Assembly (NCBI GenBank): GCA_965279035.1 | Contig: OZ257142.1 | Span: forward strand, 640,001-704,000 | DNA: 64,000 bases | Source of the DNA: Bacteroidia bacterium | GTDB lineage: Bacteria > Bacteroidota > Bacteroidia > M30B66 | Direction of reading: 5' to 3' | Shown here: one piece after another, positions 1-64,000 of the stretch | How positions within the stretch are numbered: position 1 is the stretch's first letter | How the letters are laid out: each line of letters starts with the position of its first letter | The notes under the pieces: model-generated | The model's database searches: none | Told to the model about the DNA's origin: nothing | What the model saw: the letters and a program-made list of their open reading frames with translations, nothing else | Program-made: the position numbers and the translations under genes

Positions 1-392
1 TTGATATTTTCCATTGGCAATAAGCCATGAACTCTTGGTACAATTACATCTTCATAATGCGAACGATTGAAAATTTGAATCATTCCTAATTCAGGTGCAT
101 GTTGATGAATTCGCCATAGGAAATCATGCGACTTTTCTTCATCAGTTGGAACTTTGAAAGCCTTCACCAAACATCCCATTGGATTCACTCCACTGAATAC
201 ATTTTTCACAGCACCATCTTTTCCTGAAGCATCCATCCCCTGAATGACAATCAATAAACTATGCTTCTTTTCAGCATACATTACTGCTTGTAATTCCCGC
301 AATCTGATTTGCAGCTCTTCTAATTTCGCTTTGGTTACGTCTTTTTTATAATCCTTAGGTGATTTTGTTGAGATACTTAATAGATGCGACAT
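1..392 (-). CDS. ppk2: Polyphosphate kinase 2 family protein (partial, 3' end runs off the window)
   Basis: Not in the ORF track. Manual translation from ATG at 392 gives MSHLLSISTKSPK...LLIVIQGMDASGKDG...FKVPTDEEKSHDFLWR...IFNRSHYEDV, which contains the PPK2 Walker A (GxDxxGKD) and (F)NRSHYE motifs. Confidence 0.93.
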   Translation of the reverse strand, partial: MSHLLSISTKSPKDYKKDVTKAKLEELQIRLRELQAVMYAEKKHSLLIVIQGMDASGKDGAVKNVFSGVNPMGCLVKAFKVPTDEEKSHDFLWRIHQHAPELGMIQIFNRSHYEDVIVPRVHGLLPMENI

Positions 393-395
393 GTG

Positions 396-1673
396 TTAGA
401 TAATTAAATGAATGATAGTGCTTAAAATACTCAGTGAAATAAGGATGATCATTCGTGGAATTGTGAGTTTATACACACTTTCGGATGCCCAAATTCGAAT
501 ATAGATTGTTTTTAAAATGGTATTACTCAAAATGGCCAACAAACACGAGGTTACTAAAAATTTCTCAGGAGTAACAAATTGACCTTGAAAGAGATTCATT
601 AAGAAAGGGTCGATATCGGTAAATCCGATCACTATCGCTAGGAAATTCAACCCGGAATCACCAAAATACTCAAGACAATATTGAGAAATTATCGAAAACA
701 AGAGATAAAGTCCCGAAAAGATGATCGCTACTTTTAATTCTAAAGGATTGTTTTCTAGTGTTTCGGGAGCAGGAATAGTAGCGATTTCATCTTCCTTTTT
801 TCGTGTTAATAATAGACCTGAAATTCCCGCGAATAAAGCAATTCCGAATAGATAGGGGATAAGTTGAATTGCTAATTCGGGATTGAAAACAAAGGCCAAA
901 ATCCCAACTCGAATATACATTGCCGCATTGGCGAATAAAATTCCTGCAGCATGAGATAATGGACGATTTGTATGTGTTTTACTTTGTCTTGACAAAACAA
1001 TTGTAGCTGCCGTACTGCTATAAAACCCCGCAAGTGCGCCCGAAATCTCTTCGCCACCTTGGGGAAAAATGAACTTGCGAATGAGATAACTCGCATACGA
1101 AATCCCAGAAATAACAACAACAGCTAAGTAGAGATTGTAAAAGGAAATTTGGTCAAAACCAGGAATGGGTGTCGTAGGAACTATAGGAAGGATAAGTCCA
1201 GCCATTGCTAGAAATTTGGCTAATGTGATAAATTCATCATCAGCTGTTTTGCTAATCAATCCTTTGAAAAAGCCCTTCATCTCGGTGAGAATAAGAACTC
1301 CGATAACCAAAATGAGAACTAAACTATTGGGTAAAAGAACGATGCAAGGTCCTAAACTGTATGTTATTAATGCAACAACAAGGCTTGTGATGCCCATATG
1401 TTGTAGTTCTTTACTTCTTTGATAATAATAAACGCTCAGCCAAAGTCCAATAAGTAAACCTCCGCCTGTAAATAATCGCCATTCAATAGGATCGAGTCGA
1501 AAGAGGATAAAACCGAGTATTCCGATGAATGCAAAAGTTCGATCGGTGCCGAAAATTGTTCCTCCTTGTTCGTTCGAATGCAGGCGTCTTTGCTCTAAAC
1601 CAATGAGTAAAGAGAAAATTCCTGTTAGCAATAAATTTAATACATCCGATGGAATACGATCGATAAATCCCAT
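396..1673 (-). CDS. MgtC/SapB family membrane protein with DUF4010-type C-terminal domain
   Basis: N-terminal LLIGLEQR...GTDRTF and GITS motifs (MgtC-like), then ISYASY, GFYSSTAAT and GFTDID motifs; many TM segments. Confidence 0.85.
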   Translation of the reverse strand: MGFIDRIPSDVLNLLLTGIFSLLIGLEQRRLHSNEQGGTIFGTDRTFAFIGILGFILFRLDPIEWRLFTGGGLLIGLWLSVYYYQRSKELQHMGITSLVVALITYSLGPCIVLLPNSLVLILVIGVLILTEMKGFFKGLISKTADDEFITLAKFLAMAGLILPIVPTTPIPGFDQISFYNLYLAVVVISGISYASYLIRKFIFPQGGEEISGALAGFYSSTAATIVLSRQSKTHTNRPLSHAAGILFANAAMYIRVGILAFVFNPELAIQLIPYLFGIALFAGISGLLLTRKKEDEIATIPAPETLENNPLELKVAIIFSGLYLLFSIISQYCLEYFGDSGLNFLAIVIGFTDIDPFLMNLFQGQFVTPEKFLVTSCLLAILSNTILKTIYIRIWASESVYKLTIPRMIILISLSILSTIIHLII

Positions 1674-1707
1674 TCAATAAAAGTAGTGTTTATAGACGAT
1701 TCAGCAG

Positions 1708-3246
1708 CTATCCTGCCCAGTTTTCACGATCCAAACTTCGAAGTTGAATTGCCTCTGCTAAATGTGACAAATCAATCGAACGTGATCCTTCTAAATCGGC
1801 AACAGTGCGCGCTACTTTCAAGATACGGTCGTATGCTCTTGCCGATAATGACAAACGTTCCATGGCTGTTTTTAGCAATTGATTTCCTTCAGGACTAATC
1901 TGACACCAGTTTCGAAGCATTCTCGAATTCATTTGTGCGTTACAATGCACTCCGGGTACTTCTTCGAAGCGTTCTTTTTGAATATTTCTTGCGTGAATAA
2001 CACGTTCTCTGATTGACGAACTCGGCTCAGAATTTCGTTTAGCAGTAAGTTCATCAAACTTTACAGGCGTTACTTCAACATGCAAATCAATTCGATCCAA
2101 CAGAGGACCTGAAACGCGGTTGAGGTATTTCTGAACGATACCAGGTCCGCATACACATTCTTTCTCCGGATGATTATAATATCCACATGGGCATGGGTTC
2201 ATCGAAGCAATAAGCATAAAACTAGCGGGATATTCAACAGTAGATCGTGCTCTTGAAATGGTTACGATACGATCTTCCAAAGGCTGACGCATTACTTCCA
2301 ATACGGTGCGTTTAAATTCAGGAAGTTCGTCAAGAAATAGAACACCATTATGAGCTAAGGAAATTTCACCTGGTTGGGGATGTCCACCACCTCCAACTAA
2401 AGCAACATCCGAAATAGTATGATGTGGGTTTCGGAATGGACGAGTAGAAAGCAATGCGGAGTTTTTCCCCAACTTCCCTGCAACAGAATGAATCTTTGTT
2501 GTTTCGAGTGCTTCTTCTAATGTAAACGATGGAAGAATGGAAGGCAATCGTTTTGCTAGCATCGTTTTACCTGCACCAGGTGGTCCAATAAGAATGACAT
2601 TATGCCCACCCGCAGCAGCAATTTCCATCGCTCTTTTAATATTTTCCTGACCTTTTACATCCGAAAAATCAACTTCAGAAAATAAACGAGCTGCAGCAAA
2701 TTCAGCTTCCGGATCAATCTGAATTTGTTCAAGTACATCTTCTCCCGAAAGAAAACGAATTACTTCTGATAAATTTCCTGCACCGTAAACTTCCAAATCA
2801 CTTACAATGGCGGCTTCACGTGCATTTTCCGAAGGTAAAATCAATCCTTTGAAACCTTCCGTTCTTGCTTGAATGGCAATAGGAAGTGCACCTCGAATTG
2901 GTAAAATCCCGCCATCAAGCGACAATTCTCCCATAATGAGATATTCTGAAAGTCGGTCAGAAGGAATTTGTCCAGATGCAGCTGCAATTCCCATAGCGAT
3001 AGTTAAATCATAGGAAGAACCTTCTTTTCGGATATCTGCAGGAGCCATATTGACTACAATTTTCTTCCCCGGCATACGATATCCATTGAGATTAAGCGCT
3101 GATTCGATTCGTTGTTGACTCTCTTTTACGGCGCTGTCGGGTAATCCAACAAGAAAAAATTTGATTCCTTGAGTTACCGTAACTTCAACTGTAATTGTTG
3201 TAGCATGAATGCCAGAAACGGCACTGCCAAAGGCTTTCACAAGCAT
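1708..3246 (-). CDS. comM: YifB/ComM family Mg-chelatase-like AAA+ ATPase
   Basis: [11 protein letters not shown], Walker [37 protein letters not shown] and [18 protein letters not shown] motifs. Confidence 0.95.
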
Positions 3247-3330
3247 AATAAATAATAGATTAAAATAATAGCGTACTAAAACCTAACGCATTTCAGGCCC
3301 GGAACGGCACCAAAACGATATGAAACGAAT

Positions 3331-3906
3331 TTACATCATTCGTTCAATTCCACCAATAAGACTATGAATTACTTTGATGTGAATTTCTTGCGCCCGATCG
3401 GCATATTCTGATTTGGGAGCACGAATCTCAATATCACAAATCCCAGCTATTTTTCCTCCGTCTTTCCCGGTAAGCGCCACAACGAACATTCCTTTTTCCT
3501 TTGCTACTTCGATAGCTCGAATAATATTTATTGAATTCCCGCTAGTACTTATAGCCAACAAAACATCTCCTTTGTTTCCTAGAGCACTGATGTAGCGAGA
3601 AAATATTTCATCAAAACCATAATCATTTCCAACGCAGGTAATATGCGAAGGATCAGAAATAGAAATGGCTGGTAAAGCAGCTCGGTTATTACGAAAACGT
3701 CCACTTAATTCTTCTGCGAAATGCATGGCGTCGCACATAGAACCACCGTTTCCACAGGAAATAATTTTGCCACCATTTAAAATGGAATTTCCCATGGCTT
3801 GTGTTGCGGATTCCACTTTTTTCAGGTTCTCTTCATTTGAAAAAAACTGCGAAAGCACTTCCGATGCTTCTACAAATTGCGCTTTGATGTATTCTAACTG
3901 CGTCAT
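3331..3906 (-). CDS. gmhA: D-sedoheptulose 7-phosphate isomerase
   Basis: [27 protein letters not shown] and QEIH..IH motifs, with the Zn ligands retained. Start moved to ATG 3906 (MTQLEY), which overlaps the upstream stop. Confidence 0.93.
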
Positions 3907-4271
3907 TCTTCTTCGTCGTATGGCAAGTAGATGAAACCGGCATTCTCTTTTATCAAGGCAAACACACACACAAATTTGCGTGGGTCTTTGTAATTTTTTC
4001 GGAATGCATCAAGTTTTTCTTCACGTACAATTTTCCGACTTACAAATTCTTCTAATGTAGAAGCGTTGATGCTCCATTCAAGCGCTAATTCTTCTTTATC
4101 GATGATTTGTTTTCCAAGATTTACTTCTTCACGCGAAGCAATAAATAATGGGTATTTTGATACCTGATTATCAAGTATCTCTTCGGCAATTTCTCGAATA
4201 GATTCTTTATAAATCTGCAGGTTTTGATTGAGTTCCTGGAGGTCGGCGGCGTGTTCTTTTGTGTCGAGCAT
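3903..4271 (-). CDS. Hypothetical protein (122 aa), probably conserved in Bacteroidota
   Basis: ORF coupled to gmhA with a 4-nt overlap; globular composition ([31 protein letters not shown]). Confidence 0.75.
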
Positions 4272-4291
4272 TAGGGCTGCAAGTTAAGAAA

Positions 4292-5062
4292 TCAATGCTC
4301 CTGCTTTTTACTTTGCTCTATTAGAAAACGCAATTTGACATATTTCTGAAGCGTGTAGTGTGCAGTAAATCGTGCAATCACCCAACCGTAATACCCATCT
4401 AAGAAACCTTTCCTAAGAATGAAATCTCGAAAAAAAGCAAATCCTGAGCGGATATGAAGGTCAAACCAAGTCGCTTTTTTATTTCGTTTAAAATAGGCTT
4501 GAGCTGCAATTTCAGAGAAGTAATTCAGTTTGCGCACATGTTCTTCGATTGTGTAATACGAATAATGGTAAAGATCACCCTCTAAATGCAGCGTTTTTTC
4601 AGATTCAATTGGACTCGCTTTATCATGCGGATTTATTCCTGACCATCGTACTTTTCTTCGGTCGAATAATCGAAGCTTTGTATCCGGATACCAACTTCCA
4701 TGACGAATCCAATGTCCGCAATAATTGCTTAAACGGTTCATGGTAAAGCAAGAAACTGTTGAGTTTTCCTTCGCTTTTAGGAGTGATGTTTTTAATTTTT
4801 CAGATACTTCTTCATCGGCATCTAATGATAAAATGAACTCGTTTGAAGCCTGATCAAGTGCATAGTTTTTTTGTTCAATATGTCCTTGAAAAGCATGTTC
4901 AATAAATCGTGCCCCCAGTTTTTCTGCTATCTCTTTGGTTTTATCTGTCGAAAACGAATCAACTACAACAATCTCATCTACAATGCCTTGCAATGAATTT
5001 ATGCAACGAGCAATGTTTCGTTCTTCGTTGAATGTAATGATGACTGCAGAGATTTTATGCAT
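4292..5062 (-). CDS. Glycosyltransferase family 2 (WaaE/KdtX-like LPS glycosyltransferase)
   Basis: ISAVIITFNEE, VVDSFSTDKT, LDADE, WYPD...RLF and GFLDG motifs. ATG at 5062 lies just after a -7 element. Confidence 0.9.
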   Translation of the reverse strand: MHKISAVIITFNEERNIARCINSLQGIVDEIVVVDSFSTDKTKEIAEKLGARFIEHAFQGHIEQKNYALDQASNEFILSLDADEEVSEKLKTSLLKAKENSTVSCFTMNRLSNYCGHWIRHGSWYPDTKLRLFDRRKVRWSGINPHDKASPIESEKTLHLEGDLYHYSYYTIEEHVRKLNYFSEIAAQAYFKRNKKATWFDLHIRSGFAFFRDFILRKGFLDGYYGWVIARFTAHYTLQKYVKLRFLIEQSKKQEH

Positions 5063-5100
5063 AGGATTCAAACCTACTAAAAATGAGTAGATATAAATAA

Positions 5101-5126
5101 AAAAGTCTGCCCGTGCGTGGGCAGAC
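5101..5126 (-). terminator. Intrinsic terminator after the XRE regulator gene
   Basis: Perfect 8-bp stem GTCTGCCC-6nt-GGGCAGAC, followed by a U-tract on the minus strand. Confidence 0.8.
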
Positions 5127-5148
5127 CTTCTATGGTGATGGTTTGTGA

Positions 5149-5667
5149 TTAAGATAAAAGTTCAACAATACGCTCAAGGCCTTTGTTGTAGTTTGTTATT
5201 TGATTTGCATCCAATTTTCGAGATGCAAGATTAGAAGAACAGTCTTTTAATACGTCAACAAAACTTCCAATATTTACATTGTTGTTTTCAAACATATTAC
5301 GAACAACTGCTTTGGTATTCAGTTCTTTACTTTCATCATATAAGTTAATGATCTTACGAAGCAAAGCTACTTCAGAATCGTTTGTAGATGAAGAAGATCC
5401 ACTAAAACCTTGTTGTACACCTGAACCTGGAATATTTAATTTTCGATCTAGGCTATCTGATTCTCCATTTAAGTAACGGATGAAATCATTCAACTCAATA
5501 TCGAATATTTTTGATAAATCCGAAAGTCTGTTAAGACTTAATTTGGTAACGCCACGCTCAATTTTTGAATAAGCACCCACTGTAATATCAAGTGCTTTAG
5601 CGACATTTTCCTGACTCATACTTTTGGAAACGCGAATGAGTCTTAAGCGTTCTGCTTGTTTTTTCAT
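5149..5667 (-). CDS. XRE/Cro-C1 helix-turn-helix regulator with an uncharacterised C-terminal region
   Basis: LRLIRVSKSMSQENVAKALDITVGAYSKIERG HTH. Start set to ATG 5667, downstream of a minus-strand TATTTTTG -7 element at 5694-5701. Confidence 0.85.
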   Translation of the reverse strand: MKKQAERLRLIRVSKSMSQENVAKALDITVGAYSKIERGVTKLSLNRLSDLSKIFDIELNDFIRYLNGESDSLDRKLNIPGSGVQQGFSGSSSSTNDSEVALLRKIINLYDESKELNTKAVVRNMFENNNVNIGSFVDVLKDCSSNLASRKLDANQITNYNKGLERIVELLS

Positions 5668-5952
5668 ATATAAAATGATAGATGGTTGATTGACAAAAAT
5701 ACAAACTTTGGAATCTTCTAATGCAATAAATCGATAATTGGACAAAAAAATAGCTACAAATAGACCTTTCTAGCACAGGTGATTTTTTACATGTCAGTAT
5801 ATCAGTATTTTGCAAACATGAAAAACCTCTTAAAAATTCAAAAATCCTTAAAAAATACCCCTTCGGAGGTATACTCTATCCCAATTTGTTATTTTTTGCA
5901 TTTAATATAAAGTGCACTTTAGTAGAATTATTAAACCCATAGCAGGGGCTCT

Positions 5953-5971
5953 ATTTGGAATCAATTCAAAT
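5953..5971. promoter_or_regulatory. Possible Fur-like box upstream of hemA
   Basis: ATTTGGAATCAATTCAAAT matches 14/19 of ATTTAGAATTATTCTAAAT (Fur box reported for Riemerella, recalled from memory) and has TATTTG/CAAATA inverted arms. Confidence 0.4.
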
Positions 5972-6024
5972 AAGTTATAGGCTGTGCTTTGACAATTCAA
6001 TGACATTCTTCCTAACAGTTGACG

Positions 6025-6032
6025 TAATTTTG
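6025..6032 (+). promoter_or_regulatory. Bacteroidota housekeeping -7 promoter element for hemA
   Basis: TAATTTTG matches TAnnTTTG, 16 nt before the TTG start. Confidence 0.6.
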
Positions 6033-6048
6033 TGATCTAGATTTTATT

Positions 6049-7293
6049 TTGAAAGAATTCAAAGTCATAGCATTTACCCATCGTCAAACTCCACTCGACC
6101 AAGTTGGACGATATCATATTGATCCAGATTTACGTGTTTCTAAATTGCAAAATCTCAAAGAGATAATGCAGCTTGATGAACTACTTTATCTGAGCACCTG
6201 TAATCGCGTAGAATTTGTATTTCTAACGGAACTTTGTTTTGATCAAGATTTCCTAATTCGCTTTTTTCAAACACTTTCTCCTACTTGGAGTTCAGACGAT
6301 ATTAGTATAACACTTAGTCAAGCTCAACTTATGGAAGGTGAGCAAGCTATTCGACATTTATTTCATGTTGCAGCTTCTTTAGATTCCCTTGTGGTGGGCG
6401 AACGTGAAATCATTACTCAGGTTCGAACTGCTTTTGAAGATTCTTCCAAAGACAAATTAAGTGGAGATTCAATTCGGCTTCTTTTGCGCAAAGTAATCGA
6501 ATCGGCCAAAGACGTTTTTACTTCAACACCAATCGCACGCAATCCAGTTTCTGTTGTATCGCTAGCTTACCGTCATCTTCGTTCTTTACATGTTAAATCG
6601 GACGCTCGTTTTTTAATTATTGGTGCTGGACAAACAAACAGTAATCTCTGCAAATACCTTCACAAACACGGATTTCGGAATTTTACAGTCTTTAACCGAA
6701 GTCTGCCCAAAGCCGAAGAGCTAGCTAATAATATTGGTGGTGTTGCATTGCCACTTGATCAGCTTCAATCGTTTAATAAAGGATTTGATGTTCTCGTTGC
6801 TTGCACAGCGGCTGCTGATCACTTGATCAATACCGAAACATACAAACACATCCTTCAAGGTGAAACCGACACGAAAATCGTAATCGATTTGGCAATTCCA
6901 TACGATGTTGATCCTCATATCTACAAGGAATTTAAAGTAACACCCATTTTAGTTGAAAGCTTGAAGCAAGCTGCTGAAGAAAATCTTGCTTTACGTCGCA
7001 CTGCCTTAGTTCAATGTGAGGAAATTATCGAAAAACACCTCGCTGAATTTCGTTCCATGTTTCGTGAACGATTGATTGAACGTGCCATGAAAGATGTTCC
7101 TAGAAAGGTGCGTGAAATTCGTGAACACGCTACAAATAATGTATTTGCGAAAGATTTAGAAGGACTCGATGACGCCTCTCGCGAATTGTTGGAGAAAATG
7201 ATCTCCTACATGGAGAAAAAATACATCAGCGTTCCCATGAAAATGGCAAAGGAAATTCTGCTGGATCAACACGAATCATGGCAAGAAAAGTAA
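6049..7293 (+). CDS. hemA: Glutamyl-tRNA reductase
   Basis: LSTCNRVE catalytic motif, SLDSLVVGEREI, IIGAG nucleotide-binding loop, DLAIP.D. Confidence 0.96.
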   Translation: MKEFKVIAFTHRQTPLDQVGRYHIDPDLRVSKLQNLKEIMQLDELLYLSTCNRVEFVFLTELCFDQDFLIRFFQTLSPTWSSDDISITLSQAQLMEGEQAIRHLFHVAASLDSLVVGEREIITQVRTAFEDSSKDKLSGDSIRLLLRKVIESAKDVFTSTPIARNPVSVVSLAYRHLRSLHVKSDARFLIIGAGQTNSNLCKYLHKHGFRNFTVFNRSLPKAEELANNIGGVALPLDQLQSFNKGFDVLVACTAAADHLINTETYKHILQGETDTKIVIDLAIPYDVDPHIYKEFKVTPILVESLKQAAEENLALRRTALVQCEEIIEKHLAEFRSMFRERLIERAMKDVPRKVREIREHATNNVFAKDLEGLDDASRELLEKMISYMEKKYISVPMKMAKEILLDQHESWQEK

Positions 7294-8834
7294 TCATTGG
7301 TTCAAGAGGAAGTGATCTTGCACTGTGGCAAGCACATTTTACCAAAAAACAACTGGAAGATTTAGGACATCCTGTCGAAATCATTATCATTAAAACACGC
7401 GGCGATCAGATTCAACACCTTTCATTTGATAAAATTGAAGGGAAAGGATTTTTCACCAAAGAACTCGAAGAAGCCTTACTCGCTGGTGAAATCGATTTAG
7501 CTGTTCACTCTCACAAAGATTTACCTACTACATTTCCTCCTGGACTTACCATTGCCGGCGTTTCCTATCGCGAAGATTGTTCTGAATCGCTACTCATTCG
7601 TCCCGAGTCATTGGATGAATCTCAATCATTATTACTTAAGAAAAATGCGCGCATTGGAACTTCTTCTTTCCGCCGTCGCTCTCAACTTCTTGCCCTTCGA
7701 AATGATTTGCAAATAAGCGATCTCCGAGGAAATGTTCCTACACGTGTGGATAAACTTCGACATGGAAATTATGATGCGATCGTTTTAGCTTCAGCTGGAT
7801 TGAATCGTCTCGCATTGGATTTAAGTGATCTCAAACGTGTAATTCTTTCACCTCATTTTTTTGTTCCTGCACCAGCACAAGGTGTTTTGGCTTTTCAAAT
7901 TCGTGAAGAAGATGTAGAAATGAAACACATCGTATCGCGAATTCATCATGAGGATGTTTCAATGGCAATTTCTGCCGAACGTGCGGTTCTCAACCGTCTT
8001 GATGGTGGCTGCCTTTTACCTTTGGGTGTTTTTTGTCAACCTATTTCTGATGGCTACCGACTTTGGGCTTCTTTACAACCATTAGATGGAAAGCCATTTC
8101 GACGAATTTATATCCAAGGGAAACAGCCGGAACAACTTGCTCAACAAGCCCTAGATGTATTAACACGAACAGAATCTCGTCATGTTTTTATAAGTAGAGA
8201 AGCTGAGACTTCAAGTGCATTTATAGATCAGGTTCGAGATTATGGATTTGAAGTAAATGCATTTTCACCGCTTCAATTCGAAGCAATTGAAATTCGAACT
8301 TTGCCACTTGCTGATTGGGTTTTCTTTTCCAGTCCTCGATCAGTGGAATTCTTTTACAATCAACATATTCAATTACCAGTTCATTGTCGAATTGCAGCCT
8401 TGGGTTCAGGAACTCTCTCAGCCTTAAATGAGCTTGGTTTGCATGCCGATTTTATTGGAAGCGATGAGGATACTCATACAACAGGAATTTCATTTTCTAA
8501 AATTGCGAAAGGAAAAACAATCGTATTCCCTTGTGCGGAACAAAGCCTTCGGTCAATACAAACTGTATTAGAAGAAAATGCGGATGTTCACGATTTGCCA
8601 GTTTACCGCACCTCATCAAAATCAACTATCGAAAAAGTAAATGCTGATATTTGGGTATTAACGAGTCCTTCTTCGGTTGAGGCACTTCAAAAGCAATTTG
8701 ATATTTCGAAACACTCCTTCGTGGCTATCGGACAAAGTACAGCTGCTGCTTTATATAAAGCTGGCGTAAAACAGGTGCACATTGCGCCTTATACTAATTT
8801 GCAATCTCTCGCTGACTTAGTATGTGGAATTTAA
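7278..8834 (+). CDS. hemC: Fused hydroxymethylbilane synthase / uroporphyrinogen-III synthase (HemC-HemD)
   Basis: The first ~295 aa carry GSRGSDLALWQA, KGFFTKELE, AVHSHKD, RGNVPTR and GGC (cofactor Cys). The C-terminal ~220 aa are HemD-like (FFSSPRSV, VYRT, LTSPSSV, AIGQSTA). Confidence 0.92.
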   Translation: MARKVIIGSRGSDLALWQAHFTKKQLEDLGHPVEIIIIKTRGDQIQHLSFDKIEGKGFFTKELEEALLAGEIDLAVHSHKDLPTTFPPGLTIAGVSYREDCSESLLIRPESLDESQSLLLKKNARIGTSSFRRRSQLLALRNDLQISDLRGNVPTRVDKLRHGNYDAIVLASAGLNRLALDLSDLKRVILSPHFFVPAPAQGVLAFQIREEDVEMKHIVSRIHHEDVSMAISAERAVLNRLDGGCLLPLGVFCQPISDGYRLWASLQPLDGKPFRRIYIQGKQPEQLAQQALDVLTRTESRHVFISREAETSSAFIDQVRDYGFEVNAFSPLQFEAIEIRTLPLADWVFFSSPRSVEFFYNQHIQLPVHCRIAALGSGTLSALNELGLHADFIGSDEDTHTTGISFSKIAKGKTIVFPCAEQSLRSIQTVLEENADVHDLPVYRTSSKSTIEKVNADIWVLTSPSSVEALQKQFDISKHSFVAIGQSTAAALYKAGVKQVHIAPYTNLQSLADLVCGI

Positions 8835-10040
8835 TTATTCCGATTCAAGTTCATTAATAGTCAGCCAAGCCATCAATCCCATTCCAGTAATCAAGGCTTC
8901 TTCATTGATATCGAATGTGGATGTATGAACTCCTGATGTAAAGGCACCATTGTCGCCTGCTGTTCCCAATCGATAAAAACATGCAGGATATTCTTGGGCA
9001 ATCCAGGCAAAGTCTTCGGCGGTCATTCGTTTTTGCAATAATTCCACATTCTCTTTTCCAAGAAAGTCTTCTGCTGCTAGTTGACAACGATTAGTTAAAG
9101 CTTCATTATTGTCAAGAACCGGATATCCTTTTCGAATTTCTACCTCGGCTTTTACTCCAAATGCATGAGCTGTTTCGATGCATATTCGGTGGATGTGTTC
9201 ATGAGCTCGCATTCGCCAATGTTCGTCCATTGTTCTGAATGTTCCTTCCATTTTTACTTCATCTGGAATCACATTGGTAGCACCATCGGCAATGACTTTT
9301 CCAATGGATAAAACAGTTGAAACTCCTGGTGCAGCTAGTCTGCTTGCAATTTGTTGAAGGGCGATGATTAAATGTGCCGCAGCTAAAATGGGATCATTTA
9401 CTTGATGCGGCATAGCACCATGTCCACCTTTGCCTCGAACTGTAATGTATATTTCATCAGTAGAAGCCATGTATTTACCTGCACGAAAACCTACTTTTCC
9501 CGCAGGCAATGAAGGAAATACATGTTGAGCCAAAACGGATGCTGGTTTTTTATCATCAAAAATGCCTTCTTCCATCATCAATCGCGCACCTCCTGGTAGT
9601 TTTTCTTCTCCGGGCTGAAACACTAGAAGGACTTCACCTTTCCATTCACTTCTTAGTTTTTGAAGGATGATTCCGGCACCTAGGACACAGGCCGAATGAA
9701 CATCATGTCCACAAGCATGCATCACACCTTTATTCACCGAGCAATAATCACTTGAATTTATTTCTTGAATTGGTAACGCATCCATATCGCCTCGCAAGGC
9801 AATGGTTTTTCCGTTTCCATTTCCTTCTATCAGGGCGCGAATACCCGTACCAACCCAACCAGATGTAAACGGAATCGCATATTCGTTGAGTTTGGTTTGA
9901 AGAAAGGCACTGGTCTCATTTTCTTCGAATGATAATTCAGGATGTTGATGAATATGCCTACGTATATCACGAATCAATGGAAACAAACTCTTGGCTTCTT
10001 CCTGAATGCACTGTTTTAATTGTTCTTTGGAGATGCTCAT
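8835..10040 (-). CDS. M20 family amidohydrolase (Acy1-like)
   Basis: RRHIHQHPELSFEE, RGDMDALP, MHACGHD, FQPGEE, GKGGHGA and AEDF motifs. Start set to ATG 10040. Confidence 0.92.
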   Translation of the reverse strand: MSISKEQLKQCIQEEAKSLFPLIRDIRRHIHQHPELSFEENETSAFLQTKLNEYAIPFTSGWVGTGIRALIEGNGNGKTIALRGDMDALPIQEINSSDYCSVNKGVMHACGHDVHSACVLGAGIILQKLRSEWKGEVLLVFQPGEEKLPGGARLMMEEGIFDDKKPASVLAQHVFPSLPAGKVGFRAGKYMASTDEIYITVRGKGGHGAMPHQVNDPILAAAHLIIALQQIASRLAAPGVSTVLSIGKVIADGATNVIPDEVKMEGTFRTMDEHWRMRAHEHIHRICIETAHAFGVKAEVEIRKGYPVLDNNEALTNRCQLAAEDFLGKENVELLQKRMTAEDFAWIAQEYPACFYRLGTAGDNGAFTSGVHTSTFDINEEALITGMGLMAWLTINELESE

Positions 10041-10405
10041 TTGGTAAAAATCATTTTCAAAGCGATTAATAAAATGAACACTCCAAATATTTTTCTCAGC
10101 ATGGATTCTTCTATGTTTACGGCTATTTTGGAGCCTAGCCAAGCACCAATTACGAAGGTTGCTCCTATAATCAAACTGTATTTAAAATTGAGGCTTCCTT
10201 CTTTGTAGTAATTGATGGCTGCCATAAATCCAACTGGCATAAGTAACATTCCAATCGAAACACCTTGCGCTTGTTGTTGTGTCATACTTAAAAAATAAAC
10301 GAGTGCTGGAACAATGATAATTCCACCACCAATTCCAACCATTCCACTCGCAATGCCTGCAATTATTCCAATAATGAGTAAGGTAATGATGATCGTCAAA
10401 TCCAT
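10037..10405 (-). CDS. Sulfite exporter TauE/SafE (TSUP) family, half-size
   Basis: SGMVGIGGGIIIVP and AQGVS motifs with ~4 TM helices; one repeat only. Confidence 0.85.
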   Translation of the reverse strand: MDLTIIITLLIIGIIAGIASGMVGIGGGIIIVPALVYFLSMTQQQAQGVSIGMLLMPVGFMAAINYYKEGSLNFKYSLIIGATFVIGAWLGSKIAVNIEESMLRKIFGVFILLIALKMIFTK

Positions 10406-10426
10406 AGGTTTTTTATTAGGCATGTT

Positions 10427-13400
10427 TCAAAAATCTGTCGTGAAAGAAAGGTAATAAACAGCAGGTAACAAAGTTCCATCTTCTAGTCCTCGCGCCATAT
10501 CAAATCGGACAAAATACCCTAAAATACGTGTTCTAAGTCCGAAGCCAAAGCCCGCAACAATGGGTTCTCGTTGGTTTTTAAGAACGACTTTGATGGGACC
10601 ACTTTCGATGGTTTTTTGGTTAAAAGTATTGTTTTCAGAATAAGGTGAAGAACCTGTAAATGCAGTTCCAACATCTGTAAAACCTACTACTTGGATGTTG
10701 TTTAGTAAGTCCGATTTTAAAGGATATTTTGCAAAATAACGCACCATATTCCAGCGAAGTTCTCCATTGAAAACGGCGAAGCTAGATCCGTTCCGAATAT
10801 TCTGATAAAATCCTCGTACGTTGGTTCCAAGTGTTTGGAAAATATAATGTTGTGAAGGATCATCTGCCACAGAGTTATCAAATTTTGGAATAAACCAAGA
10901 ATCAACTCCACCAAGATAAAACATCAATTTATTCGGCCCAAACGACGTAGCTCCCGCCAAACGAGCAGCCCAAATCATTTCACGCATGATTCGACCATAT
11001 TGTCGAAAATCAGCACCCAAAATAGTAACTGAAGCTTTGGCAGCATTCAGTTGATGAAAATGTTCTGCAGTGATTTTTAAGCGCGTTCCCGTCATCATAT
11101 TCAAACCCATTGGGAATGAATTATCTAATACAAATTCGGTTTTTAATTGTGCCCAATGTGAATACGTGGTTGGACGTGAAAGTCTTGCCAAATCAGTAGC
11201 TAAAAAAACTGAACGATCGTTTCGATACGAAAGGCTTCCATCAATTCGTGAAACTTCAGAAAATGGATAGGATAATTTTCCACTTATTGTATGAACGAGA
11301 ACTCTAGAACCATCATTGGTATTGGATTGTAAGCCCTGACGGTGAAAAATTAGTGTTCGATCGAGCCGTTTTTTCATCGACTGAAATGCCAGCAAATATT
11401 CATTTCCCGTTAAATTCCCAGCAAGTCGAAGGCCTCCCGTTATGCGAAAATCTTCAAATAAATCGGCTAAGCCAACTCGAAAAAGTCCATTGATTGCTGG
11501 GTTTTGATAATCACTTCCTGTATAAGGTTGATAGGTGAGATTTAAAAATCCGCGATCTATCTGAGTCACTAAATAATCTTGGTAATAGGCTGTTTCATAC
11601 AAACGTTGGCGAGTGAGTTTAAACGTATCTTGATTTGATATTGCCGGAGCATTGGGTGTGATTAGATCGGATTTGACAGTTTTATCATCACCGAAAACCA
11701 CAATTCGCCTTACTTTGGAACTACCCACCGATTTTTGTTTCGGCTTTTCTTCGGCCTTCTTAACCGTAATTGGATTTAGTTGCATCGCCCATGTAGTTGT
11801 TGGTAATGCAGCTGTTTTTACTAAACCAGAATCTAACTTTGTTTGAAGAATACTGGTTCTTTGATTCCGTTCAATTAATTCTACAATTTTCCCTTCGGAG
11901 TTAATGCAGTGTTCTAAAATGCCCTGTTTGTAATTGGTTTGAGGGTTTGATACAAGAAAATATCGGTAATGAATTAATGTATCTATATAGGCTATACTAC
12001 TGTCGAAATGCGCTGTATAACGATTGACTATACCATTTTGATCGCTCAAATAGATAAGTTGATTGTTGCTTAAAGGAATTGCCTGTTGTTCGTGGATGAG
12101 AGGAGTAAAAGTGAGCCTGCGTACTACCTCTTCTTTCAAAAATGGATTAATCAGAAAAAGATCATGTGCTGCCAACGGAATTAGTGGTGTATTGCTTGGC
12201 ACATTCAACGAATCACTTGGCCTATTGGAGCTGAAAAGTATTCGCTCTCCATCAGGCATCCAAGCGGGATTCGATTCGTCCCATTCATCATGCGTGAGCG
12301 CTTGAAACGTATTGGAAATATTGTTGAATAGAAAAAGATCTGTTCGTCCATCTTTCAAGGCAATCATGGCCATGTTTTTCCCATTGGGAGCGATGGAAAG
12401 ACTCATTACTTTTTGAACTTGATCGAGGAATTTCCGCTGGATAGAACCATCTTTTACAGAATAAAAATTCAAACGCAGTCGACTCTTAAATTCATCGCAA
12501 TACACCAAATATTCTCCATTTGGATGCCACGTCAACACAGGATAACTCATGTCGTTCAAGGTTGGAAGTTTCTTCCCAATTCGCATGATTTTTTTACGTT
12601 TTCCTGTTTGGTTGTCTTTTAGGAAAAGGACGTTTTTACCAAACTCATTCCTCACCCAAGCCAAGTACTTTCCATCTTGACTTAGTTTAACTTCTCTGTA
12701 AATGGCTCCTTTTCGATAGCGTCCAGAAATGAGTTCACCTTTGTTTTCTTGGTAAAGCGTATCACTAAAAAAATAACGTTTGTCGTAATAATGAATCCAT
12801 TCTTGAGTCAAACTTCTAATACCAATCCCTAAAACCAATTCAAATCCAGTATCAACACTACGACTAACACGCGTCATTTCAACAATTTCGGGGATAACTT
12901 TTGATCCATACGTTGCAGCGATATAATGCCAAATAGATTCTCCTGCTATGGCAGCATCGTCTCCTTCGATGTGGTTGAATTTCAAAAATCGCCCACTAAT
13001 AATTCCATCTCGAACTTGATCATCAGTTCGTGTATTCCATGGACGGCTCATCCAAGACACTAAACCTTTATGAAACCAATCGGGAATATTGAGTAAGGTT
13101 GAACTTCGAAGTCGATCACGGAAGTCACTCCCATAAAGGAATTCATTCACAAACGATTCTGCAACACCCGATCTGATTTGTTCTGCAAAAGCGACAGTTC
13201 CTTTTTCATAATAAAGCAACACTTTGCTACCTACCATGCGTGTTGTGCCACCTAAATTATTCTGGCTTTGACCACCAAGTCCAACATTGCTTTGTTTTAA
13301 ATCCGAAAGCCGATCAAAAACGAGTAATTGCAATCGGTTTTCTAGCGTGTAATCGAAGAGTTGTTCGTATTCCGATAAGGTGATTTGTGCAGTTTGAGCA

Positions 13401-13591
13401 ACACGTTTTGAGAGCTCTTTTCCTCCTGAATAAAAATAAACGTCCATACGATCGTAACGGTAAAACGACCATTCTATCGGCTTATACTGAATTCTGTTTT
13501 TCCCAAAATCCATCCTCGACCCATTGTAAAACTGAGCGTTGACGGGAAAAGCAAACAGAATAAATAAAATGTGGACAGCTAATTTTCGCAC
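10427..13591 (-). CDS. Omp85/BamA-superfamily outer-membrane protein with a peptidase-like N-terminal domain and a TolB/PD40 beta-propeller
   Basis: Signal peptide; FGKNRIQY; PDWFHKG (peptidase MA-like); PD40 repeats (PAWMPDGERILFSSNR); loop-6 VRGF motif; C-terminal YYLSFTTDF beta-signal. Confidence 0.75.
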   Translation of the reverse strand: MRKLAVHILFILFAFPVNAQFYNGSRMDFGKNRIQYKPIEWSFYRYDRMDVYFYSGGKELSKRVAQTAQITLSEYEQLFDYTLENRLQLLVFDRLSDLKQSNVGLGGQSQNNLGGTTRMVGSKVLLYYEKGTVAFAEQIRSGVAESFVNEFLYGSDFRDRLRSSTLLNIPDWFHKGLVSWMSRPWNTRTDDQVRDGIISGRFLKFNHIEGDDAAIAGESIWHYIAATYGSKVIPEIVEMTRVSRSVDTGFELVLGIGIRSLTQEWIHYYDKRYFFSDTLYQENKGELISGRYRKGAIYREVKLSQDGKYLAWVRNEFGKNVLFLKDNQTGKRKKIMRIGKKLPTLNDMSYPVLTWHPNGEYLVYCDEFKSRLRLNFYSVKDGSIQRKFLDQVQKVMSLSIAPNGKNMAMIALKDGRTDLFLFNNISNTFQALTHDEWDESNPAWMPDGERILFSSNRPSDSLNVPSNTPLIPLAAHDLFLINPFLKEEVVRRLTFTPLIHEQQAIPLSNNQLIYLSDQNGIVNRYTAHFDSSIAYIDTLIHYRYFLVSNPQTNYKQGILEHCINSEGKIVELIERNQRTSILQTKLDSGLVKTAALPTTTWAMQLNPITVKKAEEKPKQKSVGSSKVRRIVVFGDDKTVKSDLITPNAPAISNQDTFKLTRQRLYETAYYQDYLVTQIDRGFLNLTYQPYTGSDYQNPAINGLFRVGLADLFEDFRITGGLRLAGNLTGNEYLLAFQSMKKRLDRTLIFHRQGLQSNTNDGSRVLVHTISGKLSYPFSEVSRIDGSLSYRNDRSVFLATDLARLSRPTTYSHWAQLKTEFVLDNSFPMGLNMMTGTRLKITAEHFHQLNAAKASVTILGADFRQYGRIMREMIWAARLAGATSFGPNKLMFYLGGVDSWFIPKFDNSVADDPSQHYIFQTLGTNVRGFYQNIRNGSSFAVFNGELRWNMVRYFAKYPLKSDLLNNIQVVGFTDVGTAFTGSSPYSENNTFNQKTIESGPIKVVLKNQREPIVAGFGFGLRTRILGYFVRFDMARGLEDGTLLPAVYYLSFTTDF

Positions 13592-13646
13592 ACGTATGCG
13601 TTTTGGTAAATGTATGAAAAGCCCTTTATTTAGTGCATCTTACGCT

Positions 13647-14285
13647 ATGCTTCATCTTCATCATTTTACGTTCAATCCTTTTCAGGAAAATACTTGGCTC
13701 ATTTGGGCTGATAATCTTGATTGTTTCATCATCGATCCAGGATGTTATTCTTCGGCGGAGAAGCAAATTCTCAAACGTTTTATCGAAACAAATTCATTGA
13801 ATCCCATACGACTCATCAATACTCATTGTCATATTGATCATGTCCTTGGAAATCCGTTTGTTCATATGACGTATGGATTAAGCCCCGAAATTCATTCGAA
13901 AGAATTGTCCTTGTTATTGGCGGTTGAAGAATATGGGAAAATGTGGGGCATACAATCAGAGCCACAACCAGAACCTATATTAAGTTTAGATTCATTGGAA
14001 GATGCATTCCTTGGAGATGAGCGAATACAACTATTGTTCACACCTGGACATTCACCGGGAGAAATTTGTTTGTATTCTGAAACAAGCGGATTTGTTATAG
14101 CTGGTGATGTTTTATTTCAAAATAGCATTGGAAGAACCGATTTACCGGGTGGTAATATGGATGTTTTATTGAACAGCATTCGAACTCAATTATTTACTCT
14201 GCCCGATACAACTCAGGTTCATTGTGGGCACGGAAATTCAACCCAGATTGGATATGAACGTTTACATAATCCATTTTTGAGATAG
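13647..14285 (+). CDS. MBL-fold metallo-hydrolase (YcbL/GloC-like)
   Basis: THCHIDH, TPGHSPG, GDVLF..SIGRTDLPGG and GHG motifs. Start set to ATG 13647. Confidence 0.93.
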   Translation: MLHLHHFTFNPFQENTWLIWADNLDCFIIDPGCYSSAEKQILKRFIETNSLNPIRLINTHCHIDHVLGNPFVHMTYGLSPEIHSKELSLLLAVEEYGKMWGIQSEPQPEPILSLDSLEDAFLGDERIQLLFTPGHSPGEICLYSETSGFVIAGDVLFQNSIGRTDLPGGNMDVLLNSIRTQLFTLPDTTQVHCGHGNSTQIGYERLHNPFLR

Positions 14286-14320
14286 CTCAAAATCCCTATT
14301 AAATTTGTTTACCCAACTAC

Positions 14321-15232
14321 ATGAAACCAAAAGGAAAAAGTACGGCCTATCTTGAACTTCATACCGCTGTATTTCTTTTTGGATTTACAGGAATTCTCGG
14401 TCGTTTAATTTCGCTCGATGCCGGATTGCTTGTGTGGCATCGCCTCTGGATGACGGCTGTTTTGATGTTTATTTACGTAAAATATATTGGGAAATTTAGG
14501 TTGCTACATTGGAAAGAAATACTACGCATTGCAGCGATTTCTCTAGCCATTGTATTTCACTGGATCCTTTTTTATGGTGCAATAAAATTAGCTAGTGTTT
14601 CGGTGGCGATGATTTGTTTGTCATCAATCACTTTGTTTACTGCTTTGCTAGAACCAATACTGTTTAAAAAATCATTCTCCCCAGTTCAAATTATCTTTTC
14701 TGTTTTAGTCATTGTGGGAGTTTCCTTTATGGCGCAAGATCAACAAGAGCACGTTGTAGGAATCATGGTTGGCTTGGCTTCCGCATTTTTTAGTGCCTTG
14801 TTTACCGTTCTAAATAAATCCATTATAAGTCGTTACGATTCACGTTTGCTTTCCTTGTATGAAATGGCTTTGGGATTTGTTTTATTAACGTTTTTAATGC
14901 CATTAGTCGATATGTGGCTTCCCTTAGGAAACTGGATGCCGGTTCCTAGCGATTGGGGATATTTAATTCTGTTGAGTTTCTTCTGTACTGTTGTTGCCTT
15001 TAATCTGTCCTTAAGTTCGTTGAGGTCGATTAGTGCTTTTACGGTAAATTTAGCGATCAATCTCGAGCCGGTATATGGAATTGCCTTGGCCTTCTTGGTT
15101 TTCCAAGAACATAAATTATTAGGTGCAGGATTTTATATTGGAGCAGTAATTATTTTAGCAACTGTGCTCGGAGAAGTTCTTTGGAAACGTAACAGAGAAA
15201 AGAAATTCGCAACTACCAAGGTGAAAATTTAA
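14321..15232 (+). CDS. DMT/EamA family transporter
   Basis: About 10 TM helices in two EamA repeats, NLEPVYGI motif; TAAATTTG -7 element at 14300-14307. Confidence 0.9.
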   Translation: MKPKGKSTAYLELHTAVFLFGFTGILGRLISLDAGLLVWHRLWMTAVLMFIYVKYIGKFRLLHWKEILRIAAISLAIVFHWILFYGAIKLASVSVAMICLSSITLFTALLEPILFKKSFSPVQIIFSVLVIVGVSFMAQDQQEHVVGIMVGLASAFFSALFTVLNKSIISRYDSRLLSLYEMALGFVLLTFLMPLVDMWLPLGNWMPVPSDWGYLILLSFFCTVVAFNLSLSSLRSISAFTVNLAINLEPVYGIALAFLVFQEHKLLGAGFYIGAVIILATVLGEVLWKRNREKKFATTKVKI

Positions 15233-16367
15233 TTCCGAAAAAGATCCCATTAAGTGTATAATCGAAACCTTCCAACGTTTCAATTCTTTTTTCGTGAGTT
15301 GCCGAAATATAAGCGTTAAGCTTTCTATTGGGAAACCAGTTAAGTGATGCCCCTATGCGCGATTGGGTGATGTCATACGAATTGTTGATCAAGAAACCAT
15401 TGTTTTCGATGATGTTTCGTGTATTCCCAGAATAATAATCCAAGCCCAACCAGAATTTGTTGGATATTCTAATTTGGATAGAAGGCTTATGTACCCAATT
15501 GATTGAACTGTTTTGCTGTTGTGAAATCACCTGGTATTTAAAGATTACAGTGCTATTTCCCTCGGGATACCATGTTATTCCTGCCGTTTCTTGAATTTGA
15601 TTATCGTAATTCATATTACCAGCATCCACATTCAAATCAACATCCCAATTGCTAATCGATTTTCGAATTCCAAATCCTCCAACTTGATGTTGCAAAAAAT
15701 GTTGGCTTTTATCATTATAGTTCACCACAATATCGAGGTAGGAGAAATTACCTCGAATAGAAAAACCCGTTCGATTTTGCCAGTTTACATATCCCGAATA
15801 CACCTGTTGTTTGACTAGCGAATAATAATTCGATTGACCAATATTGGAATAGGCAGCATGAATAAAAAGAGATGGATGTGGCGACAAATTAACTCCAAAG
15901 GAGCTATATTTTAAATTACCAATTGCGTCACTATTACTGTTTTTAGAACCTATATCAGCTGTTATGGAATTTAAAGATTCTGTTTTATAACGAGCTTGTT
16001 TTGTTGCTCCTAAGTTCAACAATTGTTTGCCAACAAGGACTGCTTCCTGAGTTCTCCCACATTCTCTCAAAGCAGCTTCTAAATACAAAAGAGAAAAAGT
16101 ATCTGCCGAATTTAAACGTGTAGCTCGCCGAAATTCATCTATTGCAATTCGGTATTTCTTCAATCGAAAGGCTGCTTCTCCAAGTCGATATCTTAAAAAG
16201 TAATATTCTTGACCACTTACCTTAATTAAATCTTTTCGATGATTATACAGCGAATCCCATTGTCCACCAAGATACCATGTGTATGAAGTTAATTCAGGAT
16301 CAGCCTCGATTGTCTGCGCAGAAACCCTTCCAACCAAGAGAATAATAAATAGAAATAAAACACGCAT
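15213..16367 (-). CDS. Hypothetical outer-membrane beta-barrel protein with an N-terminal TPR-like region
   Basis: Signal peptide (MRVLFLFIILLVGRVSA); TPR-like YRLGEAAFRLKKYRIAIDEFRRA; alternating beta-strands ending GIFFGIKFSPW. Confidence 0.65.
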   Translation of the reverse strand: MRVLFLFIILLVGRVSAQTIEADPELTSYTWYLGGQWDSLYNHRKDLIKVSGQEYYFLRYRLGEAAFRLKKYRIAIDEFRRATRLNSADTFSLLYLEAALRECGRTQEAVLVGKQLLNLGATKQARYKTESLNSITADIGSKNSNSDAIGNLKYSSFGVNLSPHPSLFIHAAYSNIGQSNYYSLVKQQVYSGYVNWQNRTGFSIRGNFSYLDIVVNYNDKSQHFLQHQVGGFGIRKSISNWDVDLNVDAGNMNYDNQIQETAGITWYPEGNSTVIFKYQVISQQQNSSINWVHKPSIQIRISNKFWLGLDYYSGNTRNIIENNGFLINNSYDITQSRIGASLNWFPNRKLNAYISATHEKRIETLEGFDYTLNGIFFGIKFSPW

Positions 16368-16429
16368 CGGCGACAAAGATGGTTCAATCACCGAAGAGTT
16401 TAAAATGAAAAAATATTTAATAATTGAAT

Positions 16430-16485
16430 TTATCCAACACTTCCTTCCAAACGAACGGAATTAGTTTTTGTGCTTCCTCAGCAAA
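16430..16485 (-). repeat. Degenerate direct-repeat copy of the sufB 3' end (attR-like remnant)
   Basis: TTATCCAACACTTCCTTCCAAACGAACGGAATTAGTTTTTGTGCTTCCTCAGCAAA aligns to 17823-17879 at 51/57 positions (manual count). The first 23 nt are identical and there is one 1-nt deletion. Confidence 0.9.
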
Positions 16486-16550
16486 CCAGAATGTAGAGAT
16501 TTTGGTTGACAAATATGTTTCTATGTAAGCATATTGGATTACAATAGTGA

Positions 16551-16580
16551 ACAAATGTAAATAATATCATTTACATTTGT
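16551..16580. promoter_or_regulatory. Perfect palindromic operator containing two divergent -7 elements
   Basis: ACAAATGTAAAT-AATATC-ATTTACATTTGT (12-6-12); each arm contains TACATTTG (TAnnTTTG). Confidence 0.7.
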
Positions 16581-16593
16581 GTGTTAAAAATTC

Positions 16594-17064
16594 ATGTGCC
16601 TTATGAGGACAACGAAAAAATTACTTGTTGAACAGCTAGATAGAAAATTGAAACCCTTTTTTGGAACAGAGAAAGTTATTGTTCCAGATCAAGGATGGAT
16701 AAACAACATTAGAAAAACTCTAAATATGACATTAGAGCAATTGGGCAGTAAGCTAAATGTAACTCGACAAGGAGCAAAAAAAATTGAAATGAGTGAAGCG
16801 CAAGGAACAATTTCATTGAAATCAATGAAAGAAATTGGAGGAGTTCTAAATATGCAATTCGTATATGGCTTCGTACCAAAAGATGGTTCGATAGAAAATT
16901 TGATAAACCACAAAGCCGAAGAACTTGCTAGAAAAATTGTTTTGCGAACAAATCAAAATATGAAACTAGAAAACCAAGGAAATACTGAGGAGCAAATAAT
17001 AAGGGCAATTAACGATTTGACAAATGAAATAAAAAGAGAATTGAATAAATCTTTATGGGATTAG
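16594..17064 (+). CDS. Mobile mystery protein A (XRE-type HTH; putative antitoxin/regulator)
   Basis: P..GWINNIRKTLNMTLEQLG, E..G.ISLKS, FVYGFVP and MKLENQ; ends in LWD; overlaps the Fic gene. The start may instead be ATG 16603. Confidence 0.9.
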   Translation: MCLMRTTKKLLVEQLDRKLKPFFGTEKVIVPDQGWINNIRKTLNMTLEQLGSKLNVTRQGAKKIEMSEAQGTISLKSMKEIGGVLNMQFVYGFVPKDGSIENLINHKAEELARKIVLRTNQNMKLENQGNTEEQIIRAINDLTNEIKRELNKSLWD

Positions 17065-17651
17065 AACTCGAATATGAAGACGGGCAAACACCGTTAAGTG
17101 AAGAAGAAAAAGAAGGATTACGATTAAAAACAATTACTACACATGGCGAATTAGATGAGCATGAACAGTTAAATATTGAGAAAGCGATTGAATGGACAAT
17201 AAAAACAAAATTCAAAACGGAAAAAATATTAACCGAAGATTTTATAAAACTACTTCATAAAAAAATGCTCGGAAATGTTTGGACCTGGGCAGGAGAATTT
17301 CGAAAATCAGAAAAGAACATTGGAGTTAAATGGGTGATGATTAGAATTGAATTGAAGGCACTACTTGAAGACACAAAGTATTGGATAGAAAATAAGACTT
17401 TTTCAGATGAAGAGATTGCAATTCGATTCAAACACCGCTTAGTAAATATTCATTGCTTCCCGAATGGTAATGGGCGACATTCAAGAATAATGGCAGATAT
17501 AATTATGGAATCAATATTCGGAAATGAACCATTTTCATGGAATCATTCCAATATGGTTAAAGCCAATCAAACTAGGAAAAACTATATAAATGCAATACGA
17601 GAAGGCGATATAGGAAACATTCAACCCTTAATCGACTTTGCGAAAAACTAA
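17055..17651 (+). CDS. Mobile mystery protein B (Fic domain protein)
   Basis: GQTPLSEEEKEGL, ELDEHEQLNI, VWTWAGEFR, and Fic motif HCFPNGNGRHSR. Confidence 0.92.
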   Translation: MGLELEYEDGQTPLSEEEKEGLRLKTITTHGELDEHEQLNIEKAIEWTIKTKFKTEKILTEDFIKLLHKKMLGNVWTWAGEFRKSEKNIGVKWVMIRIELKALLEDTKYWIENKTFSDEEIAIRFKHRLVNIHCFPNGNGRHSRIMADIIMESIFGNEPFSWNHSNMVKANQTRKNYINAIREGDIGNIQPLIDFAKN

Positions 17652-17822
17652 TAATCTGTAGATATAAGCACAGGATAGAAAAGTCAAACTTTCTGATTCA
17701 TTAATTCATCCTATTTTATCTGGACATTTATTCAATGAATCCATTCTACTCACTTTATTAAGTTCTTCAACTGTGTGAAGTTTGGAGATTAATGTAAACT
17801 GCTAAAATGACTTAGGCTTCAA

Positions 17823-19271
17823 TTATCCAACACTTCCTTCCAAACTAACGGAAAGTAGTTTTTGTGCTTCTACTGCAAATTCCATCGGTAATTGTTTCAA
17901 AACCTCTTTGCAATATCCATTTACTATTAAGCCAATGGCTTTCTCAGTATCAATTCCACGTTGTTTACAGTAAAACAATTGGTCTTCACCAATCTTAGAA
18001 GTAGTGGCTTCGTGTTCAACAATGGCGGTAGGATTTTTTATTTCAATGTATGGAAAGGTGTGCGCTCCGCATTGATCACCCATGAGCAATGAATCACATT
18101 GAGAAAAATTACGCGCATTGGCTGCTTTCAGACTGATACGAACTAATCCACGATAACTATTTTGACTTTTACCAGCAGAGATTCCTTTGGAGATGATGGT
18201 GCTTTTCGTGTTTTTGCCCAAATGAATCATCTTGGTTCCGGTGTCGGCTTGTTGCATATTGTTGGTTACTGCAACAGAGTAAAATTCACCCACCGATGAA
18301 TCTCCTTTCAAAATCACACTTGGGTATTTCCAGGTGATGGCTGAGCCTGTTTCTACTTGTGTCCAGGAAATTTTTGCACCATATCCAGCGCATATGCCTC
18401 GTTTGGTAACGAAATTAAAAATTCCTCCAAGGCCGTTTTTATCACCTGGATACCAATTCTGAACGGTGCTGTATTTTACTTCTCCTTTTTCTTGTGCAAT
18501 AATTTCTACAACGGCAGCATGAAGTTGATTTTCGTCACGCATGGGAGCTGTACAACCTTCCAAATAACTCACGTAAGCGCCTTCTTCAGCAATAATTAAC
18601 GTGCGTTCGAACTGACCTGTTCCGGATGCATTGATACGGAAATAGGTAGATAATTCCATAGGACAACGAACACCTTTAGGAATATAACAAAATGAGCCAT
18701 CAGTAAATACTGCAGAATTCAAGGCTGCATAGTAATTATCTGTATAAGGAACCACCGAGCCCATATATTTCTGGACTAATTCGGGATGATCAATTACCGC
18801 TTCACTAAAGGAGCAGAAAATTATTCCTAGCTCGCCCAGTTTTTCTTTGAATGTGGTTTTTACCGAAACCGAATCAATTACTGCATCTACTGCAACTCCT
18901 GTAAGTCGCTTTTGTTCGAGAAGTGAAATGCCCAGTTTTTCGAATGTTTTACGAAGTTCCGGATCTACTTCATCTAAGCTATTGAGTTGTTTTGTTTTCT
19001 TGGGTGCAGCATAATAGATTATGTTTTGGAAATCTATTTTCGGATAATGCACATGTGCCCAAACTGGTTCTTCCAATGTTATCCAATACCGATACGCCTT
19101 TAATCGGTAGGCCAACATCCATTCTGGTTCTTTCTTTTTTGCAGAAATAAAACGGATGATATCTTCATTCAGCCCTTTGGGCGCAGAATCCATCTCGATA
19201 TCAGTGGTAAATCCCCACTTATAATCGGAATTGATGTGCGATTCAAGAATTTCGTTGCCCTCTGCTGACAT
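17823..19271 (-). CDS. sufB: Fe-S cluster assembly protein SufB
   Basis: [40 protein letters not shown] and HEAT motifs; ends LEGSVG. Confidence 0.97.
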
Positions 19272-19290
19272 GATTTATATTTAAAAAAAA

Positions 19291-19617
19291 TTAAACGGCG
19301 AAACTTTCTCCGCATCCGCAAGTTCGTGTCGCATTTGGATTATTAAATGAAAATCCTTTCCCATTCAATCCTCCCGAATACTCGAGTACTGTTCCTACCA
19401 AATACAAGAAACTCTTCTTATCAACCAGAATTTTCACTCCCTTGTCTTCAAATAACTGATCTCCATCACGTCGTTCTGCATCAAAATCCATTTTATAAGA
19501 AAGTCCAGAACAACCTCCTCCTTCAACACCAACACGTAAATAACTATCAACTTTATGATTTCCTTCAGTCATTAAGCTCATCAATTTTTCTTTTGCAGTT
19601 TCAGATACTGATATCAT
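19291..19617 (-). CDS. iscA: A-type Fe-S carrier (HesB/IscA/SufA)
   Basis: GGGCSGLSY and NPNATRTCGCGESF motifs. Start set to ATG 19617. Confidence 0.95.
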   Translation of the reverse strand: MISVSETAKEKLMSLMTEGNHKVDSYLRVGVEGGGCSGLSYKMDFDAERRDGDQLFEDKGVKILVDKKSFLYLVGTVLEYSGGLNGKGFSFNNPNATRTCGCGESFAV

Positions 19618-19679
19618 ATTGAATCTATCTTTTCTGTTAAACAAGCAGCTTTCGGTTTAGTTTCAAAAGCAGGGTTTTT

Positions 19680-19712
19680 ATTTAGACTTATTCTAAACAG
19701 ATGGCAAATATA
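19680..19712 (-). promoter_or_regulatory. iscA-sufB promoter: -7 element (19705-19712) followed by a Fur-like box (19680-19698)
   Basis: TATATTTG on the minus strand. The palindrome ATTTAGACTTATTCTAAAC matches 17/19 of ATTTAGAATTATTCTAAAT and sits just after the predicted TSS. Confidence 0.65.
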
Positions 19713-19859
19713 CGCATTGACGGGGAGTTAATCAACATCAAGATTTGTTTGTTTTGATAAAATTCAATCAGAAATTTTTCGTTTAGAAATTTTTCATGGT
19801 AACAATTAGAAAGAAAATCCAAAATTCAAAAACTATATTTGTCGAAATAGTCAGGAGAT

Positions 19860-20633
19860 ATGAGTAGTACTGAGGAAACAGAAAAGAAGATTACCCATCA
19901 TTTAGAAGAGTGGTTAAGTGTTACCCAAAATACAGAAATCAATAAAAATATTCAGGGGTTTATTGAATCTGCAAAATCGGCTTTAAATATTCTCGCTAAT
20001 ACACGAGTAGCAGCATTTATTTACGATTATGAGCGTGGAAATTATGCGTATTTCAACAGCTATTTTCCCGAATTAATGAATACCACTTCAGAGAGAATTG
20101 AGGAAATTGGAATCCGAATAATGCAGGAGAGTGTTCATCCGGAAGATTTTATAAAATGCTTAAGTATAACTCGTCGCTCGCTTGCTGTATTTGATTTAAT
20201 GAAAGACGATGAGAAAGAAAGTACTCAGCTACGTTTATTTTTTCGCATTAAAAGAGCAAGTGGCGAATATTTCTGGGTGATGCAAAGTAATCGTCAAGTG
20301 AGATGGAGTAAATATGCACCAACGCTCGACTTAGCATATATCGTAGAGCTTTTCAATGATCATCACCCTATGAAAGTGATGGCTGTTTTGCAAACGAACA
20401 GTCGAAACATGAATATTTTTCCTGATGATGATACTGTTTTGTTAAGTAAGCTCACTATGCGCGAAATGGAAGTACTTCGGCTTGCATCCATGGGGCTTTC
20501 AACAAAAAATATTGCAGATAAATTGGTGGTTTCGGAAAATACAATTAAAACTCACCGACATAATCTAATCAAAAAACTCAAGGTTCGAAATATTGTTCAA
20601 GCTTCGAGTATGCTTGAAAAAATAGTAAATTAA
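19860..20633 (+). CDS. PAS-sensor LuxR-family transcriptional regulator
   Basis: PAS-like VHPED...FRIKRASGEYFWV; C-terminal LTMREMEVL...IADKL.VSENTIKTHRHNL; TATATTTG -7 element at 19834-19841. Confidence 0.9.
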   Translation: MSSTEETEKKITHHLEEWLSVTQNTEINKNIQGFIESAKSALNILANTRVAAFIYDYERGNYAYFNSYFPELMNTTSERIEEIGIRIMQESVHPEDFIKCLSITRRSLAVFDLMKDDEKESTQLRLFFRIKRASGEYFWVMQSNRQVRWSKYAPTLDLAYIVELFNDHHPMKVMAVLQTNSRNMNIFPDDDTVLLSKLTMREMEVLRLASMGLSTKNIADKLVVSENTIKTHRHNLIKKLKVRNIVQASSMLEKIVN

Positions 20634-21289
20634 TACTGATTTTTCATCTCCTGAAAAACAGCTGTTGCCCAACGTTTATATTCAATTCCTGAAGGATGAA
20701 GGCCATCGGTTGCAACAAGTTCATTCGAATGAATTGCTTCTTTTGAACCGACTGTTATATCCACATAATGAACTCCCATTTTAAGGCTAATTTCCTTGTT
20801 GATGGAATTAAACAAATCAATTTCTGTGGCAATAGCTGCCATATCACGATCGGCTGCAAAAGGCGTTGAGCCCCAATCGGGAATAGAAACTACCACTACG
20901 TGATTCTTATTTCCACCAGCAAAATCAATAGCTTGCTGCAATAGTTGTGTAAATTCCTTCCGATAAATCTCTGGAGAATTACCACGATATTGGTTATTCA
21001 CCCCGATGAGCAATGAAACAAGATCAAAAACGCCCTGTGGATTTTGTTCTAAAATAGCAGCTTGTAATTCGTCAGTTGTCCAACCCGTTTTTGCAATGAT
21101 TTCGGGCGATTGAAAATGAACAGTTGATGAGTTTATCCTACTCACAAACTGCATTGGCCAACGTTCTGATTCGCTTACTGCTTCACCGATGGTATAGGAA
21201 TCACCCAGTGCCAGAAATCGAAGCTGCTTTTGAGCTGTTGATTCTATCATTGTCAATAGAAGAATAGAAAATATGAAAATACGACTCAA
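20630..21289 (-). CDS. SGNH/GDSL hydrolase, secreted
   Basis: ALGDSYTIG, IGVNNQY and DGLHPS blocks; signal peptide. Confidence 0.92.
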   Translation of the reverse strand: MSRIFIFSILLLTMIESTAQKQLRFLALGDSYTIGEAVSESERWPMQFVSRINSSTVHFQSPEIIAKTGWTTDELQAAILEQNPQGVFDLVSLLIGVNNQYRGNSPEIYRKEFTQLLQQAIDFAGGNKNHVVVVSIPDWGSTPFAADRDMAAIATEIDLFNSINKEISLKMGVHYVDITVGSKEAIHSNELVATDGLHPSGIEYKRWATAVFQEMKNQY

Positions 21290-22767
21290 AGTTCTTTACG
21301 CATCCGTGCTACCGGAATATTAAGTTGTTCTCGGTATTTAGCAACGGTTCTGCGTGCTATGTTATAGCCTTTTTCACGTAATACTTTGGCGAGTTTATCG
21401 TCAGTAACAGGATGACTTTTATCTTCTGCAGCCACACATTCTTCCAATATTTTCTTCACTTCACGTGTCGAAACTTCTTCTCCCGAATCGGTCGATAATG
21501 ATTCTGAGAAAAAGGATTTTAGCAAGAATGTACCAAACGAGGTTTGAATATATTTGCTATTTGCAACTCGAGAAATTGTAGAAATATCAAGGAAAACCTT
21601 TTCAGCGATGTCTTTTAAAATCATTGGACGAAGTTTGGTTTCATCGCCACTGAGGAAGTATTCGTATTGATAATCCAAAATGCACTGCATCGTAAGCATA
21701 AGTGTTTGTTGACGTTGCTTAATTGCATCAATAAACCAGCGAGCAGAATCTATCTTTTGTTTAACGAACAAAACTGCATCACGTTGTTCTTTGTCGGATA
21801 CTTTTTTGGTTTTGCTATAATGAATGAGCATCTCCTGATACGTTCGGCTAATTCGAAGATCAGGAGCATTTCTAGAATTAAGTTGAAGTTCTAAAACACC
21901 TTCGTTATTATTCAGAATAAAATCAGGAATTATATGTTGAGTGCTCTTAGGAGAATCACTTTGAGAATTACCCGGCCTTGGATTTAATTTTAAAATTTCC
22001 TTAATCGCAGCTTTTAATTCCGTATCGGTTAATTCTAGCTTCTTGGCAATTTTATCATAGTGCTTGCGCGAAATTTCATCGATGCATTCACGCAAAATCA
22101 CCGCTGCTGTTTTCATCTCAACCGTTTGATGTTCTTTTCGGCGAAGTTGAATTAACAAACATTCCTGTAAATCGCGTGCACCAATGCCCGGAGGATCTAA
22201 TTCTTGGACTTCTTTTAAAAGTCGCAACACATCTTCCTCGCTGGTTAATATGTTTTGTGAAAAAGCTAAATCATCAACGATGGCGCTTATCTCTCGCCGT
22301 AAATATCCATCTTCATCAATGTTTCCAATTAAATACTCTGCTATAGGAAACTCTTCTGCACTCACATCGCGCAAGCCAAGTTGACTCAGCAGTTGCTCTT
22401 GAAATCCTTGTCCACCGGCAAAAGGAATCTCCTTCCGTTCATCGTCTGGACTATAATTGTTCGCTGTTAATTTATATGCAGGTGTTTCATCATCATCGAT
22501 ATAAGCACTTAAATCAAAATCTTCTCGATTCTGCTCCGAATGTGCTTCTTCATCGCCATCGTCTTTCGTTCCAAATGGATCTTCTCCAGCTTCTTCGTCT
22601 TTGACATCATCCGAATCAGTTCCTTCTTCCAAGGCTGGATTTATCTCCAACTCTTCTTTTATTCGTTGTTCAAGTGAAACCGTTGGTACTTGCAACAGTT
22701 TCATCAGTTGAATCTGTTGGGGAGATAATTTCTGCAGAAGTTTCTGCTGTAAACCTTGCTTAAGCAT
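21286..22767 (-). CDS. rpoN: RNA polymerase sigma-54 factor
   Basis: Q/L-rich region I, PPGIGARDLQECL, STISRV, and RpoN box ARRTVAKYRE. Confidence 0.97.
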   Translation of the reverse strand: MLKQGLQQKLLQKLSPQQIQLMKLLQVPTVSLEQRIKEELEINPALEEGTDSDDVKDEEAGEDPFGTKDDGDEEAHSEQNREDFDLSAYIDDDETPAYKLTANNYSPDDERKEIPFAGGQGFQEQLLSQLGLRDVSAEEFPIAEYLIGNIDEDGYLRREISAIVDDLAFSQNILTSEEDVLRLLKEVQELDPPGIGARDLQECLLIQLRRKEHQTVEMKTAAVILRECIDEISRKHYDKIAKKLELTDTELKAAIKEILKLNPRPGNSQSDSPKSTQHIIPDFILNNNEGVLELQLNSRNAPDLRISRTYQEMLIHYSKTKKVSDKEQRDAVLFVKQKIDSARWFIDAIKQRQQTLMLTMQCILDYQYEYFLSGDETKLRPMILKDIAEKVFLDISTISRVANSKYIQTSFGTFLLKSFFSESLSTDSGEEVSTREVKKILEECVAAEDKSHPVTDDKLAKVLREKGYNIARRTVAKYREQLNIPVARMRKEL

Positions 22768-23012
22768 CGTGATGCAATGTTAGTGAAAATCGGGTTCTGT
22801 CTGTTAAATGCTCTGTTGACAGGAATTTCCAAAAGCAATAATACAGGGTTGAAACGAGAATTTTCTAAGCCTGTTACTTCGCAATGAAATTAAATACCTA
22901 AATTCAACTTTCAATTTTTAAAATTGCTTGATACTTAAATCATCACGTAATAAAAATTTAAAAAGAATAGGGGATGAACCCTTCGTAAGGTGTCTTACGT
23001 TAAAATGAATTC

Positions 23013-23651
23013 ATGAAACGTTTTGCTTCTCGTGTTTTTTCGATCGATGCTTTTCGATTGATGTGTTTGTTGATTCTTGCATTCATGCAGGCAAGTCCTG
23101 TTTTAGGAGGAAATTCACCATCTCACACGCAACAACTACATTATACTGTATATGTGAGTGGAAGTAATCGAGGATCGCTAAACGCTGAAATTATTCGAAA
23201 GGCAGATAAATCCTTTGATATCCGACTTGAAACGAAATTACATTTTCCTTTTACGGATGTTGTTTCTCTGATTCAAGTTCATTATACAGCTCAAGGTTTA
23301 GAGAACGCTTCTTCTCAGAAACACATCAACAACGACTTGAAAGAATATTTTCAAACCAGACGTGCCGAAGGTGGTTATACGGTGGTAGATGTTGATGGAA
23401 ACAAAAGCATTTTCCCCGGAAAAATCCCTTTCAGTGTGGGGCGTTTATATCACGATGAACCTGTTGGAATGAAGGAATTATTCTCCGAACGTCTTGGCAC
23501 ATTTGTTCCTATCCGAACACTCAAAGCCGGCGAATACGAGCTCTTACAACCCGACGGAAAAAAGAATGTTTTCGTTTATCGTTATGGCATCTGTACTGAA
23601 ATGCGCACCGAAATGATGGCTTGCAATGTTCGCTTTGTGCTAACCGACTAA
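23013..23651 (+). CDS. Secreted hypothetical protein (DUF6134-like)
   Basis: Signal peptide; LYHDEP...FSERLG...[12 protein letters not shown] motif pattern recalled for this family. Confidence 0.6.
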
Positions 23652-25084
23652 AATTCTAGGTTTTTCGGCGTACGCGGAAATGGTATCACATCGCGGATAT
23701 TTCCCATTCCAGTTACAAACAACACCAAACGCTCAAAACCTAATCCGAATCCACTGTGCGGAACCGTTCCATATTGACGGGTTTCCAAATACCACCACAA
23801 ACTTTCGCGGTGTATTTTCATCTCATCAATGCGGCGACTAAGTTTTTCGTAATCTTCCTCCCGTTGTGAACCTCCAATGATTTCACCAATTCCTGGGAAA
23901 AGAACATCCATCGCCCGTACCGTTTTTCCATCTTCATCTTGCTTCATATAAAAAGCTTTGATGTCTTTTGGATAATTGGTCAGAATTACGGGTTTCTTGA
24001 AATGCTTTTCTACCAAATAACGCTCGTGTTCGCTTTGTAAATCAACGCCCCATTGAACGGGGTATTCAAACTTTTTACCGCTGCGTTCTAAAATGCTGAT
24101 AGCTTCAGTATAAGTCAAACGTTCAAAAGGTTGCTCAGCAACAAAATTCAATTTCTCTAGAAGTGCCATTGGATTGCGATCTTCTTTCTTCATCTGGCTT
24201 TCTTCCTCAATCAGGCGTTTTTCTAAAAATGCCAAATCATCGGCACAATACTCCATTGCATAGCGAATGAGGTATTTGAGGAAATCTTCCGCCAAATCCA
24301 TATTGTCTTCCAACTCGAAAAATGCCATTTCGGGTTCAATCATCCAGAACTCTGCTAAGTGACGAGTCGTGTTTGAATTTTCAGCACGGAATGTTGGTCC
24401 GAATGTGTAAACACGCGAAAGTGCCATGGCTGCTAGTTCCGATTCTAACTGTCCAGAAACGGTCAAGTTTGCATCTTTCCCAAAGAAATCCTGAGTTGAA
24501 TCAATACTGCCATCTTCGTTACGTGGCGGATTTGCAGCGTCTAAGGTCGTTACACGAAACATTTCACCTGCACCTTCAGCATCCGAACCTGTGATAATAG
24601 GAGCGTGGATGTAGTAAAAATGGTTGTCATTAAAATACTTGTGTATCGCAAAGGCTAAGGCATGACGAATACGCAAAATGGCTCCAAACGTATTGGTACG
24701 AGGACGTAAATGGGCAATCTCACGTAAGAATTCAAGTGTGTGTTTTTTCTTTTGAAGGGGGAACTTTTCAGCATCGGCCTCACCTAAAACTTCAATCTTG
24801 CTTGCAGAAAGATCGACTGCTTGTCCAGCACCTTGCGATGCAACTAAATTCCCTGTAACACGAAGGCTACAACCTGTTTGAACTTTCTTTAACAGCTCTT
24901 CGTCGAACTTTGAAAGATCAGCAACGATTTGAAGATTATGGATGGTTGAACCATCGCTCAATGCTATAAAGGCAATGTCTTTATTGCCACGTTTGGTTCG
25001 TACCCAGCCGGATACAGTAATTTCTTGGTTTTCGGGTTGGGTTATCAACCAATCGGCAATTCGTTTTTGATGCAGCGCACTCAT
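23648..25084 (-). CDS. asnS: Asparagine--tRNA ligase
   Basis: OB fold (GWVRTKR), [37 protein letters not shown] and GFGLGFER motifs. Confidence 0.97.
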
Positions 25085-25138
25085 AGGTTATAGCTATTGA
25101 AGGCGCAAAAATAGTTCTTCCAATGGAATTCAAGCCCA

Positions 25139-25651
25139 TTAACCTTGAAGCAGTTTCAAATGTGCAGTATGATGCTTGCCATGCCAGCTATATAAAGCAG
25201 ATAAATAGGCAATCGAACGTGTGTATTGATACTGAGGATGGGTAAACATGCGGTGAAAATCAAGCTCTTGCAAACGATCGAGCAGATAAACCAAATGAGC
25301 ATGTGTATTTTCTATCAAATCGAGCGAGAATGAAATAGGCATCTCATAATCGCTTAAGCGTGCCCATTTTTCTTCATTATAAGGTTTGATGGTTGGATTA
25401 TCTTCTGTCAAAGCAAGTTTTAATCGAATCAAGCAGTTGATATGAGAATCCGCCACATGATGAATGACTTGCTTCCCAGTCCAACCTTCGGGGCGATAAG
25501 GCTTTGATAATTGTTCATCGCTTAAGGAATTTGCTACTTCTCGTATTTCGGATGGCAAAGAACGAATGGAATCAATCCAGCCGCGAATATCTTCCATTGG
25601 ATACGTTTCGGGCACAACCAACTTGCCTATGGGAAAACGAAGATGTTCCAT
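25139..25651 (-). CDS. YfiT/BstA family DinB-fold thiol transferase
   Basis: LRFPIG, YRPEGWT..QVIHHVADSH, LALTEDNPTIKPY.E and WHGKHH.AH motifs. Confidence 0.9.
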   Translation of the reverse strand: MEHLRFPIGKLVVPETYPMEDIRGWIDSIRSLPSEIREVANSLSDEQLSKPYRPEGWTGKQVIHHVADSHINCLIRLKLALTEDNPTIKPYNEEKWARLSDYEMPISFSLDLIENTHAHLVYLLDRLQELDFHRMFTHPQYQYTRSIAYLSALYSWHGKHHTAHLKLLQG

Positions 25652-25653
25652 GA

Positions 25654-26166
25654 TTAGTTTGCTTTTGAACTGTCGGTCTTTATACTGAGCTTATGCTTTT
25701 TTGCAAAATCTTCTTGATTCCGTTGAAAATTGGCAATTAAATCCTCACATTTTTTATCAATCTGTTTGTACAGAATTTCCAAACGTGCCTCATCTCCTTC
25801 GGAATATAAACTATCAGGTTGCGAAAGAATCTTTTCTGCATCGAGGTATTCTTTTTTCACCAGATTCTCATAGCCTTCTAACATAGCAATAGCCGATTGT
25901 CGAAATGAATCATCGCCATCGTATGCTTCCATTTTACGAACCTGATTTAATGAAGCTTCAATTTGTCTTTCGAGCTGTTGATGACGCATTTGCATCTCTG
26001 CTTCCACATACGAACTGAAAGCATCTTGTAATTCATCTGATTTTTCAATCACCCGAATCTGTTGAATGACTAAAGAATCGTTATAGACTTCGGGCTTAAT
26101 AGATGGACCAGAGCATGCGCTAATGAGCATACAGAAAAAAAGACTACTCAGAAAGAAGGTTTTCAT
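25654..26166 (-). CDS. Hypothetical helical lipoprotein
   Basis: Lipobox ISAC; YNDSLV...; ends FQRNQEDFAKKH. Confidence 0.7.
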   Translation of the reverse strand: MKTFFLSSLFFCMLISACSGPSIKPEVYNDSLVIQQIRVIEKSDELQDAFSSYVEAEMQMRHQQLERQIEASLNQVRKMEAYDGDDSFRQSAIAMLEGYENLVKKEYLDAEKILSQPDSLYSEGDEARLEILYKQIDKKCEDLIANFQRNQEDFAKKHKLSIKTDSSKAN

Positions 26167-26198
26167 AATGACAAAGAAAGCAATTCATTCCGTCCAAT

Positions 26199-26230
26199 AA
26201 AAAAAGCCTCCCATTTCTGAGAAGCCTTTT
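26199..26230 (-). terminator. Intrinsic terminator after the fasciclin gene
   Basis: Minus strand GCTTCTCA-GAAA-TGGGAGGC (with G-U pairs) followed by a U7 tract. Confidence 0.8.
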
Positions 26231-26252
26231 CAATTGATTGGTTGTTTTAACT

Positions 26253-26810
26253 TTAATTCGATGGAAGAAGAACTGCATCAATTACGTTTATGACTCCATT
26301 CGATTGATTAACATCTTCGATTGTTATGTTTGCTACAGTTCCTTTTTCATCTTTTACAATGAAGTTTCTTTCTCCATTCATCATCACATACAATTTGCCT
26401 CCACTTAATGTTTCAAGAACTGCTGTTCCGTTTCCTGCTTTAATTTTTGCAGCCAAGGTGCGACTATCTAGTTTTCCAGCTACAACATGATAGGTGAGAA
26501 TCTTAGTGAGTTGTGCTTTGTTCTCAGGCTTCAACAACGTTTCAACTGTACCTGCTGGTAGATTTTCAAAGGCATCGTTCGTCGGTGCAAATACGGTTAA
26601 TGGACCTTTTTGTTGAAGCGCATCTACTAATCCTGCAGCTTTAACTGCTGCAACAAGTGTTGTGTGATCCTTTGAATTGACTGCATTTTCAACAATGTTT
26701 TTGGTTGGATACATGGTCATTCCACCAACCATGGTGTTTTGTGCTTGAAGTGAAAATCCCGCTAGGGTAATTCCTGCAATGAATAGTGCTGTTTTAATGT
26801 GAGTTTTCAT
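26253..26810 (-). CDS. Secreted fasciclin (FAS1) domain protein
   Basis: TVFAPTNDAF (H1), ILTYHVV, SNGVINVIDAVLLP (H2); signal peptide. Confidence 0.95.
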   Translation of the reverse strand: MKTHIKTALFIAGITLAGFSLQAQNTMVGGMTMYPTKNIVENAVNSKDHTTLVAAVKAAGLVDALQQKGPLTVFAPTNDAFENLPAGTVETLLKPENKAQLTKILTYHVVAGKLDSRTLAAKIKAGNGTAVLETLSGGKLYVMMNGERNFIVKDEKGTVANITIEDVNQSNGVINVIDAVLLPSN

Positions 26811-26866
26811 AGAGCTGAAAGTTTAGAAGTATGTTTTTTTGGTGTTTGAAATATTCTGCTTTCAGC

Positions 26867-26892
26867 TACGGAAGGGAGTGAGCGTTTGGATT
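26867..26892 (-). promoter_or_regulatory. Candidate ECF-sigma promoter for fasciclin
   Basis: Minus strand AATCC-N17-CGTA, resembling the ATCC/CGTA promoters of SigK/RpoE-type ECF sigmas. It lies after a terminator that separates fasciclin from the sigma operon. Confidence 0.45.
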
Positions 26893-26964
26893 TTTATTAG
26901 AGAAATTAATTTATAACAAACTGGTAATCAAGCACAAAAAAGCTGTTTTTTTCATAAAAGGCAT

Positions 26965-26988
26965 AAAAAAAGCCGGACAAGCCGGCTT
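26965..26988 (-). terminator. Intrinsic terminator after the anti-sigma gene
   Basis: AAGCCGG-5nt-CCGGCTT stem with a U-tract on the minus strand. Confidence 0.8.
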
Positions 26989-27006
26989 AAAAATTAAATT
27001 GATTGT

Positions 27007-27801
27007 TTATGAAACTGAACCAAGAGCAACCAATTTTTCTAAGGTGGGACTTGGACTTCCTCCTTTTTTCTCAATTGTTATAGCGAACGCTTGTGCTTGA
27101 AGCAATTGAGGAATTGACTTAGCCAATTGAAATTGTCCAGTTTCTAACACACCCATATCGATTGGTTTGCCATCTACTAATGCCCAAAGTTGATATTGCT
27201 TATCAGCAGCAAGAAGGGGCAATTGTGTAGTAGAAATGAATACTTGTTTATCGGAATCTTTAAGAAAAACAACAGCATTCTCCCCAGGAACTTTGGTTTT
27301 ACTTGATAGAAGAATTTTACGTGTATCGGGTGATGAAATATCGGCTAGGTAATTTGTATTGGTTGCTAAGCGTTTATTGAGTTCGGCTACTTGTTGATTG
27401 GAACGAGAAACTTGCTCCTCTAATTCCGAAATACGATTGCTGAATTGGATATTTCTATAAAATAAAACACCCGTCGATAGTACAAGAGCAACACTAGCTG
27501 CAACAAGCCAAATGGGATATTTTGGTCGAATTTCGATGATTTTGCTTTCCTGCTTTTCTTCCAAAGTAAACTCATCTTGAAATGGTAGATTGTCGAGCAC
27601 TTTGGCCTTTAATCGCGCATCAGGATCTTTTGCATGAGCTAAAGAGAAAGCATTCAAGCCTTCTTGAATCGCATGGAGTTCTCGTTGAAGTTCAGGCCAT
27701 TCACGTAATTTCAACTCCACATCCTTCATTTCTTCAGGAGTGAGCGCATTTAGAGCATAAAGTTCTAAAATGCCAGAGTCGATGTATTCTTTCGTGTTCA
27801 C
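27007..27801 (-). CDS. Anti-sigma factor, RskA family
   Basis: YIDSGILELYAL N-terminus, single TM, coiled coil, KQYQLWAL..GKP.DMG and AFAITIEKKGGSPSPT motifs. Confidence 0.92.
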   Translation of the reverse strand: MNTKEYIDSGILELYALNALTPEEMKDVELKLREWPELQRELHAIQEGLNAFSLAHAKDPDARLKAKVLDNLPFQDEFTLEEKQESKIIEIRPKYPIWLVAASVALVLSTGVLFYRNIQFSNRISELEEQVSRSNQQVAELNKRLATNTNYLADISSPDTRKILLSSKTKVPGENAVVFLKDSDKQVFISTTQLPLLAADKQYQLWALVDGKPIDMGVLETGQFQLAKSIPQLLQAQAFAITIEKKGGSPSPTLEKLVALGSVS

Positions 27802-28349
27802 AGTGTGTTGAATATAGATCGAAGTTTTAAGATGGCGTTGCGAGCTCGTGTTTTTACTGTTCCAAGAGGAAGGTTAAGTTCTTCGGAGATTTCAATTTGA
27901 GTATATCCTCTAAAATACATGTAATCTAATATCTCCCTAAGTTCATTGGGTAAATCATCGACTAGCTTTCTTAAACCAATTTGATCTGTAGAAATGCCTG
28001 TAAATAATTGGGAACTCAATACAGGTACGAGATCATCGAAATTTCGGTTTTTTTGCTGCTGCTTTTGTTCAGACGAACGAAGCTTATCGATGCATAAATT
28101 GCGTGTAAGCTGCATCATCCAAGTATATAAACGGCCTTTAGATGCATCGTAAGATTGAATGTTATTGAATATTTTTAAAAACAATTCTTGAAGTAAATCT
28201 TCAGCAGCTTCTTCGGGCGAAATCATGCGCGCAATAACTCCATACAACGCGGCTTTATAATTATCATAGAGATATTCAAAAGCGGAACGATTTTTTTGGC
28301 AGAGTGCATCTACCAAAACAGATTCGATTTTATAATCAGGCTGATTCAA
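27798..28349 (-). CDS. ECF RNA polymerase sigma factor (SigK-like)
   Basis: AFEYLYD, AEDLLQE.F, YD..KG.LYTW...RN..ID and TQ.EI...L.LPLGTVKTR motifs; coupled to the anti-sigma gene. Confidence 0.93.
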   Translation of the reverse strand: MNQPDYKIESVLVDALCQKNRSAFEYLYDNYKAALYGVIARMISPEEAAEDLLQELFLKIFNNIQSYDASKGRLYTWMMQLTRNLCIDKLRSSEQKQQQKNRNFDDLVPVLSSQLFTGISTDQIGLRKLVDDLPNELREILDYMYFRGYTQIEISEELNLPLGTVKTRARNAILKLRSIFNTL

Positions 28350-28409
28350 GCGGTTGGGTAGCGCTAAAGTATCAGTTAATTGAATGCAATCAACTTAACA
28401 GAAACCAAT

Positions 28410-29846
28410 TTAATCTTGATGCACCCAACGTACAAACCAACTCGATCCATCATTCAACAAAATCTGCGAGAAATACCATCCTAGAGCCAATTCACTCGTG
28501 TTTAATTTGACTTGTTTTGAGGAGTATTCAACTTCCAATTGCATCAATCTTCCTTGACTATCGCGGGTTTGGATGCTTTGAATTGTTTTAGGTGAGCTAA
28601 TTTGGATGAAATTATCAGCAGGATTAGGGAAAACACGAATTTCAGCTAAATAGGCCGATGTACTCAAAAGCGGCTCATCACAATTACTTTGCTCGATTGC
28701 AACAATCCGATCGGAGAAAAATTCGGCAATCTCACTAACACGCGCTGAAGCTCCCAGTATAGAATGTCCCGCAGGATCTTGTAAACAATTAGGACTGCCA
28801 TTTTGGACAATGGCATTAAACACTGTTAAAGGATTGCTAACATTAGCAGCTTTTTGCGCAATAGAGCAAGATCCCGAAGCCCAAGGCATATTCCAAACGT
28901 GTGCACATCCTAAAAAGCCAAAAGGATCAAGGCAATTATAACTTAAGGAAGCCATAATAGGCGTTGTATTGCAATCAACTACTACATCAGTCGTTTGATG
29001 AAACAAATACAATAAAGGTTCTTCTCCAACAGATTGCTCAAATAGATTTCCCAGCATCCCACCGTAAAAATTAGCAATGCCTTTTACTTGAGAAGTATGA
29101 CCGTTGAGTGCAATCGTACCTTCAATATCGCCTAAATCGGGACGAGTACGACTAATGCTAGAGCCGGCAGAGTTAAAATAATCGTGGCAATAGGCAAGTG
29201 AATTGGATGGACCGGGAGCATCACTCAAAACACCAGCGGAATAGGGTTTTTCGTTGGGTGAATCAAGAAAAGCGGTAGCTAAGGCATTAAATCCTCCGGC
29301 GCTCACACCAGAGAGATAGACATTTTCTGTACATACTGAATCCAAGTTAGCTCGCCCTTTTAGAAAGCGAATGGCACCTTTCACATCCTGCATTCCACGA
29401 TAAATGGCACGAATAACTTCATTGGTATCGGCCGGATAGACACAATTTCCTTCTAGCGTAACAGCTGTGCAGGTTGCGGTATTACTTCCTCCATTGGGAT
29501 TGGGGTGAAATCCTAATCGGTAACTTACCGATGCAACTACATAACCCCGACTAACAAAATGAGGCGCTAAAAGCTGAATGTCGTTATCGTTGCGGTTGCC
29601 GGCAATCCATGCACCACCGTGGATGAGAACAATAAGTGGCCGATGGATATTTTGATCACCTACAGGTTTGTATAAGTTGAGGTATAACTCAACCGGATTT
29701 CCTGCATAGTTGATGGACGTTCCGTAGGGAATATCGAATTCGGTTCGATAGCTGTATTGCTCGCTTGTGTAAGCCGATTGAGACTTTCCTATGAGGGCAG
29801 AAAATGCAATAACTACAAGTAGTATAAAACGAAACATCCAATTCAT
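28410..29846 (-). CDS. Secreted alpha/beta hydrolase (carboxylesterase-like) with a T9SS type A C-terminal domain
   Basis: HGGAW oxyanion motif, YRLG, GVSAG nucleophile elbow, DVVV and GH; CTD VFPNPA...L..GWYF. Confidence 0.85.
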   Translation of the reverse strand: MNWMFRFILLVVIAFSALIGKSQSAYTSEQYSYRTEFDIPYGTSINYAGNPVELYLNLYKPVGDQNIHRPLIVLIHGGAWIAGNRNDNDIQLLAPHFVSRGYVVASVSYRLGFHPNPNGGSNTATCTAVTLEGNCVYPADTNEVIRAIYRGMQDVKGAIRFLKGRANLDSVCTENVYLSGVSAGGFNALATAFLDSPNEKPYSAGVLSDAPGPSNSLAYCHDYFNSAGSSISRTRPDLGDIEGTIALNGHTSQVKGIANFYGGMLGNLFEQSVGEEPLLYLFHQTTDVVVDCNTTPIMASLSYNCLDPFGFLGCAHVWNMPWASGSCSIAQKAANVSNPLTVFNAIVQNGSPNCLQDPAGHSILGASARVSEIAEFFSDRIVAIEQSNCDEPLLSTSAYLAEIRVFPNPADNFIQISSPKTIQSIQTRDSQGRLMQLEVEYSSKQVKLNTSELALGWYFSQILLNDGSSWFVRWVHQD

Positions 29847-29896
29847 GAAAGCAATTTACAGTTTTTCAGAAACAACCTTTATAGCATTGGTCACGC

Positions 29897-29936
29897 AAAA
29901 AAAATCCCGTCTTGCAAGGAGGCGCAAAACGGGATT
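29897..29936 (-). terminator. Intrinsic terminator after hppD
   Basis: AATCCCGTCTTGC / GCAAAACGGGATT inverted arms plus a U-tract on the minus strand. Confidence 0.8.
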
Positions 29937-29954
29937 CCGAACTGAATCAAAAAC

Positions 29955-31091
29955 TTAAAGCGTACCGCGACGTTCTTGTTCACGTTCGATAGATTCGAAA
30001 AGGGCCTTGAAATTTCCTTTTCCAAATGCACGAGCACCGCGGCGTTGAATGATTTCATAGAACAAAGTCGGACGATCTTCTACCGGCTTAGAGAAAAGTT
30101 GAAGAAGGTAACCTTCGTCGTCACGGTCAACTAAAATGTTGAGACGACGAATTTCATCCATGTCTTCATCTATATCACCAACACGCAATGAAAGTTCATC
30201 ATAATACGTTTGTGGAACTTCTAAGAAATCAACACCACGACGACGTAATTCTGCAACAGTTTCGATGATGTTATCGGTTGCTACAGCTATGTGTTGAACA
30301 CCTGGTGTTTGGTAAAAATCAAGATATTCTTCTACCTGAGATCTTTTCTTTCCTTTAGCAGGTTCGTTGATTGGGAATTTGATAAACTCATTGCTATTGG
30401 TTACCACTTTCGACATCAAAGCAGAATATTCGGTAGAGATGTCTTTATCGTCAAACGAAACGATAATTTTAAAACCCATCACTTCTTGGTAGAATTTCAC
30501 CCAAGTATTCATTTCGCCCCAGCCAACATTTCCAACACAGTGGTCAACGAACATTAATCCAACAGGTTTTGATGGAATTTGAGGTTCTGCTTTTTCATAG
30601 CCGGGCATAAAAACACCCGTGTAGTTTTTTCTTTCTACAAACGTGTGAATTGTCTCTCCATACGTGTAAATACTTGCTGTACGAACTTCACCAAATGCAT
30701 CGGTTTTCACTTCAAGAGGAGCATGCATTTTGGCACCGCGTTTAACAGTTTCTTCTAATGCCTTAGCAGCATCATCAACCCAAAGTGCTAAGATTTTAAC
30801 ACCATCGCCATGTTTTTTCACATGGTCAGCAATGGGACCATCGGGCATTAAAGAAGCTGTTAGGACAAGACGAATTTTACCTTGACGTAATACATACGAT
30901 GCGCGGTCTTTTACACCTGTTTCTGGTCCAGCATAAGCGATGAGTTCATAGCCCCATGCGCTTTGATAGTAATAGGCAGCTTGTTTGGCATTACCTACAT
31001 AAAATTCAACATAATCGGTTCCCAACAAAGGAAGGAAATCGGCAGCCGCAGCGTTTGTTGCTTGCGGAGATAGCGTTTGTGCGTTATCCAT
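29955..31091 (-). CDS. hppD: 4-hydroxyphenylpyruvate dioxygenase
   Basis: DHCVGNV, PINEP, SQVEEYL, GVQHIA, GYLLQLF and EIIQR...FGKGNFKALF motifs. Confidence 0.97.
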   Translation of the reverse strand: MDNAQTLSPQATNAAAADFLPLLGTDYVEFYVGNAKQAAYYYQSAWGYELIAYAGPETGVKDRASYVLRQGKIRLVLTASLMPDGPIADHVKKHGDGVKILALWVDDAAKALEETVKRGAKMHAPLEVKTDAFGEVRTASIYTYGETIHTFVERKNYTGVFMPGYEKAEPQIPSKPVGLMFVDHCVGNVGWGEMNTWVKFYQEVMGFKIIVSFDDKDISTEYSALMSKVVTNSNEFIKFPINEPAKGKKRSQVEEYLDFYQTPGVQHIAVATDNIIETVAELRRRGVDFLEVPQTYYDELSLRVGDIDEDMDEIRRLNILVDRDDEGYLLQLFSKPVEDRPTLFYEIIQRRGARAFGKGNFKALFESIEREQERRGTL

Positions 31092-31110
31092 GATGATTTG
31101 GTTTTATTGC

Positions 31111-32280
31111 TTAGTTGTAATCAGGTTCCATCCAAGAAAGGAAGTACTTATCGTCGTTTATTTTTAGCGCAGCTTCAGTTACCATTAAAGGCTTGAATGT
31201 GTCAACCATAACGGCATATTCCTGCGTGTCTTTTTTACCAATACTGCGTTCCATCGCACCAGGATGCGGACCATGAACAATTCCCGCTGGGTGAAGAGTG
31301 AGATGCCCTTGTGCGATGTCGTTACGGCTCATGAAATCACCATCTACATAATATAACACCTCGTCAGAGTCGATATTGCTGTGATTGTATGGTGCTGGAA
31401 TCGCTTGTGGATGATAATCGTACATGCGTGGCACGAAGGAACACACGACAAAACCAGCCGTTTCGAATGTTTGGTGAATAGGTGGTGGCAAGTGTACTCG
31501 TCCGGTTATCGGTTCGAAATTCTTGATCGAGAATGCATACGGGTAATTATATCCATCCCATCCAATTACATCAAACGGATGAGAACCATACACGTAATGA
31601 TGTAACACACCCTGCTTCTTCACTTTGATGATAAAATCTCCTTTTTCATCGTGAGTTTCGAGGTTTTCTGGGCGACGAATATCGCGTTCGCAGAAAGGAG
31701 AATGCTCTAATAATTGTCCGAAGTAATTCCGGTAACGTTTAGGAGTATAAATAGGAGAGAACGATTCCAAAAACATCAATCGATTATCTTCTCCGTCAAA
31801 TTCGATTTGATAAATCATCCCGCGAGGAATAATCAAATAATCACCATAAGCGAATTCAAGCGTTCCAAGGAAAGTACGTAAACGACCTGTTCCTTTGTGA
31901 ATGAAAAGCATTTCATCGGCATCCGCATTCTTGTAGAAATACGTGCTCATTGATTTACGCGGCGCCGCTACTCCTAAATGCACATCCGAATTGACTAACA
32001 AGGCAGTTCGGCTTTCTAAAAAATCATCCGCAGGTGGAACATTAAATCCAACCAAGCGAAGCGACTTCATGTTTTTTTCAATCGCTACCTTAGGAGAAAC
32101 ATCAATGGATTCGCCAATAGATTTTACAATTGTAGGGCGATGTAAATGATACATTAAAGTCGACATACCATCGAAACCAACGGTGCCGAATAGCTGCTCA
32201 TAATAGATTCCACCTTCGGGTTTATTATATACGACGTGGCGTTTTGAAGGGACTTTTCCTAAAGAATGATAAAACGGCAT
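31111..32280 (-). CDS. hmgA: Homogentisate 1,2-dioxygenase
   Basis: NADADEM, HPFDVIGWDG, HLPPP, FVPR, PYNHSNIDSDE and HGP motifs. Start set to ATG 32280 (MPFYH). Confidence 0.95.
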   Translation of the reverse strand: MPFYHSLGKVPSKRHVVYNKPEGGIYYEQLFGTVGFDGMSTLMYHLHRPTIVKSIGESIDVSPKVAIEKNMKSLRLVGFNVPPADDFLESRTALLVNSDVHLGVAAPRKSMSTYFYKNADADEMLFIHKGTGRLRTFLGTLEFAYGDYLIIPRGMIYQIEFDGEDNRLMFLESFSPIYTPKRYRNYFGQLLEHSPFCERDIRRPENLETHDEKGDFIIKVKKQGVLHHYVYGSHPFDVIGWDGYNYPYAFSIKNFEPITGRVHLPPPIHQTFETAGFVVCSFVPRMYDYHPQAIPAPYNHSNIDSDEVLYYVDGDFMSRNDIAQGHLTLHPAGIVHGPHPGAMERSIGKKDTQEYAVMVDTFKPLMVTEAALKINDDKYFLSWMEPDYN

Positions 32281-32422
32281 CTGTGACGATTTGTAAAGTG
32301 TATTACAAACGTACAAGATTTCTTTTTTCAATGCAAGTGTAAAATCACAACGAAATTTTGGTGAATTCTTTCAATTCAGTTAATAATATTGCGCAGCATG
32401 TCTTATGCAGAATATAATTCCG

Positions 32423-35400
32423 TTATCTGCTGCCTACAACAAGACGATTCACCGCTCTAAAGCCATTGGCATTCAATACAACCTGATAATTCCCTTTTGA
32501 TAAATTGCTCACAGGCAATTCGATAAGTTGTCCGGGACTGAGGTTGGAATAACTTTTTTGAAATACAACACGTCCAGAAATGTCAATAATAGCTAAAGCG
32601 ATATCTTTTAAGTTTTCTTTTAAATCAGGCTTCAACCAAGCACTGGTAGTTGCCGGATTAGGAAATACGGTAAAGGTTGATACATCAGTTTCTTGAGCTT
32701 CTTCAATTCCAGTAACGTTAATTACATAAATATTCATTACTGCTGTATCGCTGCATTCATCTTTACCAGTTGTTAGAATTACAGGAAAAGTGCCAGCAGA
32801 GTTAAATACATGTGTTACTTCTTGCTCTCCAGAAACGATTAAGCCATCTCCAAAATCCCAGAAAAAAGTTTGAGCTCCATTGGTTGTAGAAGTGAAAACC
32901 ACTTCTTCTTCTTCCATTTTCACTTCGGTTGCCGAAGCATTAAATGAAGCCATAATGCCGCTACCAGCTTGAACTTGAATCCATTCGACGGTTTCGAGAT
33001 TTTGACCATTCAAGGAAAAGTGAACGCGATATTCATCCGCTCGTAAATTATCTAAAACCCAATTACCTACAAGTGCAGTATGACTTCCAGCTAAACTATC
33101 GTTACTTGTAAATACTTCTACGTCCCAAGCTGTTGAAGTTGGATTGTTCAAGGTGATTTGTCCATCTCCTCCTACGCATCCTTCTTTTATTGAATTTACT
33201 TGAACTCCTGGACGATAATGAATAAAGAATCTTCCACTAATTGTTCCTGCATTCAACATAACGCTGTATTCGGCTTGTTGACGAAGATTCTGCATCGTAT
33301 GATTCACTCGATCTTCTAAGAAAACCATTGCTGTCATTGGAAAATGAACTGCTTCAGAAAGTCGAATTTGATGCATTCCTCCTTGATGAACAACAATCTC
33401 TAATGGAATTGAATCAGCTTGCTCAGTTGTATGCCTACCTTGGATAGCCAATTTCACCGAATCTTTCACCGAATACCAACTGCTTAATTGTCCGCCTATA
33501 TCCATTTTTAAGGCATCTCGCCCATCCAATGATTGACTTGAATTGGCCTGTGAGCTATAATAAATGAGCGTTTCATCCGCTTTGCCTTCTTTCACAAGGC
33601 TTAATCGTATAAACGAAATGGATTCAGGAACACTAACCGAACGAACGTTAACAACATCAGCACGATGCGAATTATTGAGACGAAGTGTATCATTAGAAAA
33701 TGCTCTCACAAAAAAAGCTTCTTGCATTCCAACATATTGAGATGCACCATTAATTCCTAAACCTTCGTTAATTCCCAATGGAAGCCAAGTGGCAAATTGT
33801 CCAGCATATCGATCAGCTTTTGCTGAAGTATGAATGCTTCGGCTAATACTTGCTGGCAATGTAGCTGCTACTTTATTCCAATCGATGGGAGATGGATAAG
33901 GATTTCCAGCCAAATTGTAGCCAGCCAAGCCAGAAAATCCACTTCGACTTAATGCTAATTTTTGATTCCCGCTATTGATAAGGCCTTTGGCAGAAAGTGT
34001 ATTTCCACCCGTTTGGAGAATACGATAACCTGTCATTAATTGCAGGTTTGTACTAGAAGAATGTGCTTGCCAACCTTGAGTCAATGAAGAGTTGCCAGTT
34101 GATTCGCTATAATCCCAAACAGAAGTAGAAACAGGTGTTTGCCAAGTGATTCCTTCAGGACCAAGAACTGGAATGCCATTGAGGTAATCTTCCATGGCTA
34201 CATCACTAAAAGCACTACTCAATAATACGTCTTTGCTGCCCGAACCATCAATGAACCGTTCAGCTCCTACTTTTCCTGATAAAGTCCCAGTTCCAGTTCC
34301 TGAAATCAATGCGGTGGCACTGCTGTCGGCTTTTAGTTGAAGACTATCGTTTGTTGATAATGAACCTGCATTCAACTTTAATATACCTCGAAGATTCACT
34401 TGTCCAGCAATAAAACGTTGACCGTTTCCATTGATGTTGAGGTTGTTGTATATTCCTTTAACTAAGGTTTGTTGTGATCCACTGGTATAAGAAACATTTC
34501 CTCGAAAGAAAGGTGTTCCGAATCCACTTAAAACAGCTTGCTGAGTAGTTGAACTATGAGTAACATTTAATTGATCCTTATTACCCATTACAAAAGAACC
34601 ATTACCTGTAACACGGTTTATGGTATGATTGAGAATCAATTCTGTTCCTGGCATGCTGTCAATACCTAATCGAAAATCCCCATAAACGGTGATATTCTTA
34701 TTGGTGCTTGCTTGTCCACCTGGATCACCTGGATTATAGAACAACAAGTTTCGGCAAGAAAAATCTTCAGAAGTTCCTAATTGAACAACATGATTCAAAT
34801 TTGTCCTTACCCAGAGATGATTGTAAGTGATAGATGGAACAATTTGATCTACATCATTTGCCCAAACTTCTCCATTACCAAAAAAGGTTGTTCCTGCATT
34901 TTCTTCAAATGTTGAATCGGTGAGAAGTACGCTGGCTGCATCACCTTCAATAACAAGCACTCCTGTTCCTTGATCGATGACACCTTTTTGTTGGATTGAA
35001 AAAACGTCGAGTATTTTATCATTGATTTTTAGTGCTGAACCATCATTAATAGAAAGATTCCGAATCACTAAATCGTTTTGTAAACTATACTCAGAATTGG
35101 CAGTAATAAATAAATCAGTTCCGATGTAATGTCCCGAACCGCCGATAAATACATTCGTTCCGCCAGCTAATGAAACATAGGAATTGGTATTATTCGAAAT
35201 CACTCCTTCGTTCACCAAAGAACCGAAACAACTTAAATAAGAACCGAAACTGCTTTTTAAAGTTAGGCTTGCATTTTCATTAATTCTCAAATTTCCACAT
35301 TGTACTGGTTGGTTTCCATCCAGTTCGGGATAATGACTCAATCCGCCAGGTATTAATATATGATTACAGCGATCAGGAACTTGAGCAGGATTCCAATTTT

Positions 35401-36274
35401 GTGGATTGAACCAATTATTATCATTTCCAACCCATGTGAGTTGTGCCGGAATAGCTGGAAAGAAACTAAATCGCGCATTTTGAGCGGGTATCGTTACAGG
35501 CGATGAAGACCGAATGACGGCAGTAGAATTTGAAAGTCCGAGAGTGGAAGAACTCCAACTATTTGTACCTGCCGGAATATTTCGTGTGTGAACATCATTG
35601 CGAGATGTACCTCGAATTCCTACTTGAAAAAGTTGGTTGTAGCCTTGCCAGCAGTAAGGTGCAGTATTGTATGCAAATGAAATTCGATTGTTGTTTTCTT
35701 CGAGGGTGATTTGAAAGTCGAAACGATTTCGGTTTTCTCCACAATATCCGGTGCCTTCTGCATCATCGAGTGCTTTGAAATTATTCCATTCGATGGTGAA
35801 TGTTCTATTCGGTGCAACTCCTTCGCTTCTAGTTCGAATGCTTGCTAATCCTGCGGTCCAACGACCTTCTAAATCGGCATTGAGTGCAGAAACAATCCCT
35901 TCAATTTCTACATCAGAACCTAAAACATCTGTAAATGGAATAACAATTCCCGCAGCTTTAACTGGATCGGTTGTTCCAAACCAAATCCAACCATTGGTAG
36001 CAACACCACATTGCGTATAAGTGCTACCATTAAATTGAAATGGAAACCCAATGGGCTGATCAGGAAAGAAATCTTCATCTGTTGGTGAAACTAAACCAGC
36101 ATCTCCAGGTTGTGAAGCCCCACTTGCAAGAATGAGTGTTGGACTTGAAGGCGGTAAACTTGTATAAGGAATGTTGCTAGAATACGAGAATCCATAACCG
36201 CAAGTAACTTGACCAAAGAGCGAGTTGCACCCAATTGTCAGGAAGATGAAAGTAGCGAGAAAATGGTTTTTCAA
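32423..36274 (-). CDS. Large T9SS type A-sorted surface protein (beta-sandwich head, probable beta-helix, PKD domain)
   Basis: Signal peptide; WFNPQNWNP..VP; GYNLAGNPYPSPIDW; PKD motif WDFGDG; CTD VFPNPA...DISGR...LSKGNY. Confidence 0.85.
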   Translation of the reverse strand: MKNHFLATFIFLTIGCNSLFGQVTCGYGFSYSSNIPYTSLPPSSPTLILASGASQPGDAGLVSPTDEDFFPDQPIGFPFQFNGSTYTQCGVATNGWIWFGTTDPVKAAGIVIPFTDVLGSDVEIEGIVSALNADLEGRWTAGLASIRTRSEGVAPNRTFTIEWNNFKALDDAEGTGYCGENRNRFDFQITLEENNNRISFAYNTAPYCWQGYNQLFQVGIRGTSRNDVHTRNIPAGTNSWSSSTLGLSNSTAVIRSSSPVTIPAQNARFSFFPAIPAQLTWVGNDNNWFNPQNWNPAQVPDRCNHILIPGGLSHYPELDGNQPVQCGNLRINENASLTLKSSFGSYLSCFGSLVNEGVISNNTNSYVSLAGGTNVFIGGSGHYIGTDLFITANSEYSLQNDLVIRNLSINDGSALKINDKILDVFSIQQKGVIDQGTGVLVIEGDAASVLLTDSTFEENAGTTFFGNGEVWANDVDQIVPSITYNHLWVRTNLNHVVQLGTSEDFSCRNLLFYNPGDPGGQASTNKNITVYGDFRLGIDSMPGTELILNHTINRVTGNGSFVMGNKDQLNVTHSSTTQQAVLSGFGTPFFRGNVSYTSGSQQTLVKGIYNNLNINGNGQRFIAGQVNLRGILKLNAGSLSTNDSLQLKADSSATALISGTGTGTLSGKVGAERFIDGSGSKDVLLSSAFSDVAMEDYLNGIPVLGPEGITWQTPVSTSVWDYSESTGNSSLTQGWQAHSSSTNLQLMTGYRILQTGGNTLSAKGLINSGNQKLALSRSGFSGLAGYNLAGNPYPSPIDWNKVAATLPASISRSIHTSAKADRYAGQFATWLPLGINEGLGINGASQYVGMQEAFFVRAFSNDTLRLNNSHRADVVNVRSVSVPESISFIRLSLVKEGKADETLIYYSSQANSSQSLDGRDALKMDIGGQLSSWYSVKDSVKLAIQGRHTTEQADSIPLEIVVHQGGMHQIRLSEAVHFPMTAMVFLEDRVNHTMQNLRQQAEYSVMLNAGTISGRFFIHYRPGVQVNSIKEGCVGGDGQITLNNPTSTAWDVEVFTSNDSLAGSHTALVGNWVLDNLRADEYRVHFSLNGQNLETVEWIQVQAGSGIMASFNASATEVKMEEEEVVFTSTTNGAQTFFWDFGDGLIVSGEQEVTHVFNSAGTFPVILTTGKDECSDTAVMNIYVINVTGIEEAQETDVSTFTVFPNPATTSAWLKPDLKENLKDIALAIIDISGRVVFQKSYSNLSPGQLIELPVSNLSKGNYQVVLNANGFRAVNRLVVGSR

Positions 36275-36354
36275 GGGTAGAATTCTTTAAGCAATATTCG
36301 GTTTTGTGAGTTATACCGAGCTAAAGAAAGAAAGGTTTCAGGAATGATTCATAC

Positions 36355-36463
36355 AAAAAGAAAAAGGAGCCTAAGCTCCTTTTTCTTTCACAAACCACCA
36401 ATTGAATTCTGTAAATCTACCAAAAACAGAATGATTGGTATTGGTTATCGGGGGCAATAACCA
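36355..36463 (-). ncRNA. Candidate ~110-nt sRNA or attenuator leader
   Basis: A -7 element TACTTTTG (36467-36474, minus strand) is followed by two hairpins and a perfect terminator; there is no long ORF. Confidence 0.5.
36357..36388. terminator. Strong intrinsic terminator (bidirectional architecture)
   Basis: Perfect 14-bp inverted repeat AAAGAAAAAGGAGC-CTAA-GCTCCTTTTTCTTT. Confidence 0.88.
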
Positions 36464-36527
36464 CTACAAAAGTAATCATTGATTCCCTAAAAAAAACACT
36501 AGTAGCAATAATAAAATAAGATGGGTG

Positions 36528-38957
36528 TCATTTTCTTATTAAACGCCTATAGCCAAACTTGTTATTATAATTCACCTTTAGAATGTATGATCCTGTAGGC
36601 AATACCTTTGTTTTCAAGGTGTAAACATTGTTTTGAGGTAAAATATTCATTTCCTCTAAAATGACTCTTCCAGTAAGGTCGTATAATTCGAAACCAATTT
36701 GAGCTAAACCAATTGTATTCAGTTTTATGTTAAAATCACCATCACTTGGATTAGGATAAATTAGCATGGAATCGAATCCATCAAATTCTTCAATTCCTAC
36801 CTGAGCAACAATGATTGTTTTAGTTATGGTGTCAGCGCCACATGGATTCTGAATGATCAATGTGATGTCATAAGGTCCGCTATCGGGAAATGTAAATGAA
36901 GGGTCTCTTAATGGTGAAGTGCCAATAGAATCAAACGCCCATTCATAACTTAGTCCATTTTGGGATGAATTATTAAAAGTGATTGTGTAACCTCCTGTTC
37001 CTTGTACATAGGAAAAATTAGCAATAGGAAACTGAGACTGAATGACTTCAACTAAAGGAGAACTTCCCGGACAACCATTGATATCGGTTGCTGTTACAGA
37101 ATAATAACCTGTTTGACTTACTGTAATATTTTGTCCCAAAGCTCCATTTGACCATTCATAGTTTGAGAATCCTGTTCCTGCAGAAAGCAAGGCTGGTTCT
37201 CCATCGCAAATAGCCGCAAGACTCGGACTTACAGGAATTGAAACAGTTGAACCTGAAACAACTTGAACAGGTGTAGATGTTACAGTACATCCATTTGCAT
37301 CAGTACCAGTTACTATGAAAGTTCCTGGATTGGTGACACTTGTTGTAGCTCCGCTTTGTCCATTAGACCAGCTGTATGATACAAATCCGTTCGATGCTGT
37401 TAATGAAGCCGATGAACCACAAAGTGTAACAGGACTAGCCGGTGTAACAGAAATTGCTGGTGGTGTTGTTTGAATAAATGTAAGTGGGTCAGAGGCTGCA
37501 GAACATCCTCCTGCTGCTATTCCAGTAACAGTTAATACGGTAGGTGTTGTAACTTGAATAGCAGTAGTTCCTGGTTGACCGTTTGACCAATTGAGATTTG
37601 AAAATGTTCCAACAACACTCACTAATATAGGCCCATTACACAAGTTAAGTGTATTAGGAGAATAGGTTAATGGTATAAGTACCGAGTTGGATAAAGTAAC
37701 AGTCCAAGAAGTGGATGTTGATGAACCACAACTACTTGTTACCGTTGCTTGGTAATAGGTTGTTTGAGTTAAAGGACCTGTGGTGTATGTAGCACTTGTT
37801 GCGCCTGCAATAGGACTGAAGTTTATATTATTTGTCGAACTTAACCATTGAATTGATCCAGAACTACCTTGATAAATAAGCGATGCCGAACCACCTGAAC
37901 AGACTGAGCTACTCGAAGCATTCGATATTGCGGCAGTTGGTGCGCCAGCCACTTCAATAGTAATTATACTCGGAGTTCCAGTTGTATTAGGTGAATTTGC
38001 TACAACTCGAATTTGATAATTACTCCCAATGGCTGTCCCCAATGGAATGTTCGCATTAATCACTCCCGAAGTAGTTCCAGACAATGTTCCTATCACAACA
38101 GGAGAAACAAAACTACCTGCGCTATTCGAAAGTTGAGCTGTAAAAGTGTTGCCAGCATTAAAAGTTCCATTGGCTGTAAATGGAACTGAGATCGCTTGTC
38201 CAGGGCAATAAGGTCCTAATAAAATATTGTCGGTGGTGATGCTGTTTGTAGAAGCTGAATTAGAAGTAACTATTATATCATCTATTCCGAATGATGGATC
38301 AGATGCAGGATCAAATGATTCAAGTGTATTAAAACGAAATCCAAAGATTAAACTTGCTTGATTATCAAATGCGGCACTTGTAACTGTTTCTTGAGTCCAA
38401 TTTCCTTGATTACTATATTCTCCAACTCCACCTGGAACGGGCAACCATGACGTTCCACCATTTGTGCTGTAATAAACTTCTCCAAATGAATTTCCTTGTA
38501 AACCAGCACATAGCCACCAAAAACTTAAACTAACACCTGTTTGACCAATAGTGCTAATCGAAATAGACATTCTTGAAAAATAATTTTCTGAAAAATTACA
38601 AAATCCATCAGCTGCTATAAAATGACAATTGTCAACACCATTCATCATTCCTCCAATGGATGTAATATGCATATATCCACTTTGGGGACTGCCAACAATG
38701 CCCGCTGGTTGAGTAGGTGAATTAACCAAATCAACTGGTAATGTAATTCCTCCACAATCAATTTCAAATGACCCCCCGTTGTAACTACTATTTACAACCC
38801 ATAAATTACTTGTCGAGGTACCACCTAAATCACTCGTATTTAATTGAAAACTACCTCCACCAGAGTTAAAATCTTCAGTAAATAAGACCGTTTGTGCAGA
38901 AACTTCTAATATGAAAATTGAGCAAAAGGCAAATAGAAGGGTATATATATTTCTCAT
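36528..38957 (-). CDS. T9SS type A-sorted S/T/G-rich surface protein with Ig-like repeats and a PKD domain
   Basis: Signal peptide; YSTNGGTSW; repeated YxWSNG...VTxTDxNGC units; PKD; CTD IYPNPS...YDLTGR...GSYIL. Confidence 0.87.
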   Translation of the reverse strand: MRNIYTLLFAFCSIFILEVSAQTVLFTEDFNSGGGSFQLNTSDLGGTSTSNLWVVNSSYNGGSFEIDCGGITLPVDLVNSPTQPAGIVGSPQSGYMHITSIGGMMNGVDNCHFIAADGFCNFSENYFSRMSISISTIGQTGVSLSFWWLCAGLQGNSFGEVYYSTNGGTSWLPVPGGVGEYSNQGNWTQETVTSAAFDNQASLIFGFRFNTLESFDPASDPSFGIDDIIVTSNSASTNSITTDNILLGPYCPGQAISVPFTANGTFNAGNTFTAQLSNSAGSFVSPVVIGTLSGTTSGVINANIPLGTAIGSNYQIRVVANSPNTTGTPSIITIEVAGAPTAAISNASSSSVCSGGSASLIYQGSSGSIQWLSSTNNINFSPIAGATSATYTTGPLTQTTYYQATVTSSCGSSTSTSWTVTLSNSVLIPLTYSPNTLNLCNGPILVSVVGTFSNLNWSNGQPGTTAIQVTTPTVLTVTGIAAGGCSAASDPLTFIQTTPPAISVTPASPVTLCGSSASLTASNGFVSYSWSNGQSGATTSVTNPGTFIVTGTDANGCTVTSTPVQVVSGSTVSIPVSPSLAAICDGEPALLSAGTGFSNYEWSNGALGQNITVSQTGYYSVTATDINGCPGSSPLVEVIQSQFPIANFSYVQGTGGYTITFNNSSQNGLSYEWAFDSIGTSPLRDPSFTFPDSGPYDITLIIQNPCGADTITKTIIVAQVGIEEFDGFDSMLIYPNPSDGDFNIKLNTIGLAQIGFELYDLTGRVILEEMNILPQNNVYTLKTKVLPTGSYILKVNYNNKFGYRRLIRK

Positions 38958-39108
38958 AGCATTGTGATTCCGACAAATTTAATCAATTGCCCCGTACTAC
39001 CAAGTGCTGATAATCATCTCACAATAAGTCTGTATTTGTGTTTATTTTCCTTTCAAAACAACAAATCGGAGCGTTTCCCAACTCTCTTGAAAGTGTATAT
39101 TTGACCAC

Positions 39109-40683
39109 ATGATAACTGCACGCAAACAGGTCGATTTTCTAATCATCGGTTCAGGAATCGCTGGACTCAGTTATGCGCTCAAAGTGGCTCAACACGGTAG
39201 CGTTTGTATGATTACTAAAAGTGATGAGGATGAATCCAATACCAAATACGCTCAAGGTGGCATTGCTGCAGTTATCACAGCTTCCGACTCGTTCGATAAG
39301 CATATCGAAGACACACTCATTGCTGGTGATGGTTTATGCAACGAAGAAGTCGTTCACATGGTCATTACCGAAGCTCCCGATCGCATTCGAGAACTCATCC
39401 AATGGGGTGCTCAATTTGATAAAAATTCCAGCGGAGAATTCGACCTTGGTAAAGAAGGCGGACACTCCGAAAACCGCATCCTGCATCATAAAGACACCAC
39501 CGGCTTCGAAATCGAAAGGGCACTCATCGAGCAAGTCAATGCGCATCCAAACATCGAAGTGCTCGATCACCATTTTGCGGTCGAAATTATCACCCAACAT
39601 CATCTAGGACAATATGTAAACAGCTCCACACCTGATGTGGTGTGTTACGGTGTATATGCCCTCAATCTGAAAACGGGTTTTACCGATGTGATTTTGGCTA
39701 AGACTACACTCATGGCTTCGGGTGGTGCTGGAAATGTGTATGCTTCAACCACCAATCCACGTATTGCTACTGGCGATGGTGTTGCCATGGTGTATCGGGC
39801 AAAAGGACGTGTGAGTCACATGGAGTTTATTCAGTTTCATCCTACAGCCTTGTACCAGCCGGGCGTGCAACCAGCTTTCTTAATTACCGAGGCGATGCGT
39901 GGTTTTGGAGCCGTGTTGCGTAATAAAGGCGGTGAAGATTTTATGCCACGGTACGACAAACGTGCATCCTTAGCTCCCCGCGATATTGTTGCTCGTGCAA
40001 TCGACAATGAACTCAAAGTGCGAGGCGACGAATGTGTTTACCTCGATTGTCGACACCTCGATCCCGAAGGTTTGCAAACACATTTCCCTAACATTCTTGA
40101 AAAGTGCTTGAGTTTAGGTATCGATATTCGAAAAGACCTCATTCCTGTTGTGCCAGCTTGCCATTACATGTGCGGAGGAATTTTAGTTGATACCAATGCA
40201 CAAACTAGTATTCGCAATCTCATGGCGGCGGGAGAATGCTCCTCAACCGGACTGCATGGTGCTAACCGCTTAGCATCCAATTCACTGCTCGAAGCCTTGG
40301 TCTATTCGCATCGTGCTGCTAAAACGGCAAGCGAATTAGTAGTTAAATCGGAATACGCCACAGGCATTCCTGATTGGGACATAAAAGGAACAGCCGATCC
40401 CGAAGAAATGGTGCTCATTACGCAAAACCTTCGCGAATTGCAGGCAATCATGAGTAATTATGTTGGCATTGTACGCAGCAACATCCGACTTATTCGGGCA
40501 CTCGACCGCTTACAAATCCTCCATCGCGAAACCGAAAGTATGTATCGCCGAACAACGCTCTCCACGCCCTTGTGCGAATTGCGTAATTTAATTTTGGTCG
40601 GTTATCTCATCATCAAATCGGCACGAATTCGCAGAGAAAGTCGCGGATTACATTATTCTATTGATTATCCTCGAGTAGATTAA
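39109..40683 (+). CDS. nadB: L-aspartate oxidase
   Basis: GSGIAG, YAQGGIAA, EGGHS..RILH, QFHPT, LAPRDIVARAI, HYMCGG and GLHGANRLASNSLLE motifs. Confidence 0.97.
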   Translation: MITARKQVDFLIIGSGIAGLSYALKVAQHGSVCMITKSDEDESNTKYAQGGIAAVITASDSFDKHIEDTLIAGDGLCNEEVVHMVITEAPDRIRELIQWGAQFDKNSSGEFDLGKEGGHSENRILHHKDTTGFEIERALIEQVNAHPNIEVLDHHFAVEIITQHHLGQYVNSSTPDVVCYGVYALNLKTGFTDVILAKTTLMASGGAGNVYASTTNPRIATGDGVAMVYRAKGRVSHMEFIQFHPTALYQPGVQPAFLITEAMRGFGAVLRNKGGEDFMPRYDKRASLAPRDIVARAIDNELKVRGDECVYLDCRHLDPEGLQTHFPNILEKCLSLGIDIRKDLIPVVPACHYMCGGILVDTNAQTSIRNLMAAGECSSTGLHGANRLASNSLLEALVYSHRAAKTASELVVKSEYATGIPDWDIKGTADPEEMVLITQNLRELQAIMSNYVGIVRSNIRLIRALDRLQILHRETESMYRRTTLSTPLCELRNLILVGYLIIKSARIRRESRGLHYSIDYPRVD

Positions 40684-40691
40684 TACTGAAT

Positions 40692-40789
40692 TTGGACGAG
40701 CCCCAGCTTAATCACCTACGCAAAAAGCTCCGGTAATCAAGCTGCGTCAGGCTTTCGCGTCGTGGGAACTCCGCTCTATCCTTCTCGCA
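40692..40789 (+). ncRNA. Flavo-1-like structured RNA / REP-like element
   Basis: GC-rich island TTGGACGAGCCCC...GTCAGGCTTTC...CGCTCTATCC resembles the Flavo-1 motif as recalled from memory; internal 13-bp stem 40704-40716/40732-40744. Confidence 0.5.
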
Positions 40790-40864
40790 ATCCAATCTTC
40801 TAATTCCCGAAATGAATTCAGGGCTTACGCGAACATTCTAATCACATTTGAGTTCTTTTGTGCT

Positions 40865-42337
40865 GTGAAACAAAAACATGTCATTATAGTCGGTTCGGGC
40901 ATTGCGGGTTTAGCGGCAGCTATTCGATTGGTGTGTAAAGGTTTTGCTGTTCAGGTTTTCGAAAAAAATAGCTATCCCGGAGGAAAACTCACCGAATTTA
41001 AACAAAAGGGTTTTCGCTTTGATGCTGGACCATCTTTGTTCACTTTACCTCAACAAGTCGACGAACTTTTCAAATTAGCCGGTGAAAATCCACGAGCACA
41101 TTTCAATTACCAACGTTTACCAATTACTTGTCACTATTTCTGGAATGATGGCACTTTCCTTCCCGCTCCAGGAAATGAATCGGATTTTGCTGCCGAAGTT
41201 GAAAAAACACTGCATGTTCAAGCAAAACGGGTAAAAGATTATCTGGCAAAAAGTCAATTTATCTACGAAACAACCGCCCCTGTTTTTCTACATCGCTCGC
41301 TTCATATTGCCCGTAATTTCTTCAACCTAGAAACACTGAAAGGAATTTTTCGCATGCCCAGCTTGGGTATTTTTTCCAATCTGCATCGCGATAATGTCAA
41401 GCAACTGGGCGATCCAAAATTGGTTCAATTGTTCGATCGTTACGCTACATATAATGGTTCTGATCCATATCAAGCACCAGGAGTATTGCAAAGTATTCCG
41501 CACCTCGAATTTGGTCAAGGTGCTTGGTTTCCCGATGGCGGAATGCATAGTATTACCAGTTCTTTGGTTGCATTAGCTAAACGTAAAGGAGTTCAATTCG
41601 TGTTCGAAAAAGAAGTGGACGAAATTGTCGTTTCCCAACATCAAGTGAGCGGAATACGTTGTGGGAGTGAAACATATAATTCCGATTTGGTAGTTTGCAA
41701 TAGCGATGTCGTGCCCGCTTACCGAAAGTTATTGGCAAGTCAACAAGCACCAGAAAAAACGCTTTCCCAGCCTAGATCAAGTTCGGCACTTATCTTCTAT
41801 TGGGGAATCAAGCAGGTGTTTTCGCAACTCAACATGCACAACATCTTCTTTTCGAATAATTATGAAGAAGAGTTCCGGCTCATTTTCGAAGGCAAACGAA
41901 TCAGTTCGGACCCAACCATTTACGTCAATCTCACCAGTAATTATTTACCTAGCGATGCGCCAGATGGTTGTCAAAACTGGTTTGTCATGATTAACGTTCC
42001 CGGAAATACCGGACAAAACTGGAATCAACTCATTGCACAAGCACGAAAGGATATTCTTATCAAACTCAGTCGCCGCTTGGATACTCATATCGAATCTTTG
42101 ATTCAATGTGAGAGCATTTTGGATCCGCGAAGCATTGAGCAAAAAACCTCTTCCTTTCAAGGTTCTTTGTATGGAAGCAGTTCAAATAATCGCTATGCTG
42201 CATTTTTGCGCCAAGCGAATCGTTCTTCCAAGATCAGCAATCTCTATTTTTGCGGTGGAAGTGTTCATCCTGGTGGTGGTATTCCTCTGTGTTTGCAATC
42301 GGCACGCATTGTTTCCGACCTCATTTCTCCCGCATGA
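40865..42337 (+). CDS. crtD: 1-hydroxycarotenoid 3,4-desaturase (CrtI-family FAD desaturase)
   Basis: GSGIAG, FRFDAGPSLFT, RYATYNGS.PY, GSLYGSSSN and GGSVHPGGGIPL motifs; coupled to cruF. Confidence 0.88.
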   Translation: MKQKHVIIVGSGIAGLAAAIRLVCKGFAVQVFEKNSYPGGKLTEFKQKGFRFDAGPSLFTLPQQVDELFKLAGENPRAHFNYQRLPITCHYFWNDGTFLPAPGNESDFAAEVEKTLHVQAKRVKDYLAKSQFIYETTAPVFLHRSLHIARNFFNLETLKGIFRMPSLGIFSNLHRDNVKQLGDPKLVQLFDRYATYNGSDPYQAPGVLQSIPHLEFGQGAWFPDGGMHSITSSLVALAKRKGVQFVFEKEVDEIVVSQHQVSGIRCGSETYNSDLVVCNSDVVPAYRKLLASQQAPEKTLSQPRSSSALIFYWGIKQVFSQLNMHNIFFSNNYEEEFRLIFEGKRISSDPTIYVNLTSNYLPSDAPDGCQNWFVMINVPGNTGQNWNQLIAQARKDILIKLSRRLDTHIESLIQCESILDPRSIEQKTSSFQGSLYGSSSNNRYAAFLRQANRSSKISNLYFCGGSVHPGGGIPLCLQSARIVSDLISPA

Positions 42338-42981
42338 GTCCATTTGCTAAAAAGCTACCATTTTCTTTCACGCCCATGCATGGTGCTTATGTGCTCCTGC
42401 TTTTTTATGCGGTTGGCGTAGCTGGTATTGTCTCGCCTTGGAGTAGTCAATTTCGCTTTTTAACGCCCTATAATCTACTGTTATCAGCATTTGTTTTATT
42501 AGCATTTCACCGAAAATACGATTCTAAATTCTGGGGATTTTTATTTAGCTGCGTGGCTCTTGGTTTTGGATCCGAATGGCTTGGTGTTCATACCGCCTTG
42601 CTGTTTGGTCATTATAGTTATGGCTCGGTACTCGGATTTAAATTGGATAAAATACCTGTTGTAATAGGTTTAAATTGGTATTTACTCGCATACATAACAG
42701 TTGATTTAATTTCCCGTATTAAAATCCCCATTTGGTTGAAAGTTCTAATAGGAGCAGCATTCATGACTGGAATGGATTATCTAATTGAACCTGTCGCTAT
42801 TCGTTTGGGTTTTTGGTATTGGCATTCGGGAGTAATTCCAATGAGTAATTATGCAGGCTGGTTTCTTGTATCGCTTCCCTTGCAATGGATTGGACATAAA
42901 TACTATTCAGGAAACAATCCAGTTGCTCCTTGGTTATTTATCGCAATGCAATTCTTCTTCTTAACTTTACACTTTATCTGA
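42334..42981 (+). CDS. cruF: Carotenoid 1,2-hydratase (CruF-like carotenoid biosynthesis membrane protein)
   Basis: EWLGVHT..LFG.Y.YG..LG, NW, D...EPVA..LGFWYW and P..NYAGW motifs; ATGA overlap with the crtD stop. Confidence 0.85.
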   Translation: MSPFAKKLPFSFTPMHGAYVLLLFYAVGVAGIVSPWSSQFRFLTPYNLLLSAFVLLAFHRKYDSKFWGFLFSCVALGFGSEWLGVHTALLFGHYSYGSVLGFKLDKIPVVIGLNWYLLAYITVDLISRIKIPIWLKVLIGAAFMTGMDYLIEPVAIRLGFWYWHSGVIPMSNYAGWFLVSLPLQWIGHKYYSGNNPVAPWLFIAMQFFFLTLHFI

Positions 42982-42984
42982 ACC

Positions 42985-43443
42985 ATGAATTGGCTTATTA
43001 ATGCGAGTATTATTATCGTTACGTTCTTCTTTATGGAGTTCATGGCTTGGGCTACGCACAAATATGTGATGCATGGTTTTTTGTGGATTTTACATCGTGA
43101 TCATCATGAACCACATTCAAATATTTTCGAACGTAACGATGCATTTTTCTTGATTTTCGCCATTCCTAGTTGGTTATGTATCATGTTTGGGATGATGAAT
43201 GGCAATGATTTTCGCTTATATATTGGAATTGGCATTGCGGTTTATGGTTTTACCTATTTTTTAGTGCATGAAGTATTTATTCACCAGCGTTTGAATTGGT
43301 TTAAACGTAGCGATAATTGGTATTTACGAGCGATTCGTAAAGCTCATAAAGTGCATCATAAAACCTTGGGAAAAGAGCATTCCGAATCGTTTGGGATGTT
43401 AGTAGTTGCCCGAAAATTTTTCAAAGAGCAACGTGCCCGATAA
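42985..43443 (+). CDS. crtZ: Beta-carotene 3-hydroxylase
   Basis: MEFMAWATHKYVMHG, HRDHH, FERND, VHEVFIHQR, AHKVHH and SFG His boxes. Confidence 0.93.
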   Translation: MNWLINASIIIVTFFFMEFMAWATHKYVMHGFLWILHRDHHEPHSNIFERNDAFFLIFAIPSWLCIMFGMMNGNDFRLYIGIGIAVYGFTYFLVHEVFIHQRLNWFKRSDNWYLRAIRKAHKVHHKTLGKEHSESFGMLVVARKFFKEQRAR

Positions 43444-44146
43444 ATTCCTCTATCTCGCGCTCATGTTGGGCAGTCTAGCCTATCCGCTTGCTCAGAGTTT
43501 TGAGCGAAAAATTGAGTTATGGAAGAAATGGAAGCACCTATTTCCTGCTATTTTACTTACCGCTGGATTTTTTCTCATTTGGGATGAGTTTTTTACCCGC
43601 ATTGGGGTTTGGAGTTTTAGTCCGATTTACACATTAGGTATCAACATTGGCAGTCTTCCTCTCGAAGAATGGTTGTTCTTTATAATCGTTCCGTATTGCT
43701 GTTTTTTTGTGTATTTCGTAACGACTTATTTTTTCCGAAAAGATGTTTTAGGTCCGTATCAACGAATCATTGCAACAGGCGTAAGTTTGATTTTAATTTC
43801 AGCAGCCATTACATTCTACGATCGTTGGTACACAGCGTATACCTGTTCACTTCCAGCTTTATTACTCCTTTACCTCACATACGTAAAACGAGTTAAATAC
43901 CTCGGGAGATTTTTTGTAGGATATTTCTTTTGTCTTATTCCATTTTTAATTGTGAATGGTATACTCACTTCTAAACCGGTAGTGTTATATAACGATACTG
44001 AAAATTCAGGTGTTCGGATTTTTATTCAAGGAATTTCTAATATTCCCATCGAAGATCTCGCCTATTGCATGCTCTTGCTGCTTTTGAACGTTGCTTTGTA
44101 CGAGAGTTTTGCTAAACGAAATCAACGCGAGATTGATACCCGTTGA
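43433..44146 (+). CDS. crtY: Membrane (CrtYcd-type) lycopene cyclase
   Basis: Two cyclase repeats: WD...GVWSF...LPLEEWLFF and VNGILT...YN...IPIED. Probable GTG start at 43433. Confidence 0.88.
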   Translation: MPDKFLYLALMLGSLAYPLAQSFERKIELWKKWKHLFPAILLTAGFFLIWDEFFTRIGVWSFSPIYTLGINIGSLPLEEWLFFIIVPYCCFFVYFVTTYFFRKDVLGPYQRIIATGVSLILISAAITFYDRWYTAYTCSLPALLLLYLTYVKRVKYLGRFFVGYFFCLIPFLIVNGILTSKPVVLYNDTENSGVRIFIQGISNIPIEDLAYCMLLLLLNVALYESFAKRNQREIDTR

Positions 44147-44196
44147 TGGAAAATCAGAAAAATCCGTTATTTTTGGAATTCTAATGCTATTCTACC

Positions 44197-44763
44197 ATGC
44201 GTTTTATTCCCTACGCCCTTGCTATTTTGATTGCTGTTACTGCGTTTTCTTGCAAGAAACTCGATCAGTTGGTTAGTTTTAATCTAGACACGAAAGACAA
44301 AGTGTTTTGGGAAACAGCATATGATACCGTTTTAACCGACACCATTGTAGGAAATGAATTTGCATCCTTTATAAGTGATGAATATTCATTTAAAAACTAC
44401 AGCAAATTCGAAACGAATAAAACCACACCTCAAAACGTAGAACAGGTTGAGGCTTTTAATCTTACTGTAGGAATAGATTCGGGCGCTACCAGTTTTTCCT
44501 TTGCAGGTTCAATGTTGGTTTATCTTTTCTCTCCGAAAAATTTATTTAAAGAAATGAAGTTGATTGAAATTACTGATCCAGGTAAGCTTCTCGATCAATC
44601 ATTTTCAGTAGAAATGAAAATCACCAATGACGAATGGGTGAGCATCATTCAAAAAGAAAAATACCAGTTTAGAACTGAGTTTGAATTAGTAAGTCCAATG
44701 CCTGATTCAATTTATTTGGATTATGTGATGAATTTCCGTTTGAAAGCATTACCAAACGATTGA
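44197..44763 (+). CDS. Hypothetical lipoprotein
   Basis: Lipobox FSC followed by KK; beta-rich sequence. Confidence 0.7.
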   Translation: MRFIPYALAILIAVTAFSCKKLDQLVSFNLDTKDKVFWETAYDTVLTDTIVGNEFASFISDEYSFKNYSKFETNKTTPQNVEQVEAFNLTVGIDSGATSFSFAGSMLVYLFSPKNLFKEMKLIEITDPGKLLDQSFSVEMKITNDEWVSIIQKEKYQFRTEFELVSPMPDSIYLDYVMNFRLKALPND

Positions 44764-44776
44764 GTCGAAAGCGAAA

Positions 44777-45721
44777 GTGCAAAACGATTCTGATCCATTA
44801 ATTTCTGTCATTGTACCCTGCTACAATTACGGACATTTGCTTCTGGAGACTTTAGAGAACTTAAGAGAACAATCGTATACAAATTGGGAGTGTATTATTG
44901 TTGACGATGGTTCAACCGACTCAAGTGCTGATGTTGCGAAAAGCATACTTAATGCTGACAATCGTTTTCAATACATTTACCAAAAAAATGCAGGATTATC
45001 GGCTGCAAGAAATACTGGAATTAAGCATTCAAAAGGAGCTTTTATTCAATTATTGGATGCAGATGATTTCATTGAATCTGAAAAATTTAAAAATCAATTA
45101 GCACAATTCCAAAACGACTCAAGCATTGGAATTGTATATTCTGAAGTGCGTTATTTCAGTTCAGAAGATCATCAATTACGCCGATTTACTATAACTGGAG
45201 ATGATTTACCCTGGATGAGTTTTGTTGATTCGAAAACTCCTGATTTATTATTAGAAAAATTGGTGCATTCGAATTTATTTGTAGTGAATGCTCCATTGAT
45301 TCGTAGAGAAATTATAGATCAGATTGGAGAATTCAATGTTGTTCTAAGATCGGTAGAAGATTGGGAATATTGGTGTCGATGCGCATTCAATAAAGTATGT
45401 TTTCATTTCGACTCAGGTTCCGGATCTATGGCATTGGTTCGAATTCATTCAAATAGCATGAGCAGAAGTTCAAAGCGAATGATGGAAGCCTCTTTAATTG
45501 TCAGGAAATTACTCGTTAAACTGATTCAAAATCAAGGTCTTGGTTCTAACACACTTTTCGAGTTGAATCGAAGTGAGCAAGCTTATTTGCATAGGTCATT
45601 GTATGAAATATACCGAACTGAAAAGAAATGGTTTCCTGCTTTTAAAAATCTAATTCAGTTTGGTAAAATCAAAAAGGAATTTCGATTTGTGGCCAAAGAA
45701 ATTGTTCGATTTAATTCATAA
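44777..45721 (+). CDS. Glycosyltransferase family 2
   Basis: ISVIVPCYN, VDDGSTD, NAGLSAARN.G, LDADD and EDWEYW motifs. Confidence 0.92.
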   Translation: MQNDSDPLISVIVPCYNYGHLLLETLENLREQSYTNWECIIVDDGSTDSSADVAKSILNADNRFQYIYQKNAGLSAARNTGIKHSKGAFIQLLDADDFIESEKFKNQLAQFQNDSSIGIVYSEVRYFSSEDHQLRRFTITGDDLPWMSFVDSKTPDLLLEKLVHSNLFVVNAPLIRREIIDQIGEFNVVLRSVEDWEYWCRCAFNKVCFHFDSGSGSMALVRIHSNSMSRSSKRMMEASLIVRKLLVKLIQNQGLGSNTLFELNRSEQAYLHRSLYEIYRTEKKWFPAFKNLIQFGKIKKEFRFVAKEIVRFNS

Positions 45722-45895
45722 AAACCAAAGATCAATCGCTTATTATCTGTAAAATTGATTCAAGTAGAATTGATTTGAATGGTTTCATCTTCAAATTTAA
45801 ATCAGATGAAAAACACGGATGTTTCTTACACAAAACGGCAAAACTTGTTCGCTTCAGAAAGTTTGGTTAATTTAGCCATCCAACAGAAAAAAAGC

Positions 45896-46267
45896 ATGAA
45901 AAAATACACTATAATTCTCATGTGCCTTTTCGGCATTTTTCAGTCGCAATTCATTCATGCTCAAGCCGTAGTTGATGAAAGCGCTGCCATTTCAACCACC
46001 CCGTTTTATCAAAAAATATCAGAAAATAAAAACCGAATGTTTTTTTCGGTTAATATGAATGAACTGCGCGAAAATCAACGTGCTGCTTTTGTTAATCAAC
46101 TTTACGCATCTAAAATATTAGTTGTTAACTCTCGAATTAATGAACAAGGTGTTCTTCAAATTTCGTGTTCTATAACGACTTCATTAGCTGAAGTTGATAA
46201 AGAAATCAATCGCATTAAAGAAGAAGTTACCAAAGTGTCGGTTGATGCAATCATCGAAAAATATTAA
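45896..46267 (+). CDS. Small secreted hypothetical protein
   Basis: Signal peptide from ATG 45896 (MKKYTIILMCLFG...IHA); 28 nt upstream of a T9SS type B gene. Confidence 0.65.
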   Translation: MKKYTIILMCLFGIFQSQFIHAQAVVDESAAISTTPFYQKISENKNRMFFSVNMNELRENQRAAFVNQLYASKILVVNSRINEQGVLQISCSITTSLAEVDKEINRIKEEVTKVSVDAIIEKY

Positions 46268-46295
46268 TCATTTCTCCAATTCATACTAACCCGAA

Positions 46296-48242
46296 ATGAA
46301 CAAACGCATTTTCATTCTCGTTGCCAATCTTTTGATATCAATCATTGGATTTTCTCAAACTCCTAACAATAGTTGTAGTAACGCATCTCCTTTTTGTACT
46401 GGAACTCAGTTTGATTTTCCTGCAGGAACTGGCACTCCTGATTCGGAAGTTGGACCTGATTATGGTTGTTTGGGTTCCGAACCCAACCCAGCTTGGTATT
46501 TCATGCAAATCGCTAATGCAGGAAATGTAATTGTGGATATTCTTGGTACGGTCGATGGCACTACACCTTCGAATGACATTGACTTTATTTGTTATGGTCC
46601 ATTTACTTCCTTATTGAATGTGTGTGATCAATTAACAGCTGCAAATACAGTTGATTGCAGTTATTCAGGTTCAGCTACCGAAACTGTAACTATTCCTAAT
46701 GGACAACCAGGTGAATACTACATGTTGCTTTTGACAAACTATTCAAATCAACCTTGTAATATTGTCTTCTCTCAAGGAAGTGGATCAGGATCAACTAGTT
46801 GTGGGCCATTTAACAACGGTCCATTATGCGCTGGGCAAGATCTTCAGCTATTAAGTTTTTTTAATGAAGCAGAAGTTACTTTCAATTGGTCTGGACCAAA
46901 CGGCTTTACGAGTAATGAACCAAATCCAATTATTCCAAACATTACGGAAGCTGATGGGGGTACTTACACACTTGTTACAACCAATTTAACCGATACAATT
47001 ACCGGAACAACCGTAGTTGAAATTTATCCATCACCCAATCCTTCTGGTTTCACAGCTATAGGTGATTCTTGTATAGGTGGAAGTTTAACATTCACTCCTG
47101 ATTCTGTTTTTTCAACAGGTATATACACTTGGACATTTTCGAACGGTCAGGTTCATACAGGAAACCCATATGTTTTAAATAATATAGATTCGTTTCTTGT
47201 TGATGGTGTAACGCTTACCTACGAATTGGATGGTTGTGTTTCTCCTCCGGTAACGATTCCAATTTCTGTATATCCATCACCAGAACCAGTCATTGTTGGT
47301 GATACACATACGTGTGCTCAAGAAATTGCCTCATTGAATTGTACTGAAAATTATAGTACGTATTTGTGGAGCGACAATTCAACAAACGCCATTTTATTTT
47401 CAAATCAAGGTACTTATACAGTTGAGGTAACCAATCAATATGGTTGTGATGGGACTTCAGAACCATTCATTATTACGAATTCAGATCCACAAGCTGATAT
47501 TTTAAACATCACACGTTTTTGCGAAGGTGATAGTATTGAAATTAACGGGGCGGGAAATTATGATCACTATTTATGGTATCCTACTCCATCAACTAGTACT
47601 ACGAGTATTGATTCTATTGGGACAACAGATAGTTTAATTTGGCATGGAGGATTGATTACTCTTCGTGTAACAGATAATTTTGGTTGTTCTGATTCATTGA
47701 ATGCGAATGTTCCTTTCACACCAAATCCGGTAGCTGCTTTTTCAAGAAATCCCACAGATTATGCTGTATTGATTAATACTCCAATTCAGATGAATGATGA
47801 ATCAGTCCCTGATACTTCTGATCAAATATTGCATTGGGATTGGACATTCGAACCTCCAATTTTTGAGACATCACAGCAGAATCCTCTCATCACATATCCA
47901 GATACTGGTTTACGCTACATAACATTAAGTATTACAACTGATTTAGGATGTACTGATACAGCCCAATCTGTTGTTTATATTGTAGATATTCCTTTTGTTC
48001 CTAATGCCTTTTCTCCTGGAGCAGATGGCTACAATGATTATCTGAAAATTCCTTTTCTAAATGGGTATCCAGGGAACAATGTTGTTATTTACAATCGTTG
48101 GGGTAAGAAAGTATACGAATCAACGAATTACAAAAACGATTGGGGTGGAGATGAATTACCTTCTGGTACTTATTTCTACGTAGTTACGGCTCCAACCTTA
48201 GAAAAAGACATTAAAGGATCTATCACGTTAATTCGAAATTGA
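46296..48242 (+). CDS. T9SS type B-sorted (gliding-motility-associated C-terminal domain) surface protein
   Basis: Cys-rich head, WSGPNGF Ig-like unit, PKD; CTD VPNAFSP..DGYND...IYNRWGKKVY...LPSGTYFYV...G.ITLIR. Confidence 0.9.
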   Translation: MNKRIFILVANLLISIIGFSQTPNNSCSNASPFCTGTQFDFPAGTGTPDSEVGPDYGCLGSEPNPAWYFMQIANAGNVIVDILGTVDGTTPSNDIDFICYGPFTSLLNVCDQLTAANTVDCSYSGSATETVTIPNGQPGEYYMLLLTNYSNQPCNIVFSQGSGSGSTSCGPFNNGPLCAGQDLQLLSFFNEAEVTFNWSGPNGFTSNEPNPIIPNITEADGGTYTLVTTNLTDTITGTTVVEIYPSPNPSGFTAIGDSCIGGSLTFTPDSVFSTGIYTWTFSNGQVHTGNPYVLNNIDSFLVDGVTLTYELDGCVSPPVTIPISVYPSPEPVIVGDTHTCAQEIASLNCTENYSTYLWSDNSTNAILFSNQGTYTVEVTNQYGCDGTSEPFIITNSDPQADILNITRFCEGDSIEINGAGNYDHYLWYPTPSTSTTSIDSIGTTDSLIWHGGLITLRVTDNFGCSDSLNANVPFTPNPVAAFSRNPTDYAVLINTPIQMNDESVPDTSDQILHWDWTFEPPIFETSQQNPLITYPDTGLRYITLSITTDLGCTDTAQSVVYIVDIPFVPNAFSPGADGYNDYLKIPFLNGYPGNNVVIYNRWGKKVYESTNYKNDWGGDELPSGTYFYVVTAPTLEKDIKGSITLIRN

Positions 48243-48255
48243 TCATTTAAATTTT

Positions 48256-48297
48256 AAAAGAGCGGTTTATATTTTATATAAGCCGCTTTTTTATTTT
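48256..48297 (+). terminator. Intrinsic terminator
   Basis: AGCGGTTTATAT-TTT-ATATAAGCCGCT followed by a T-rich tract. Confidence 0.8.
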
Positions 48298-48387
48298 GTA
48301 CTAGTCCATCATTATCAGCAAGATAGCATCGAGTTCGGCTGTGTTTGTTTTTTTAGTAATTTTCCATTCGCAAATCATTCTTTGGAA

Positions 48388-51216
48388 ATGAAAAATATTA
48401 TTCGAGTTTTTGTCATTCTTCTTGCTGGATTTCAATTCGCAATAGGACAAAATCAAGTTAGCCCCAATCATCCTGATTATGATAGATTAAAGGCTGCAGG
48501 TTTAATTCATCCAGAACTGCAAAGTGGTATATTCAAATCGATTAATGGTGAGATAAAGTCGCTTAAACCCTTGAGCGAGATGACTCCGATCATCAATTAC
48601 GACTATTCTAAAAATAGAAGTAGTGACCGGGATGCTACTTGTAATTGCTTTCAACAAGTAGATAGTACATTTCAAATTGCTCCATTTACCAATGGTTCAG
48701 CTCCAGAATATCGTAATGATGACGGCTCAACAGCATTAATTCAACTTCCCTTTAGTTATTGCTTATATGGCGATTCCTATAATAGCTGTTTTATTAACAA
48801 TAATGGGAATGTTTCATTTAATCAAGCAGTAGGAACATTCTCTTCTGCGGCATTTCCAAATGCTTCTGTGATGGTTGCTCCTTTTTGGGCTGATGTGGAT
48901 ACACGTGGTGCCACAAGTGGATTGGTTCACTACAAAATTACCGAACATTATTTAGTTGTTATTTGGGATAATGTAGGTTATTACAACAGTCAAACGGATA
49001 AGAAAAATAGTTTCCAACTCATCATTTCCGATGGTACTGATCCGATTGTACCTTTTGGAAACAATACCGCCTTTTGTTACGGAGATATGCAATGGACAAC
49101 AGGTAGTGCTTCACAAGGCGTTGGTGGCTTTGGAGGATTTCCTGCGACATCGGGTGCCAATAGAGGAAATTCGATCAACTTCATACAATTTGGTCAATTT
49201 GGTCAAGCAGGAGGAACGTATCAAGGTCCCTTTGGAAATAATAGCGGAATTGATTGGTTAGACAATCGTTCATTCTTTTACAGCTCTTGTACAGATGGAA
49301 TTTCAACCAATGTTCCTCCTGTTTTAATTGCTTCAACTATTTGCGAAACAGCATATATCTGTGTTGGATCGCAAGTGAGTTTTGAATTAAGCTTTTTTGC
49401 TGTTGAGGAAGGACAGAATTGTACGATTGAAGTGAGCCCCGCTGATTTACCCGGACTTACGATTGTAAGCAACACCGTTGGTAATATTAGTACTATATCA
49501 GGCTATATTGATGCCTTGCCTGATAATATTGGTCCTCAGAGTTTGACGTTTACAGTAACCGACGATGGTGATCCTGCTGGAGTTACTCAACTCACTCTTC
49601 CCATTGCTGTTGTTGATAATAACTTTGTTCCAGAAATTACATCTATCCCTGATTCCATTTGCGAAGGCCAATGCGCTACATTATCGGTTGGACAGTTTGA
49701 TACATATCTCTGGTCAAATGGAGAAACTACACCTACAATACAAGCATGTAGTACAACAGAAGTTTATTCTTGTCATGTAACTATTGGCACATGTGCAGGA
49801 GATTCTGACCCTTATTCAGTTCCTTTAACATCCATACAAGCCCCAGTTATTACAGGTAATTCGTCGGTTTGTCAAGGTTTAACTACTACACTTACTTCTT
49901 CCTCTGGATTTGCTACATATAGCTGGTCAGGAGGATTGTTCGGGCAATCAATCAATGTAGGTCCAGGAACATATATTTTAACTGCAGCAAACAGTGGAGG
50001 ATGCTCTGCGCGAGATACGTTTATAGTCCAAGCTTCTCCTGGTCCGATTCCTATTATTGTTGCAAGTGATACGTCTATCTGTGTTGGACAAACAACACAA
50101 TTAGCTGTTCAAGATACTTTCATGAACTATTCATGGACAAATTCGGCGAGTATTGCCGATACAGCCATTGTAAGTGCAGGAGATTATGTTGTAACTGTTA
50201 CCGATTCTGCAGGTTGTATTGGTACAGGCTCCTTTACAGTTATCGAAACTCCTAATCCTGCACCAATCATTTCGGGAAACAATCATACTTGTTTTGATGA
50301 AGTAACACCGCTCACATGTACTCAAAATTATGCTCAATATCTTTGGTCTAGTACTTCAAACCAATCATTGATACTAGTAAATCAAGGGAACTATACCGTT
50401 ACTGTAACAGATAACAATGGCTGTTCAGGAACATCTGCTCCATTTGTAGTTACTAACTCAGCGCCTCAGGCACAGTTAACTGGTATTGCGGATTTTTGTG
50501 AAGGAGATAGTATTTTGATTGTTGCTGGAGGTAATTTTCCAGACTATTTGTGGTATACAACTCCTGATGGAACAATTTCTCCTGACACTTTGGGTAGTAA
50601 TGATAGCCTTTACTTCCATGGAGGTTTATTAACTCTCGAAATTCATGATGCTTTTGGATGCGAAGACACAATCAATGTAAATGCTCCATCTACTCCTCAC
50701 CCGCTTGCTTCATTTAGCCGAGATCCATCGAGTGATTTAGTTCATATCAACACTCCTATTCAATTTACGGATACATCTGTTCCCAATGTGAACGATCCAT
50801 TAACAAATTGGGACTGGAATTTTACTCCTCCATCACAAGATTTCACACAACAAAATCCACTTATTGCATTTCCCGATACGGGTGTTCAAACGGTAACGCT
50901 TATAGTAACTTCCGACTTAGGTTGTTCTGATACGGCATCATCAACTGTTTATATTGTAGACGATCCTTTTGTGCCGAATGCCATTTCACCTGATGGAGAT
51001 GGAATTAACGATTTCCTTAAAATACCATTCCTTAGTACGTACCCTAAAAATACCTTGGTAATCTTTAATCGATGGGGTAAAAAAGTATACGAAGTGACCG
51101 ACTATCTTAATAATTGGGATGGTGGTGATTTACCGGCTGGAACTTATTTTTATGTTGTTAGAGCTCCTGATTTAAAAGAAGAATTGAAAGGTTCTGTGAC
51201 CATTTTAAGAAAATAA
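48388..51216 (+). CDS. Nidogen-like (NIDO) domain adhesin with a T9SS type B C-terminal domain
   Basis: NDDGS...LPF..YG...INNNGNVSF, APFWADVDTR, NSFQLII and FCYGDMQWTTG (NIDO); Ig-like repeats; type B CTD. Confidence 0.88.
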   Translation: MKNIIRVFVILLAGFQFAIGQNQVSPNHPDYDRLKAAGLIHPELQSGIFKSINGEIKSLKPLSEMTPIINYDYSKNRSSDRDATCNCFQQVDSTFQIAPFTNGSAPEYRNDDGSTALIQLPFSYCLYGDSYNSCFINNNGNVSFNQAVGTFSSAAFPNASVMVAPFWADVDTRGATSGLVHYKITEHYLVVIWDNVGYYNSQTDKKNSFQLIISDGTDPIVPFGNNTAFCYGDMQWTTGSASQGVGGFGGFPATSGANRGNSINFIQFGQFGQAGGTYQGPFGNNSGIDWLDNRSFFYSSCTDGISTNVPPVLIASTICETAYICVGSQVSFELSFFAVEEGQNCTIEVSPADLPGLTIVSNTVGNISTISGYIDALPDNIGPQSLTFTVTDDGDPAGVTQLTLPIAVVDNNFVPEITSIPDSICEGQCATLSVGQFDTYLWSNGETTPTIQACSTTEVYSCHVTIGTCAGDSDPYSVPLTSIQAPVITGNSSVCQGLTTTLTSSSGFATYSWSGGLFGQSINVGPGTYILTAANSGGCSARDTFIVQASPGPIPIIVASDTSICVGQTTQLAVQDTFMNYSWTNSASIADTAIVSAGDYVVTVTDSAGCIGTGSFTVIETPNPAPIISGNNHTCFDEVTPLTCTQNYAQYLWSSTSNQSLILVNQGNYTVTVTDNNGCSGTSAPFVVTNSAPQAQLTGIADFCEGDSILIVAGGNFPDYLWYTTPDGTISPDTLGSNDSLYFHGGLLTLEIHDAFGCEDTINVNAPSTPHPLASFSRDPSSDLVHINTPIQFTDTSVPNVNDPLTNWDWNFTPPSQDFTQQNPLIAFPDTGVQTVTLIVTSDLGCSDTASSTVYIVDDPFVPNAISPDGDGINDFLKIPFLSTYPKNTLVIFNRWGKKVYEVTDYLNNWDGGDLPAGTYFYVVRAPDLKEELKGSVTILRK

Positions 51217-51233
51217 ATCATCTCATTATTATT

Positions 51234-51274
51234 GAACGGCGATTCTTCTTTCTAGAAAAATCGCCGTTCTTTTT
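51234..51274 (+). terminator. Intrinsic terminator
   Basis: GAACGGCGATT...AATCGCCGTTC stem followed by TTTTT. Confidence 0.85.
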
Positions 51275-51310
51275 ATGTTATCGTGTACATTTGACACCCA
51301 AACAGATATT

Positions 51311-52264
51311 GTGAAAGTTACCGAACACATCGAAAAAGCATCAGGGACACTTTTTTCATTTGAAGTACTTCCTTCGCTTAAAGGGCGTGATATCCAAGAT
51401 TTATACGATGGAATTGAGCCATTATTAGAGTTTAACCCCAGCTTTATTAATGTAACATATCATCGAGAAGAATTCATTTACAAAAAACTCACTAATGGAT
51501 TACATGAAAAAATACATGCACGGAAACGTCCAGGTACGGTGAGTATTTGTGCTGCAATCAAATACAAATATGGTATCGATACAGTGCCTCATCTGATCTG
51601 TGGAGGATTTACATGTGATGATACAGAATTAGCATTGCTCGACATGCACTATTTGGGAATGGACAATGTATTGGCTTTACGTGGCGATTCGGTGAAAGGT
51701 GATTCCCAATTTATTCCTGAAAAGAACGGACATGCCTATGCCTCTACCTTAGTTCGTCAAATTACCGAGATGAATAAAGGACATTATTTGGATGATGATA
51801 TTGTTGAAGGAATTCCTACTGATTTTTGTGTTGGAGTAGCAGGTTATCCTGAGAAACATTTTGAAGCTCAGAATTTGAAAACCGACTTGAAATATTTGAA
51901 AGAAAAAGTTGATGCCGGGGCGCATTATATTGTTACTCAAATGTTTTTCGATAACAAGAAATTTTTTGCATTCACAGATGCTTGTCGAAAAGCAGGAATC
52001 AATGTCCCAATTATACCCGGGATAAAGCCCATAACAACATTAAAACATGTTTCGTTTTTACCTAAAACATTTCACATCGACATGCCTGAAGCGCTTGCCG
52101 ATGAATTGGAAAAATGTAAAAACAATGAGCAAGTAATGCAGGTTGGAATTGAATGGGGAATTCAACAATCGAAAGAATTAATTGCTGCTGGTGTTCCTTG
52201 CATTCATTTTTATACAATGGGTAAATCGGAAGCTGTAAAAAGAATCGTAAAAGGAGCTTACTGA
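51311..52264 (+). CDS. metF: 5,10-methylenetetrahydrofolate reductase
   Basis: FSFEVLP, VPHLICGGF, LALRGD, VAGYPEKH, VTQMFFD and HFYTMG motifs. GTG start at 51311 follows a TACATTTG -7 element at 51286-51293. Confidence 0.95.
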   Translation: MKVTEHIEKASGTLFSFEVLPSLKGRDIQDLYDGIEPLLEFNPSFINVTYHREEFIYKKLTNGLHEKIHARKRPGTVSICAAIKYKYGIDTVPHLICGGFTCDDTELALLDMHYLGMDNVLALRGDSVKGDSQFIPEKNGHAYASTLVRQITEMNKGHYLDDDIVEGIPTDFCVGVAGYPEKHFEAQNLKTDLKYLKEKVDAGAHYIVTQMFFDNKKFFAFTDACRKAGINVPIIPGIKPITTLKHVSFLPKTFHIDMPEALADELEKCKNNEQVMQVGIEWGIQQSKELIAAGVPCIHFYTMGKSEAVKRIVKGAY

Positions 52265-53763
52265 GAATCAATTTGAAGCAGACTGCTATTGCCTTTTTGC
52301 AAGCCTAGCAAGAAAATAGTATTCCGATAATTTCTCCAATAAATAGAAGGTAGAAATGGCGTTTTGACGGGTGTAATGAGTTCTCTTAGTTGACCATTAC
52401 TTTCTATAACAATTGCAGTGAAATGACTCTTTACAGGATCACTCATTTCAAAATCGGTCTTCGAATTTTCGGTGTTGGATTTATTATAGAGAATTAAAAG
52501 TCTTTCAGAATTGTCAATAAAATAATCGAATGATAAATATGCTCCATCATCATCTTGAGTATGTTGCTGCTTCTCTATCGTTTGGTACCAATCAATTTCA
52601 CCGCGATCATTCATAGAAACAAGGAGGATTTTACCACTATAGTAATGCTTGTGGCAAATTTCAACACCTGTTCTATAGTCGTTCTCACAGATTTCTTTTT
52701 CATCTGTTTTTTCTGCAATTAGGATTAAACCACCTTTTTTGGATGGGATGCATTCTTTGATTTTAAATCCCGAGAAATCTTCTAATCCTGAGATTTTATT
52801 TTCTCCAACAAAAAGTCCTTTAAAATCAACGTCAAATCGATGAATCCCTTTATTCTCAACTAATCCTGTTTCACGATTAATTCTCAAATAGAATATACCA
52901 GAAACCTGATCACTTTGCTGAAAATTATCGCGCAAAATTCCTCCAACAAGTAATTTATCATCTTCACTTAATTGCACCTTCATTCCCGATACAACCTTAT
53001 CCGGAATGTCGAGTTGATATTCAATAGCCTCATCACTCATCACTGGAAAAGCAAAAAGAGAATACACACTTTCTGAGGTGTCGCTTCCTTTATGTCCTTT
53101 TAGCAGTAAATGCACATTGCCCGGTTGATCAACCAATAAATCACTTATCTGTGGATCTTTCCCTTGAAATGGTAAATAAGAACTGAATTGCTTTTGAAGG
53201 TTGAAATCTTTATCGTACAAACTCAAATGGACCTTCGGAATTCCTTGCTGCTCCGATTCATTCAAACTAATCACAGCCAATCGTTCTTGCCCTTCAATGC
53301 CTGCAATTTCAAAACGGTGATGATTGAAATCAAAATGACTTGTTTCACTTGATTGCAATGTTTTTCGAGGAAGCATTTCTCCTTTACTATTCACTGGAAT
53401 TACTTGCAATGTATTCGCTTTCCTTTGTTTGTCATATGAGGACCCAAACAAACAAAGTTGATTATTCCATACACGAATGTCTTCGGGGAAAAACTGTTGC
53501 CGATCTTGAAACAAACCTTCAAACTTCCATTCTCCTTTTTTTACAAGTGTTGTGGAGTCAATTAATTCTACAAGAATATCTTTAATGAATCCTGATCGTT
53601 GGTCTGCATTTGCTCTGATAACAGCAATATGTCCATCCACAAAACCAAGCAATTTTACAGGAGAAAATTCTTTAGAATTCCCGTATTCAAGACCTTGCTT
53701 AAATGTTTGTCCTTTCAAACAAATAGCAACATGTAAAAAGAATAGCAGCCCAATAAACCTCAT
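52258..53763 (-). CDS. Secreted hypothetical protein, beta-rich
   Basis: 501-aa ORF with a signal peptide, coupled to rlmN; W...I.K.Q motif near the C-terminus. Confidence 0.7.
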   Translation of the reverse strand: MRFIGLLFFLHVAICLKGQTFKQGLEYGNSKEFSPVKLLGFVDGHIAVIRANADQRSGFIKDILVELIDSTTLVKKGEWKFEGLFQDRQQFFPEDIRVWNNQLCLFGSSYDKQRKANTLQVIPVNSKGEMLPRKTLQSSETSHFDFNHHRFEIAGIEGQERLAVISLNESEQQGIPKVHLSLYDKDFNLQKQFSSYLPFQGKDPQISDLLVDQPGNVHLLLKGHKGSDTSESVYSLFAFPVMSDEAIEYQLDIPDKVVSGMKVQLSEDDKLLVGGILRDNFQQSDQVSGIFYLRINRETGLVENKGIHRFDVDFKGLFVGENKISGLEDFSGFKIKECIPSKKGGLILIAEKTDEKEICENDYRTGVEICHKHYYSGKILLVSMNDRGEIDWYQTIEKQQHTQDDDGAYLSFDYFIDNSERLLILYNKSNTENSKTDFEMSDPVKSHFTAIVIESNGQLRELITPVKTPFLPSIYWRNYRNTIFLLGLQKGNSSLLQIDSQ

Positions 53764-54836
53764 GCATTCATTTTCTTCTGAACATTCAAGGCAGAATCAT
53801 TCTTATTAGCCAACTGGCCACATGCTGCATCAATATCACGACCTCTACTTCTTCGAACATTCACGATTACTCCTTTTTGTTCTAAGAAAGAAGTAAAACG
53901 ATTGAGCTGTTCATCACTCGCCCGTTGAAATTCACCATCATCTATTGGATTGTATTCTATGATGTTGACCTTCGAAGGCACTTTTTTCACTAAAGCAACT
54001 AGTTCGCGAGCATCATCCAAAGAATCATTGAAATCCTTAAATATGATGTATTCCAAGGTTGGACGTGTTCCTGTTTTATCGTAAAAATACTGTAAAGCTT
54101 CGGCCAAAGCTTCTAAGGTATTGGTATCGTTTATCGGCATTATTTTGCTGCGCTTCTCATCATTGGCAGCATGGAGCGATAAAGCAAGATTGAATTTTAC
54201 TTCATCATCACCCAATTTTCGAATCATCTTGGAAATTCCTGCAGTAGAAACCGTAATACGTTGAGGTGACATACCCAATCCATCGGGCGAAGTAATTTTT
54301 TCGATGCTTCCCAGAACATTCTTGTAATTGAGTAAGGGCTCACCCATACCCATGTATACGATATTCGAAAGTGGAATTTGATAATTCTCCTCACTTTGCC
54401 GACGAATAGCTACAACCTGATCATAAATTTCAGCTGCATCCAAATTTCGCATCAGCTTGAGCTTCCCTGTTGCACAAAACTTACAGGTTAAACTACATCC
54501 AATTTGAGATGAAATACAGGCTGTCATTCGGCTGCTTGTAGGAATTAAAACGCCTTCTACAACAGGACCGTCGTGTAATCGAAATGCAGTTTTTATTGTC
54601 CTGTCGGAACTCTTTTGCATACTGGCAACCGCAATTCCTTGAATGCAAAATGCACTTTCTAGTTTTGCCCGCAAATCCTTACTGAGGTTGGTCATTTCGG
54701 CAAATGAATGCACCGACTTTTGCCATAACCATTCGTAAACTTGTTTTGCACGAAATCGTTGCTGTCCTTGTTCTGTAAACCAGTTGAGGAGTTCATCGTA
54801 AGTCAGCGTTCGAATGTCGATGAGAGTTTGTGGCAT
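53760..54836 (-). CDS. rlmN: 23S rRNA (A2503-C2)/tRNA methyltransferase RlmN
   Basis: CISSQIGCSLTCKFCATG radical-SAM motif, MGMGEPL, DIDAACGQL. Start set to ATG 54836. Confidence 0.96.
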   Translation of the reverse strand: MPQTLIDIRTLTYDELLNWFTEQGQQRFRAKQVYEWLWQKSVHSFAEMTNLSKDLRAKLESAFCIQGIAVASMQKSSDRTIKTAFRLHDGPVVEGVLIPTSSRMTACISSQIGCSLTCKFCATGKLKLMRNLDAAEIYDQVVAIRRQSEENYQIPLSNIVYMGMGEPLLNYKNVLGSIEKITSPDGLGMSPQRITVSTAGISKMIRKLGDDEVKFNLALSLHAANDEKRSKIMPINDTNTLEALAEALQYFYDKTGTRPTLEYIIFKDFNDSLDDARELVALVKKVPSKVNIIEYNPIDDGEFQRASDEQLNRFTSFLEQKGVIVNVRRSRGRDIDAACGQLANKNDSALNVQKKMNA

Positions 54837-54840
54837 TGCG

Positions 54841-54901
54841 CAAAGATACGAATGCAAACAGATAGCGGAGTATGGGAAAAGGACAATGCCTTGTACCTTT
54901 G
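54841..54901. promoter_or_regulatory. Divergent -7 promoter pair for rlmN and the amidohydrolase gene
   Basis: TATCTTTG (minus, 54841-54848) and TACCTTTG (plus, 54894-54901), each 4 nt from an ATG. Confidence 0.65.
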
Positions 54902-54905
54902 TCCA

Positions 54906-56093
54906 ATGCGTCGAATCCTTGCCGATTGTATTTTCCCAATAAGTTCGGAACCCATAAAAAATGGAATTCTCCTAATCGATGATGAAGGGACAATTCTCGG
55001 ATTGTTATCTCCTGGAATGGAAGGATATGAAGAGCGTTTAGCTGAGAGATACGATGGTTGGCTGATCCCTGGAATGATCAATACCCATTGCCATCTCGAG
55101 TTATCTCACTTGTTTAAAGCAGTTCCCGAAAGAATAGGCTTGGATGGGTTTGTCGAAACGTTAATGAAGGTTCGTTCTGCATCTGAAGCCACGATCCAGA
55201 AAGCCATGCAGGAAGCCGATGCTTATATGTGGGAAAATGGAATAGTGGCTGTTGGTGATATCTCCAATTCATCTAGAAGTTTTTCGATAAAAGAAAATTC
55301 TAAAATTCAGTATCACACCTTTATTGAACGCTTTGGACTAGACGAATCTTTTGCTGAGAAAGCTTTTGATTCTGGAATTGACTTGCTGAATGAGTTGAAA
55401 AAAAACACACGGAATTCTCAAGGCAATCTAACGCCCCATGCTCCATATTCTGTTTCAAAAAAACTCTTGAAAAGTATCTGTGATCATATCGACCAAACGG
55501 ATGGCATTTTAAGCATACATAATCAGGAAACGGCGACTGAAGATGTGTTTTTCCAAACGGGAAATGGCTTGATGGCTGAGCGAATGCAACGCATGGGAAT
55601 TAACATGAGTAGCTTTCAGGTCTCTGGGAAATCTTCTCTTCAAACAATTCGATCTTCATTCCCTTCGGATAAAAAAATTCTTCTTGTTCATAATACATTT
55701 AGTTCGGAAGAAGATATCCAATTGGCTCAAGCAGAATTCAAAAAACTATTTTGGTGTTTATGTCCGGGTGCAAATCTTTATATCGAAAATCAACTTCCAC
55801 CTATCGAAATTCTCCGGAAAAATAATTGCCGAATTACCTTAGGAACAGATAGCCTTGCTTCGAATCATCAGCTCGATATTTTGTCCGAAATACGTTTAAT
55901 AAATTCTGCATTTCCTCAAATTTCGCTCAATGAATTATTTTCTTGGGCTACTTTAAATGGTGCAGAATTGCTCGGATTAGAAAGGAATTTAGGAAGTTTT
56001 CAGATTGGAAAAAAACCAGGAATTGTGCTCATTCAATTTGTTGATAAATTCAACGGATTAATTCTTCCGGAGAGTCGCGCAAGCTTCATTTGA
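54906..56093 (+). CDS. Metal-dependent amidohydrolase (TRZ/ATZ/nucleoside deaminase-like)
   Basis: PGMINTHCHLELS, PHAPYSVS, IHNQE, LVH, LGTDSLASN and ATLNGA motifs. Start set to ATG 54906. Confidence 0.88.
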   Translation: MRRILADCIFPISSEPIKNGILLIDDEGTILGLLSPGMEGYEERLAERYDGWLIPGMINTHCHLELSHLFKAVPERIGLDGFVETLMKVRSASEATIQKAMQEADAYMWENGIVAVGDISNSSRSFSIKENSKIQYHTFIERFGLDESFAEKAFDSGIDLLNELKKNTRNSQGNLTPHAPYSVSKKLLKSICDHIDQTDGILSIHNQETATEDVFFQTGNGLMAERMQRMGINMSSFQVSGKSSLQTIRSSFPSDKKILLVHNTFSSEEDIQLAQAEFKKLFWCLCPGANLYIENQLPPIEILRKNNCRITLGTDSLASNHQLDILSEIRLINSAFPQISLNELFSWATLNGAELLGLERNLGSFQIGKKPGIVLIQFVDKFNGLILPESRASFI

Positions 56094-56154
56094 ATCGCTA
56101 AAATTGTGGATTGTTCTCAGAAGGGTGTCATGCCGACACGTTTCTACAATCAAC

Positions 56155-59109
56155 ATGAAGGATACTCAACTGATTTTCAGCTTTTATCGTCACCCTTCTT
56201 TTGGACTAAGTCTCGATGCTTATCTAGTTAGTTTGCTAGAGAATAAAACGTTCTCGTATAATTATCAGCGCTTGGTTTTCGAACGAATGAACGATTATCC
56301 TTATCCATACAGCGATGAGGAGAAGAAAGTGTTGCGTAAAATCAGTGAACTAAGTCCGAAATCGATCGAGCAACAATTCAATAAAAAACAAATCCGTAGC
56401 AACCTCTTTCTCGAAAAATTAGCGAGCGATAAAGAGCAAATGAAAATGCTTACGGCCTATTTCGATAGACGTTTATCTGCCTGTCTCGACTTACTCAAAG
56501 GACAAAAAGTATATTGGAAAGAACGCGTATCGGATCATCCGGGAATGCAGGCGTTTCATATTGAAAAAGAAGCAGCAACAGTTACTTACTTTTTCGAGAG
56601 ACAAACAGATGGGATTCAATATCGGCTTCTCGTTGAACATGCTGGGAAAGCCTTGGATATTAAAAAAGCAGGCACTGAAATTTTAAGTCAGAATCCCTGT
56701 TGGCTTTTGCACAATGGATCGATTTATCATTTTGCCGATGGAACCGATGGGAATAAACTCAGTCCTTTTTTGAAACAACAAGAGTTGCAAATTCCGGATA
56801 AGCTCGCAGATAAATTTCTGGAGTCGTTCATGCTTAAAGCTTCGCGGAAATTCAATGTGCAATATTCGGGATTTAATGTTTCCACCGAGCCCAATTACCG
56901 ATCTGCTACAATTAGTATTGAAAATTCATTCGAGAAAACACCGGTTCTTCAACTCAATTTCCGTTACGATAAATTTCAGGTAACTGCAGCACAAGAGCAA
57001 GATATCTTGGTTTCGCTTCAGCGCGAAGAACAAGGAATGCGTTTGATGCGATTTTCACGGGATCGAGAATACGAAAAAACCCACACCGAATTTTTGGAGA
57101 CCTTTGGTTTGAAGCGAATAAAGCCTTCGTGGTATTTGCCCAATCAGTTAGAAACAAAAAATTGGACTTCCGACAAATTATTAGAATGGCTTAGCACACA
57201 TAATGAAATGCTCAAACAACATGGGATTGAAACCGAAGTTGTGTGGGAAGGAAAACGCTTTGCTATTGAAATTCCACGAATCGAAACACGCGAAGTAAAA
57301 GAAGGTACCGATTGGTTTGATGTTTTGGCAATTGTGATTTTGGGTGATCTCGAAATTCCTTTTATCAAATTCAGAAAAAACATTCTTGAAAAAGACCGTC
57401 ACTTTAAATTACCTGACGGTAGAATACTATTGCTTCCCGAAACTTGGTTTGTACAATACGCCGATTTATTTGAGTTTGGCGAAACCGATGAGCTAAAGCT
57501 CCGATTGCATAAGCAACATGAAGGTTTGTTAAACAATCATCCGCTTTTAAATGGTGATTTAAATGCTCGTTTGAGTGAAGCCGGAAAATCAATTTACACC
57601 GAACTTTCTCATACCGAATTTCAGGTTTCCCAAAGGCTACAAGCTACGTTGCGCGATTACCAGAAAAAGGGTTTCGACTGGCTTTGTCGTTTGTCTATAA
57701 AAGGCTTGGGAGCTTGCCTGGCAGATGACATGGGATTAGGGAAAACCCTGCAAGTAATTTCGGTTATCCTCTGGTCAAAGGAAAGGGAAGTTCCTCGTTT
57801 AGAGTCTCCTGCCCCACAAATACAACTCGATTTATTTGGTTTAAGTGGAGAGATTCCACGTGCGGAATGGAAAACTCCCTCTCTTATTGTGATGGCTCCT
57901 TCCTTAGTATATAACTGGGAAAATGAGTTGAGGAAATTTGCTCCAAGCTTGAAAATTCACAAACATCTTGGTCAGCGTAGAACTACCGATCCTCAACATT
58001 TCGGACGATACGATGTGATTTTAACAACCTATGGAATTGTTCGGAACGATGTTGATCTGTTGAAACAAACTCGATTCGATCACATTGTATTGGATGAAAG
58101 CCAACTAATAAAAAATGCCCGATCAGTAAGCTTTCAAACAGTAAAACAATTGAATGCAAGTCAACGCATTGTGTTAACTGGAACACCGGTAGAAAATTCA
58201 CTCAGCGATTTATGGTCTCAACTAACATTCTTACAGCCGGGTTTGTTGGGTAGTTTTAAATATTTCAGACAGGAATTTGTTGTTCCTATTGAACAGCAGC
58301 AAGATGTTTTGAAATTAGAAAAACTACGGAAAATCATTCATCCCTTTATATTGCGTCGAACCAAAGAAGAAGTTGCTCCCGAATTACCTGAGCTAACTCG
58401 TTCGGTGCATTATTGTGAAATGTCGCCAGAACAAAAGGACTATTACGAAGAACAGAAATCAGTTTATCGTAATAAGATTCTCGAAAATATCTCACGTGAG
58501 GGAATGGAAAAGAGTCAATTATTGATTCTTCGCGGTTTAACACATCTCCGTCAAATTGCCATTCACCCTTCCTTGATTGATTCTGAATATACGGGTGAAT
58601 CAGCTAAAATGGATCAAGTGCTTGAACTACTTTCTCAACTTCGAGAAAGTGGGAGAAAGGTGTTGATGTTCTCGCCTTTTGTTCGGCACTTGAATATCTA
58701 CCGAAAGTATTTCCAAGAGCAAAAGCTACCGTTTTCGTTTTTAGCCGGAGAAGTTCCTATGCAACAACGCGCTGGTGTTATTCAAGAGTTTGATCAACAT
58801 ACAGGACATCGCGTTTTCTTAATCCAACTGAAAACAGGTGGTTCAGGTTTGAATCTGACCAAAGCCGATAACGTATTTTTACTCGATCCTTGGTGGAATC
58901 CGGCAGCTGAAGATCAAGCTATTGCTCGCTCGCATCGTATTGGACAACATCAACCCGTTTTTGCTTGGCGATTTATTACTAAAGATACGATTGAAGAAAA
59001 AATTCTTCATTTACAGGAGCGCAAAACTCGGCTTGCTTCTGATATACTCGAAGGAACACCTTCGTTTAAGACCTTAACTGAAGAAGAATTGGCTGATCTT
59101 TTTGGCTAG
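56155..59109 (+). CDS. SNF2-family DEAD/DEAH-like ATPase
   Basis: LRDYQ, LADDMGLGKT, LDESQ.IKN, LTGTPVEN, LRRTK, GLNLT and DPWWNPA.EDQA..R.HRIGQ motifs. Confidence 0.93.
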   Translation: MKDTQLIFSFYRHPSFGLSLDAYLVSLLENKTFSYNYQRLVFERMNDYPYPYSDEEKKVLRKISELSPKSIEQQFNKKQIRSNLFLEKLASDKEQMKMLTAYFDRRLSACLDLLKGQKVYWKERVSDHPGMQAFHIEKEAATVTYFFERQTDGIQYRLLVEHAGKALDIKKAGTEILSQNPCWLLHNGSIYHFADGTDGNKLSPFLKQQELQIPDKLADKFLESFMLKASRKFNVQYSGFNVSTEPNYRSATISIENSFEKTPVLQLNFRYDKFQVTAAQEQDILVSLQREEQGMRLMRFSRDREYEKTHTEFLETFGLKRIKPSWYLPNQLETKNWTSDKLLEWLSTHNEMLKQHGIETEVVWEGKRFAIEIPRIETREVKEGTDWFDVLAIVILGDLEIPFIKFRKNILEKDRHFKLPDGRILLLPETWFVQYADLFEFGETDELKLRLHKQHEGLLNNHPLLNGDLNARLSEAGKSIYTELSHTEFQVSQRLQATLRDYQKKGFDWLCRLSIKGLGACLADDMGLGKTLQVISVILWSKEREVPRLESPAPQIQLDLFGLSGEIPRAEWKTPSLIVMAPSLVYNWENELRKFAPSLKIHKHLGQRRTTDPQHFGRYDVILTTYGIVRNDVDLLKQTRFDHIVLDESQLIKNARSVSFQTVKQLNASQRIVLTGTPVENSLSDLWSQLTFLQPGLLGSFKYFRQEFVVPIEQQQDVLKLEKLRKIIHPFILRRTKEEVAPELPELTRSVHYCEMSPEQKDYYEEQKSVYRNKILENISREGMEKSQLLILRGLTHLRQIAIHPSLIDSEYTGESAKMDQVLELLSQLRESGRKVLMFSPFVRHLNIYRKYFQEQKLPFSFLAGEVPMQQRAGVIQEFDQHTGHRVFLIQLKTGGSGLNLTKADNVFLLDPWWNPAAEDQAIARSHRIGQHQPVFAWRFITKDTIEEKILHLQERKTRLASDILEGTPSFKTLTEEELADLFG

Positions 59110-59260
59110 TTGAAAAATTCAACAAAAACTGGAATTTGGGTTTGACAAATCTGATTATGCCTTAGTTTAGCAAAATGCAATCAAATTAAAATCTGCTTAA
59201 ACAGATAAAATATTGGATGCAAAAGGACTGTACCCGCCTTCCTATAAGCCCGACCCGTCA

Positions 59261-60820
59261 ATGCCACATCAATTACCTTTTAAAGAAAAACTAAAGAAAG
59301 ATCTTCCTTCATCCGTCATGGTATTTCTGGTAGCACTGCCCTTATGTTTGGGTATTGCTCTAGCTAGTGGTGCACCTGCATTTTCGGGCATTTTAGCAGG
59401 AATTATTGGAGGAATTGTTATTGGTTCAATAAGCGGTGCTCAACTTAGTGTAAGTGGACCAGCAGCTGGATTAACTGTTATTGTGGTTGATTCAATCCGT
59501 CAATTGGGATCATTTGATGCTTTCTTGTTAGCCGTTTGCATTTCAGGAGTTTTGCAAATTGTATTAGGCATCTTGAAAGCCGGAGTAATGGCTAATTTCT
59601 TTCCCTCGTCGGTAATCAAAGGAATGTTAGCTTCCATAGGATTGGTACTCATCCTCAAGCAATTGCCGAAAGCACTTGGGTATGATTTTGATTTCGAAGG
59701 TGATGAAAGTTTCGAAGAAGCAGGTGGACACAACACGTTTACCGATATCTATTATGCGTTTTTGAATTTGAGGCCGGGCGCTGTTATTATTAGCATTTGT
59801 TCATTGATTATTATGCTTGCATGGGATTCACTCGTAACGAAACTGGGTGGATTCTTTCGATTTATTCCAGGAGCTTTAATGGCAGTATTAATGGGAATTC
59901 TCATTAATGAAGCATTTGGACTTTGGTCGCCTGAATTATTTCTTGAAGCTAGTCACCGAGTAGATTTACCAACTGGAATTTTGCATTCGGGAATTACTGA
60001 TTTGATCGTTTTTCCCGATTTCACTGCTTGGAATAATCCGAAAATCTATACCGTAGCAATAACATTAGCCATCGTGGCAAGTATTGAGAGTTTATTGAGC
60101 ATCGAAGCCGGTGATCAAATTGATCCACATCATCGCATTACTCCGCTCAACCGAGAACTCATTGCACAAGGAATTGGAAATATCTGTTCAGGTTTTATTG
60201 GTGGATTACCTGTAACGGCAGTCATTGTAAGAACTTCAGCAAACGTTCTTGCTGGAGCAATTTCCAAATTCTCCACCATCTTTCATGGAACTTTGCTCGT
60301 ACTAAGTATTGTCATATTCCCTCGCTTTCTCAATACGATTCCACTTTCATCATTAGCTGCTATACTATTGATTGTTGGTTTCAAACTAACCAAACCAAGT
60401 CTATTTGTTCAAATTTACAAGAAAGGTCTTACCCAATTCATTCCGTTTGTTATCACCATTTTAGCTATTCTCTTCACCAATTTGCTCATAGGAATTGGGA
60501 TTGGATTAGCAAGCGGACTTTTCTTCGTGCTACGTTCTAACTTCCGTCGTTCGATAAGTGTAACGATTGATAAAAATAATGTTCTCATCCGGCTTCGCCA
60601 CAATGTTTCATTCCTCAATAAAACTCTCTTGCGTGAAGCATTAATGAATGTGAAAGATGGTAGCAGCATTTTAATTGACGGAACAAGTGCCGTGTTTATT
60701 GATCAAGATATTATCGAAACGATTGAAACTTTTGCCGATGCTTCGAAAGAGAAAAAGATTACCGTCGAAATAAAACGCACAAAAACTAGCCAAAACGATT
60801 ATTTCAGACTTAACGATTGA
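59261..60820 (+). CDS. SulP family inorganic anion (probably bicarbonate) transporter
   Basis: [39 protein letters not shown] and GGLP.T.VIVR motifs; short STAS-like tail; next to carbonic anhydrase. Confidence 0.92.
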
Positions 60821-60822
60821 GC

Positions 60823-61467
60823 ATGAAACCCATAGAAAAACTTCTTCTTGAAAATAAAGCCTGGGCCGCCGAAAAACTCGAAACCGACCCGAATTATTTC
60901 CTTAGACAGTCGAAGGATCAATCTCCCGAATTTTTCTGGATAGGTTGTTCCGACAGCCGTGTTCCAGCAAACGAGGTAACAAACACCGAACCCGGAGAGC
61001 TCTTTGTTCACCGGAACGTGGCTAATTTGGTAGTGAACACCGATTTGAATTTATTGAGCGTGCTTCAATATGCGGTGGAAGTGCTGAAAGTGAATCACAT
61101 CATCGTATGTGGCCATTATGGTTGTGGAGGAGTGAAAGCCGCAATGACTCAGAAATCGTATGGACTAATCAACAAATGGTTGAGAAATATCAAAGATGTG
61201 TATCGTTTTCATCGGATAGAAATTGATGGCATTGGCGATCCAGTAAAACGGGTTGATCGTTTGGTTGAGTTAAATGTGAACGAACAGATTCACAACTTGG
61301 CTAAAACTTCCATTGTTCAAAAAGCGTGGTCAACGCGGCAAGGACCGATGTTACATGGATGGGTTTATGGTCTGGAGGATGGAATTTTACATGAAATCAT
61401 CAATCTAGATCATACGTACAATGTAGATCCTATTTATCGCTTCGAGCCAGATGAATTGAAAGACTGA
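60823..61467 (+). CDS. can: Beta-class carbonic anhydrase
   Basis: [22 protein letters not shown] and CGHYGCGG motifs. Confidence 0.96.
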
Positions 61468-61513
61468 ATGAGCGCCCCAATTGTTAACTTAGCGCCCTAT
61501 AATAAACGCATGC

Positions 61514-62254
61514 ATGTCAGGACACAGTAGATGGGCGAACATCAAGCACCGGAAAGGCATTAAGGATAAACGCCGGAGCAAATTATTTACGCGTCTCCTT
61601 AAAGAACTCATGATGGCTTCTCGCATGGGAGGACCTGATCCGGATGCAAATCCGCGACTGCGTTTGGCTATTCAGAATGCAAAAGGAGCCAATATTCCTA
61701 AGGACACCATCACGCGTAACGTAGAAAAAGGAGCTGGTATTGGAGCCGAAACATTTGTAGAGCCAACTTACGAAGGCTACGCCCCATCGGGTATTGCCGT
61801 GTTTGTTGAATGTGCAACCGATAATTTAAATCGTACAGTACAAGATGTACGTATGGTGTTTAACAAATACGGTGGAAACTTAGGTACTAATGGTTCTTTG
61901 AGCTTTGTGTTTGATCGTTTGGGCGTATTTGAAATTCCTCAAGGAAACCTCGATGAGGATGAATTTACCATGGAAATGATTGATGCCAATGCTAGCGAAA
62001 TTGTTCTTGAAGATGGAGTTTTTACCGTGTATGTTCCATTTGAATCGTTTGGAGAAATGCAACGCAAGCTAGAAAGTCTGGGCATTGAAGCCGAAAGTGC
62101 TGGATTACAACAAATTCCAAAAGAACGCACAACGCTCGATTTAGAAGCATCCAAAAAAGTAATGAAACTGATCGAAATGCTCGAAGATTTGGACGATGTT
62201 CAGCAAGTGTATCACAACCTAGAGCTTACCGAAGAGCTCGCCAACGAACTTTAG
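61514..62254 (+). CDS. yebC: YebC/PmpR family protein
   Basis: [30 protein letters not shown] and DDVQQVYHN motifs. Confidence 0.96.
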
Positions 62255-62256
62255 AT

Positions 62257-63831
62257 ATGAATCCGATTACCGATAAAACCACGAACAGCATGCAGGATAA
62301 AATTCAGCGCCTCGAAGACATGAAGTCGGAAGCCCTTTTGGGTGGTGGAGCAAAACGCATCGAATCGCAACATAAAAAAGGCAAACTCACTGCCCGCGAA
62401 CGTATTGCTTTATTGTTGGATGAAGGATCGTTTGAAGAAATTGGACAATTGGTGACACACCGCAGCAGCAATTTCGGTTTAGATAAACAGAAGTTTTATG
62501 GTGATGGTGTAGTGACTGGTTTTGGAACTGTTCATGGCAGAACGGTCTATGTTTTTGCACAAGATTTCACAGTTTTCGGAGGATCTTTAGCAGAAGCTCA
62601 CGCCACAAAAATTTGTCGAATCATGGATCTTGCTATGCAAAATGGCGCACCCGTGATTGGCTTGAACGATTCGGGTGGTGCTCGTATTCAGGAAGGTGTA
62701 GTTTCTCTAGGTGGATATGCAGATATCTTTTACCGCAACACACTTGCTTCAGGTGTAATTCCTCAGATTTCTGCGATCATGGGACCATGTGCTGGTGGAG
62801 CCGTTTATTCACCTGCCATCACCGATTTCATTCTTATGGTGGAAGATTCTTCCTACATGTTTGTGACTGGACCAAACGTAGTAAAAACCGTTACTCACGA
62901 AGAAGTAAGCTCCGAAGAATTAGGTGGCGCCTCGGCACACAGTGTAAAATCGGGAGTAACGCATTTCTCGTGTACCAACGGTGTTTCGTGCATTGAGGAC
63001 ATAAAGAAACTGTTGAGTTATGTTCCCTCGAATTGCGAAGAAGAAGCACCATGTTTACCCTACACAGCAGGGAATGAAAAACGTCCAGTTCTCAACACCA
63101 TCATCCCCGAAAACCCAAATCAACCGTACGATATCCGAGAGGTGATTGATCAGGTTATCGATAACGATACTTTCTTTGAAGTACATAAGAACTTTGCTGA
63201 AAATATTGTGGTAGGTTTTGCCCGATTAGGCGGACGAAGCATTGGTATTGTTGCAAACCAACCAGCCTATTTGGCGGGAGTGCTTGATATAAAATCATCA
63301 CAAAAAGCAGCTCGCTTTGTTCGTTTCTGCGATTGCTTTAATATTCCTTTGTTGGTGTTTGAAGATGTTCCGGGATTCCTTCCAGGAACCGATCAAGAGT
63401 GGAATGGCATCATTACCAATGGAGCTAAATTGCTTTATGCTTTCTGCGAAGCAACCGTTCCGCGTGTGACTGTAATTACCCGCAAAGCATACGGTGGAGC
63501 GTACGATGTGATGAATTCTAAGCACATTGGTGCCGACATGAATTATGCTTGGCCAAGTGCCGAAATTGCGGTGATGGGTGCTAAAGGAGCAGCAGAAATT
63601 ATCTTTAAGAAAGAAATCGAAGAAGCACCAATTCCTGCGGAGAAATTGCTCGAAAAAGAACGCGAATATGCAGAGCATTTTGCCAATCCATACAGCGCTG
63701 CTGAACGCGGTTATGTAGATGAAGTAATTCACCCAGAACAAACGCGCGAAAAGCTGATTCGCGCGTTTAAAATGCTCGAAAATAAAGTAGCGAAACTACC
63801 ACGCAAGAAACACGGGAATATTCCGTTATAA
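62257..63831 (+). CDS. pccB: Acyl-CoA (propionyl-CoA) carboxylase carboxyltransferase beta subunit
   Basis: [48 protein letters not shown] and KKHGNIPL motifs. Confidence 0.93.
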
Positions 63832-63838
63832 CTTTACA

Positions 63839-64000
63839 GTGATTATTGAACAAAATCCCCCTTTACACAAAGTTCGCTACCTCCTTGCGGGCTTTGTGTT
63901 TTTTATGTCCTTCTTGAGCCTGAATGCACAGGTAAAAGTGTCGGGAACGGTGTATGACAAAGAAAGTGGCCGACCATTGCCTTATGCCTTTGTCATTATT
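63839..64000 (+). CDS. Partial gene with a carboxypeptidase-regulatory-like N-terminal domain (runs off the window)
   Basis: Manual translation: ...RYLLAGFVFFMSFLSLNAQVKVSGTVYDKESGRPLPYAFVII. Exact start uncertain. Confidence 0.7.
   Translation, partial: MIIEQNPPLHKVRYLLAGFVFFMSFLSLNAQVKVSGTVYDKESGRPLPYAFVII

Follow-up and report, generated by a model that had tools for sequence, protein, structure and literature searches.

The locus raises the question of how a two-gene HTH-Fic cassette that carries no integrase came to lie between the intact 3′-end of sufB and a second, displaced copy of that same end in a Bacteroidia genome. An earlier note, made from the letters of the window (the whole 64,000-nt stretch of contig OZ257142.1 analysed here, whose numbering is used throughout), had described the last 57 bp of sufB as recurring beyond the mobile mystery A/B genes and proposed sufB as an attachment site. 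Repeat search and global alignment reproduced that description in each of its details, with 51 matching columns, five substitutions and one 1-nt gap between 16430-16485 and 17823-17879, and with an identical block of 23 nt (16430-16452 = 17823-17845) that contains the reverse complement of the sufB TAA stop; gene calls likewise confirmed that nothing but the A/B pair lies between the two copies (Table 1).

Table 1 Features of the sufB locus in window coordinates
Feature	Position	Strand	Basis or remark
392-aa protein, no family match	15213..16391	-	nearest gene beyond the orphan sufB end, same strand as sufB
Distal orphan copy of sufB 3′-end, 56 nt including stop codon	16430..16485	-	
Left control region of cassette	16486..16593	+	15+15-nt palindrome, promoter-like TTGACA
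Mobile mystery protein A (mmA)	16594..17064	+	TIGR02612, 133.9 bits, cut-off 122.6
Mobile mystery protein B (mmB), Fic domain	17055..17651	+	TIGR02613, 244.1 bits, cut-off 124.4
Spacer, 168 nt	17655..17822	.	conserved right cassette edge to sufB stop
sufB, intact, 482 aa	17823..19271	-	NF008773, 904.8 bits
Proximal copy, last 57 nt of intact sufB	17823..17879	-	repeat search and alignment
A-type Fe-S carrier (SufA/IscA/ErpA family)	19291..19644	-	upstream of sufB, same strand

A chance origin of the repeat is excluded by the shuffle results: the 23-mer occurs only twice in the 64 kb when up to three mismatches are allowed, a pair of matches that 0 of 100 shuffles reached, and local alignment of flank against flank scored 39.5 compared to at most 13 in 30 shuffles (z = 32). 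No third copy of the sufB end was found within the window. Translated across two frames, the distal copy reads FAEEAQKL / VRLEGSVG* owing to its 1-nt deletion, and two of its changes, V to E (GTA to GAG) and S to R, alter residues that 80 SufB relatives conserve; judged from this deletion and from the changes at invariant residues, the distal copy is decaying. An assembly artefact, which the earlier note had listed as a possible undoing of its reading, is unlikely, as Logan contigs of three runs (X2, X3 and X5, all of one sample that is possibly the window's own source) cross the locus unbroken, carrying 14500-19800 as a single piece with 0 differences at a word depth of 116-630. No contig joint skipping 16430-17823 was present in runs X1, X2, X3 or X5, in assembled contigs of a kind that drop rare excised forms. 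As a separate observation, one contig piece of X1 starts at 16399 with unlike sequence before it, and its ~70 nt stand at roughly 31x by bin-depth arithmetic; it is given no weight here.

The unit enclosed by the repeats has edges that can be set independently of them. Homology of the window cassette to a related cassette (L083) begins at 16491, and to two others (L081 and L087) at 16556, such that the left repeat ends, at 16485, within ~5 nt of the left cassette edge (~16491) given by the L083 comparison. On the right, the 168-nt spacer holds no ORF and no Rfam match and is common to no other cassette locus. Within the left control region, the palindrome (16551-16580, 93% complementary) is the likely operator for the HTH protein, and inspection by eye showed palindromes of a similar GTAAA..TTTAC form ahead of mmA at other A/B loci. 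The TTGACA at 16506 is promoter-like without rising above chance; a terminator and promoter scan of 16300-17950 likewise returned nothing above chance, and Rfam models gave no match across 15000-20000 (E up to 0.1). mmA lies directly upstream of mmB on the same strand, with the mmB start overlapping the mmA end by 10 nt, and the same A-then-B order was seen throughout the 80 metagenome loci wherever the contig extends far enough to show it. Because its GC content is low (32-33% compared to a window ORF mean of 38.9%, sd 2.8) and because a contig from an unrelated sludge metagenome run is ~96% identical over 16556-17623, the cassette looks foreign. Left of 16556 the sludge sequence differs, and no close cover of sufB or of the left flank was found in that run.

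Both window proteins exceed the curated NCBIfam cut-offs and thus belong to TIGR02612 and TIGR02613, a family label that is silent on how the pair moves. mmA, at 156 aa, joins an XRE-type HTH domain to a C-terminal helix (~114-130, with E126 invariant) and is predicted to act as antitoxin and autorepressor; mmB is predicted to be a toxin or defence effector. The Fic active-site motif is HxFx(D/E)GNGRxxR, and that of mmB reads HCFPNGNGRHSR, with N at the usual D/E position; across 13 sequences, no variation occurs at the H, F, GNG, H, S and R positions. In class I Fic modules, the partner carries an inhibitory helix with the motif (S/T)xxxE(G/N), which binds the active site. Modelling of the mmA-mmB complex gave an ipSAE of 0.72 compared to 0.01 for the best control, a mark reached by 116 of 157 solved complexes and by 2 of 215 mismatched pairs, and the prediction runs agree in at least 91% of contacts (partner pLDDT 88). 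The predicted interface places the conserved mmA helix 114-130, including E126, on Fic-motif residues 138-145 of mmB. These models support a toxin-antitoxin assignment, and the pair would resemble class I Fic modules (VbhT/VbhA, FicT/FicA) in being a small two-gene operon with a Fic motif and a partner helix that bears a conserved glutamate and is placed, by prediction, on the Fic active-site loop. It differs from them in that the partner is an XRE-type HTH fusion of 156 aa encoded upstream, in the helix motif, which is (N/T)MKLE(N/D) in place of (S/T)xxxE(G/N), and in the N of the Fic motif. Searches for a solved structure of this family found none, the best PDB match of mmB being FICD (E = 1.5e-5), and mmA had no PDB match. 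mmB also matches PADLOC PDC-S04 (PDLC04839, E = 3.8e-22, 77 bits, residues 24-195), a model for which PADLOC sets no cut-off, and on this profile match the cassette may possibly have an anti-phage role.

The surroundings of sufB are otherwise sparse in suf genes, as neither sufC, sufD and sufS nor their remnants occur anywhere in the 64-kb window, and no integrase, recombinase or transposase domain was detected in its 52 ORFs of at least 120 aa. The 392-aa protein beyond the orphan end has, judged by eye, a signal-peptide-like start. In 44 of 80 SufB relatives, a SufD-like gene lies 1.1-1.6 kb behind sufB, and among the 14 closest relatives inspected, 11 carry a sufC-sized ORF downstream of sufB, either immediately or with one small gene in between, the remaining three having other genes there (L015) or being cut off soon after sufB (L010 and L018). 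These 80 relatives reach at most 84% SufB amino-acid identity and have no window neighbour genes in common. In a sample of 401 Bacteroidota genomes, RpoN identity peaks at 66%, and no close relative of the window organism is among them. The search for second sufB ends in Bacteroidota that the earlier note had suggested came back empty: a second copy of a relative's own sufB end occurred in 0 of the 80 (at ≤84% SufB identity, a weak test for the window lineage), A/B genes stood at sufB in none of them, and no sufB-like remnant lay beside the other A/B cassettes (L081-L225), except for the real sufB of L081/L082. What stands of the attachment-site proposal is therefore its local part. The window does have att-like geometry, with flanking direct repeats bracketing a discrete HTH-Fic unit and the target gene sufB restored with its frame whole, and no recombinase gene lies inside the element. 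The repeat is best read as a by-product of insertion of the HTH-Fic unit that kept the sufB reading frame whole; recurrence was not seen among the 80 relatives, and use of sufB as a dedicated or repeatedly targeted site is not supported.

Comparable brackets recur around related cassettes and are built from whatever DNA is local, and sufB is therefore one of many landing places. Of 62 metagenome loci that could be tested, 16 (representing 11 distinct sites) had direct repeats with z > 10 on their flanks (44-227 nt, 75-93% identical, made of local DNA); 0 of 48 control intervals taken from these loci did, and among reference genomes 2 of 29 loci did. Since 46 of the 62 metagenome loci and 27 of the 29 reference loci had no flanking repeat, the bracket is not a constant of the cassette family. 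Across the family, bracket lengths run continuously from 44 to 287 nt. The segments duplicated include the last 25 nt of a tRNA-Leu together with its terminator, the 3′-ends of a sufD and of a GNAT gene, intergenic DNA with the first codons of the downstream gene, and a gene 5′-end with its promoter. A possible third copy of the tRNA-Leu 3′-end was seen in L136. Three independent insertions lie in or beside suf operons (the window, L081/L082 and L149/L154). At most sites, 95-160 nt separate the end of the left repeat from mmA, and at six sites the right repeat starts 0-33 nt past the stop of mmB. A group II intron end had been considered for the 227-nt repeat of L081, an idea left unconfirmed by Rfam, whose only match across 11 repeat-bearing loci was the tRNA of L135.

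One of these sites could be compared with its empty state: in reference genome G279 a 287-nt segment is duplicated around the cassette with sharp edges, and G247 holds a single copy of that segment with both outer flanks contiguous. A similar search among relatives of G052 for an empty counterpart of the L178 site gave no usable match. Several repeats, including that of the window, show an identical block beside a diverged block, on one side only, and at L180 13 of the 14 inter-copy differences lie in the coding part, with only one in 107 non-coding nt. Terminal inverted repeats exceeded z = 2 in 0 of 14 repeat-flanked units, and the junctions have no common motif. Recombinase or phage domains were found near the cassette at only 5 of 63 loci scanned (integrase or transposase domains at 4), on the basis of Pfam runs on 191 of 297 neighbour ORFs, the other 106 being mostly same-site duplicates or further away. 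Among these loci, a more distant cassette (L160) has an intact tyrosine integrase (Phage_int_SAM_5 + Phage_integrase) ~110 nt upstream of mmA, and another (L158) adjoins a Mu-type portal gene; no convincing direct repeats surround the L160 integrase-plus-cassette, L158 or L147.

The same architecture was also found around unrelated cargo. In two genomes (G450 and G444), a 3.3-kb AraC/SDR cargo with no integrase lies between a Crp-family gene and a copy of its 3′-end of 306-323 nt, and the distal copy retains both the TAG stop and the following DNA in their native form, as in G446 and G449. The proximal gene end of G444 is a divergent allele (18 sites compared to 6), that of G450 is not (7 sites compared to 12), and identity along the Crp locus of these genomes is mosaic between species.

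We hypothesize that the cassette was imported by homologous recombination anchored in sufB, leaving the displaced sufB end behind, and we regard this as the best explanation, held tentatively and at somewhat less than an even chance. The unit 16486-17822 would be a foreign, self-contained Fic toxin-antitoxin cassette that entered without an integrase of its own, on donor DNA consisting of the 3′ part of a sufB, then ~168 nt, then the cassette. One end of this donor would have recombined homologously inside the recipient sufB, and the other would have joined illegitimately 57 nt before the recipient sufB stop; alternatively, the same donor DNA may have entered as a circle by a single crossover. 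The functional sufB would now end in the imported copy, and the recipient's own last 57 nt, displaced behind the cassette at 16430-16485, would since have decayed. The pair would persist because mmA neutralizes and represses the Fic protein mmB, such that any recombination of the two repeats that removed the cassette would carry a cost. In this scheme, we infer the host's homologous recombination as the enzyme, the direction of copying (which end is native) and the addiction effect.

Homology-facilitated illegitimate recombination and Campbell integration, known in S. pneumoniae, A. baylyi, P. stutzeri and E. coli, resemble the proposed route in using one homologous anchor, in leaving a partial duplication of the anchor on both sides of the insert and in needing no recombinase of the element. 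They differ in being laboratory events with engineered anchors, whereas here the route would serve a selfish toxin-antitoxin cassette in nature, on anchors of down to 44-57 nt at ~90% identity. In one E. coli study, 56 of 60 recombinants were reported to carry a duplicated homologous anchor attributable to a single crossover of a circular molecule, with duplications of 109-950 bp in the 14 that were sequenced (PMC3240628). Duplications of variable length flank the inserts here as well, at 57 nt in the window, 44-287 nt in the family and 306-323 nt around the non-A/B cargo. Given the many local targets, the lack of integrase, terminal inverted repeats or junction motif, and the unrelated cargo, a general homology-driven route fits the brackets at least as well as an integrase does. 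Several points nevertheless weigh against a homology anchor. For RecA-type recombination, 57 nt at ~90% identity would be a short anchor, and this length is typical of att sites at the 3′-ends of genes; the pairing of an identical with a diverged block is the expected look of an att core plus arm (by our own arithmetic, with 6 changes in 57 nt, a run of 23 nt would be free of changes with a probability of ~0.04); one related site is a classical tRNA 3′-end, with its possible third copy; cassettes adjoin the integrase of L160 and the portal gene of L158; and the bracket is missing from most A/B loci. No microhomology was established at the proposed illegitimate joint of the window.

Some of these same features favour the reading of the earlier note, in which an attP mimicking the sufB 3′-end was used by a tyrosine or serine integrase and the unit is either a decayed, CIME-like relic or a satellite mobilized in trans. 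We regard this reading as the main rival, somewhat less probable than the import hypothesis. Its geometry is classic, with the 3′-end of a conserved gene restored, the displaced end kept and the 23-nt identical block spanning the stop, and the tRNA-Leu site and the integrase upstream of mmA in L160 accord with it. CIMEs are moreover a described category of elements that have lost integration and transfer genes and kept attL and attR (PMC5704250). A CIME shares its att sites with a known ICE/IME family at the same gene; none was found for sufB among the 80 relatives, and the A/B family, unlike CIMEs, uses many unrelated targets. With at least 11 different targets, among them promoters and gene 5′-ends, and with continuous repeat lengths, either many different integrases or many independent and equally complete decays would be needed, and the cassette edges are tight and alike across sites, as random decay would not yield. 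The integrase-free window ORFs and the rarity of integrase or transposase domains at the scanned loci point the same way.

A duplicative illegitimate insertion without homology would make the 57 nt a true target-site duplication, identical at birth, produced by capture of a linear cassette at a staggered double-strand break or through template switching in repair, or by a trans-acting transposase whose target duplications are long and variable. Subsequent decay of the orphan copy could account for all six differences (changes at residues invariant in 80 relatives, frameshift), the G279/G247 pair is a clean target duplication, and repeat lengths vary widely. Long, variable direct repeats are made by one IS family, that of IS1634 of Mycoplasma. 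We nonetheless consider this origin improbable: the units have neither terminal inverted repeats nor a conserved end motif, most loci have no transposase nearby, the divergent proximal allele of G444 fits imported homologous DNA, and the concentration of L180 differences in coding sequence runs contrary to neutral decay of an identical duplicate. The least probable of the origins weighed is a break of the suf operon at the sufB end by chromosomal rearrangement, unrelated to the arrival of the cassette. As sufC, sufD and sufS are missing from the window and a SufD-like gene or a sufC-sized ORF lies behind sufB in many relatives, a synteny break does coincide with the repeat; however, the left repeat stops within ~5 nt of a cassette edge that was set independently, related cassettes have the same bracket at unrelated sites, a gene of the same direction begins 38 nt beyond the orphan copy, as would be expected downstream of a native sufB, and L015 is a case of sufB without a following sufC in other Bacteroidota.

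The mobile mystery A/B pair was named for its patchy distribution without a known vehicle. It was present in 41 of 401 sampled Bacteroidota genomes, with a single match in each, and mobility is not the topic of the literature naming these proteins as far as its titles and abstract openings go. Relatives of mmB were found in none of 50,697 phage records and in 253 plasmid records, all at <60% identity and mostly from Rhizobiales, Coxiella and Vibrio, which gives plasmids as a vehicle for distant A/B members only. At the window itself the finding is modest, namely one old, decaying insertion scar behind an intact sufB; for the family, brackets of local DNA, a true empty site and the lack of integrase or transposon signatures give a concrete handle on A/B mobility. 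A broader idea, which we put forward as speculative and on balance unlikely, is that A/B cassettes are integrase-free mobile elements of 1.2 kb that carry a short fragment of the previous host's neighbouring, often conserved gene as a portable homology arm, rely on host homologous recombination, leave behind a long duplication derived from the target and penalize their own pop-out through the toxin-antitoxin pair; the three suf-operon insertions would then reflect the use of highly conserved genes as anchors. If true, it would describe a general, recombinase-free spread of selfish or defence cassettes beside conserved genes, and if an integrase acting in trans was responsible instead, sufB would join the gene-end attachment sites.

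The duplication of the sufB 3′-end described in the earlier note was borne out in every detail by alignment, by shuffling and by the contigs of three runs. The distal (orphan) copy and the proximal copy, i.e., the last 57 nt of sufB itself (17823–17879), match in 51 of 57 columns, with five substitutions and one 1-nt gap, and share 23 identical nt that include the stop codon. Two or more matches to this 23-mer occurred in 0 of 100 shuffles, which places the repeat far beyond chance; flank-versus-flank alignment around the cassette gave z = 32, and no third copy was found in the window (GC 38.8%, 0 N). Three runs of a single sample, which may be the window's source, each yielded one contig across 14500–19800 with 0 differences. 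Across 80 relatives the SufB C-terminus is nearly invariant, and unrelated species match the final 57 nt of the window's sufB at 37–48 positions, compared to 51 for the orphan copy. Judged from its sequence, the orphan copy is a decaying, non-functional end, because its changes strike residues invariant in these 80 relatives (V to E and S to R) and disrupt the reading frame. Elsewhere in the window, a 128-aa ORF (10037–10423) that overlaps the start of an M20 peptidase ORF (8835–10142) matches the TauE/SafE sulfite-exporter model over its first 109 of 237 positions only, and may be a truncated gene or one with a mis-called start.

Features of the sufB locus in the window and of related loci (L-numbers; mmA and mmB, mobile mystery proteins A and B)
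Feature	Position	Strand	Basis or remark
392-aa gene, no family match	starts 38 nt beyond orphan copy	− (sufB strand)	
Second copy of sufB last 57 nt (orphan)	16430–16485	−	repeat search and alignment
Cassette control region, 108 nt, with 15+15-nt palindrome (16551–16580)	between orphan copy and mmA		repeat search
mmA	16594–17064	+ (convergent with sufB)	TIGR02612, 133.9 bits (cut-off 122.6)
mmB	17055–17651	+ (convergent with sufB)	TIGR02613, 244.1 bits (cut-off 124.4)
Spacer, 168 nt	between mmB-side cassette edge (17654) and sufB stop	none	sequence
sufB, intact	17823–19271	−	NF008773, 904.8 bits
A-type Fe-S carrier gene	19291–19644	−	profile match
Cassette upstream of Rrf2-sufA-fdx-sufB operon	L081:4537–8897, L082		227-nt flanking repeat of the region upstream of the operon
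Cassette convergent with sufD-like gene 3′-end, geometry as in window	L149:958–1710, L154:1285–2586		L154 repeat is the sufD-like 3′-end; partial flanking copy; L149 is the same site, 77% nt identity
Flanking repeat	L135		last 25 nt of tRNA-Leu and its terminator
Flanking repeat	L098		GNAT gene 3′-end
Flanking repeat	L116, L091		intergenic DNA and first codons of next gene
Flanking repeat	L110		gene 5′-end with promoter
PF05635 genes behind sufB	L009:9594–9971, L012:6295–6732, L014:7289–7684, L018:9486–9908, L024:8818–9222		

The two genes enclosed by the repeat have a GC content of 32–33%, compared to a window ORF mean of 38.9% (sd 2.8, n = 47). mmB contains a Fic domain (PF02661, E = 2.1e-10) with the motif HCFPNGNGRHSR, shows only weak matches to solved structures (FICD, E = 1.5e-5, and NmFic) and scores 77 bits against PDC-S04, a candidate defence family in PADLOC. 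mmA gave a weak XRE-type helix-turn-helix match (HTH_3, 21.9 bits, slightly below the Pfam cut-off of 23), and no solved structural relative of it was found; its C-terminal stretch KIVLRTNQNMKLENQG includes an invariant glutamate, E126. Complex prediction on 13-row alignments built in this analysis gave an ipSAE of 0.72 for the pair versus 0.01 for the best control, with at least 91% contact agreement between runs and a partner pLDDT of 88. Among solved complexes, 116 of 157 attain the level of the pair, as do 2 of 215 mismatched pairs. In the model, mmA residues 114–130 are predicted to sit on mmB residues 138–145, the Fic loop. Class I Fic antitoxins act through an inhibitory helix, a mechanism that the predicted interface resembles.

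Comparison with other A/B cassettes delimited the cassette in the window. Homology to L083 covers 16491–17654 (81.8% nt identity) and that to L081/82 covers 16556–17654 (86.8%); since the former begins at 16491 and the left repeat ends at 16485, the left repeat lies directly against the edge of the cassette. The 168 nt from 17654 to the sufB stop lie outside the shared cassette and are absent from every other locus compared. Furthermore, a sludge metagenome run contains a 1108-nt contig that covers 16556–17623 and shows 45 differences from it; the initial 40 nt of this contig do not resemble the window, and the run gave no close match to sufB or to the window's left flank. The core cassette is therefore present at ~96% identity in another context. 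Two other cassettes and the sludge contig have their left limit of homology at 16556, within the palindrome of the control region. By eye, two to four copies of GTAAA(C)-N6-8-(G)TTTAC palindromes precede mmA in most cassettes (window 16551–16580 and the left regions of L087, L091, L110, L116, L143 and L154).

To assess flanking repeats across the family, 80 metagenome loci with mmB at 63–86% aa identity were collected, in all of which mmA precedes mmB wherever the contig permits. Briefly, the two 700-nt flanks of each cassette were aligned and scored against shuffles, with a repeat called at z > 10; 18 loci were excluded (mmA cut or flanks too short). Flanking direct repeats were found in 16 of the 62 tested loci, representing 11 distinct sites after merging of duplicates (L081/82, L091/92, L116/117, L135/136 and L143/144), and measured 44–227 nt at 75–93% identity. 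None of 48 same-size control intervals elsewhere in the same loci showed such repeats. The repeated DNA is local and different at each site. The family also occurs in 41 of 401 sampled Bacteroidota genomes, with a single match each, and two of the 29 reference loci tested carry repeats: 287 nt in L180 (z = 118) and 52 nt in L177 (z = 9.5). The remaining 46 metagenome and 27 reference loci showed no flanking repeat.

The L180 locus provided an empty site for comparison. In G247, a genome related to that of L180 (G279), the 287-nt segment is present once and is contiguous with the outer flanks of both sides, and a three-way alignment gave sharp repeat edges on both sides; L180 is therefore a true target duplication around an insert. 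In G279, mmB is separated from the right repeat by a ~110-nt element (L180:2110–2227) that has many copies in several related genomes (including G247, G406 and G410), often at contig ends, and looks like a small interspersed repeat.

A parallel without the A/B genes inside the bracket was observed where a Crp-family regulator gene ends (3′-end), a site at which a series of five species includes an empty site (G446) and A/B cassettes without a repeat (G360, G448 and G449). In G450 (L221, 2459–6060), the gene is followed by a 3.3-kb cargo and then by a 323-nt copy of its 3′-end at 94% identity; G444 (L220, 2472–6072) has the same cargo and regulator copy, then an A/B cassette. The cargo, which has no integrase, encodes an AraC-family regulator, two proteins of unknown family and a short-chain dehydrogenase, and the copy of the regulator 3′-end beyond it measures 306–323 nt. 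In the distal copy, both the TAG stop and the sequence downstream of it are the native ones, as seen in G446 and G449; the proximal copy has a TAA stop and runs into the cargo. The divergent allele in G444 is the proximal copy (18 versus 6 sites), and the count in G450 is 7 versus 12. Identity at this locus is a mosaic between species: G444 and G449 share 98–100% upstream and 87–91% in the gene, and G449 and G446 share 62–85% upstream and 96–100% in the gene. Judging by this mosaic, cross-species homologous exchange is evidently active at the anchor gene.

Signatures of a dedicated recombinase were mostly missing around A/B cassettes. No terminal inverted repeats above z = 2 were detected in 14 repeat-flanked units, which also have no common junction motif, and none of 52 window ORFs carries an integrase, transposase or phage domain. 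A Pfam scan of 191 neighbouring ORFs from 63 A/B loci placed integrase or transposase domains near the cassette in L112 (fragments), L124 (rve), L140 (IS200-type) and L160; the rest of the neighbours are ordinary, for example genes for AdoHcy hydrolase, ribonucleotide reductase, GyrB, topoisomerase, LpxD and transketolase. In L160, an intact tyrosine integrase (2239–3552; Phage_int_SAM_5 and Phage_integrase, 437 aa) lies directly upstream of mmA in a more distant cassette (mmB identity 64%) just behind accB-accC, and no flanking repeat was found in its 7-kb contig. Behind another more distant cassette lies a Mu-type portal gene (L158:1692–3799; Portal_Mu, 202 bits), which suggests that certain family members sit at a Mu-like prophage edge. 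Distant members, all below 60% identity, occur on 253 plasmid records, and none on 50,697 phage records.

An identical final structure is expected from site-specific integration, with an attP mimicking the gene end, and from homology-anchored recombination. We tentatively favour the latter as having placed the cassette behind sufB, through a recombination enzyme that we infer, because targets are varied and repeat lengths continuous (44 to 323 nt), because there is a lack of integrases, inverted repeats and junction motifs, and because an ordinary cargo is bracketed in the same way, its proximal allele being foreign. Such an event would proceed by a single crossover of a circle, or by a linear fragment that undergoes homologous exchange at one end and forms an illegitimate joint upstream of the stop. 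An experimental precedent in E. coli also favours this route: 56 of 60 recombinants bore a duplicated homologous anchor, of 109–950 bp in the 14 sequenced (PMC3240628).

Several observations count against homology-anchored recombination: the anchor is short (57 nt, ~90% identity), in several repeats an identical block adjoins a diverged block, a classical tRNA end is among the targets, and some family members travel beside an integrase, as L160 shows. Site-specific integration by an integrase acting in trans, or a decayed island comparable to a CIME (PMC5704250), is the main alternative and only somewhat less likely. Duplicative illegitimate insertion as the maker of the bracket appears improbable, and a rearrangement scar without connection to the cassette about equally so.

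The suggestion that sufB is an attachment site was examined in a genome scan of 80 SufB loci (best-segment identity 72–84%), where the second terminal copies that the earlier note proposed to look for did not appear: no locus repeats the last 90 nt of its own sufB, apart from a single 15-nt chance match, and none has A/B genes or the window's neighbours at sufB. The closest RpoN identity to the window organism among the 401 sampled Bacteroidota genomes is 66%. A SufD-like gene lies 1.1–1.6 kb downstream of sufB in 44 of the 80 loci, and 11 of the 14 closest relatives inspected have a sufC-sized ORF after sufB, directly or past one small gene; of the others, L015 carries different genes behind sufB, and the L010 and L018 contigs stop soon after it. 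Most relatives have sufB-sufC-sufD, unlike the window, where sufA and sufB are present and sufC, sufD and sufS are found nowhere in the 64 kb; the suf operon is therefore split exactly at the repeat. In five of the 14 closest relatives, a PF05635 '23S rRNA-intervening sequence protein' gene (121–132 bits) lies between sufB and sufC, so the spot behind the sufB stop recurrently hosts an extra gene, without a duplicated sufB end.

A literature search under the family name returned nothing on mobility of the A/B family by title or abstract start, and A/B cassettes as recurrent minimal units in long target-derived repeats, with an empty site, were not found in print by that search. Fic toxin-antitoxin pairs, gene-end duplications at insertion sites and single-crossover duplications are known kinds. 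Within the family, suf operons harbour or adjoin three independent insertions (the window, L081/82 and L149/154), a clustering that, by a rough estimate, exceeds chance.
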